DNA from: an uncultured Acidimicrobiales bacterium
GTDB lineage: Bacteria; Actinomycetota; Acidimicrobiia; Acidimicrobiales; RAAP-2
Reading direction: 5' to 3'
DNA length: 29,088 nt
NCBI GenBank assembly: GCA_963923735.1
Contig: CAWUMT010000001.1
Span: 1-29,088 of the forward strand
In this document: piece after piece, positions 1 to 29,088 of the stretch
How the letters are laid out: each line of letters starts with the position of its first letter
Numbering within the stretch: the first letter of the stretch is position 1
Made by a program: the position numbers and the translations under genes
Notes under the pieces: model-generated
Told to the model about the DNA's origin: nothing
Seen by the model: only the letters and a program-made list of their open reading frames with translations
Database searches by the model: none

Positions 1-447
1 GCCATGGGCCTCGAGGTGGCGTTCGGTCCGCGCGGCCTCACCGCCACGCGCCGCCAACGCTGCCACGCTGTCGATGTGGCCACCTTGCCCTATCCCGGCG
101 TGGCCACCGACTACAAGCCCTTCCTCGTGACCGCCTTGGCGGTGGCCGACGGGGTCTCGATCGTCTCGGAGAACCTCTTCGAGGGCCGGTTCCGCTACGT
201 CGACGAGCTGCGCCGCATGGGAGCCGACATCCGCACTGAGGGCCACCATGCAGTGGTCCGAGGCGTCGAGCGCCTCTCAGGGGCACCGGTCAAGGCGCCC
301 GACATCCGCGCCGGTGCTGCGCTTGTCTTGGCTGGTCTTGCTGCAGAGGGGGAGACTTCGGTGAGCGGGATCTCACACGTGAACCGAGGCTATGACGACC
401 TCGTGGGTCACCTCGCTTCCCTTGGCGCCACGGTGGCGTGGGCATGA
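1..447 (+). CDS. murA: UDP-N-acetylglucosamine 1-carboxyvinyltransferase, C-terminal part (5' truncated by window)
   Basis: MurA motifs TLPYPGVATD, ENLFEGRFRYVDELRRMGA, DIRAGAALVLAGL and HVNRGY; frame is open from base 1. Confidence 0.95.
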   Translation, partial: AMGLEVAFGPRGLTATRRQRCHAVDVATLPYPGVATDYKPFLVTALAVADGVSIVSENLFEGRFRYVDELRRMGADIRTEGHHAVVRGVERLSGAPVKAPDIRAGAALVLAGLAAEGETSVSGISHVNRGYDDLVGHLASLGATVAWA

Positions 448-1421
448 GCGAGGTGCTCAGCCGGGACCCCGTCGTCCTGTTGGCGCAGGCCAAGGAGGGC
501 AGCCGAGTGGCCTTGGCGCGTCTCTTGACGATGGTCGAGCGCGGGGGAGCGGAGTCCCGGGCGGTGGCGGCCCTGAGCTACACCGAGGCACCCCCCTACA
601 CCGTGGGACTCACCGGAGCGCCGGGTGCGGGCAAGTCGACGCTGACCGACCGCGTGATCACCGCGGCACGCACCGGCTGGCCGGCAATCGGTGAGCAGGC
701 TGCGGTGGCGCTCGAGCAGGTCGCGGTGCTCGCCATCGATCCGTCCTCGCCGTTCACCGGAGGTGCGATCCTGGGCGACCGGATCCGGATGCAGGAGCAC
801 GCCACCGATCCGACCGTGTTCATCCGCTCCATGGCCACTCGAGGACATCTCGGAGGGCTCTCCCTCGCCGTGCCCGATGCGGTGCGCCTCCTCGGGGCCT
901 CGGGCATGCCCGTCGTCCTGGTCGAGACGGTCGGCGTGGGTCAGGTGGAGGTCGAGATCGCCTCGGCGGCGGACACGACCGTGGTGGTGGTGAACCCAGG
1001 CTGGGGCGACGCCATGCAGGCCAACAAGGCAGGCCTCTTGGAGATCGCCGACATCTTCGTGATCAACAAAGCCGACCGCCCCGGCGTGCGCGAAGCCCGT
1101 CGGGATCTCGAACAAATGTTGGACCTCTCTCAGTTGGGCGACTGGCGCCCTCCGGTGGTCGAGACGGTGGCGGCTGACGGAACCGGTGTCACCGAGCTCT
1201 GGGAGACCGTGGCCGCCCATCGTGCCCACCTCTTGGATCACGACGAGCTTGTGCCTCGTCGACAGCGTCGGTTGGCCGAGGAGCTCCGTCGGGTCCTCTC
1301 TGCGCAGCTCGCACTCCAGGTCGAGCAGCTTGCGGAAGGCGAGTTGTTCGAGGCGCAGGTCGCCGCGCTCGTGGCGGGCACGACGGACCCCTACAGCTCC
1401 GCGGAGCGGTTGCTCTCCTAG
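444..1421 (+). CDS. meaB: Methylmalonyl-CoA mutase-associated GTPase MeaB/ArgK
   Basis: GLTGAPGAGKST P-loop, IDPSSPFTGGAILGDRIRM, SMATRGHLGGLS, VETVGVGQ and INKAD; ATG 444 overlaps the murA stop (ATGA). Confidence 0.93.
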   Translation: MSEVLSRDPVVLLAQAKEGSRVALARLLTMVERGGAESRAVAALSYTEAPPYTVGLTGAPGAGKSTLTDRVITAARTGWPAIGEQAAVALEQVAVLAIDPSSPFTGGAILGDRIRMQEHATDPTVFIRSMATRGHLGGLSLAVPDAVRLLGASGMPVVLVETVGVGQVEVEIASAADTTVVVVNPGWGDAMQANKAGLLEIADIFVINKADRPGVREARRDLEQMLDLSQLGDWRPPVVETVAADGTGVTELWETVAAHRAHLLDHDELVPRRQRRLAEELRRVLSAQLALQVEQLAEGELFEAQVAALVAGTTDPYSSAERLLS

Positions 1422-2392
1422 AGCTGGGAGCGAAGTTCCGCGCCGGCCAGCTCGGGCGGCACGATGTTGATGGCCACGCCTGTGCCCATCTCGAAGCCCG
1501 CCCGGGTGGTGGCCTTGGGCACCACGTGGACGTGCCAGTGGAAGGGGCCACCGCCGGTGTAGGGGGCGGAGTGGAACACGAGGTTGTAGGCGACGTCGCC
1601 AATGGTGTCGTTGAGTGCCCTGAGCGCGGTGCGCAGACCACGTCCGACCGCCTCAACATGAGCGTCGGTGTCGTTGTGGAGGTGTTCGTCGTGATGCCGG
1701 GGCATCACGAGCATCTCGTAGGGCACGCTCGACCAGTAGGGGGTGATGACGAGGACGTCGTCGTCCTTGTAGACGATGCGCTCTCCGACAGCCTCTTCGG
1801 CCTCGATGGTGGTGCACAGCAGGCAGTTGCCGGTGAACCGGGCGAAACGGGCCTGCTCCTCAGCGATCTCGCGAGGCACGAAGCTCATCCCCATCAGCTG
1901 TCCATGGGGGTGTTCGACCGAGGCACCCGCCTCACGGCCGGAGTTCACGATGGCCTGGGAGTAGCGCAGGGTCTTGGACCGGGAGAGCTCGGCCATTCGG
2001 TCGCGCACGGCCTTCATCACGAGACCGGCGTGCTCCTCGCTCAGGTCCTTCCAGCTCGCCAGATGATCAGGGGACAGAACGAAGACCTCATGGGTGCCGC
2101 CGGCAGATCCCACGGTGAAGACGGGGCCTTTGTTCTCGACCACGAAGGCGTCCTCGCCTTCGAAGGCGGGGTACTTGTTGGCGATGACTCGAACCTGCCA
2201 GTGGCCGTCCTCGTCATAGGTTTCAAGGGCTGGCGGGGTGGCCTCTTCGTTGCCAGGGCAGAACGGACAGGGCTTGAGCGGTTCATGTTCGAGGCGCTGC
2301 GCGTGGATGACGAAGGCATCTGGACGCTTGGCTCGAGCCTCAGAGATGACGACCCATCGGCCGGAGAGGGCATCGAGGCGCATCTCGGTCAT
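1418..2392 (-). CDS. galT: Galactose-1-phosphate uridylyltransferase (HIT family)
   Basis: CPFCPGNE Zn motif, RVIANKYPA and GASVEHPHGQ (HxHxQ). Start set at MTEMRLD (2392), with GGAG upstream and a TACGAT -10 at 2441-2436. Confidence 0.9.
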   Translation of the reverse strand: MTEMRLDALSGRWVVISEARAKRPDAFVIHAQRLEHEPLKPCPFCPGNEEATPPALETYDEDGHWQVRVIANKYPAFEGEDAFVVENKGPVFTVGSAGGTHEVFVLSPDHLASWKDLSEEHAGLVMKAVRDRMAELSRSKTLRYSQAIVNSGREAGASVEHPHGQLMGMSFVPREIAEEQARFARFTGNCLLCTTIEAEEAVGERIVYKDDDVLVITPYWSSVPYEMLVMPRHHDEHLHNDTDAHVEAVGRGLRTALRALNDTIGDVAYNLVFHSAPYTGGGPFHWHVHVVPKATTRAGFEMGTGVAINIVPPELAGAELRSQL

Positions 2393-2452
2393 CTGCTTGA
2401 CGCTCCATCTCCGCTCGTCATGGCCATCTGTTTCGATCGTAGCCCCGAACGA

Positions 2453-2489
2453 CAAGCGGCAGGCCCCAATTCAGGTGGCCTGCCGCTTG
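2453..2489 (-). terminator. Probable intrinsic terminator of the pit operon
   Basis: Perfect 13-bp inverted repeat CAAGCGGCAGGCC/GGCCTGCCGCTTG with an 11-nt loop, just after the small membrane gene. Confidence 0.65.
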
Positions 2490-2526
2490 ATTGACCTCAT
2501 CGATGAGGCCGGAGAGGGGTCGGGGG

Positions 2527-2787
2527 CTAGCCCTTGTGGAACATCACCCCGAGGCCGACGCCTACCGCGGCGAAGACCACGAGCAGACAGAGCACCGCAC
2601 CGATGCTGTTGACCGTGCGGCGTCCACCGTGGGAGCCCTCAGCTCGTGTGAGCAGATTGATCCCCAGGCTGACCACACAGACCAGTGCAGCGACGGCGAT
2701 CGCGGACATGAGGACGACCTTGCCGAGGCCTGCCCAGTCGACGAGGTGCGTGGGCTTCGAGGCGGCGGCAGCGAGGAGGCTGTTCAT
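2527..2787 (-). CDS. Small two-TM membrane protein downstream of pit
   Basis: 86 aa with two hydrophobic helices (VVLMSAIAVAALVCVVSLGINLL; IGAVLCLLVVFAAVGVGLGVMF); starts 14 nt after the pit stop. Confidence 0.75.
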   Translation of the reverse strand: MNSLLAAAASKPTHLVDWAGLGKVVLMSAIAVAALVCVVSLGINLLTRAEGSHGGRRTVNSIGAVLCLLVVFAAVGVGLGVMFHKG

Positions 2788-2801
2788 CGGTCAGATTCCT
2801 T

Positions 2802-3947
2802 TCAGGCGGCGATGTGCTTGGGGGTAAGGACGTGGACGTTCTCATCCCAAGCGTCATTGACGTTCTCGGGTGTGACCGGTGACTTGCGGCTCAGGCCGAA
2901 GAAGAGGGCACAGGCGAAGGCCAGGATTCCTCCGGTGAGATAGACGCCCAAGGTGCCGCCGATGGCATTTGAGAGTCCGAATGCACCGGCGCCGATCAGT
3001 CCGGCTGCCGGCATGGTGACCAGCCAGGAAATCAGGATCTCGCCGACGATGCCCCAGCGGACCCGGACGCGGTGACCGATGCCCGAACCGACCACCGAAC
3101 CGCTGGCCACCTGGGTGGTCGACAGCGGGATGCCGAAGTGGGTGGACGTCAGGAGCACCGTCGCAGCGGAAGTCTGTGCGGCGAAGCCCTGAGGGGTGTC
3201 GATGTCGGTGAGGGCACGACCCATGGTGCGGATGATCCGCCAGCCGCCGAGGTAGGTGCCCAGTGCGATCGCACCACCACAAGCGACGATCACCCACGTG
3301 GGGGTCGACGCGTCCTGAACGAGATTCCCGTTGGCGACGAGGGCGAGGGTGATGACTCCCATGGTCTTCTGGGCGTCGTTCGTGCCGTGCGCCAGCGACA
3401 TCAGCGATGCCGAGCCGACCTGCGCCCATCTGAAGCCCTGGTCACGAGCGGACCCAGTCAGATGCTTAGTGAACCGAGCGGTGAGCCAGGCTGCGCCAGC
3501 GGCGATGATGCCGGCGACGAGCGGGGCGAGGAGCGCGGGGATCATGACCTTGCCGAAGACCCCGTTCCACTCCACTGCGTGGATACCTGCGTGCACGATC
3601 ATCGCTCCGACCACACCACCGATCAGGGCGTGGCTCGAGCTCGAGGGGAAACCGTTGTACCAGGTGATGACGTTCCAGAGGATGCCGCCGGTGAGCCCGG
3701 CGAAGACCACGGGAAGCGTCACGCTGCCCTGACTCACGATGCCCTTGGCGATCACGGCGGCGACCGACAGCGAGATGAAGGCACCCGCCAGGTTGAGGAC
3801 AGCCGAGAGGGCCACTGCGACCCTGGGCTTGAGCGACCCGGTGGTGATCGTGGTGGCCATCGAGTTGGCGGTGTCGTGGAACCCGTTGGTGAAGTCGAAG
3901 GCGAGGGCCGTCACGATGACGATCAGGAGCAGGGAGGTGTTGTGCAC
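2802..3947 (-). CDS. pit: Inorganic phosphate transporter, PiT family
   Basis: PiT signatures FDFTNGFHDTANS and SLAHGTNDAQKTMG, plus PSSSSHALIGG and GIPLSTTQ; GTG start. Confidence 0.95.
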   Translation of the reverse strand: MHNTSLLLIVIVTALAFDFTNGFHDTANSMATTITTGSLKPRVAVALSAVLNLAGAFISLSVAAVIAKGIVSQGSVTLPVVFAGLTGGILWNVITWYNGFPSSSSHALIGGVVGAMIVHAGIHAVEWNGVFGKVMIPALLAPLVAGIIAAGAAWLTARFTKHLTGSARDQGFRWAQVGSASLMSLAHGTNDAQKTMGVITLALVANGNLVQDASTPTWVIVACGGAIALGTYLGGWRIIRTMGRALTDIDTPQGFAAQTSAATVLLTSTHFGIPLSTTQVASGSVVGSGIGHRVRVRWGIVGEILISWLVTMPAAGLIGAGAFGLSNAIGGTLGVYLTGGILAFACALFFGLSRKSPVTPENVNDAWDENVHVLTPKHIAA

Positions 3948-4019
3948 CCTCTTCTTCTAGGTCACCTCGGAGGAGCCCTCCCCTCCGAATCGGGCACAAT
4001 CCGGGAGATTTCGAGAAGT

Positions 4020-4052
4020 GTTCATCTTTCGTTTACCTCGGGTTAGCGAGTG
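4020..4052. promoter_or_regulatory. Putative PHO box: three 11-bp direct repeat units
   Basis: GTTCATCTTTC / GTTTACCTCGG / GTTAGCGAGTG start at 4020, 4031 and 4042, upstream of pit; they resemble Streptomyces PhoP GTTCA units. Confidence 0.55.
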
Positions 4053-4106
4053 TCGGGTCGGGGTAACCGTCCCCCGGGGCTGAGGGCAACGGGCCAAGAT
4101 GGTCTG

Positions 4107-4598
4107 GTGCCCCTCGCCGCCTCTCCTCCGCGCTCGGCCGCCTTCGATTTGATCCTCCTCATCCACGTGGCAGCGGCCATCGTCTCGCTTGTGGTGGTCA
4201 TTGCGTCGTGGGCCGCGGCTCGGGCTCTGCTCTCGGCGACACCTGGTTCGTCGTGGCCGGAGTCGGGCGCGCGTTACTTCCGAGAAGGACCCGAGGTGGC
4301 CGGACGCGCCCTCTACCTCGTCCCGCTGTCGGGGTTTGTGCTCCTCGCCATGAGTCAGGGGTCCTTTGAAGTGACGGACCTGTTCGTACTGCTGGGTCTC
4401 GGAGCCTGGGTGATTGCCATCGGAGCTGCGGAGCACCTCATCTTCTCGTCAAGCAAACAATTGGCCACGACCATTGCCGCGGGTCCAGTCCCCAGCGAAG
4501 ACTCCTGGCGAGCGCTGATCAAGCGGGTCCGACTTGGTTCGGACGTGGTGGCCGCCATGCTGCTCCTCGCCACCGTTCTGATGGTGGTCCAACCCTGA
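4107..4598 (+). CDS. Membrane protein, DUF2269-like
   Basis: Four hydrophobic segments, LLIHVAAAIV near the N-terminus and a C-terminal LMVVQP. Start uncertain (GTG 4107 chosen; ORF open from 4050). Confidence 0.6.
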   Translation: MPLAASPPRSAAFDLILLIHVAAAIVSLVVVIASWAAARALLSATPGSSWPESGARYFREGPEVAGRALYLVPLSGFVLLAMSQGSFEVTDLFVLLGLGAWVIAIGAAEHLIFSSSKQLATTIAAGPVPSEDSWRALIKRVRLGSDVVAAMLLLATVLMVVQP

Positions 4599-4654
4599 GG
4601 AATGGAGGCTGAGGAGGCTCGGGTACCGTGGAGTCCACACACGAGGAGTCCACG

Positions 4655-5326
4655 ATGGCGATCACCCTTTCTGACGCAGAGTTGAGCGAGCTCGATGAGC
4701 TCAATGTGACCTACGAGCACCGAGCCCCCGGTGAGATCATCTCCTGGGCCGCAGACCGCTTCGGTGACGATCTCGTGTTCGCTTGCTCCTTCCAGGACCT
4801 GGTGCTCCTCGACCTCGCGGTGAAGGCAAAGCCCGACCTCGAGATCATCTTCCTCGACACCGAGGCGCACTTCGACGAGACCTGGGAGTACGTCGAATGG
4901 GCCAAGGCGCACTACGGCCTCAACCTGACCGTCACGCATCCTGGCCCCGACGCCGCCGACACTCCCTGCGGGGCGGAAGGATGCTGTCAGGTCCGAAAGG
5001 TCGGACCGCTCAAGCGCGCGGTCGCCGACAAGAAGGCGTGGCTGACCTCGGTCAAGCGCGTGGACGCACCGACTCGGGCCACCACGCCGATCATCGGGTA
5101 CGACGAGATCTTCGGGCTGATCAAGATCAACCCTCTGGCCACTTGGACGGATGAGGACGTGGCTTACTACGAGAAGGAGCACAACCTCCCGCAGCACCCG
5201 CTCGTTCCCAAGGGGTACCTCTCGATCGGCTGCGCGCCGACCACGAGGCCGGTGGCGCCGGGAGAGGACCCGCGTGCGGGTCGTTGGTCGAACTCGGACA
5301 AGACCGAGTGCGGCCTCCATCAGTAG
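4655..5326 (+). CDS. cysH: Phosphoadenylyl-sulfate/APS reductase (CysH family)
   Basis: FLDTEAHFDET, CCQVRKV, KINPLATW, GYLSIGC and C-terminal KTECGLH; SD GAGGAG at 4643-4648. Confidence 0.92.
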   Translation: MAITLSDAELSELDELNVTYEHRAPGEIISWAADRFGDDLVFACSFQDLVLLDLAVKAKPDLEIIFLDTEAHFDETWEYVEWAKAHYGLNLTVTHPGPDAADTPCGAEGCCQVRKVGPLKRAVADKKAWLTSVKRVDAPTRATTPIIGYDEIFGLIKINPLATWTDEDVAYYEKEHNLPQHPLVPKGYLSIGCAPTTRPVAPGEDPRAGRWSNSDKTECGLHQ

Positions 5327-5339
5327 GGCTGCCACCACG

Positions 5340-6131
5340 ATGAGCGAGGTGGCACGTCTCAAGGACGTCCGCATCATCCGAGATGGCCGCACCATCTTGA
5401 GCGTCGATGAGCTCGTCCTCGAAGAAGGTCAGCGGTGGGCCGTGCTCGGCCCCAACGGTTCAGGCAAGTCGACGCTGCTCTCGATCCTTGCGGGCCGCTG
5501 CTGGCCCACCCAAGGGACCGTCTGGCTGCTCGGGGAGCAGGTCGGTCGTGTGGATCTCCGCACCCTGCGTGGCCGTCTCGGGCTGCACTCGGCCACCTTG
5601 GCCAAGCAGCTTCGAGCCTCGTTACGCGTGCATGACGCGGTGGTCACGGGCACCGACGGAGCGCTCGAGACCTGGTGGGCGGAGTACGCCGAGGAGGATC
5701 TGACCCGAGCCGATGCTCTGCTCGACGAGCTCGGCGTCGGAGCGCTGCGGGACTCCCAGGTCGGACTGGTCTCCGAAGGGGAGCGCGCCAGAATCCTTCT
5801 GGCTCGGGTCCTGATCGCAGCGCCAGACCTTCTGCTGCTCGATGAACCGGCCGCCGGGCTGGACCTTGGTGCCCGCGAGGACCTCCTGGCTCGGCTGGGG
5901 TCACTTTTTGATTCCCCTTCGCTCCCCGGTGCTGTCCTGGTCACCCATCACCTCGAGGAGCTTCCTCCGGGGCTGAGCCACGCCGCTCTCCTGCGTGACG
6001 GGCGCATCGTGGCCGCCGGTCCGATCGATGAGGTGGTAGCCACAGAACCAGTCTCAGCGGCATTCGGTCTCCCCGTCGAGGTCGCGAGGCTCGGGGGCGG
6101 AAGGTTCGCGGCGCGGGCTGCGGGAGGCTAG
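5340..6131 (+). CDS. ABC transporter ATP-binding protein (ModF/YlmA-like, no permease alongside)
   Basis: Walker A GPNGSGKS, signature VSEGE, Walker B LLLLDEP and H-loop VTHHLEE. Confidence 0.88.
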   Translation: MSEVARLKDVRIIRDGRTILSVDELVLEEGQRWAVLGPNGSGKSTLLSILAGRCWPTQGTVWLLGEQVGRVDLRTLRGRLGLHSATLAKQLRASLRVHDAVVTGTDGALETWWAEYAEEDLTRADALLDELGVGALRDSQVGLVSEGERARILLARVLIAAPDLLLLDEPAAGLDLGAREDLLARLGSLFDSPSLPGAVLVTHHLEELPPGLSHAALLRDGRIVAAGPIDEVVATEPVSAAFGLPVEVARLGGGRFAARAAGG

Positions 6132-6211
6132 CCGCGAAGTATCCACCACCCGCGTTTCGCGCCCCTCTAGCGTTTCAGGGAAATCGAACGAAGGGCGGTG
6201 AGTCGGACACA

Positions 6212-7003
6212 ATGCTCATCATCGGAGTGCTCCTAGTCATGTGGGCAGTTCTGTTGATCCCCCTCGCCGTCCGCAAGTTCCGTGATGCCACGTCTGACCG
6301 TTCCATCTCTTCGTTCCACCGCTCGCTGGGAACCCTCAAACGAGGTCCCCAGGAGATCGCCCCGGCCCACCGCCTTGACTCTGAAGACGACCTCTTTGGC
6401 GACCACCCGCCCGTGGTCCCGGTCGCACCCCGCTCTCCGATCCAACCCCGTCCCCAGCTCGTCCTGCTTCGCTCGGACGATCAAGGAGGTTCAGTGATGC
6501 AGCAGCGCTATGACTACGAGGAGCAGTACGACGACGGTTACGTCGACGACTACCGCTACGAGAACGAGGCGCCGGAGTTCGAGGCGCACTATCCGGCCGA
6601 CCCCTACGTGCGCCGCCAGGCGGCGCTGCGCCGGCGCAACATCCTCTTTGGGCTCCTCGGCACCTTCGCGGTGAGCGGGATCTTCGGCTTCCTTGCACCG
6701 ATCTTCTGGAACCTGACGATCTTGGCCATTGTGCTGACGGTGCTTTACGTGGGCCTGATGGCCTGGGCTGCCACGCGTGGGTCCATCACGATCTCCAAGC
6801 CCCGGATGCTCGCTCGTGACGAGCAGATCGGTGACCGCCATGTGGCCCGCGCCGTGGTCGACGGCTACGCCGCCCGCACCGAGGAGTGGGCTGACGAGGA
6901 CGCCGAAGACTGGGAGTACGACGAGGGTGCCCCTGCGGCCACCTACGCCGACCGCTTCGAGGACGACTGGTGGGAAGAGCCCCGGAGGGTTGCGGCTCGC
7001 TGA
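6212..7003 (+). CDS. SepX/GlpR-like membrane protein
   Basis: N-terminal TM WAVLLIP followed by RSISSF, RRRNIL before a TM hairpin, acidic C-tail; lies directly upstream of tRNA-Ala(CGC), as actinobacterial sepX/glpR genes do. Confidence 0.6.
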   Translation: MLIIGVLLVMWAVLLIPLAVRKFRDATSDRSISSFHRSLGTLKRGPQEIAPAHRLDSEDDLFGDHPPVVPVAPRSPIQPRPQLVLLRSDDQGGSVMQQRYDYEEQYDDGYVDDYRYENEAPEFEAHYPADPYVRRQAALRRRNILFGLLGTFAVSGIFGFLAPIFWNLTILAIVLTVLYVGLMAWAATRGSITISKPRMLARDEQIGDRHVARAVVDGYAARTEEWADEDAEDWEYDEGAPAATYADRFEDDWWEEPRRVAAR

Positions 7004-7040
7004 GCCCCTTGGCCCACCCGCTACACTTTGGAGTTCCTCC

Positions 7041-7113
7041 GGGGGTGTAGCTCAGTTGGCAGAGCGCTACGTTCGCAATGTAGAGGCCGTGGGTTCAAAT
7101 CCCATCACCTCCA
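7041..7113 (+). tRNA. tRNA-Ala, anticodon CGC
   Basis: Acceptor stem GGGGGTG/CACCTCC with G3:U70, D-arm AGCTCAGTTGGCAGAGC, anticodon arm CTACG-TTCGCAA-TGTAG (CGC at 7074-7076), T-loop GGTTCAAATCC. CCA is not encoded. TACACT -10 at 7022-7027. Confidence 0.98.
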
Positions 7114-7235
7114 CTCGGTAGAGACGAGTTTCGTCGCCCCCTATGGGGTCGGAACCCGATGGTCCAGTGTCCTTCGGCCCTAGTGGCCTGCGGGGCACTC
7201 CTGCTATCGTCACCAACGATCCAAGGAGGAATGCC

Positions 7236-7427
7236 ATGCGCATCGTCGTCGATTTCGATTCCTGTGAGAGCAACGCCCTGTGCATGGGTGCGGCACCCGA
7301 GGTCTTCGAGGTGCGTGACGATGACTTCCTCTACATCCTCAACGAGAACCCTGGCGAGGAGCTCCGCGCCAAGGTCGAAGAGGCAGTCCGGCTCTGCCCC
7401 AAGCAGGCCATCACCATCGAGGACTGA
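7236..7427 (+). CDS. Ferredoxin, probable [3Fe-4S] (CxxNxxC...CP)
   Basis: 63 aa; CESNALC ... CPKQAI; SD AAGGAGG at 7223-7229; adjacent to a P450. Confidence 0.92.
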   Translation: MRIVVDFDSCESNALCMGAAPEVFEVRDDDFLYILNENPGEELRAKVEEAVRLCPKQAITIED

Positions 7428-7516
7428 CCTGAGCGCGCCTGACGCGGCGCCCTCGATGAGCCACGCAGACGGAACGCTCTGCCGATAGCATCACCCTTGA
7501 CCAAGGGGGATGAAAC

Positions 7517-8719
7517 ATGGGTGACGACGCGGTCTACTACGACCCGTACAACTGGGAGATCGACAACGATCCCTACCCGACGTTCAAGCGGCTTCGCGAC
7601 GAGGCCCCGCTGTACCGCAACGACGAGCACGGCTTCTGGGCCGTCTCGCGGTTCGCGGACGTCGAGAAGGGCCTCCTCGACTGGCGGACCTACCGCTCAG
7701 GCCGAGGTTCGGTGCTCGAGATGATCAAGGCCGGCGTGGAGATCCCGCCGGGATCGATCCTCTTTGAAGACCCGCCGACCCACGACATCCACCGTTCGCT
7801 GCTGGCTCGGGTCTTCACACCCAAGCGCATGAACGCCCTCGAGGTCGACGTCCGTCGGTTCTGCGCCGACGTGCTCGACGAGAAGCGTGACGCTCCTGGA
7901 TTCGACTTCGTCTCGGACCTGGGCAACTACGTGCCTATGCGGGCCATCGGCATGCTCATGGGCGTGCCCGAGGAGGACCAGCAGCGCCTCAAGGACAAGT
8001 TCGACGAGGGCTTCACCATGGACAACGAGGACGAGATCCCCGACGCGTCCTACGGTGGAGTCTCGGTGCTCTTCGATGAGCTCACGGCATATCTCGACTG
8101 GCGGGTGAACAACCCCTCGGACGACCTGATGACTGAATTGCTCAACGCAGAGGCCGAGGAGCTCGACGGCACCAAGCGCAAGCTCTCCCGTGAAGAGGTC
8201 CTCGGCTACGTGGGCCTGCTCATCGGTGCGGGCAACGAGACCACCACGCGTCTGATCGGCTTCACCGGCCGAGTGCTCGGGGAGAACCCCGAGGCGCTTC
8301 GGGAAATCTCAGCGGACCACAGCCTCGTGCCTCAGGCCATCGAGGAAGTCCTCCGTCTCGAGCCGCCGTCTCCGGTCCAGGCTCGCTACATCAACGAGGA
8401 CGTTGAGTGGTATGGCCAGAAGATCGAAGAGGGCGAGATCATGCTCTTCATCAACGGTGCGGCCAACCACGATGAGCGCAAGTTCGAGGACCCCGATGCG
8501 TTCAACCTCCACCGCAAGACCGACCGGCACCTGACCTTCGGCTACGGCATCCACCACTGCCTTGGTGCGGCGCTGGCCCGACTCGAAGGCCGGATCGCCT
8601 TGGAAGAGGTGCTCAAGCGCTTCCCGTCCTGGGAGGTCGACTGGGACAACGTCAAGCAGTCCCACACGACCACGGTGCGTGGCTACCACCACATGCCGGT
8701 GCTCACCACCAAGGCCTAG
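7517..8719 (+). CDS. Cytochrome P450
   Basis: I-helix GAGNETTT, ExxR (EEVLR) and heme motif FGYGIHHCLG. Confidence 0.97.
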   Translation: MGDDAVYYDPYNWEIDNDPYPTFKRLRDEAPLYRNDEHGFWAVSRFADVEKGLLDWRTYRSGRGSVLEMIKAGVEIPPGSILFEDPPTHDIHRSLLARVFTPKRMNALEVDVRRFCADVLDEKRDAPGFDFVSDLGNYVPMRAIGMLMGVPEEDQQRLKDKFDEGFTMDNEDEIPDASYGGVSVLFDELTAYLDWRVNNPSDDLMTELLNAEAEELDGTKRKLSREEVLGYVGLLIGAGNETTTRLIGFTGRVLGENPEALREISADHSLVPQAIEEVLRLEPPSPVQARYINEDVEWYGQKIEEGEIMLFINGAANHDERKFEDPDAFNLHRKTDRHLTFGYGIHHCLGAALARLEGRIALEEVLKRFPSWEVDWDNVKQSHTTTVRGYHHMPVLTTKA

Positions 8720-8757
8720 AGGCCAAAGCGGACCGGCGCACCGGGTCCACAGACGCG

Positions 8758-8790
8758 ACGAGGGCGGGGCCGTGGAGGCCCCGCCCTCGT
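8758..8790. terminator. Bidirectional terminator hairpin between convergent genes
   Basis: Perfect 14-bp stem ACGAGGGCGGGGCC/GGCCCCGCCCTCGT with loop GTGGA, extendable by CAGAC/GTCTG. Confidence 0.75.
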
Positions 8791-8812
8791 GCTGTCTGGA
8801 GCGCTCAGTCGA

Positions 8813-10045
8813 TCAGGTGACCGAACCGGTGAGCTTGAGCTCGATGATCTTGTCCATGTCGAAGCCCAGCTCGCCGAGGATCTCGTCGGTGTGCTCGGCG
8901 AACTGCGGGGCCCGGGTGAGCTCCGGCGGCTCGTTGTCGAACTGGACCGGGTTGGCCACGAGCTTCTGCTCGTTGCCGTCCACGTCCACGACGGGGCGCA
9001 TGAAGCCGTTGGCCACGACCTGGCGGTCGTGGGCCACCTCGAGGGGGCTCTGGACCGGGGCCCACTGACCCTCGAGGGTGGCGAACTTCTCACGCCAGTT
9101 GTCGAAGGTGTCCTTGGCGATCTCCTCCGCGATGATCGCCGCGGCCGCCTGCGTGGACTCAGGGGTCATGAGCTTCTCGACGGTGGCGAAGCGCTCGTCC
9201 TCGATGAGGTCCTCACGACCGAGGTGCTTGCAGGTGTCGGCCCAGTAGCGACCGGCCTGGAGCATGGTGAAGTTGATCCAGCGACCGTCGGAGGTCTTGA
9301 ACACACCGACCAACGGGTTGAAGGTCGCGGTCTGGTCAGCGAACGATGCCGGGGGCACGTCCTGGCCGAGCACCAGTGCGTTGCCGATCGACAGCGCCAT
9401 TGCCCATGCACCCACCGAGAGCAGCGAGATGTCGAGCTCGGCGGCGTGGCCGTGCTTCTCGCGGCCGTAGAGGGCGGCGGCGATGCCACCGGCGATCGTC
9501 ATGCCACCCATCGAGTCGCCGTAGGCGCCACCGGGCTGAGAGATCAGCTTGGGGCTGTCTGAGGGGGTTGCGCCCCAGGCGGAACCCGAACGGCACCAGA
9601 AGCCGGACATGTCGTAGCCACCGTTGAGGCGCTCAGGGCCCTGGTTTCCGAAGGCTGAGCCACGGGCGTAGATGATGTTGGGGTTGATCGCACGGATGTG
9701 CTCGACGTCGATCTGGAGCTTCTGACGAGCGTCAGGGAGGAAGTTCACGAGGAACACGTCTGCGGTCTTGGCGATCTCGTAGAGGACCTCGCGGGCCTCA
9801 GGCTGGTCGAGGGCCAGGCCGATCGAGCGCTTGCCACGGTTCGGGTGCTCCATGAGGGGCTGGAAGTTGCCCGCAGCTGCACCACCGGTGCCGAGCTTGA
9901 GCCCACGCTGGGCGTCACCGGCCACTGCGTGCTCGACCTTGATCACGTCGGCACCCCAGTCGGCCAGCACGGCGCCGGCGCTCGGGGTGAAGGTGAACTG
10001 GGCGACTTCGAGGACCTTGACCCCCGCCATTGGCTTGAATGCCAT
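8813..10045 (-). CDS. Class III CoA-transferase (CaiB/BaiF family)
   Basis: LADWGADVIKVEH, NRGKRSI, ADVFLVNF, catalytic Asp in GAYGDSMGG and APQFAEHT; start MAFKPM at 10045 with AGGAG upstream. Confidence 0.93.
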   Translation of the reverse strand: MAFKPMAGVKVLEVAQFTFTPSAGAVLADWGADVIKVEHAVAGDAQRGLKLGTGGAAAGNFQPLMEHPNRGKRSIGLALDQPEAREVLYEIAKTADVFLVNFLPDARQKLQIDVEHIRAINPNIIYARGSAFGNQGPERLNGGYDMSGFWCRSGSAWGATPSDSPKLISQPGGAYGDSMGGMTIAGGIAAALYGREKHGHAAELDISLLSVGAWAMALSIGNALVLGQDVPPASFADQTATFNPLVGVFKTSDGRWINFTMLQAGRYWADTCKHLGREDLIEDERFATVEKLMTPESTQAAAAIIAEEIAKDTFDNWREKFATLEGQWAPVQSPLEVAHDRQVVANGFMRPVVDVDGNEQKLVANPVQFDNEPPELTRAPQFAEHTDEILGELGFDMDKIIELKLTGSVT

Positions 10046-10260
10046 CTGCCTCTGCCTTCTTCTCCTGCCCGCCCCCTGCGGACGAGCACGAGGCTGAAAC
10101 CTACCGGGCCTCAGCACGGGTGTCTATCTCCGGGTCCTCAAGGCACCGCGAGCTGTGGGGAAGTGGGCCTCGAACTGTGGGAAGTGCAGTGGACATCTTG
10201 GCGGCATCTGTGGATCTCGCGGAGATGTGGTGGGAAACGCGAGGATTTCGCCATTCTCGG

Positions 10261-10290
10261 TTGACGGACCTGGCGCGCGCACCGCACACT
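10261..10290 (+). promoter_or_regulatory. Putative housekeeping-sigma promoter facing a gene-free region
   Basis: TTGACG (10261-10266), 18-bp spacer, CACACT (10285-10290). Confidence 0.55.
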
Positions 10291-10297
10291 GTCGCCC

Positions 10298-10600
10298 AGA
10301 CCGAGTTCGTCGAACTCGCTCGACGCCAGTCGGACTCCTCCGGGAGGCCGGCTGAGCGGCTCCGACAGGGGGCTCCCGCACGGGAGCTGGAGTCGGGGCG
10401 AGGGGGTGCCCGCAAGGGGGCTCTCGATCGAGCCGAGGCGGAGGAGGTGGGTGGACCACCACCTGGTGCGTTCCTTCGGGGACCACCGGATGCAACGGTC
10501 CGGGGTTGTCCGACACGGCCCCGGAACGGATTCGGTCCCACCCATGGCGATGCCCCGAGAGGCGGGGAGGCTTCGGCCCCCGGTCACTCGGGGCTTCGTC
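10298..10600 (+). ncRNA. Candidate stand-alone structured non-coding RNA, family unassigned
   Basis: Series of GC-rich stems capped by cUCCGg, GCAA and two cUUCGg tetraloops on the + strand; terminal hairpin followed by TTCGTCGCGTT; promoter upstream; no credible ORF. Confidence 0.6.
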
Positions 10601-10626
10601 GCGTTCTGGGGACTGTCGAGTGACGC

Positions 10627-11502
10627 TCAGTCGTGGTGGATGTGCCCGCAGCCGCCTTCGGCCTCGAGCTCCACGGTGGCGTGGTCGATCCCAAATCGCT
10701 CCTCGAGCATCGAGTGCAGCGTGATCAGGAGCGGCCTCGTGGATTCGACGGAGGCGTCTCCGGACACCACGAGGTGCGCCGAGAGGGCCTTGGAGGTGGA
10801 CGACAGCGTCCAGACATGGAGGTCGTGGACGTCGAGGATCTCCTCGACGCCTCGGAGTGCCGCCTCGACCTCGCTCAGGTCGATGTCCGTCGGGACGCCC
10901 TCGATCAGGACGTGGATTGAGGCCCAGGTGATCCGCAGAGCCTCGACGACGATCAGTGCAGCCACGATCAGCGAGGCAATCGGGTCCACGCGCATCGCGA
11001 GCGGACCTGAAGCCACGAGGGCGATGAGGCCGGCGAGCGCCACCACCGCAGCGCTGAGCGTGTCGCCCACCGCGTGGAGCAGCGCACTGCGCACCCCGAG
11101 GTCGTGTCCGTGCTCGTGCAGCAGGCGGACGACGAGCAGGTTGAGCACGACGGAGAACAGCGCGGCGACCAGGACGACGCCACCTTCGATGGGACGAGGA
11201 TGGAGCAGGCGTTCGACGGCCATCCATGCGATCCCCACGGTGACGACCACGAGGACGATGCCATTGGCCAAGGCAGCAAGGGTCGAGGCGCGGCCCCATC
11301 CATAGGTGCGCCGCGCGCTCGGCGGTCGACTGGCAAGCACCGAGGCCGTCAGGGCGAAGACGAGCGCCATCGCATCGGTCAGGTTGTGGCCGGCATCGGC
11401 GACGAGGCCGGTGGAGTGTGCGGCTCGGCCGGCGATCACCAGGCCGATCGAGAGCAGGAGGTTGATCCCGAGTGCGGCACTGAGGCGTGCCGATCGGCTC
11501 AT
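10627..11502 (-). CDS. Cation diffusion facilitator (CzcD/ZitB-like)
   Basis: ADAGHNLTD and LLHAVGD metal sites, TYGWGR, DVHDLHVW and a His-rich tail. Confidence 0.93.
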   Translation of the reverse strand: MSRSARLSAALGINLLLSIGLVIAGRAAHSTGLVADAGHNLTDAMALVFALTASVLASRPPSARRTYGWGRASTLAALANGIVLVVVTVGIAWMAVERLLHPRPIEGGVVLVAALFSVVLNLLVVRLLHEHGHDLGVRSALLHAVGDTLSAAVVALAGLIALVASGPLAMRVDPIASLIVAALIVVEALRITWASIHVLIEGVPTDIDLSEVEAALRGVEEILDVHDLHVWTLSSTSKALSAHLVVSGDASVESTRPLLITLHSMLEERFGIDHATVELEAEGGCGHIHHD

Positions 11503-12365
11503 CGTGCGGTGAACAGCCCGGGCGCCCGTCGCCCCTGGGCCACCAGCTCGATGAGTTCGCTGCGCACCACGTCTAAGTCCCCTGGATGGGTGACGCCAAT
11601 GCAGCGTGACTCGGTCGGAATCACCTCAACCCGGCGCAGGCCATTGGGCGCATCGAGCGAACCGGCCACCACGCGACCGACCACCTCGGGGAGGAGCACC
11701 TCGGCGTCTTCGGAGGCGTCGGTGGCCTGGGCCATGGCCTCGGCGAAGACGGCCCACATCTCAGGGGCGAAGCCCCAGAGGTTCATCGACACGATGGATT
11801 CAGGGTCGAGTTGTGCGGGCTCCATGCCGTCTGCAGACGCGAAGGTCCCATCCGAGGCGGTGACCGAACGCCGCTCGGCGATGCCGCTGAGCAGACCGTC
11901 GGTGACCTCGCAGACCCCTCGAGTCACCGGCTCATCCCCGGCGATGGCATTGCGGAGGCGAAAGCCGACCAGAAGGTTCCTTGGCGAGGCGGTGAGGGCC
12001 GCTGCAGCGAGGGAGAGCGCCTCGACGCCGTAGAGATCATCCGCGTTCACCACGGCGAAGCCCACGGAGGGATCCACCACGTCTCGTGCGGCCAGCACGG
12101 CGTGGACGGTGCCGAGCGGACGTTCCTGAATGGCGAATCCGACGGAGAGATCCTTGGGCCAGAGCTCCTCGACGTGCGCTCGGATCTGAGGCCCTGAGTC
12201 GGGGTTGAGCACCAAGACGATCTGGCCGAAGCCGGCCTGAGCTGCGTCGGAGGCCAGCAGGTCGATTACGGCTTCGTGCTCAGGACCGATAGGGGCGAGC
12301 GGCTTGACTCCGCCGAAACGCCGCGCTCGACCGGCGGCGAGGACGACGAGGGCGGGCCGGCTCAT
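11499..12365 (-). CDS. Nucleotidyltransferase (NTP_transferase / sugar-phosphate type)
   Basis: VVLAAGRARRFGGVK, LGTVHAVLAA, VVNADDLYG and SMNLWGF; ATG overlaps the fabH stop. Confidence 0.85.
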   Translation of the reverse strand: MSRPALVVLAAGRARRFGGVKPLAPIGPEHEAVIDLLASDAAQAGFGQIVLVLNPDSGPQIRAHVEELWPKDLSVGFAIQERPLGTVHAVLAARDVVDPSVGFAVVNADDLYGVEALSLAAAALTASPRNLLVGFRLRNAIAGDEPVTRGVCEVTDGLLSGIAERRSVTASDGTFASADGMEPAQLDPESIVSMNLWGFAPEMWAVFAEAMAQATDASEDAEVLLPEVVGRVVAGSLDAPNGLRRVEVIPTESRCIGVTHPGDLDVVRSELIELVAQGRRAPGLFTAR

Positions 12366-13294
12366 GCGGGCCAGCGGAGCACGCAACTGGCCCAGGTCAT
12401 CCCTGCGCCGAAGCCGGTCAGCAGGAGGAGGTCTCCTGGCTGGACCCGACCATGCTCGAGGGCATCGACGAGTGCGAGGGGGATCGAGGCTGACGAGGTG
12501 TTGGCGTACTTGTCGATCACCATTGCCGCACGCTCCTCAGGGATTCCGAGTCGCTGGCAGACGGCCTGGACGATGCGGATGTTGGCCTGATGGGGGACCA
12601 GCAAAGAGATCTCGTCCGCGCTCACCCCGGCCTCGGAGAGCACCTTGGTGGAGGACTCGACCACGGCTCGCACGGCGTTGCGGAAGACTTCCTTGCCGTC
12701 CATGCGGATGTAGTCGCCGTAGTCGGCATAGAGCAGGTGGGCGAGGCTGCCGTCGCAGCCTGCATCCCAGGAGAGCACGTCGCCGCCCTCTTGGACCGCT
12801 TCGACCAGCAGCGCGCCTGCACCGTCGCCAAAGAGCACTGCGGTATTGCGATCGGTGTAGTCCGTGATGGTGCTCAGGCGCTCGGCCCCGATGACAAGAA
12901 CCCTCTTGGCCCCGGCCATGATCAGACCCTGCGCGGTGACCAGCCCGTACGCGAAACCCGAACAGGCGGCGTTGACGTCCATGGCGCCGCCGTTGATGCC
13001 GAGTTCCACCTGGACGGTGGCGGCGATGCCGGGGCAGGGTCGATCGGGGGTGATGGTGGCGGCGACGACGAAGTCGACGTCGGCCCCGGTGACCCCGGCG
13101 CGCTCGAAGGCCTTGCGGCCTGCCTCGACGGCGAGTCCCGCGGTGGATTCTGCGCCGACACGGCGCTCGCGGATCCCAGTGCGCTCAACGATCCACTCAT
13201 CCGAGGTCTCGACGATCTTCTCGAGATCAGCGTTGGTGAGGACCTTGTCGGGAACCGAGGAGCCCCATCCGATGATCTTGAATCCCGTGTTCAT
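12362..13294 (-). CDS. fabH: Beta-ketoacyl-ACP synthase III
   Basis: Catalytic triad NAACSGF, VPHQAN and YANTSSAS; WIVERTGI, LFGDGAGA and GFGAGMTW. Confidence 0.93.
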   Translation of the reverse strand: MNTGFKIIGWGSSVPDKVLTNADLEKIVETSDEWIVERTGIRERRVGAESTAGLAVEAGRKAFERAGVTGADVDFVVAATITPDRPCPGIAATVQVELGINGGAMDVNAACSGFAYGLVTAQGLIMAGAKRVLVIGAERLSTITDYTDRNTAVLFGDGAGALLVEAVQEGGDVLSWDAGCDGSLAHLLYADYGDYIRMDGKEVFRNAVRAVVESSTKVLSEAGVSADEISLLVPHQANIRIVQAVCQRLGIPEERAAMVIDKYANTSSASIPLALVDALEHGRVQPGDLLLLTGFGAGMTWASCVLRWPA

Positions 13295-13358
13295 CGTGCC
13301 GTCACTTTCACGCACTGAAGCATAGGAGGTGGGCCTTGAAATTCTTGGTTCTCCACGC

Positions 13359-13766
13359 TCACCCTTTGGGGTCGAGCACAGAGACGGTGCACTTGGCGTC
13401 GGCAATCTGACGACCATCCTGATCGGAGAGGTCGATGTGCCACACCTGGATCGAACGACCGACCCGGATAGGGGTGGCAGTGGCCACCAGTGTGCCTTCG
13501 GTCATTGAGCGCAGGTGCGAGGCTGAGATCTCGACTCCGACGACGTTCTTGCCCTCAGCATTGAGCGCCGCACCGAAGGACGCCGCGGACTCTGCGAGCA
13601 GGGCGGACACCCCGCCATGGAGGAGTCCGAAGGGCTGGTGCACGGTGGATCCCACGGGGAGCTCTAGGACCACCTTGTCCTTGGCGGCCTCACGGATGGA
13701 GATGTCGAGGTGTGCGTGGATGCCCGAGGCCTCAACGTGGGCCTTGAACTCGCTGTGGCTCGCCAT
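13359..13766 (-). CDS. Hotdog-fold acyl-CoA thioesterase (PaaI/MenI-like)
   Basis: QPFGLLHGGVSALLAESAAS, GVEISASHLRS and GRSIQVW. Confidence 0.88.
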   Translation of the reverse strand: MASHSEFKAHVEASGIHAHLDISIREAAKDKVVLELPVGSTVHQPFGLLHGGVSALLAESAASFGAALNAEGKNVVGVEISASHLRSMTEGTLVATATPIRVGRSIQVWHIDLSDQDGRQIADAKCTVSVLDPKG

Positions 13767-13886
13767 GTGATGAGCCTAGGTCCGTCACCAACTCGTCACT
13801 GACTCATCACCCAGAGTTTGAGGGGTTTCAGCGCTTCGAAGGCCTCCGGTAGGATTCTGCGAGAACGCCGGAGTCGGGAGCGAGAC

Positions 13887-15149
13887 ATGAGCATCGAGAT
13901 GGTGAACCTCTCCTCCATCGTGCGTCGCCCGCTCGTGGACGACGCCGGTGACCGCATCGGGCGCATCGAGGACCTCGTGGTCCGCCTTGGCGACAGCCCC
14001 CACCCCCCGGTGGTGGGCCTCGTGGTGAGGATCGGCGGCCGGGACCTCTTCGTGCCGGCGCGAAAGATCCCCTCGTTCACTGGATCTCCGGTGCGCTTCC
14101 AAGGCCGCCGCGTGGACCTGCGTCGTTTCGAACGACGCGAGGGTGAGCTCCTGTTGGCCAAGGACCTCTTGGCTCGTCACCTCATCAACCTCGTCGGCGG
14201 TCGGCTCATTCGCGCCAACGACATCGTGCTGGCCCAACTCGCCGATCGCTGCGAGGTGATCGGGATCGACCCAGGCCGCCGTCCCATGCTCCGCTCGCTG
14301 CTTCCCTGGGACAAGGGTGATGGCGTCTCGAGGAGCGGGATCATCGACTTTGAGTCGATTGAGCCGTTTGTCAGTCACGTGCCCACGGCCAAGTTGCGGA
14401 TTCCCTACCGCAAGTTGGCCAAGTTGCATCCCGCCCAGATCGCCGACCTTGTCGAAGCAGCCAGCCATGAAGAGGGCGAGGAGATCATCGACTCGCTCTC
14501 GGGTGACGCAGAGCTCTCAGCCGACGTCTTCGAGGAGCTCGACCTCGAGCACCAGGTCGAGTTCATCGACGCGAAGAGCGACCTCGAGATCGCCCGACTC
14601 CTCGACCGCATGGCTCCTGACGATGCCGCCGACCTCATCGCTGAGATCGATCAGGATCGCCGCCTCGACATCTTGGGCCTCTTGCCCGCTGACTCGCAGG
14701 CCAAGGTCCGCAACCTGCTGTCCTATAACGCAGACACCGCGGGCGGGATCATGTCGCCCGACTACGTGGCGGTGGCCATGGCCGCCACGGTGCGCGACGC
14801 CCTTGAGGCAGTGCGGACCTCCAAGGCCCCCGCTGAGGCCCTCAACGTCGTCTACGTCCTCGAGCCGGACGGGACGCTGACAGGCTCCGCTCCACTGGCC
14901 ACCCTGGTGCGCTCAGCCGAGCATCTGTCGATCCAGGACGTGGCCCGCTCGGAACCCACGCTGGTGCGGCCGAGCTGGGACCTGCACACCACGGCGCGTC
15001 AGATGTCGGACTTCAACCTCACGGTTGCTCCCGTAGTGGACAAGGCCACCGGCCAGATTCTCGGCGTGGTGACCATCGATGACCTGATCGAGCTCCTCCT
15101 GCCCCAAGGGTGGCGCAAGGAATTCGGCATGGCGGCGGTGGAGGAATAG
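13887..15149 (+). CDS. Stand-alone MgtE cytoplasmic-domain protein (PRC-barrels, MgtE N-domain, CBS pair; no TM domain)
   Basis: GRIEDLVV PRC-like start, LAKLHPAQIADLVE, MAPDDAADL, TAGGIMSPDY and GVVTIDDL; no transmembrane segment. Confidence 0.85.
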   Translation: MSIEMVNLSSIVRRPLVDDAGDRIGRIEDLVVRLGDSPHPPVVGLVVRIGGRDLFVPARKIPSFTGSPVRFQGRRVDLRRFERREGELLLAKDLLARHLINLVGGRLIRANDIVLAQLADRCEVIGIDPGRRPMLRSLLPWDKGDGVSRSGIIDFESIEPFVSHVPTAKLRIPYRKLAKLHPAQIADLVEAASHEEGEEIIDSLSGDAELSADVFEELDLEHQVEFIDAKSDLEIARLLDRMAPDDAADLIAEIDQDRRLDILGLLPADSQAKVRNLLSYNADTAGGIMSPDYVAVAMAATVRDALEAVRTSKAPAEALNVVYVLEPDGTLTGSAPLATLVRSAEHLSIQDVARSEPTLVRPSWDLHTTARQMSDFNLTVAPVVDKATGQILGVVTIDDLIELLLPQGWRKEFGMAAVEE

Positions 15150-15351
15150 TCCTATGGCCGCGCACCTGTTGGACGAGTTGAGGGGGATCCGCTGAAACCC
15201 CCAAGTACCACCCGCCGAGGGGACTCCCTCGGCGCGGCGTCCTACGCGATGAGCCTGGAGGGCCAGCTTCGTAGCTGACCTCTCGAGGAGTGGCTTCTTC
15301 GTGTGGCGCCGATCCGCACACGTAGACGTCACGCCCGAGAGGAGGTGAGCA
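15150..15351 (+). promoter_or_regulatory. Structured leader, candidate translational switch
   Basis: Stems GGACG/CGTCC, GGGGG/CCCCC and CGCCGAGGG/CCCTCGGCG; CCTCTCG (15279-15285) can pair with CGAGAGG (15336-15342), which overlaps the SD. Confidence 0.45.
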
Positions 15352-16926
15352 ATGCACGCAGCCGACGATCAGTCGATCACCGGTGCCTTCGGCACCATTC
15401 AGCATGGAGACACAACCAGCCGTACCGGCGTGCGCGCCCGTCTGCTCACCCTGCTCGCCATCTTGGGTCCCGGGATCATCGTCATGGTGGGGGACAACGA
15501 CGCCGGCGGGGTGTCGACCTATGCCCAGGCCGGCCAGAACTTCGGGCTCTCCCTCCTGTGGGTGCTGCCCCTGCTGATTCCGGTGCTCGTGGTGAACCAG
15601 GAGATGGTGGTCCGTCTGGGTTCAGTGACCGGTGTCGGGCACGCTCGCCTCATCCGCGAGCGCTACGGCAAGTTCTGGGGCACCGTATCGGTCTCGAACC
15701 TGCTGGTCCTGAACTTCGCCACCATTGCCACCGAGTTCATTGGTGTGAACCTCGCTCTGTCGTATTTCCACGTCAGTGAGTACGTCTCAGTGCCCCTCGC
15801 TGGCCTCGGCCTGATCGTCATGACGACCTCGGGGAGCTTCCGACGCTGGGAGCGATTCATGTTCGTCTTCATCTTCGCCAACTTCTTGGTCATCCCTCTG
15901 GCGATCATGCGACACCCTTCGCTCGGTGACGTCGCCCACCACATGGTGGTTCCCGGAATTCAGGGAGGAGTGACTTCCGATGCGGTCCTGCTGATCATCG
16001 CCATCGTGGGAACGACGGTGGCCCCCTGGCAGCTGTTCTTCCAGCAGTCCAACATCGTGGACAAGAAGATCACGCCGAGGTGGATCAACTACGAGCGGGC
16101 CGACACCATGATCGGCTCGGTCATCACCGTCTTCGCTGCCACGCTCATCATCTGCGTCGTCGCAGCTTCTTTCGCGGGAACGAAGCTCTCGGGCCACTAC
16201 ACCGATGCCTACGGGGTGGCCCAGGGCCTCCACCACCTCGTCGGGCCGTGGGCCGGAGCCTTCTTTGCCATCATCCTGCTCAACGCATCGCTCATCGGTG
16301 CGGCCTCGGTCACGTTGGCCACCACCTACGCGATGGCAGACGTGAACCGTTCGACCCTGTCGCTCGATCGTGGCTGGCGCGAAGCGAAGGGCTTCTATGG
16401 CGCCTTCATCGCCCTCGTGGTCCTGGCCGCTGGACTGGTCCTGCTCCCCGGGGCGCCGCTCGGGCTCATCACCACCACGGTTCAAGCCCTTGCTGGACTC
16501 CTCCTGCCGATGTCGACGACGTTCCTGCTCCTGCTCTGCAACGACCCCGAGGTGCTCGGGCCATGGGTGAACCGACCCTGGCTCAACGTTCTGGCCACCG
16601 TCATCGTGAGCGTGCTCATCGTGCTGTCGTTCATCTTGATGGCCACCACGGCATTCCCTTCGATGAACGTGGTGGTGCTCTCGAGCGTCATGGCTGCACT
16701 GCTCGGCGCGGTCCTGCTCATCGCCGGGGGAATCTGGCTCCTGCGCCGGAGCCCTGCGTCAGCCAAGGTGGCCTTCGAAGAGCGAGCCTCATGGCGCATG
16801 CCGCGGGCCAACCTGCTGGACCGCCCCATCCTTGACGGTCCCCGACGCCTCGCCCTCATCGGGCTCGCCGGGTACCTCGTCCTCTCGGTGGCGATGCTGC
16901 TGGTCAAGGCCATTCAGCTCGGATGA
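15352..16926 (+). CDS. Nramp-related divalent metal (probably Mg2+) transporter
   Basis: LGPGIIVMVGDNDAGG (no DPGN), QEMVVRLG, GTTVAPWQLFFQQS and about 12 TM segments; SD GGAGG. Confidence 0.88.
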   Translation: MHAADDQSITGAFGTIQHGDTTSRTGVRARLLTLLAILGPGIIVMVGDNDAGGVSTYAQAGQNFGLSLLWVLPLLIPVLVVNQEMVVRLGSVTGVGHARLIRERYGKFWGTVSVSNLLVLNFATIATEFIGVNLALSYFHVSEYVSVPLAGLGLIVMTTSGSFRRWERFMFVFIFANFLVIPLAIMRHPSLGDVAHHMVVPGIQGGVTSDAVLLIIAIVGTTVAPWQLFFQQSNIVDKKITPRWINYERADTMIGSVITVFAATLIICVVAASFAGTKLSGHYTDAYGVAQGLHHLVGPWAGAFFAIILLNASLIGAASVTLATTYAMADVNRSTLSLDRGWREAKGFYGAFIALVVLAAGLVLLPGAPLGLITTTVQALAGLLLPMSTTFLLLLCNDPEVLGPWVNRPWLNVLATVIVSVLIVLSFILMATTAFPSMNVVVLSSVMAALLGAVLLIAGGIWLLRRSPASAKVAFEERASWRMPRANLLDRPILDGPRRLALIGLAGYLVLSVAMLLVKAIQLG

Positions 16927-17684
16927 GCCGCACCCTCGTCGCCCTGCACGCGCACCCCGACGACGAGGCGCTCTTCACTGGAGCACGGCTCGCCCTTGCC
17001 GCACGGGACGCTCAGCGCACCGTGGTGATCTGTGTCACCGATGGCTCCTTGGGGTTCGACCCCGAAGGCCGGACCCCGCTCGAAGAGGGACACGACCGAG
17101 CCGCTACCGCACTCGTTCGCTCAAGCGAGCTCTGCGCCTCGTGCCGGGAACTCGGGGTGGACCGCCTCGTCGAGCTCGGGATCCCTGACTCGGGGATGGA
17201 GGGATGGGCATCGATGGCGAACCCTGTGGCCCTCTGCAACCTCGATCCCGAGGCCCTTGGCGCCCAGATTGCCGAGGTGCTCAAGGCGGAGGGTCCCGTG
17301 ACGATCCTGACCTATGCCGACGATGGTTTCTACGGCCATCCCGATCACGTGGCCGTCCACCGGGTGGCCCTGGCCACGGCCCGGCTGCTCCCCGACGCCG
17401 AGGTCGAGGCGGTGGTGATGACCCCCGAGGGGATCGACGCAGCCCTTGACGCAGCGAGGCGTGAGGGGGGCCTGTTGCCCGAATGGCTGGGACGGCGCCT
17501 CGTGGTGCCTCACGACGAGGCCGAGGTAGTGCACACGACGCACGGTGCCTCGGTGGCCTCGGCCAAGCAGCGAGCGGTGGCCTGTCATGAGAGCCAGCTG
17601 GACAACGCGGTCCTCGCCGCGATGGCCCCGGGCCTCTTTGCTGCGGTCTTCGGCACCGAGCGTTACGTCCGAGTGGACGTCTGA
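16923..17684 (+). CDS. PIG-L/LmbE family deacetylase (MshB/Mca-like)
   Basis: HAHPDDE, DSGM, YGHPDH and ACHESQ; ATG overlaps the transporter stop. Confidence 0.85.
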   Translation: MSRTLVALHAHPDDEALFTGARLALAARDAQRTVVICVTDGSLGFDPEGRTPLEEGHDRAATALVRSSELCASCRELGVDRLVELGIPDSGMEGWASMANPVALCNLDPEALGAQIAEVLKAEGPVTILTYADDGFYGHPDHVAVHRVALATARLLPDAEVEAVVMTPEGIDAALDAARREGGLLPEWLGRRLVVPHDEAEVVHTTHGASVASAKQRAVACHESQLDNAVLAAMAPGLFAAVFGTERYVRVDV

Positions 17685-17702
17685 GGCCTCTATCCTCTCG
17701 CC

Positions 17703-18569
17703 ATGGCCGAGGTCACTCCGACGATCCTGCTGGTGCACGCGCACCCTGACGATGAGGCCTCGACGACCGGGGGAACGATCGCCCGCTATGCCGCCGCCGG
17801 TGCGCGCGTGGTGCTGGTCACCTGCACCAACGGCGAGCTGGGGGACACTCCCGAGGGCCTCAAGCCCGAACACGACGATCACGACACGGCACTCGTGGCG
17901 GCCCACCGCCTGGCCGAGCTCGAGGAGTCCGTCCGGATCCTCGGGATCTCCCGCTCAGTGCTGCTCGGATATCACGACTCGGGGATGGAGGGTTGGGAGT
18001 ACAACGAGGACGTCCGATCCTTCTTCCTGACGCCACTGGCCGAGGCGGCGGCCAAGCTGGCCATCGTGCTTGAGGAGGAGCAGCCCGACGTCGTGATCAC
18101 CTATGACGAGAACGGCTTCTACGGTCACCCTGACCACATCAAGGCCAACCGAACCACCCATGCCGCGCTGAAGTTGTCCGGCCAGTCGCCGAAGCTCTAC
18201 TACGCCACTATCCCGCGCTCGGCGTTCGCCCAACTTGGCGAGGTCATGGCCCGTCACGGAATCGAGGCACCCGGTGGACCCGAGGGCGACGACACGCCGG
18301 CACCGACCATCGGGGCCTTCGACGATCAGGTCGCCGCCACCCTCGACGTGAGCGCGTTCACCTCGGCCAAGCGCGCCTCATTGGTGGCCCACGCCTCCCA
18401 GACGGCGCAGACCTTCTTCGTCCAGATCCCCGAGGAGGTCTTCGGGGAGATCTTCGCCACCGAGTTCTTCGAACGCGTGGACGCCGAATGGACCGAGGTC
18501 GAAGACGACCTGTTGACGGGGACGCGCTTCGACGGCTTCTTGGCCCGGGCGGAGGCCCGAGCCGACTGA
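17703..18569 (+). CDS. PIG-L/LmbE family deacetylase (MshB/Mca-like), second paralog
   Basis: HAHPDDE, CTNGELG, GYHDSGM, YGHPDHI and AHASQ. Confidence 0.9.
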   Translation: MAEVTPTILLVHAHPDDEASTTGGTIARYAAAGARVVLVTCTNGELGDTPEGLKPEHDDHDTALVAAHRLAELEESVRILGISRSVLLGYHDSGMEGWEYNEDVRSFFLTPLAEAAAKLAIVLEEEQPDVVITYDENGFYGHPDHIKANRTTHAALKLSGQSPKLYYATIPRSAFAQLGEVMARHGIEAPGGPEGDDTPAPTIGAFDDQVAATLDVSAFTSAKRASLVAHASQTAQTFFVQIPEEVFGEIFATEFFERVDAEWTEVEDDLLTGTRFDGFLARAEARAD

Positions 18570-18573
18570 AGGC

Positions 18574-20019
<1,446 letters not shown>

Positions 20020-20172
20020 CAGTGCTCCTCAGCTCGAAGGCCCAGTGGGGCCCAACGTGTTCGCGAATCCGGCGCCGACCTCTGTCCACTGCGCCGAGCC
20101 GAGTCTAGGAGTGTGGTCCCTCTTCGGTGCGGAGGCTCCCTCAGGCCGTGTCGTGCCCCTAGAGTTCCCTCG

Positions 20173-20979
20173 ATGCCAGATCGCGCTTTCGCCGGAGATG
20201 AGTTCTCAGCCGTCCGCTGGCACGCCAACCTGCCGGAGTGGTGGGACGAGCACTTCGTCGACGCTGTCGACGGGGTCGTTGCGTTCCTCGCGCCCGAAGG
20301 CACCTCGGTGGCCGGAGCCGAGATCCTCGACGTGGGGTGTGGAGACGGGATCATTTCGCTGGGCCTGCTGCGACGGGCCAATGCAGCACGGGTGGTCGGT
20401 TGCGATCTCTTCGAGGTGGACCGAGCTTTCCTGACGGAGAAGTGCATCGAACACGGTGAAGCCCCAATCGGAGACGAGGAAGCGATCAGCTTCGCCGTCT
20501 CTGAGCCTGTTGCGCTTCCCTTCGAGGACCGGTCGTTCGACCTGGTCACCGCGTGGTCGGTCTTCGAGCATGTCTCAGACCCCCGACCCCTTCTCCGTGA
20601 GGCCCACCGGGTCCTTCGGCCCGAGGGGGTCGTGTTCATCCAGATCTGGCCGATGTGGAACTCCGAGCACGGATCTCACTTGTGGACCTGGTTCGACGAA
20701 CCGTTCCAACACCTGCTCAAGAGCCCTGCGGAGATCCGCGACCATCTGGCCGCCGTGATCCCCGAAGAGGACCTGGCCTCCGCGATGTTCGATCTGTATC
20801 GCTCGTGCAATCACATCTCGATCGACGAGCTCCAGATGGCGATCATCGATGCGGGCCTCTTCATCTGCAAGGTCGAGGTCGTCTCCTCGAGCTTCCATCT
20901 GCCGCCCGAGCTGCAGCGCACGCCTCTGTCGAAGCTCGCACCCGCTGGCATCACGATCATGGCCAAGCGCCAGGGTTGA
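20173..20979 (+). CDS. Class I SAM-dependent methyltransferase
   Basis: Motif I ILDVGCGDG, LPFEDRSFDLV, FEHV and LRPEG; start inferred from TAGAGT -10 located 7 nt before ATG 20173. Confidence 0.85.
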   Translation: MPDRAFAGDEFSAVRWHANLPEWWDEHFVDAVDGVVAFLAPEGTSVAGAEILDVGCGDGIISLGLLRRANAARVVGCDLFEVDRAFLTEKCIEHGEAPIGDEEAISFAVSEPVALPFEDRSFDLVTAWSVFEHVSDPRPLLREAHRVLRPEGVVFIQIWPMWNSEHGSHLWTWFDEPFQHLLKSPAEIRDHLAAVIPEEDLASAMFDLYRSCNHISIDELQMAIIDAGLFICKVEVVSSSFHLPPELQRTPLSKLAPAGITIMAKRQG

Positions 20980-20982
20980 CCC

Positions 20983-22062
20983 TCAGACGTTGAAGCGGAA
21001 CTCCACGACGTCGCCGTCGGCCATCACGTAGTCCTTGCCCTCGAGGCGGACCTTTCCTGCCGCGCGCGCATTGGCCACGGAGCCGGCTTCGATCAGATCG
21101 GCGAACGAGATCACCTCGGCCTTGATGAAGCCGCGTTCGAAGTCTGTGTGGATGACGCCGGCGGCCTTGGGCGCGGTGTCGCCACGGTGGATGGTCCAGG
21201 CACGCGACTCCTTCGGACCTGCCGTCAGGTAGGTCTGGAGCCCCAGGGTCTCGAATCCCAGTTGGATCAGGCGGTTCAAGCCGGGTTCGGAGAGGCCGTA
21301 GGAGCCGAGCATGTCGGCGAGGTCCTCGCCCTCGAGGCCGACCAGCTCGGATTCGAGCTGTGCACAGAGCACGAGCGAGGGGGCGGGGGCCACCAAGGAG
21401 GCGAGCTCCGCGTGGCGTGCGGTGTCCTCGAGGCCGGCCTCATCGACGTTGAAGACGTAGAGGAACGGCTTGGCACTCAGCAGGTGTAGGTCACGCAACT
21501 GCTCGACGTCCAAGGAGCCAGCGGCCGAGGAGATCGTCCGTCCCTCGTTGAGCACGACGCGTGCCGCCTGGACCGCCTTGAGCTGGTCCGCCAGCTCGGG
21601 GTCCCGCTTGGCTTCCTTCTCGAGCTTTGGGAGCCGATTGTCGATGGTCTGGAGGTCGGCGAGGATCAGCTCGGTGTTGATGGTCTCGATGTCCGCAGCG
21701 GGATCGACGGTGCCCTCGACGTGGATGACGTCTTCGTCGACGAACGCTCGGACCACCTGGCAGATCGCATCTGACTCGCGGATCGCAGCGAGGAACTGAT
21801 TGCCCAGTCCTTCTCCTTCGGAGGCGCCGCGCACGATGCCGGCGATGTCCACGAAGGTCACTGCGGCGGGAAGGATCCGCTCTGAGCCGTAGATCTCCGC
21901 CAACTGGGCGAGCCGAGGGTCGGGGACCGAGACCACGCCGACGTTGGGCTCGATGGTGGCGAAGGGGTAGTTGGCCGCCAGGACGTCGTTCTGGGTGAGT
22001 GCGTTGAACAGGGTGGACTTGCCCACATTGGGAAGGCCCACGATGCCGATGGAGAGACCCAC
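20983..22062 (-). CDS. ychF: Redox-regulated ATPase YchF (Obg family)
   Basis: [51 protein letters not shown] and C-terminal EFRFNV; GTG start with AAGGAG SD. Confidence 0.97.
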
Positions 22063-22121
22063 GAATGCTCCTTGGTCGCCGGGGATCTCCGAGGCTACGG
22101 CCCACCGGCCAGAAATCCAAG

Positions 22122-22148
22122 ATGAGAGGGCTCTCATCTGAGTCTCAT
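22122..22148 (+). promoter_or_regulatory. Putative OmpR-family operator
   Basis: TCTCAT-N5-TCTCAT (22132-22137 and 22143-22148); the first copy is also half of the palindrome GATGAGAG-GG-CTCTCATC; CACTAT -10 at 22170-22175. Confidence 0.5.
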
Positions 22149-22195
22149 AGAGCCTTCAGAGCCCGAAACCACTATGGATCCTGCAAGGAGGAATG

Positions 22196-22642
22196 ATGCG
22201 AGGCGCATTCAACTGGATCATTGGGCTCATCGCCGCAGCGGTGCTGACGGGCGGAGCGGTGTCACTGGCCGCCACGGCCATGCCCACGTCAGAGGCCACG
22301 GGGTCGACCGGGTCGCTGCAGGCCCAACTCAACGCTCTGAACGCCCAGCGGGCAGGACTTGACGCGCAACTCGCGCAACGATCTGGGTCCACGCCCACCA
22401 CCTCAGGTTCCTCCGGTCGGGCCAGTACCCCGACGACCGTCAGCGGAACGTCGCGGACCTCAACCCAGGCTCCGAGCACACACACCACCCAGACCACGTC
22501 GGCTCCTAACACGGTGCCCTCGACCGTCCCCCCGACAACGGTCCCGGTGACGACTCCAAGCACCACGCCGACGACGCCGCCGTCATGGGGCGACGACGAC
22601 CACGGATCCTCCGACGAGCACGAGGGTGGCCACGATGACTAG
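22196..22642 (+). CDS. Exported low-complexity protein 1 (signal/TM, coiled coil, Thr/Ser/Pro stalk, Asp/His tail)
   Basis: SD AAGGAGG; hydrophobic N-terminus; LQAQLNALNAQRAGLDAQLAQ; tail WGDDDHGSSDEHEGGHDD. Confidence 0.75.
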   Translation: MRGAFNWIIGLIAAAVLTGGAVSLAATAMPTSEATGSTGSLQAQLNALNAQRAGLDAQLAQRSGSTPTTSGSSGRASTPTTVSGTSRTSTQAPSTHTTQTTSAPNTVPSTVPPTTVPVTTPSTTPTTPPSWGDDDHGSSDEHEGGHDD

Positions 22643-23096
22643 GGCTCGTCGCCATCGCAGCACCGCAGCGGGCACTGTGGTGGCCGCCACCGCAGGGGTC
22701 ACGATCGCCGCCCTTACGGTGGCCGGTGTGGGGGCAGCACGAACCGCCCCTAGCTCCCCCTCGTCGAGCAACGACCAGACGGCGTCACTGCGTCAGCAGA
22801 TCAGTGACGCACAGGCTCAGATCGCGCAGCGCCAAGCACAGTTGGCGCAGGGTGGGGCGGCCTCGACCACGACGCCGAGCGCCACGGGTTCAGTTGCACC
22901 CCAAGGCGGGGGAGCGAGCGCTGCTCCCACCACCTCAGGCGGTGGATCGAGTTGGACGCCGACCACCTCAGGAGGCATCTCCTCAGGCGGATCGAGCACG
23001 CCGGCACCCGTGGTCACGCCCACGACGGTCCCGGCACCCACGCCGGTGCCAACCACCGTTCCTGCGCCCAAGCCCCCGGTCACAGGTGGGTCGTGA
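22635..23096 (+). CDS. Exported low-complexity protein 2 (signal/TM, coiled coil, Ser/Thr/Gly/Pro stalk ending VTGGS)
   Basis: MTRARRHR followed by a hydrophobic stretch; LRQQISDAQAQIAQRQAQLAQ; overlaps the stop of gene 1. Confidence 0.72.
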   Translation: MTRARRHRSTAAGTVVAATAGVTIAALTVAGVGAARTAPSSPSSSNDQTASLRQQISDAQAQIAQRQAQLAQGGAASTTTPSATGSVAPQGGGASAAPTTSGGGSSWTPTTSGGISSGGSSTPAPVVTPTTVPAPTPVPTTVPAPKPPVTGGS

Positions 23097-23143
23097 GCGG
23101 ACTCCAGGCACCTCAGCGAGGCGCAACCCCTGAGGGAGGTCCC

Positions 23144-23668
23144 ATGGGGCACGATGGAGGGGTGAGCCCGACCCGCCTCTCGACGACCCTCTCCAAGGCG
23201 CCACTCTGGTTGGTGGGCGTCGCCGCAACCTTCCTCGCTGTCGGCATCTACGCCTTGGCCGCCACGGCATCAACGGAGCCGAGTTCAAACCTTCCTGGCA
23301 CCGTCTCGGTGGGCGGAAGTCCCACGGGAGCGGCGTCTCCGGGAACAACGCAGCCAGGGTCGAGCCCGGAGGTCACCTCCGGTCCGAACCCAAAGGTCGG
23401 TTCTGGCTCGTCGGGAACGAAGCCCGCCACGAAGCCATCATCCTCAAGCGGCACGACCCTTCCGCGGTCCAGCTCGCCCACGACGACCGCACCGAGCACA
23501 CAACTGGTCACGCCCAACAAGCCCGTGGTCACCGAAGGTGAGGATGGAAGCACCCAGGTGATCGTGCCTCCGACGACGAATCCGGACGATGACCACCAGG
23601 GTGACTCGGGCCATGAGGGCAGCGGACACCACGGCGATTCGACTCCTTCTTCCAGCCACGAGCGCTGA
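23144..23668 (+). CDS. Membrane-anchored/exported low-complexity protein 3 with Asp/His tail
   Basis: TM LWLVGVAATFLAVGIYALAA, Ser/Thr/Pro/Gly stalk, tail DDDHQGDSGHEGSGHHGDS. Start at ATG 23144 (GGAGG SD) or GTG 23093 (overlapping the previous stop). Confidence 0.68.
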   Translation: MGHDGGVSPTRLSTTLSKAPLWLVGVAATFLAVGIYALAATASTEPSSNLPGTVSVGGSPTGAASPGTTQPGSSPEVTSGPNPKVGSGSSGTKPATKPSSSSGTTLPRSSSPTTTAPSTQLVTPNKPVVTEGEDGSTQVIVPPTTNPDDDHQGDSGHEGSGHHGDSTPSSSHER

Positions 23669-23670
23669 AC

Positions 23671-25131
23671 ATGGCGAACTCCCCGCGACGCCCGCGTCGC
23701 GTCGGCACTGCGTTGCGACTGAGCGCCTTCCTCGGTGCGCTCTTGGTCGTGGTGATGGCGGCCTCCACCTGGGTGACGTGGCACTCGTTGCAGACGCGTA
23801 GCACCGCACAGGCCACCAACAACATGTCCGCAGCGGTGGCGGACTACTCGAAGGCAGCGGCGTCGACTACGAACCCTGCTGAGGGGTTCACGGTGAGCTA
23901 CCTCTCCACCACCGTCCTCCCGGCCGGGGAGGAGCTGATCGTTGATCTCCGCGGGTCACAGCGCTACGCCTCGGCAGGTGCGACCGCACTGCTCAAGAAC
24001 CCGCAGATCACCGCTCTGTTGGAGACCCCCCCTGCTTCGTCAAGCGTCGCGTCGGTCAAGAGCGGGGGCATCGACGTGCTCACCCTTCGGGCACCGATCG
24101 TCGAGTCGAACCAGACCATCGGACAGGTGATGGCCGTCTACGACATGTCCGCCGCCGCCGCAGACCAGCGCTCCATGTTGCAGTTGGCGATCGTGGGCGC
24201 GGCCATTGCCTTCATCGCTGCGGTGCTTGGCGCCTATCTCCTCCTTCGCCGGCTGCTTGGCACGGTTGGGCGGATCACGACCACGGCTCGCACGATCGAA
24301 GAGGGCGACCTCGACCGTCGACTCGGAGACCAGGGCACCGATGACGAGGTGGGGGAGCTTGCGGCCACCTTCGACTCGATGCTCGACCGCATCGATGAGG
24401 TGCTTGCCATGCAGCGCCGCCTTCTCGCGGACGTGTCACACCAGCTCAAGACTCCACTCACCGTGATCCGGGGGCATCTCGAGGTCTTGTCTCGAACCGA
24501 TCTCAAGGATCCTGAGGAGATCGCGGAGACCCTCACACTCCTCCTCGGTGAGGTCGAACACATGCGCAAGCTGATCGAACAGCTGCTCCTCCTCGGCCGA
24601 TCGCTTGAACGAGACTTCCTCAAGATCCAACCAGTCGACCTTCGATCCTTCATGGCCGATCTCGCTGGTGCGACCTCGGTGCTCGGCTCAAGGAACGTCT
24701 CACTGGGTCAGGTCGACGACCTCGTGGTCGAGGTCGACGAGTCCAAGCTGCGCGGCGCACTGCTGAACCTCCTGGACAATGCCGTCAAGGCAACCGAGGA
24801 AGGCGATCGCATCGAGCTCGACGCGCGCGTACGGGCCGACACCGGTGAATTGGCATTGACGGTGGGGGACTCGGGCCCTGGCATCCCCCTTGAGCAGCGA
24901 GAGTTGGTGCTGACCCGATTCGGTCGACCCGACAGCTCGGTGCGTGACGGCACGGGCCTCGGGCTCTCGATCGTCGGCGCCGTGGCTGAAGCCCACGGGG
25001 GGCGCATCGAGATCGGCGTCTCCCACCTCGGCGGGCTCGCGGCAACCGTGCTGCTGCCGCCTGCCGTGATCGAACAACCCACACGAGCGCTGCGCGCGCC
25101 CCACGTCAAGGAAGAGGAGCACAGCCGATGA
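23671..25131 (+). CDS. Sensor histidine kinase (2 TM, HAMP, HisKA, HATPase_c)
   Basis: H-box DVSHQLKTP, N-box NLLDNAVK, G1 DSGPGI, G2 GTGLGLSI and HAMP DEVGELAATFDSM. Confidence 0.95.
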   Translation: MANSPRRPRRVGTALRLSAFLGALLVVVMAASTWVTWHSLQTRSTAQATNNMSAAVADYSKAAASTTNPAEGFTVSYLSTTVLPAGEELIVDLRGSQRYASAGATALLKNPQITALLETPPASSSVASVKSGGIDVLTLRAPIVESNQTIGQVMAVYDMSAAAADQRSMLQLAIVGAAIAFIAAVLGAYLLLRRLLGTVGRITTTARTIEEGDLDRRLGDQGTDDEVGELAATFDSMLDRIDEVLAMQRRLLADVSHQLKTPLTVIRGHLEVLSRTDLKDPEEIAETLTLLLGEVEHMRKLIEQLLLLGRSLERDFLKIQPVDLRSFMADLAGATSVLGSRNVSLGQVDDLVVEVDESKLRGALLNLLDNAVKATEEGDRIELDARVRADTGELALTVGDSGPGIPLEQRELVLTRFGRPDSSVRDGTGLGLSIVGAVAEAHGGRIEIGVSHLGGLAATVLLPPAVIEQPTRALRAPHVKEEEHSR

Positions 25132-25802
25132 AGATCCTCATTGTCGAAGACGACCCGGGTATCTCGTCCTTCCTCGAGAAGGGCCTGCGCGCCGAGGGCT
25201 ATCAGTCGATGGTGGCCGGAACGGTGGAGGCGGCCCGTGCCGAGCTCGCCATCGAGGACGACCTCGACCTGGTCCTCCTGGATCTGGGCCTACCCGACGC
25301 CGACGGGTCCACCCTCTTGGAATCCATGAGGCTCTCGGGCGATCAGACACCCGTCATCGTGCTCACCGCCCGTGGCGAGGTGGCCGACCGGGTGGCGGGT
25401 CTGAATCGGGGGGCCAACGATTACGTGGCAAAGCCCTTCGCTTTCGAAGAGCTCCTGGCGCGGATCCGTGCCGTGCTGCGCACTGCGGAGCAGCCGAGCA
25501 CGACCGAGCTGGTCCATGGTGACTTGCGGTTCGACGTGCTCTCGAAGATCGCCACGCGCAACGGACGGCGCATCGAACTCTCCCAGCGCGAGTGGACGCT
25601 GCTCGAGCTGTTTCTTCGTCATCCAGGACAGGTCCTCTCGAGAACCCAGATCCTCTCGGCGGTCTGGGACTACTCCTTCGACCCGGGCTCCAACGTGGTC
25701 GATGTCTACATCGGTTACCTGCGCCGAAAGCTGGACGAGCCGGGTCAGACCTCACTGATACAGACCGTCCGCGGGGCGGGCTATCGGTTCGTGGCCTCCT
25801 GA
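25128..25802 (+). CDS. OmpR/PhoB family response regulator
   Basis: KILIVEDD, LLDLGLP, VLTARG, DYVAKPF and winged helix NVVDVYIGYLRRKL...TVRGAGY. Confidence 0.97.
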   Translation: MKILIVEDDPGISSFLEKGLRAEGYQSMVAGTVEAARAELAIEDDLDLVLLDLGLPDADGSTLLESMRLSGDQTPVIVLTARGEVADRVAGLNRGANDYVAKPFAFEELLARIRAVLRTAEQPSTTELVHGDLRFDVLSKIATRNGRRIELSQREWTLLELFLRHPGQVLSRTQILSAVWDYSFDPGSNVVDVYIGYLRRKLDEPGQTSLIQTVRGAGYRFVAS

Positions 25803-25857
25803 GGTCCACCGTTAGGCTCAGGGGTCCGATCCGTCGCCCCGTTCCCTGAGGAGTCCC

Positions 25858-26691
25858 ATGCGTCTGGCCAACCTTGACGGCCGCTCCACCATCGTCCTGC
25901 CCGAGGGTGGGCTCGACGTCGCGCACGCCACTGATGGCGCGTTCTCCTCGGATCCTCTCGAAGCAATCGAACGGATCGACGAGCTCGTCGCCCTGGCCCC
26001 CTCGCTCGATGGCCCGCTCCAGATGCTCACCCAAGGGCTCCTGAGGGCCCCGTCCCCTCGCCCTGCCCAGATGATGGCCATCGGGATGAACTTCCACTCC
26101 CACGCTGCCGAGATGGGCCTTGAGGTCTCCAAGATCCCTGCGGTGTTCACCAAGTTCCGCTCGGCCCTCGGTCGACCCTTTGGTGAGATCGTCCTTGCCT
26201 CTGAGACGGTCGACTACGAGGTCGAGCTCGTGGTGATCATCAAGAAGCACACCTTCAAGGTTGCCGCCGAGAATGCCTGGGATCACGTGGCTGGGCTCTG
26301 CGTCGGCCAGGACCTCTCTGACCGGGCGGTGCAGATGGGTGCGGGCCGGCAGTTCTCCTTGGGGAAGTCCTACCCGGGCTTCGCTCCCTTCGGGCCGTGG
26401 ATCTCCACCCTCGATGAATTCGCCGATCCCAACGACGTGCGCATCGCCTGCAGCGTCGACGGGGTCACCGTCCAAGATGCCCGCACCACCGACATGGTCT
26501 TCCCGATCCCCGAGGCGCTCGCTCAGATCAGCGCGGTCATCGAGCTGTACCCCGGCGACGTGCTCTACACGGGCTCGCCCGCCGGAGCGGGCCAAGGCCA
26601 CACGCCGCCTCGCTATCTCCAGCCCGGCCAAGAGCTCGTCACCTGGGCCGAGTCCATTGGCGAGATGAGCCACCAACTCGTCTCAGGCTGA
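25858..26691 (+). CDS. Fumarylacetoacetate hydrolase family protein
   Basis: IGMNFHSH, FTKF, DYEVEL, QDLSDR, GKSYPGF and YTGSPAG; SD GAGGAG. Confidence 0.92.
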   Translation: MRLANLDGRSTIVLPEGGLDVAHATDGAFSSDPLEAIERIDELVALAPSLDGPLQMLTQGLLRAPSPRPAQMMAIGMNFHSHAAEMGLEVSKIPAVFTKFRSALGRPFGEIVLASETVDYEVELVVIIKKHTFKVAAENAWDHVAGLCVGQDLSDRAVQMGAGRQFSLGKSYPGFAPFGPWISTLDEFADPNDVRIACSVDGVTVQDARTTDMVFPIPEALAQISAVIELYPGDVLYTGSPAGAGQGHTPPRYLQPGQELVTWAESIGEMSHQLVSG

Positions 26692-26749
26692 ACCTCGACC
26701 AAAGAAACGAATCAAGGCCCGTGCTAGGTTCGGCCTCGAACACCACCAT

Positions 26750-26878
26750 GCGACCTTGAGGGGAAGCCGGTCAAAGTCCGGCACTGGTCCGCAACCGTAG
26801 GCAGCACGAGTCATCGTGCAGCGAGTCGGGATACCTCAGGGACGCCCAAACCACCTGCAGCGTCGAGACACGCGGGCG
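26750..26878 (+). ncRNA. Cobalamin riboswitch (compact form)
   Basis: GGGAA-GCCGG-TCAAAGT-CCGGC-ACTGGTCCGCAACCGTA ... GAGTCGGGATACC; closing stem CCTTGAG/CTCAGGG; downstream GCGT-CGAGAC-ACGC hairpin; TAGGTT -10 at 26726-26731. Confidence 0.9.
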
Positions 26879-26911
26879 GGGCTCGACAAAGCCTCACGGA
26901 CAGAGGCCCCG

Positions 26912-26938
26912 GGTTCCTCCCAAGCAGTAGGAGGAACC
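26912..26938 (+). promoter_or_regulatory. SD-sequestering hairpin of the riboswitch expression platform
   Basis: Perfect 9-bp stem GGTTCCTCC/GGAGGAACC that contains the SD, ending 1 nt before ATG 26940. Confidence 0.75.
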
Positions 26939-26939
26939 A

Positions 26940-27998
26940 ATGAAGACCCGCCGCCGAAGTGCCCTCGTGGCCGGCGCCCTCGTCCTCAGCCTCGGACTGA
27001 ACACCCTCACCACCAGCGCCGCCTCGGCTGCCGGACTGCCCGGTCGAGCACAGAGGGCCGGTGACTACCTGGCGAGCCAGCTCATCCACAAGACCATCAA
27101 CGCAACCGACACCGCGTACGTGGCCTACTCAGGAACGACGCCGAATCTGTCGCTCACGGCCGAGGCGATCCTGGCCTTCCACGCGTTGGGTCGAACCACT
27201 GAGGAGAACCTCCTGCTCGGTTATCTCGAAGCACGTGTCGAGAAGTACGTGCACGTCACGAGCGGGTGTGGGTCCGCAACGGCCTACGACGATGCGGGCC
27301 ACCTGGGCCTCGTGCTCTATCTGGCAAACCTGACCGGGGCGCAGAGCTCCTTCGACCTCTCAGCGCTCCAGGCGCGGCTCCTCGCCACGCAGCGGCCCGG
27401 TGGCCTGTTCGGACTCAACAGCCCGATGGCCTGTTACGACGGGGTCCAACGCACCGCGTTCGCCATCCTCGGGCTGATCAAGAACGGGATGTTGCCGACT
27501 GATCCAGTGATCGTCTCGGCAACGAATTGGATCGAGCATCAGCAGTGCCCCAATGGAGCGTTCCCTGCCTTCCGGGGAACGACGCAACCATGCGCGTCGA
27601 GCGGATGGGGAGCGAACCGCTTCGACACGAACTCGACTGCCGACGCCCTGCTCGGCCTCAAGGCCAGCGGCGCCGATCCGACGACGGGTTCCTCGGCGCG
27701 CGCCCTGACCTGGCTCGCCAGCGCCCAGAAGGCGGACGGGACCTGGGGGTTCTACAAGAATGATCAGGGCGACTCGGACTCGACCTCGGCAGTGATCACG
27801 GCGCTCGTGATGGCGGGCCAACTTGAGGCGGGGACGATCGCTCAGTGGACCAAGTCCGGGGTGACGCCCTATCAAGCCCTTGCCACCTTCCAGTCGAAGC
27901 TCTCCTACGGCATCGTCTGGCAGGCCGGCTCGCTTCCGGACAACCTCTCGACGATCGAGGCCATCCTCGGCCTCAGCGGGTACTCCCTGCAGCTCTGA
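26940..27998 (+). CDS. Secreted prenyltransferase/squalene-oxidase-repeat (alpha6-alpha6 barrel) protein
   Basis: Signal peptide MKTRRRSALVAG...AASAA; QW-like repeats QRPGGLFG, QQCPNGAF and QKADGTWGF; no DxDD cyclase motif seen. Confidence 0.75.
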   Translation: MKTRRRSALVAGALVLSLGLNTLTTSAASAAGLPGRAQRAGDYLASQLIHKTINATDTAYVAYSGTTPNLSLTAEAILAFHALGRTTEENLLLGYLEARVEKYVHVTSGCGSATAYDDAGHLGLVLYLANLTGAQSSFDLSALQARLLATQRPGGLFGLNSPMACYDGVQRTAFAILGLIKNGMLPTDPVIVSATNWIEHQQCPNGAFPAFRGTTQPCASSGWGANRFDTNSTADALLGLKASGADPTTGSSARALTWLASAQKADGTWGFYKNDQGDSDSTSAVITALVMAGQLEAGTIAQWTKSGVTPYQALATFQSKLSYGIVWQAGSLPDNLSTIEAILGLSGYSLQL

Positions 27999-28723
27999 TG
28001 CGTCGTCTGCTCGCCATCGGAGCCGTCGTGCTCGCGTTGACAGCGCTGCCCGGCATGTCCGGTGTGGCGAGTGCCGCGGCGCGCGCGGTCGCCGTCGTGA
28101 TCGACTTCGGAGACGCACGAGCCCCGCTGGTGCTCTGCGAGGACGGCGCCGGGAAGTCCGACGCCCAGGTGCTCGCCGACGCGCTCGCCCACGCTGGTCG
28201 GGGGGGCTTGCGGTTCGGTCCTACCGGACTGCTTTGTGGGATTGATGGCTCTCCGGCCAGCGGCTGTGGCGCCCAGAGCGGAGCTCACTTTGCCTACTGG
28301 GCCTACTTTCACGGGACCCCATCGGGATGGGCCTATGCCCACGAGGGCCCTGCGAGCCATGAGGCCACCAACACCACGGCGATCGGGTTCCGTTACGAGC
28401 CCTCGGGGACCGGCACGCCTGGGGATCCGGCCCCCCGAAGCGCATCGGACTCCGCAATCGCCTGTCCCGTGGCCGTGACGCCGACCACGTCGGCTGCGAG
28501 CACCCCGATGCCGGGGGCGACCACCGTCCCCGCGACGAGTTCCACCACAACCACGACGAGCGGTGTTGGGGCTTCGTCTCGGTCCTCAACGACCACGACC
28601 TCGACCGCCTCCGAACAATCGTCGGGGTCCGCCGTTCCTGTGAGTTTCAGCGTGCTCGGTCTTGCAGTGGCGATCGGCGCCGGCGTGGGATTCGCGAAGT
28701 GGCGAAGGCGCCGTGGTGCGTGA
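27998..28723 (+). CDS. Membrane-anchored SCO2322/DUF4430-like protein
   Basis: Signal peptide; VVIDFG, LLCGIDGSPASGCG, YWAYFH, GWAYA and IGFRY; Thr/Ser stalk; C-terminal TM plus RRRR. TGATG overlap with the previous gene. Confidence 0.7.
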   Translation: MRRLLAIGAVVLALTALPGMSGVASAAARAVAVVIDFGDARAPLVLCEDGAGKSDAQVLADALAHAGRGGLRFGPTGLLCGIDGSPASGCGAQSGAHFAYWAYFHGTPSGWAYAHEGPASHEATNTTAIGFRYEPSGTGTPGDPAPRSASDSAIACPVAVTPTTSAASTPMPGATTVPATSSTTTTTSGVGASSRSSTTTTSTASEQSSGSAVPVSFSVLGLAVAIGAGVGFAKWRRRRGA

Positions 28724-29088
28724 CCGCACCCCGCACCCGTTGGCTTGGTGGGGCTGGGCACTCGGACTCGGCGCCGGCGCACTCATGACCACCAACCCGA
28801 TCCTTCTCCTCGGCCTCGGGGCCGTGGCGCTCAGCGTGGCGCTGTTGTGTCGCTCCATGGCCCCCTGGGGCGCGGCAGCGAGTGCGTTCTTGAAGCTCGC
28901 TGTGGCCGTCATCGTGATCCGGGTGGTCTTCCAGATCATCTTCGGTCAGCGTCTGCCTGGCACTGAGCTGTTCCACATTCCTTCGGTCTCGTTGCCCTCA
29001 TGGGCGGCTGGCGTGAGCCTCGGTGGACCCGTCACCGTTGAAGCCTTGCTCAGTGCGCTGACTCAGGGGCTCCGACTTGGAGTCGTGC
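28716..29088 (+). CDS. ECF transporter transmembrane T component (EcfT/CbiQ-like), 3' truncated
   Basis: In-frame from GTG 28716: PHPLAWWGWALGL...TTNPILL...IRVVFQIIFG...SLGGPVTVEAL, typical of the actinobacterial EcfT N-terminus. Runs off the window, so it is missing from the ORF track. Confidence 0.8.
   Translation, partial: MRDRTPHPLAWWGWALGLGAGALMTTNPILLLGLGAVALSVALLCRSMAPWGAAASAFLKLAVAVIVIRVVFQIIFGQRLPGTELFHIPSVSLPSWAAGVSLGGPVTVEALLSALTQGLRLGVV

What the first reader, a model, noticed from the sequence alone, without database searches (positions are those of the whole stretch)
10261..10607. Orphan ~300-nt highly structured RNA with its own promoter and terminator
The 580-bp gap between the divergent CoA-transferase and the convergent CDF gene has no credible ORF. 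It holds a TTGACG-18-CACACT promoter and then consecutive helices: palindrome CGAGTTCG-T-CGAACTCG (10302-10318); CAGTCGG/CCGGCTG enclosing CTCC-TCCG-GGAG (10327-10354); GCTCCGAC/GTCGGGGC enclosing GCTCCC-GCAC-GGGAGC (10359-10399); a GCAA-capped stem (10402-10425); CTGGTG/CACCGG enclosing a UUCG stem (10463-10489); CCGGGG/CCCCGG (10500-10524); and GCCCCGAG/CTCGGGGC enclosing GGC-TTCG-GCC (10552-10594), followed by a T-containing tail. Long-range pairings are possible (CCGAGT 10301 with ACTCGG 10586; CGCCA 10324 with TGGCG 10545; GGTGGG 10446 with CCCACC 10537). Three cUNCGg loops and one GNRA loop all read on the + strand, and many G-U pairs point to RNA-level selection. With no downstream + strand gene, it would be a trans-acting RNA rather than a riboswitch. 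It lacks the hallmarks of rnpB, tmRNA and SRP. Ms1-like or raiA-motif identity is possible: short segments such as TCGACGCCAGTCG and GCGGGG...CCGGTCA remind me of raiA, but this is unverified recall.
Basis: partly seen in the sequence, partly recalled or inferred. Interest (0 to 1): 0.82.

Follow-up and report, generated by a model that had tools for sequence, protein, structure and literature searches.

The report
New structured RNA family in Acidimicrobiia
The gap holds a real, independently transcribed ~310-nt non-coding RNA with an evolutionarily conserved fold. It founds a previously undescribed RNA family found across the bacterial class Acidimicrobiia, it has a unique promoter array, and its function is still unknown.

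Summary
Window 10297-10607 (+) encodes a structured RNA: the + strand folds with z -5.1, the - strand with z -1.5.

- **Conservation:** homologues occur in all 8 same-genus genomes and 27 of 36 same-family genomes. A model of the 3' domain finds one copy per genome in 29 further families of the order and in 13 genomes of other Acidimicrobiia orders.
- **Structure:** covariation supports the fold. 92.8-96.2% of cells pair, against 35-49% in slid controls, and 29-30 pairs carry compensatory changes.
- **Not coding:** no reading frame is conserved.
- **Promoter:** the -35 and -10 elements are conserved. Upstream lies a helically phased array of 4-6 TGGGGA/TGTGGG boxes plus a GGATTTC box. This array occurs nowhere else in the genomes tested.
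- **Expression:** two metatranscriptomes hold a contig inside the RNA and nothing from the flanking genes.
- **Not a known family:** there is no Rfam hit. True raiA RNAs sit at other loci in the same genomes, Ms1 synteny is absent, and RNase P, tmRNA and SRP RNAs are found elsewhere.
- **Architecture:** the fold is multi-branched, with a variable string of GNRA hairpins followed by an invariant 3' domain.

The most likely role is a stable, protein-binding trans-acting RNA. An RNA-polymerase-binding stand-in for the undetected 6S/Ms1 is the leading specific guess, and it is unproven.

The parts
10154..10237 (+). Upstream array of direct-repeat boxes: TGTGGGGAA 10154-10162, TGTGGGAAG 10176-10184, TGTGGATCT 10209-10217, and a GTGGTGGGAAA-type box at about 10227-10237. 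It corresponds to the phased TGGGGA array of other genera and is a presumed binding site for an oligomerising transcription factor.
   Evidence: Of 60 non-redundant promoters in the family, 44 carry 4-5 TGGGGA boxes in 170 nt, against 0.06 expected. Spacings peak at 11 and 21-22 nt, and the boxes sit at fixed distances from the -35. The array occurs only at this gene in G018, G023 and G036, and it is the top box cluster in the window's own genome.
10243..10249 (+). GGATTTC box, lying 11 nt upstream of the -35. In other genera it reads CTGGATTTCGCGAAT and contains the palindrome TTCGCGAA. It sits where an UP element or a proximal activator site would.
   Evidence: It is conserved in the genus alignment and in 55 of 60 family promoters. 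GGATTTC-N10-12-TTGAC occurs once per genome, only at this gene, and never in the reversed-pattern control.
10261..10290 (+). Core promoter: -35 TTGACG (10261-10266), an 18-nt spacer, and -10 (G)CACACT (10285-10290). The inferred transcription start is about 10296-10298.
   Evidence: TTGAC and GCACACT are invariant or nearly so across nine genus sequences. Family-wide the promoter reads TTGACC-N17-GCGCAAYCT. Sequence conservation of the RNA begins directly downstream.
10297..10607 (+). The mature RNA, about 310 nt. The 5' end is inferred from the promoter. The 3' end is inferred from the closing helix and from the drop in conservation.
   Evidence: It folds with z -5.1 on the + strand only. The covariance model finds full-length homologues at 215-286 bits. 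The consensus has 70 pairs, 29 of them with compensatory changes. Metatranscriptome contigs cover 10382-10580 only.
10299..10321 (+). P1, the 5' hairpin (helix 1).
   Evidence: Six of its 8 pairs show changes on both sides, and 93% of cells are paired.
10323..10326 (+). 5' strand of the long-range closing helix (ACGC). It pairs with GCGU at 10601-10604.
   Evidence: This is helix 2 (91% paired, 2 pairs with double changes). The equivalent CGC/GCG helix appears in the 350-nt clade.
10330..10420 (+). Variable 5' domain of stable tetraloop hairpins: 10330-10351 (UCCG loop), 10359-10398 enclosing 10372-10387, and 10409-10420 (GCAA loop). In other genera it is expanded to 3-5 or more GNRA-capped modules separated by purine-rich linkers.
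   Evidence: These are helices 3-6, each with 3-5 covarying pairs. The expansion of modules is visible.
10450..10542 (+). Enclosing helix of the 3' domain (GGUGG 10450-10454 with CCACC 10538-10542). It contains the UUCG hairpin (about 10463-10489) and the CCGAC-loop hairpin.
   Evidence: This is helix 7 (96% paired). The equivalent helix, columns 204-213 with 301-310, shows several double changes.
10500..10524 (+). Signature hairpin with the invariant loop and closing pairs UGU-CCGAC-ACG (loop at 10510-10514).
   Evidence: GTCCGACAC is invariant in 52 of 52 diverse sequences, while the base of the stem covaries freely (GC, CG, UG and UA types).
10546..10604 (+). Terminal hairpin domain plus tail. 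The stem is CCCCGAG (10553-10559) with CUCGGGG (10587-10593), capped by a GGC-UUCG-GCC tip. The tail UUCGUCGCGU closes back onto 10546-10550 and 10323-10326.
   Evidence: Both strands of the stem are invariant in 52 of 52 sequences, and the internal pair 188:215 switches from AU to GC. This is the part that survives in other orders and in the one hit outside the class.

Best explanation
Window 10297-10607 (+) is the gene for a stable, highly structured, trans-acting non-coding RNA. It is the founding member of an undescribed family present as a single-copy gene across class Acidimicrobiia.

Shown:
- The promoter is conserved and specific to this gene. Upstream of it lies a helically phased array of direct-repeat boxes.
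- The fold is multi-branched and supported by covariation. It starts with a 5' hairpin and a short 5'/3' closing helix. Next comes a lineage-variable string of tetraloop (mostly GNRA) hairpins. The 3' domain is invariant and holds a CCGAC-loop hairpin and a terminal hairpin whose stem sequence never varies.
- No conserved ORF is present, and no downstream gene lies in cis.
- Metatranscriptomes contain the RNA but not its flanking genes.

Inferred:
- The invariant loop and the sequence-invariant helix are recognition surfaces for a conserved cellular partner, most probably a protein, so the RNA works as a ribonucleoprotein.
- The sequestered ends and tetraloops make the RNA long-lived.
- The upstream array makes its synthesis strongly regulated by a dedicated DNA-binding factor.

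The most specific candidate mechanism is speculative, at roughly 0.25 on its own. In it, the RNA binds and buffers RNA polymerase, filling the role that 6S RNA plays in most bacteria and Ms1 plays in Actinomycetes. Neither of those RNAs is detectable in these genomes.
For: Strand-specific stability: z -5.1 on the + strand against -1.5 on the - strand.

Conservation:
- BLAST finds it in 8 of 8 same-genus and 27 of 36 same-family genomes.
- Model R2 finds one hit per genome in 43 other genomes of the order, spread over 29 families, and in 13 genomes of other orders.

Covariation:
- Genus alignment: 92.8% paired against 40-49% when slid, 29 pairs with double changes, 0 of 500 shuffles as good.
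- Structure-blind alignment of 52 sequences: 96.2% against 35-49%.
- 350-nt clade: 77 pairs, 30 of them compensatory.

Promoter and array.

Not coding: 60 of 73 indels are not multiples of 3, substitutions show no codon periodicity, and every frame is broken in some homologue. Pfam finds nothing for the ORF.

Expression: contigs of about 200 nt lie inside the RNA in two RNA libraries, with zero flank coverage, while the DNA runs do cover the flanks.

Invariant single-stranded and helical sequence in 52 of 52 sequences.

The niche is open:
- 6S (RF00013) was found in 0 of 41 relatives, although the control genomes do give hits.
- No Ms1 hit in Rfam.
- HAD-IB genes lie far from the RNA, and their intergenic gaps are too short to hold a ~300-nt Ms1.
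- RNase P, tmRNA and SRP RNAs are all accounted for elsewhere.
Against: - No partner has been identified, and nothing here tests binding.
- The consensus fold is multi-branched. It is not the rod with a central bubble that lets 6S mimic an open promoter and that is also modelled for Ms1 (PMC9130861).
- Failure of the Rfam 6S model does not prove that 6S is absent.
- The expression evidence consists of contigs from a single study. Contigs show no strand, no ends and no level, and an RNA library can contain DNA.
- The 5' and 3' ends are inferred, not mapped.
- The variable number of hairpin modules could equally suit a sponge for some other protein or a purely architectural role.
Confidence: 0.45

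Rival explanations
1. It is a base-pairing regulatory sRNA. The invariant single-stranded CCGAC loop, with its flanking bases UGU and ACG, acts as the seed that pairs with target mRNAs. The rest of the molecule provides stability.
For: The loop with its closing pairs is invariant in 52 of 52 sequences, while the stem below it covaries. In more distant homologues GUCGUCCGAC is kept even where the stem changes. The RNA has its own regulated promoter.
Against: - At 300-450 nt with about 10 conserved helices, it is far larger and more constrained than typical seed-type sRNAs.
- The most widely conserved part is the terminal hairpin, not the loop.
- Hfq is absent.
- A seed of 5-7 nt is too short for any target prediction, and none was attempted beyond an intramolecular check.
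Confidence: 0.15
2. It is a large structured RNA with a biochemical function of its own: a ribozyme, a ligand-binding RNA or an RNA-only assembly. This would place it with raiA, OLE, ROOL and GOLLD. The GNRA tetraloops would then serve tertiary or intermolecular contacts.
For: It is a single-copy gene with many covarying helices and several GNRA loops, plus blocks of invariant nucleotides. It coexists with raiA in the same genomes as a separate conserved RNA.
Against: - The number of GNRA hairpins varies from about 1 to more than 5 between genera. That is unusual for a precisely folded catalytic core.
- Invariant nucleotides are concentrated in two hairpins and are not spread over junctions.
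- No pseudoknot or tetraloop receptor could be identified.
Confidence: 0.12
3. It is a very divergent orthologue, by descent, of Ms1 or of another known actinobacterial RNA. Sequence, synteny and shape would have drifted beyond recognition.
For: - Ms1 is about 300 nt, has extra 5' and 3' hairpins, and its sequence is not alignable even between Mycobacterium and Streptomyces (PMC9130861).
- The size, the 5' and 3' hairpins and the single-copy status are similar here.
- No other Ms1 or 6S candidate was found.
Against: - No Rfam hit to Ms1 or to any family at E up to 10.
- The HAD-IB hydrolase synteny that defines predicted Ms1 loci is absent in all five genomes checked.
- The conserved motifs are absent from the Ms1 paper's supplementary sequences.
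- The consensus fold is not a rod with a central bubble.
- R2 finds nothing in about 140 genomes of other Actinomycetota classes apart from one marginal hit.
Confidence: 0.08
4. It is a cis-acting element of the neighbouring genes: a long 3' UTR, a bidirectional terminator, or an antisense regulator of the convergent CDF / NTP-transferase / FabH operon.
For: The RNA's 3' hairpin ends about 30 nt from the CDF stop codon (10627). Within the family, the convergent NTP-transferase and FabH neighbours are conserved in about 80 of 111 loci.
Against: - The element has its own conserved promoter and upstream array.
- The synteny is lost outside the family, kept in only 2 of about 20 loci, while the RNA persists.
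- A terminator would not need about 10 covarying helices or invariant loops.
- No + strand gene lies downstream.
Confidence: 0.04
5. The region encodes a protein, from ORF 10039-10623 (+) or from one of the - strand ORFs.
For: Four of the six frames are open across the region in the window.
Against: - 60 of 73 indels relative to genus homologues are not multiples of three.
- Mismatch rates are equal at the three codon positions (0.39, 0.41, 0.39).
- Every frame carries stops in several homologues.
- No Pfam family matches.
- Substitutions are compensatory at the RNA level.
- Open frames are expected in DNA of about 72% G+C.
Confidence: 0.01

Closest known systems
Ms1 RNA (MTS2823 / scr3559), the RNA-polymerase-core-binding sRNA of Actinomycetes
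   Same: - Actinomycetota host.
- Size of about 300 nt.
- Single-copy independent gene.
- Extra short hairpins at the 5' and 3' ends.
- Occurs in genomes without a recognisable 6S RNA.
   Different: - No sequence or Rfam match.
- No HAD-IB hydrolase or oxidoreductase synteny.
- The consensus fold is multi-branched and has no central bubble.
- It is restricted to class Acidimicrobiia, where Ms1 has not been reported.
- Binding to RNA polymerase is untested.
6S RNA (RF00013)
   Same: A stable, abundant-type regulatory RNA encoded by a single-copy gene with its own promoter. A short helix joins its ends.
   Different: - It is about 310-450 nt long, against about 185 nt for 6S.
- It is not a rod with a central bubble.
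- The covariance model gives no match here or anywhere in 41 relatives.
raiA motif RNA (RF03072)
   Same: - A large, independently transcribed, single-copy, highly structured orphan RNA.
- Found in Actinomycetota, including Acidimicrobiia (PMC10861870).
- Contains blocks of invariant nucleotides.
   Different: - No match to the raiA model.
- True raiA RNAs (114-157 bits) lie at other loci in the same genomes.
- The window's genus has this RNA but no raiA.
- The architecture differs: a variable string of hairpins followed by two invariant 3' hairpins, instead of P1-P6 with two pseudoknots.
CsrB/RsmZ-type protein-sponge RNAs
   Same: A lineage-variable number of near-identical hairpin modules separated by purine-rich (GGA-containing) linkers.
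   Different: - The loops are GNRA, not GGA.
- CsrA is not encoded in the window's genus or in G036, both of which carry the RNA.
- Hfq is absent.

Membership tests
raiA motif RNA (RF03072) | Match to the raiA covariance model at or above the gathering score (101.3 bits). The model encodes P1-P6, two pseudoknots and about 51 conserved nucleotides. | tested here: not met
   raiA gives no hit on 10000-10700 even at E up to 10 with permissive filters, and none in the gathering-score scan.
raiA motif RNA (RF03072) | It is the genome's single raiA-class gene. | tested here: not met
   Bona fide raiA hits (114-157 bits) occur at other loci in 15 of the 16 other genera of the family, all of which also carry this RNA. 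In G023, raiA is at 3.40 Mb and this RNA at 1.22 Mb.
Ms1 RNA | Conserved synteny with a HAD-IB hydrolase ('inhibition of morphological differentiation') gene and an oxidoreductase, Fic or glycosidase gene (PMC9130861). | tested here: not met
   The neighbours are a CoA-transferase, a CDF transporter, an NTP-transferase and FabH, with gatAB in other genera. TIGR01490 genes lie 0.4-3 Mb away in five genomes.
Ms1 RNA | Sequence and structure match to known Ms1 RNAs. | tested here: not met
   No Rfam family matches at E up to 10. The core motifs are absent from the Ms1 paper's supplementary sequences. Known Ms1 RNAs are themselves barely alignable, so this is weak evidence against shared descent.
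Ms1 RNA | A 6S-like long hairpin with a central bubble, plus short 5' and 3' hairpins. | tested here: inconclusive
   The 5' and 3' hairpins are present. The covariation-supported core, however, is a multi-branched set of about 8 hairpins with no long rod or bubble.
Ms1 RNA | Binds RNA polymerase core and accumulates in stationary phase. | not testable with these tools
   This needs RIP or a pull-down, plus growth-phase Northern blots.
6S RNA (RF00013) | Match to the 6S covariance model, and a rod of about 185 nt with a central bubble. | tested here: not met
   No hit here or in 41 relatives. The length is about 310-450 nt and the fold is multi-branched.
6S RNA (RF00013) | Binds the sigma-A holoenzyme and templates pRNA synthesis. 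| not testable with these tools
   This needs biochemistry or the detection of pRNA in small-RNA sequencing.
RNase P RNA, tmRNA and SRP RNA | It is the genome's copy of one of these universal RNAs. | tested here: not met
   All three are found above their cut-offs at other loci in 5 of 5 relatives, and none matches here.
Riboswitch or cis-regulatory leader | A regulated gene lies downstream on the same strand. | tested here: not met
   The next gene (CDF, 10627-11502) is on the - strand and converges on the RNA. The neighbours change outside the family.
CsrB/Rsm-type sponge RNA | Repeated GGA motifs in hairpin loops, and a CsrA partner encoded in the genome. | tested here: not met
   The loops are GCAA, GAAA or GAGA. 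CsrA is absent from G003, G005 and G036, all of which carry the RNA.

The most novel reading that the evidence does not exclude
This is a third, structurally distinct class of RNA-polymerase-regulating RNA, beside 6S and Ms1. It would serve class Acidimicrobiia, and its synthesis would be switched by a dedicated factor that oligomerises on the phased TGGGGA array upstream of its promoter. That would explain how a whole actinobacterial class manages without 6S or Ms1.
Probability: 0.22. Interest if true: 0.82.

Novelty: categorically new. Interest (0 to 1): 0.68.

Why it matters
Acidimicrobiia are abundant in soils, peat, fresh water, the sea and activated sludge, yet they are almost unstudied genetically.

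- **A new RNA class.** A 300-450-nt RNA that is single-copy, conserved across the class, supported by covariation and absent from Rfam 15 joins the short list of large bacterial RNAs of unknown function, alongside raiA, OLE, ROOL and GOLLD. Such RNAs have repeatedly led to new biochemistry.
- **A testable candidate for an open question.** The RNA sits in genomes where neither 6S nor Ms1 can be found. It is therefore a concrete candidate answer to how these actinobacteria regulate RNA polymerase in stationary phase.
- **An unidentified regulator.** The promoter carries a helically phased, genome-unique array of 4-6 direct repeats. Such an array suggests a dedicated DNA-binding regulator, which could be fished out with the array as bait.

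'Categorically new' is meant at the level of RNA family. Membership was tested against every plausible known family and failed. The mechanism is still unknown.

Tried and rejected
- **Rfam.** Nothing in the region at gathering score. At E up to 10 only chance-level hits appear: nhaA-II at 19.9 bits against a gathering score of 70, mir-671, MIMT1 and PhotoRC-I.
- **raiA identity.** Rejected.
- **Ms1 identity.** Synteny is absent. The intergenic gaps next to the HAD-IB gene in G003 are only about 118 and 30 nt, and Rfam finds nothing there. The core motifs are not in the Ms1 supplement.
- **6S.** Not found in 41 relatives.
- **RNase P, tmRNA and SRP.** All found elsewhere.
- **Literature search with the invariant motifs.** Only unrelated primer-like matches.
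- **Pattern matches outside Acidimicrobiia** (Terrabacter, Streptomyces, Rhodococcus, Gaiellaceae, Archangium, Planctomycetales, Chloroflexota). Model R1 does not confirm any of them, so they are chance matches.
- **DnaA-box reading of the upstream repeats.** In the window's genus the boxes (TGTGGA/TGTGGG) do resemble the TGTGGA-type boxes that cluster near dnaA. Most genera, however, use TGGGGA. The dnaA flanks show no such unidirectional phased array, and dnaA lies 0.35-0.7 Mb away. This is unresolved, and I do not adopt it.
- **CsrA or Hfq sponge.** The partners are absent.
- **Intramolecular partner for the CCGAC loop.** GUCGGAC at 10329-10335 is complementary in the window but is not conserved in the genus. 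I treat it as chance.
- **Simple promoter and terminator scan.** Found nothing. The -10 element (CANNNT) fails its T-first rule, and there is no U tract.
- **Neighbour clustering.** It was noisy because GC-rich DNA yields long spurious frames. Only the gatAB and FabH/thiolase signals were annotated.
- **Earlier notes of this scan.** None for this sequence.
Full report
**1. The observation**

The 580-bp gap lies between a CoA-transferase gene (8813-10117, - strand; Pfam CoA_transf_3) and a CDF metal exporter gene (10627-11502, - strand; Cation_efflux plus ZT_dimer).

Folded as RNA, 10290-10610 gives -196.6 kcal/mol on the + strand, with z -5.1 and none of 100 shuffles as good. The - strand gives -156.4 kcal/mol with z -1.5. 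The signal is therefore real and strand-specific.

Rfam 15 has no match in the region at gathering score. At E up to 10 with permissive filters it returns only chance-level hits.

**2. Conservation and organism**

- BLAST against related genomes finds the element in all 8 genomes of the same genus and in 27 of 36 genomes of the family, once per genome.
- A scan of named genomes with three invariant blocks returns almost only Acidimicrobiales or 'Acidimicrobiaceae' MAGs from soil, peat and water.
- The few matches in other phyla are not recognised by the covariance model, so they are chance matches.
- A more sensitive model of the 3' 124 nt (R2, built from 52 diverse sequences) finds one full-length hit per genome in 43 further genomes of the order, spread over 29 families. 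One of these, G178, is an unpublished genome. Leaving it out gives 42, and no other claim rests on it.
- R2 also finds hits in 13 genomes of other orders of the class.
- Among about 140 genomes of other Actinomycetota classes it finds only one, G459 at 44.7 bits. That terminal hairpin looks genuine.

This is therefore an RNA found throughout Acidimicrobiia. Non-detection in a genome is not proof of absence.

**3. It is an RNA gene, not a protein gene**

The genus alignment shows a conserved GGATTTC box, a -35 TTGAC, an 18-nt spacer and a -10 GCACACT. Conservation of the RNA begins just downstream and drops after about 10607.

Structural evidence:
- RNAalifold gives 70 pairs, 29 of them with compensatory double changes.
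- With controls, 92.8% of cells pair against 40-49% when partners are slid. There are 29 pairs with double changes against 5-14 in the controls, and 0 of 500 shuffles reach the observed values.
- A structure-blind MAFFT alignment of the 3' domain from 52 sequences gives 96.2% against 35-49%, again 0 of 500.
- The larger '350-nt' clade gives 77 pairs, 30 of them compensatory.

Evidence against coding:
- 60 of 73 indels are not multiples of three.
- Mismatch rates are equal at the three codon positions.
- Every frame is interrupted in several homologues.
- ORF 10039-10623 has no Pfam match.

**4. Architecture**

- A 5' hairpin, P1 (10299-10321).
- A short closing helix, ACGC 10323-10326 with GCGU 10601-10604, stacked on the extended terminal hairpin.
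- A 5' domain of tetraloop hairpins (10330-10420). In other genera it expands to 3-5 or more near-identical GNRA-capped modules separated by purine-rich linkers. The RNA then reaches 256-520 nt, with a median of 350.
- A 3' domain enclosed by GGUGG/CCACC (10450-10542). It contains a hairpin whose loop and closing pairs, UGU-CCGAC-ACG, are invariant in 52 of 52 sequences while the base of its stem covaries.
- A terminal hairpin (10546-10600). Its stem, CCCCGAG/CUCGGGG, is invariant on both strands, and a conserved CGCG tail follows.

In other orders the terminal hairpin and tail are the best preserved part.

There is no U-tract terminator.

**5. The promoter is remarkable**

Family-wide it reads GAAC-GTCTGGATTTCGCGAAT, 4-6 nt, TTGACC, about 17 nt, GCGCAAYCT. 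Upstream lie 4-6 direct repeats, cTGGGGA(c/t/a) in most genera and TGTGGG or TGTGGA in the window's genus.

- Of 60 non-redundant promoters, 44 have 4-5 boxes within 170 nt, where 0.06 are expected.
- All boxes share one orientation.
- Spacings peak at 11 and 21-22 nt.
- The boxes sit at fixed distances of 32, 53, 74-75, 85-86, 96 and 107 nt from the -35.
- GGATTTC-N11-TTGAC occurs once per genome, only at this gene.
- The phased triple-box pattern occurs only at this gene in G018, G023 and G036, and the window's promoter is the top box cluster in its own genome.
- One homologue from another family keeps the whole design.

Helical phasing of unidirectional repeats suggests an oligomerising DNA-binding regulator, but this is inference. 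In the window's genus the boxes resemble DnaA boxes. Most genera do not show this resemblance, and dnaA is 0.35-0.7 Mb away. I leave that question open.

**6. Expression**

Two aquatic metatranscriptome runs from one study each contain a single contig of about 200 nt. It is 95-99% identical to the window, lies wholly inside the RNA (10382-10580), and nothing from either flanking gene is present. Two DNA runs do cover the flanks. This fits a transcript more abundant than its neighbours. Contigs, however, show no strand, ends or level, and RNA libraries can hold DNA.

**7. What it is not**

- **raiA.** No model match. True raiA RNAs (114-157 bits) sit at other loci in 15 of the 16 other genera of the family, and those genera also carry this RNA.
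- **Ms1.**
  - Published predictions cover only orders of class Actinomycetes and rest on synteny with a HAD-IB hydrolase.
  - Here the neighbours are unrelated, and HAD-IB genes lie 0.4-3 Mb away.
  - The intergenic gaps next to the HAD-IB gene are too short for an Ms1.
- **6S.** No hit in 41 relatives, although the control genomes do give hits. The fold is not a rod with a bubble.
- **RNase P, tmRNA and SRP.** All present elsewhere.
- **A cis element.** No + strand gene lies downstream. The family-level synteny (gatAB upstream; CDF, NTP-transferase and FabH convergent downstream) is lost in other families while the RNA persists.
- **A CsrA or Hfq sponge.** The partners are absent.

**8. Mechanism**

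Shown: an independent, regulated, structured, conserved, single-copy RNA.

Inferred: an invariant loop, together with a helix whose sequence and not merely its pairing is invariant, indicates sequence-specific recognition by a conserved partner. That partner is most simply a protein. Paired ends and tetraloops suggest stability.

I therefore favour a stable trans-acting ribonucleoprotein RNA, at about 0.45. Within that reading, the most specific idea (about 0.22-0.25) is an RNA-polymerase-binding RNA that replaces the undetected 6S/Ms1. The argument for it is circumstantial: an open niche, a similar size, terminal hairpins and an elaborate promoter. The non-rod fold counts against it.

Rivals are a seed-type sRNA (0.15), a ribozyme or RNA-only machine (0.12), a divergent Ms1 by descent (0.08), a cis element (0.04) and a coding region (0.01).

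**9. Novelty**

This is a new RNA family. Its biochemical kind is still to be determined.

Noticed in passing
window 26761-26835 (+): A partial cobalamin riboswitch aptamer (RF00174) scores 34.0 bits against a gathering score of 31.5 and covers model positions 46-168. It lies about 100 nt upstream of the + strand ORF 26940-27998.
   Followed up: no
window 7041-7113 (+): A tRNA gene (RF00005, 69.6 bits) lies between a 263-aa ORF of unknown family and a cytochrome P450 gene (7517-8719).
   Followed up: no
relatives G001-G008 and G000: The window's genus has no raiA motif RNA hit in any of 9 genomes, whereas 15 of the 16 other genera of the same family have one above the cut-off. This looks like a genus-level loss of raiA. 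Assemblies are 74-96% complete.
   Followed up: partly
G204:C1:21633-21744 (-) and 22117-22240 (+); G258:C12:88750-88870 and 90168-90268 (L167): Two genomes of another Acidimicrobiia order carry two copies of the 3' domain close together. In G204 they are divergent and about 400 nt apart. In G258 they are in tandem, about 1.4 kb apart. Everywhere else the RNA is single-copy.
   Followed up: partly
G459:C66:8133-8243 (L176:1501-1611): This is the only hit outside class Acidimicrobiia among about 140 Actinomycetota genomes (44.7 bits). Its terminal hairpin and CGCGUCCG tail closely resemble the window's form, so it may be a real homologue, a transfer or a binning contaminant.
   Followed up: partly
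window 10627-16926: Metal-ion transport genes cluster downstream of the RNA: a ZitB-like CDF exporter (10627-11502, -), an MgtE-like protein (13818-15149, +) and an NRAMP/MntH-like transporter (15352-16926, +). An NTP-transferase gene and fabH lie between them.
   Followed up: no
L146:2200-6024 (-) and about 60 other family loci: In most genera of the family the gene upstream of the RNA, on the same strand, is gatA-gatB (Glu-tRNA-Gln amidotransferase). The window's genus has a divergent CoA-transferase there instead.
   Followed up: partly
G023:C5:1683569-1684060 (-): Three consecutive CsrA-domain matches lie in one 252-aa open frame. This could be a tandem-repeat CsrA-like protein or three fused or adjacent small genes, which is unusual for an actinobacterium.
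   Followed up: no

Follow-up and report, generated by a model that had tools for sequence, protein, structure and literature searches.

Outside the enterobacteria, the known control of gene expression by Mg2+ is mainly that of the M-box, and work on leader ORFs that are read by the ribosome (mgtL, mgtP, and mgtQ) has centered on Salmonella and E. coli. EF-P, m1G37-tRNAPro, and ribosome stability are all tied to Mg2+ in enterobacteria. In mgtL (the mgtA leader) and mgtP (the mgtCBR leader) of Salmonella and E. coli, Pro codons make the progress of the ribosome depend on Mg2+, EF-P, tRNAPro charging, and m1G37. The context most dependent on m1G37 and EF-P in E. coli is CCC-C two codons after the start, and TrmD needs Mg2+ (PMC6335274). 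The third ORF, mgtQ, has 8 codons and lies between mgtC and mgtB of Salmonella; its translation releases a ribosome-binding site (RBS) that an inhibitory stem-loop otherwise sequesters (Choi et al. 2021, PMC8092293).

In Nramp-related Mg2+ transporters (NRMT), the signature consists of DxxG in helix 1, where other Nramp proteins have DxxN, and of TxxA/T in helix 6, in place of AxxM (Ramanadane et al. 2022, PMC8806188). A gene for an MgtE-like fragment beside NrmT was described by Shin et al. 2014 (PMC4072509), and one such transporter with an MgtE-like neighbor seemed to prefer Mn2+. The NrmT/NRMT operons in these two papers are under M-box control or have no leader; we found no description of a leader ORF there, and our literature search returned no paper describing leader ORFs for NRMT operons. 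Here, we describe such a gene pair, separated by a 202-nt gap, in a stretch of 29,088 nucleotides (the window) from an Acidimicrobiia metagenome-assembled genome (MAG; 66% G+C, 74% complete).

Gene context and recurrence of the gap

The gap (15150-15351) lies between the TAG stop of one gene and the ATG of the next; all features named below are on the plus strand. The upstream gene (13818..15149) encodes a soluble protein in which Pfam models detect MgtE_N (5.9e-20), CBS (8.8e-12), and a weak PRC-barrel (1.3e-4); judged by these domains, it is the "MgtE-like fragment" partner of NRMT transporters. The downstream gene (15352..16926) encodes an Nramp-related Mg2+ transporter of the NRMT type (Pfam Nramp, 2.1e-75). 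D-A-G-G in helix 1 and T-T-V-A-P-W in helix 6 are invariant in its orthologs (n=9), so that, by its residues, the transporter carries the NRMT (Mg2+) signature, DxxG-TxxA, and the adjoining gene for a protein with MgtE cytoplasmic domains is also present. Two PIG-L genes follow the transporter gene. We detected the MgtE channel domain in none of 41 genomes of the family, and CorA in 3 of 13 genomes with NRMT versus 7 of 7 without it, in a set of related genomes that are not independent. NRMT thus tends to go with a lack of detected CorA, in a family in which the MgtE channel domain was not detected at all, and the leader may govern the main Mg2+ entry route; these tallies include two unpublished genomes (G021 and G461), and we build no claim on them.

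By searching 61 related genomes and scanning one genome per species, we collected 110 loci with an orthologous transporter (53-76% identity) from Acidimicrobiia and Thermoleophilia, plus single MAGs labeled Dormibacterota and Acidobacteriota. In most of the 110 loci, the transporter gene is preceded by the MgtE_N-CBS gene in the same orientation, with a gap of 160-450 nt; in a few, the two genes are only 3-53 nt apart and there is no leader. Removal of duplicates left 104 upstream regions, of which 20 matched the core of the window's genus in an nhmmer search. A pattern search of 401 Acidimicrobiia genomes located the core in 16, including 12 of the 13 genomes of one genus, always as a single match; no second copy of the motif was thus found elsewhere in any of these genomes. 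One of the 16 was a chance match outside the transporter context, two were leaders already in hand, and 13 were new. The resulting set of 33 leaders therefore combines 20 sequences found by nhmmer with 13 found by a pattern that fixed most core positions. The first-pass annotation had read the gap as a regulatory leader within an operon, and its recurrence before orthologous transporters bears this out.

Short ORFs and a core that reads as codons

Gaps in the window's genus share a linear order of elements: GGRGG, 4-7 nt, the invariant CUGAAACCCCCAAGUACC, a hairpin, a CCUCC-like tract, and the Shine-Dalgarno sequence (SD) of the transporter gene. Two overlapping short ORFs run through these elements. 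The first, uORF1 (15154..15195), has 13 codons (MAAHLLDELRGIR) and ends at the TGA inside an invariant CTGA. Its SD, GGAGGA (15140..15145), is formed by the last codons (V-E-E) of the upstream gene, 8 nt before the uORF1 ATG, and in most of the 33 leaders GGTGGAGGAG/A stands directly 5' of the upstream stop and supplies this SD. In 32 of the 33 leaders, an ATG or GTG within -3 to +11 of the upstream stop shares the frame of the UGA of CUGA, with no stop in between, compared with 1 and 2 of 33 for the other two frames; the junction is typically ATGA, GTGA, TAATG, or TAGTG. The uORF1 peptide itself is not conserved, and its internal GGRGG is read in different frames in different genomes.

The second ORF, uORF2 (15192..15278), is open for 28 codons from its CTG (LKPPSTTRRGDSLGAASYAMSLEGQLRS) and stops at TGA (15276-15278). 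An SD-like GAGGGGG (15180..15186; GGRGG in relatives) lies 4-7 nt before the CTG and is at the same time the 5' arm of the GGGGG/CCCCC hairpin. In all 33 leaders uORF2 is open, for 16-28 codons, and its stop is TAG in 15, TGA in 12, and TAA in 6. A CCUCC-like tract follows within 15 nt of this stop in 24 of the 33 leaders, against a background of 9.5% in the rest of the leader sequence. Although CUG makes a poor start, it is invariant in the 33 leaders, never AUG or GUG, and simple start-codon selection does not explain this. We infer that CUG is the start codon of uORF2 and that re-initiation links uORF1 to uORF2. One leader with a spacer longer by 1 nt has uORF1 fused in frame to uORF2, into K-P-P-S-T.

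Directly after the CUG stand the invariant codons AAA CCC CCA AGT ACC (15195..15209), for K-P-P-S-T, which place CCC-C two codons after the start and are a candidate ribosome "speed bump." The 18-nt core that is invariant within the window's group, CUGAAACCCCCNAGUACC, translates as L/M-K-P-P-S-T, and nearly all substitutions fall at third codon positions. Among the 20 leaders that were found without a fixed pattern, variation within K-P-P-S is confined to the third positions of both Pro codons, with all four bases occurring at the second. Two of the codons are rare in the window's genes: of 42 Lys codons, 1 is AAA, and of 123 Ser codons, 6 are AGT. In other lineages the sequence is CUG AGU ACY and lacks the nine bases AAACCCCCN, a 9-nt, in-frame difference.

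Related ORFs extend well beyond this group, as a recognizable short ORF is present in about 84 of the 104 orthologous upstream regions. In sister lineages, a single ORF runs from the upstream stop through R-R-E-R-R-P-(A)-S-T or M-E-P-P-H-T, and the codons of the latter (AUG GAA CCY CCA CAU ACC) are very close to the CUG AAA CCC CCA AGU ACC of the window. In a further 22 or so Acidimicrobiia leaders, AAGGAGCA is followed after 3-4 nt by a CUG and L-H/S-A-D-P-S-P-R-R-F-T-R-A-R-R...; in four of these leaders an in-frame stop just upstream leaves no start but the CUG. A uORF1-like ORF that ends at CUGA did not hold up as a general feature of the other CUG classes, being present in some and absent in others. 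About 28 leaders of the Thermoleophilia type have GAAAGGAGG, 5 nt, and ATG or GTG followed by M-D-R-E-Q-P-R-S-T-Q-P-A-A-R..., and more divergent peptides of this type keep the acidic residues and then P-R/H-S-T/S/K. Their 17 distinct sequences start with ATG (14) or GTG (3), alternate synonymously (GAC/GAT, CCA/CCG, GCA/GCG, and CGC/CGT), and vary at 4, 4, and 8 sites in the first, second, and third codon positions, respectively, with CGA and AGU constant. Since the Thermoleophilia leaders have their own SD and AUG and a conserved -10-like TAGGCT, they appear not to be coupled to the upstream gene. Thus, Thermoleophilia and other Acidimicrobiia have related leader peptides with a P-x-S-T core, and leaders of different classes resemble each other more clearly in their peptides than in their RNA. 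The distance from this motif to the uORF stop ranges between lineages from 1 to about 40 codons, which makes termination arrest of the TnaC type, with its fixed geometry, unlikely.

The first-pass annotation suggested that the gap may be a metal-responsive RNA element, and it is here that our analysis departs from it: no multi-helix core is common to the genera, and the most conserved stretch behaves like codons. Several observations converge on a coding function, namely substitutions that fall nearly all at wobble positions, the in-frame 9-nt indel, a start codon located at the stop of the upstream gene in 32 of the 33 leaders, the interchange of stop codons beside the strand that pairs with the SD (anti-SD), and homologous peptides started by AUG or GUG in another class. 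Judged by these patterns of sequence change, the conserved core is coding. However, AAA, AGU, and, in Thermoleophilia, CGA are invariant at synonymous sites; because these codons never change synonymously, some constraint at the RNA level must act as well. The six leader peptides that we compared with NCBIfam and Pfam matched no family. Several other ways of reading the ORFs were considered and rejected. A programmed frameshift from uORF1 into the K-P-P-S-T frame would require a -1 slip that is possible at a G-run in one subgroup only, the window's genus having GGAGG and nonslippery codons before the UGA. Read-through or frameshifting from the upstream gene is not compatible with a frame relation that differs between genomes. 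ORFs on the minus strand (14913-15332 and 15019-15405) have no family matches, and it is the plus strand that shows the wobble pattern.

Fold of the gap and a proposed ribosome relay

The gap folds with a minimum free energy of -100.6 kcal/mol (z = -3.24), and 0 of 200 shuffled sequences fold as well. Every helix named in the first-pass annotation was found in the window at the coordinates it had given: an outer junction helix (GGACG 15171 with CGTCC 15238), a small hairpin (GGGGG 15182 with CCCCC 15198), a 9-bp hairpin inside uORF2 (15213..15234; CGCCGAGGG at 15213, loop GACT, CCCTCGGCG at 15226), the hairpins CTGG-AGGG-CCAG (15255-15266) and CAGC-TTCGTA-GCTG (15264-15277), and a 3' hairpin in which the anti-SD CCTCTCG (15279..15285), directly 3' of the uORF2 stop, pairs with CGAGAGG (15336-15342). 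The latter overlaps the transporter SD GAGAGGAGG (15337-15345), the two together spanning 15336..15345. The three-way junction that these helices were proposed to form is present in the window but is not conserved, the GGACG/CGTCC junction helices being paired in 36-52% of cells among the 11 closest leaders. At the site of the 9-bp hairpin, the window's genus and its sister genus have hairpins of 7-10 bp with differing sequences in all 12 of their leaders (z -1.1 to -3.4), and in other genera this hairpin is replaced by a short, 4-bp one or is absent. The small hairpin is mostly GGAGG/CCCCC in congeners, with a central A.C mismatch, and there is one compensatory case, GGAGG/CCUCC, in a single leader.

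The helix between the anti-SD and the SD is paired in 64% of cells among the 11 closest leaders, with some double changes. When the stop-flanking window of uORF2 was paired with the SD window and scored against shuffles in 30 leaders, the duplex that masks the SD proved common to the relatives (mean z -1.6), in agreement with the earlier proposal that the 3' hairpin hides the SD of the Mg-type Nramp gene. The companion idea that purine tracts act as an anti-anti-SD fared worse: pairing of the uORF2 purine tracts with the anti-SD was no better than in shuffles (mean z -0.2).

The absence of an M-box (ykoK, RF00380; membership cutoff, 44 bits) was confirmed, as its covariance model had no match in the window at the gathering score, and a search of 15050-15450 with the looser cutoff of E<=10 did not return it either. 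Neither the two other families that had been named as candidates (yybP-ykoY for Mn2+ and NiCo/czcD) nor the rest of Rfam 15 gave a relevant match, the sole match at E<=10 being a chance one to DicF (12.4 bits, E = 5.6). A promoter and terminator scan of 13300-15500 returned no sites, and no intrinsic terminator.

We then modeled the effect of translation by forcing a ribosome footprint of 29-30 nt to be single-stranded in 30 leaders. Mean SD accessibility was 0.27 in the free RNA and was again 0.27 when the ribosome stood at the uORF1 stop or was stalled on Pro-Pro; at the uORF2 stop it reached 0.53. Of the modeled positions, the uORF2 stop alone opens the SD; a Pro-Pro stall does not. In the window itself, accessibility rises from 0.02 in the free RNA to 0.56 with a ribosome at the uORF2 stop. 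In the compact Thermoleophilia leaders, where CCCUCC lies within the last uORF codons, it rises from 0.00-0.07 to 0.27-0.94 once a ribosome occupies the uORF stop. Since both unmask the SD computationally, two leader classes that are unrelated in sequence appear to share one design, a uORF that ends on the anti-SD.

These results lead us to favor, with some confidence, the reading that the gap is a translated regulatory leader rather than an aptamer, in which a ribosome at the uORF2 stop frees the transporter SD. Ribosomes that leave the MgtE_N-CBS gene, or that bind its terminal GGAGGA, would translate the 13 codons of uORF1 and terminate at the UGA of the invariant CUGA, where the GGRGG 4-7 nt upstream would hold the small subunit. 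Restart at the overlapping CUG would open uORF2 with the rare-codon string AAA CCC CCN AGU ACC (K-P-P-S-T), and uORF2 would end directly before the CCUCC-like strand that is otherwise predicted to pair with the transporter SD. A ribosome at this stop would hold the anti-SD strand, leaving the SD free and the NRMT gene open to translation. The K-P-P-S-T block probably throttles this relay: passage through the Pro-Pro, rare-codon block near the uORF2 start could be set by EF-P, m1G37-tRNAPro, or ribosome stability.

As to the signal, we infer that it is Mg2+, on the grounds that an M-box precedes six sibling loci, that the transporter has the NRMT signature, and that there are published precedents in mgtQ, MgtL, and CCC-C; the sign of the response is likewise put forward conditionally. 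If Pro-Pro stalling rises at low Mg2+, a simple rule by which finishing uORF2 switches the transporter on would lower the importer when Mg2+ is scarce, which is the wrong direction. The M-box in the six sibling loci (115-126 bits) stands before the orthologous gene, and in each of them a CUG uORF lies between the M-box and that gene. This co-occurrence means that the uORF itself need not be the Mg2+ sensor, and it suggests that the uORF can serve as the expression platform of the M-box riboswitch, with "uORF translated" equivalent to "transporter on."

More tentatively, a larger picture can be drawn, which we regard as possible rather than probable. NRMT leader peptides with the P-x-S-T core may form a family that spans the phylum Actinomycetota, with the window's lineage representing a two-step ribosome relay (termination at UGA, then an SD-tethered restart at CUG onto the CCC-C, rare-codon block). 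In this picture, Mg2+ would be sensed by the very passage of ribosomes through this block, whether by way of EF-P, Mg-dependent m1G37-tRNAPro, or the stability of the ribosome, and the work of the M-box would be done without a ligand-binding RNA.

Alternative readings and comparison with known systems

The translated leader could also serve constitutive coupling without sensing. The uORFs would then pass ribosomes from the gene of the sensor protein to that of the transporter, keeping the transporter-to-sensor ratio low and fixed and allowing no transporter to be made without its gatekeeper. The tie of uORF1 to the upstream stop in 32 of 33 leaders fits this reading, as do the relatives that have both genes 3-53 nt apart and leaderless and the modeled masking of the SD unless a ribosome is at the uORF2 stop. 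What it leaves unexplained is the invariance of the rare-codon K-P-P-S-T block and the P-x-S-T core shared across classes, and the Thermoleophilia leaders, with their own SD and AUG and -10-like TAGGCT, are uncoupled from the upstream gene; we consider it unlikely.

A second alternative keeps the same translated leader and changes the read-out to transcription: at low Mg2+, a ribosome paused on K-P-P-S-T would shield a C-rich, G-poor stretch from Rho, and fast translation would let Rho terminate, as in mgtA/mgtL and tnaC. This arrangement would give the physiologically expected sign, has its precedent in mgtL, which uses Rho, and agrees with the absence of an intrinsic terminator in the scan of 13300-15500. 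The 60-nt tract from the CUG has mean C contents of 0.37-0.41 versus 0.20-0.27 for G in the 33 leaders, but this skew is modest and is partly due to Pro and Thr codons, and a Rho-based mechanism alone does not account for the conserved position of the uORF2 stop on the anti-SD. We judge it to be quite unlikely.

The proposal of the first-pass annotation, a new riboswitch that binds a ligand or metal, would make CUGAAACCCCCNAGUACC the aptamer core and the ORFs by-products of high G+C content. On the one hand, the fold is strong (z -3.24), the AAA, AGU, and CGA codons are invariant at synonymous sites, and the gap occupies the place that the M-box takes in sibling loci. On the other hand, no set of helices is common to the genera, let alone a conserved, covarying multi-helix core; the core positions that vary freely are wobble positions only; the behavior of start and stop codons and the 9-nt in-frame indel between lineages fit coding; and the similarity across classes is clearer in peptide than in RNA, with no match in Rfam. 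Thus, a riboswitch is very unlikely here, and the locus serves as a warning that, in high-G+C genomes, a gap that looks "riboswitch-like" through its strong fold and high conservation can be coding. That the products of the short ORFs are functional small proteins, such as a transporter modulator like MgtR, MgtS, or MntS, is scarcely credible: in its favor are the conservation of the ORFs and, in one class, a good SD and AUG, but the peptides are hydrophilic, 9-48 residues long, unconserved past an N-terminal motif of 4-5 residues, and without matches in Pfam or NCBIfam, and the ORFs are interwoven with hairpins and have their stops tied to the anti-SD.

We return to the translated leader with SD unmasking and its place among described systems. 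Several of its features are easily tested: the conserved CUG start, the CUGA stop-start overlap, the rare-codon Pro-Pro block, and the stop codon on the anti-SD. With the NrmT/NRMT operons (PMC4072509; Ramanadane et al. 2022, PMC8806188), the locus shares the gene pair and the DxxG-TxxA metal site. The M-box (ykoK, RF00380) is found before orthologous NRMT genes in sibling loci and presumably has the same homeostatic purpose; it differs in that, in the six loci, it lies upstream of the CUG uORF and does not replace it, and it is absent from the window.

Three features that characterize mgtL, mgtP, and mgtQ can be recognized here. A short conserved ORF with start signals stands directly before an Mg2+ transporter gene in the 33 leaders; it has hard-to-translate codons near its start (K-P-P-S-T, or the acidic, Pro-rich N-termini of the Thermoleophilia type); and it is interwoven with a predicted structure that masks the RBS. 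Six leader peptides compared through NCBIfam and Pfam gave no sequence homology to MgtL, MgtP, or MgtQ. MgtL (MEPDPTPLPRRR...) resembles the sibling peptides LHADPSPRRF... and MEPPHT..., a resemblance that is compositional only. Whereas mgtL and mgtP lie in a 5' leader and act on Rho-dependent transcription termination, the window has an intergenic site, a predicted output of SD unmasking, and a basic rather than acidic peptide.

By analogy, the closest published system is mgtQ, with the Mg2+-dependent destabilization of the ribosome by MgtL as a second precedent. Like mgtQ (Choi et al. 2021, PMC8092293), the leader is a short ORF in an intergenic region within an operon, directly before an Mg2+ transporter gene, and in mgtQ, too, particular hard-to-translate codons matter (PMC8092293). 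However, mgtQ is one 8-codon ORF that starts with AUG, has Asp and Glu codons, and precedes a P-type ATPase gene in a proteobacterium. In the window, which is from a member of Acidimicrobiia, an ORF of 13 codons and one of 28 codons overlap at CUGA, the second has CUG as its start and contains a rare-codon K-P-P-S-T block, and the gene that follows is an NRMT gene. The anti-SD here lies at the ORF stop instead of forming a 1:2/2:3 toggle, and there is no sequence similarity. The locus suggests that a logic of the mgtL/mgtP/mgtQ type evolved for the NRMT family in uncultured freshwater and soil Actinomycetota.

CUG as an apparent leader start codon and its place in M-box loci

In about 55 Acidimicrobiia leaders, drawn from three distinct classes, the leader ORF apparently starts at a CUG with a good SD before it, and AUG or GUG was never seen at the CUG position of the K-P-P-S-T class, to which the window's own leader belongs. 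Such conserved apparent reliance on CUG, a weak start codon, is unusual. An M-box riboswitch was found upstream of the gene for the Nramp-related Mg2+ transporter (NRMT) in six orthologous loci: L045 (2034-2201), L055 (1998-2180), L058 (2057-2224), L059 (2041-2208), L109 (2043-2207), and L088 (2048-2218), with scores of 115-126 bits. In each of them an SD and a CUG-started short ORF, beginning LSADRRSSERRRR..., LYADSRLPDHRR..., or LNADSWLRTAPARAAR..., follow 50-110 nt downstream of the M-box; this shared order argues for a serial arrangement, in which the riboswitch and the uORF are predicted to act one after the other.

Leaders of Thermoleophilia

Ten Thermoleophilia leaders (L062, L065, L069, L073, L074, L077, L092, L095, L096, and L099) have in common GYTGCTAGGCTGAG or GTGCTACCCTGAG, a TANNNT -10-like box located about 45-50 nt 5' of the uORF ATG. 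The Thermoleophilia leader may therefore carry a separate promoter of its own within the gap. These leaders also contain a long-range helix, CGCACGC/GCGUGCG, in which the middle of the uORF pairs with a site 3' of its stop codon, and which shows some covariation.

Transporter start, gene integrity, and neighboring genes

In eight loci (L039, L041, L044, L035, L033, L051, L036, and L115), the SD GAAAGGAGGTGGAGC-GTG opens a separate ORF of at least 31 codons that stops about 11 nt 5' of a weaker transporter start; in close relatives, the same SD-GTG is the start of the transporter ORF itself. The separate ORF is either an additional small ORF or a split N-terminus. At L027 (genome G005, contig 3), the leader is intact, with both uORFs present, and the transporter gene is broken into three pieces in differing frames, likely reflecting a pseudogene or assembly errors.

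Downstream of the window's transporter gene lie two PIG-L genes of the GlcNAc-PI de-N-acetylase family (16923-17684 and 17703-18569). The start of the first overlaps the transporter stop (ATGA, 16923-16926), so both may share the transporter transcript. Across the whole window, Rfam matches are limited to two: a cobalamin riboswitch at 26761-26835, scoring 34 bits, and a tRNA at 7041-7113.

Routes of Mg2+ entry

Family-level searches did not find the MgtE channel domain in 41 genomes of the window's Acidimicrobiia family. In this family, CorA was found in 3 of 13 NRMT-bearing genomes and in all seven genomes without NRMT; none was detected in the 74%-complete genome to which the window belongs. 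Where CorA is missing, NRMT may be the principal route of Mg2+ entry.
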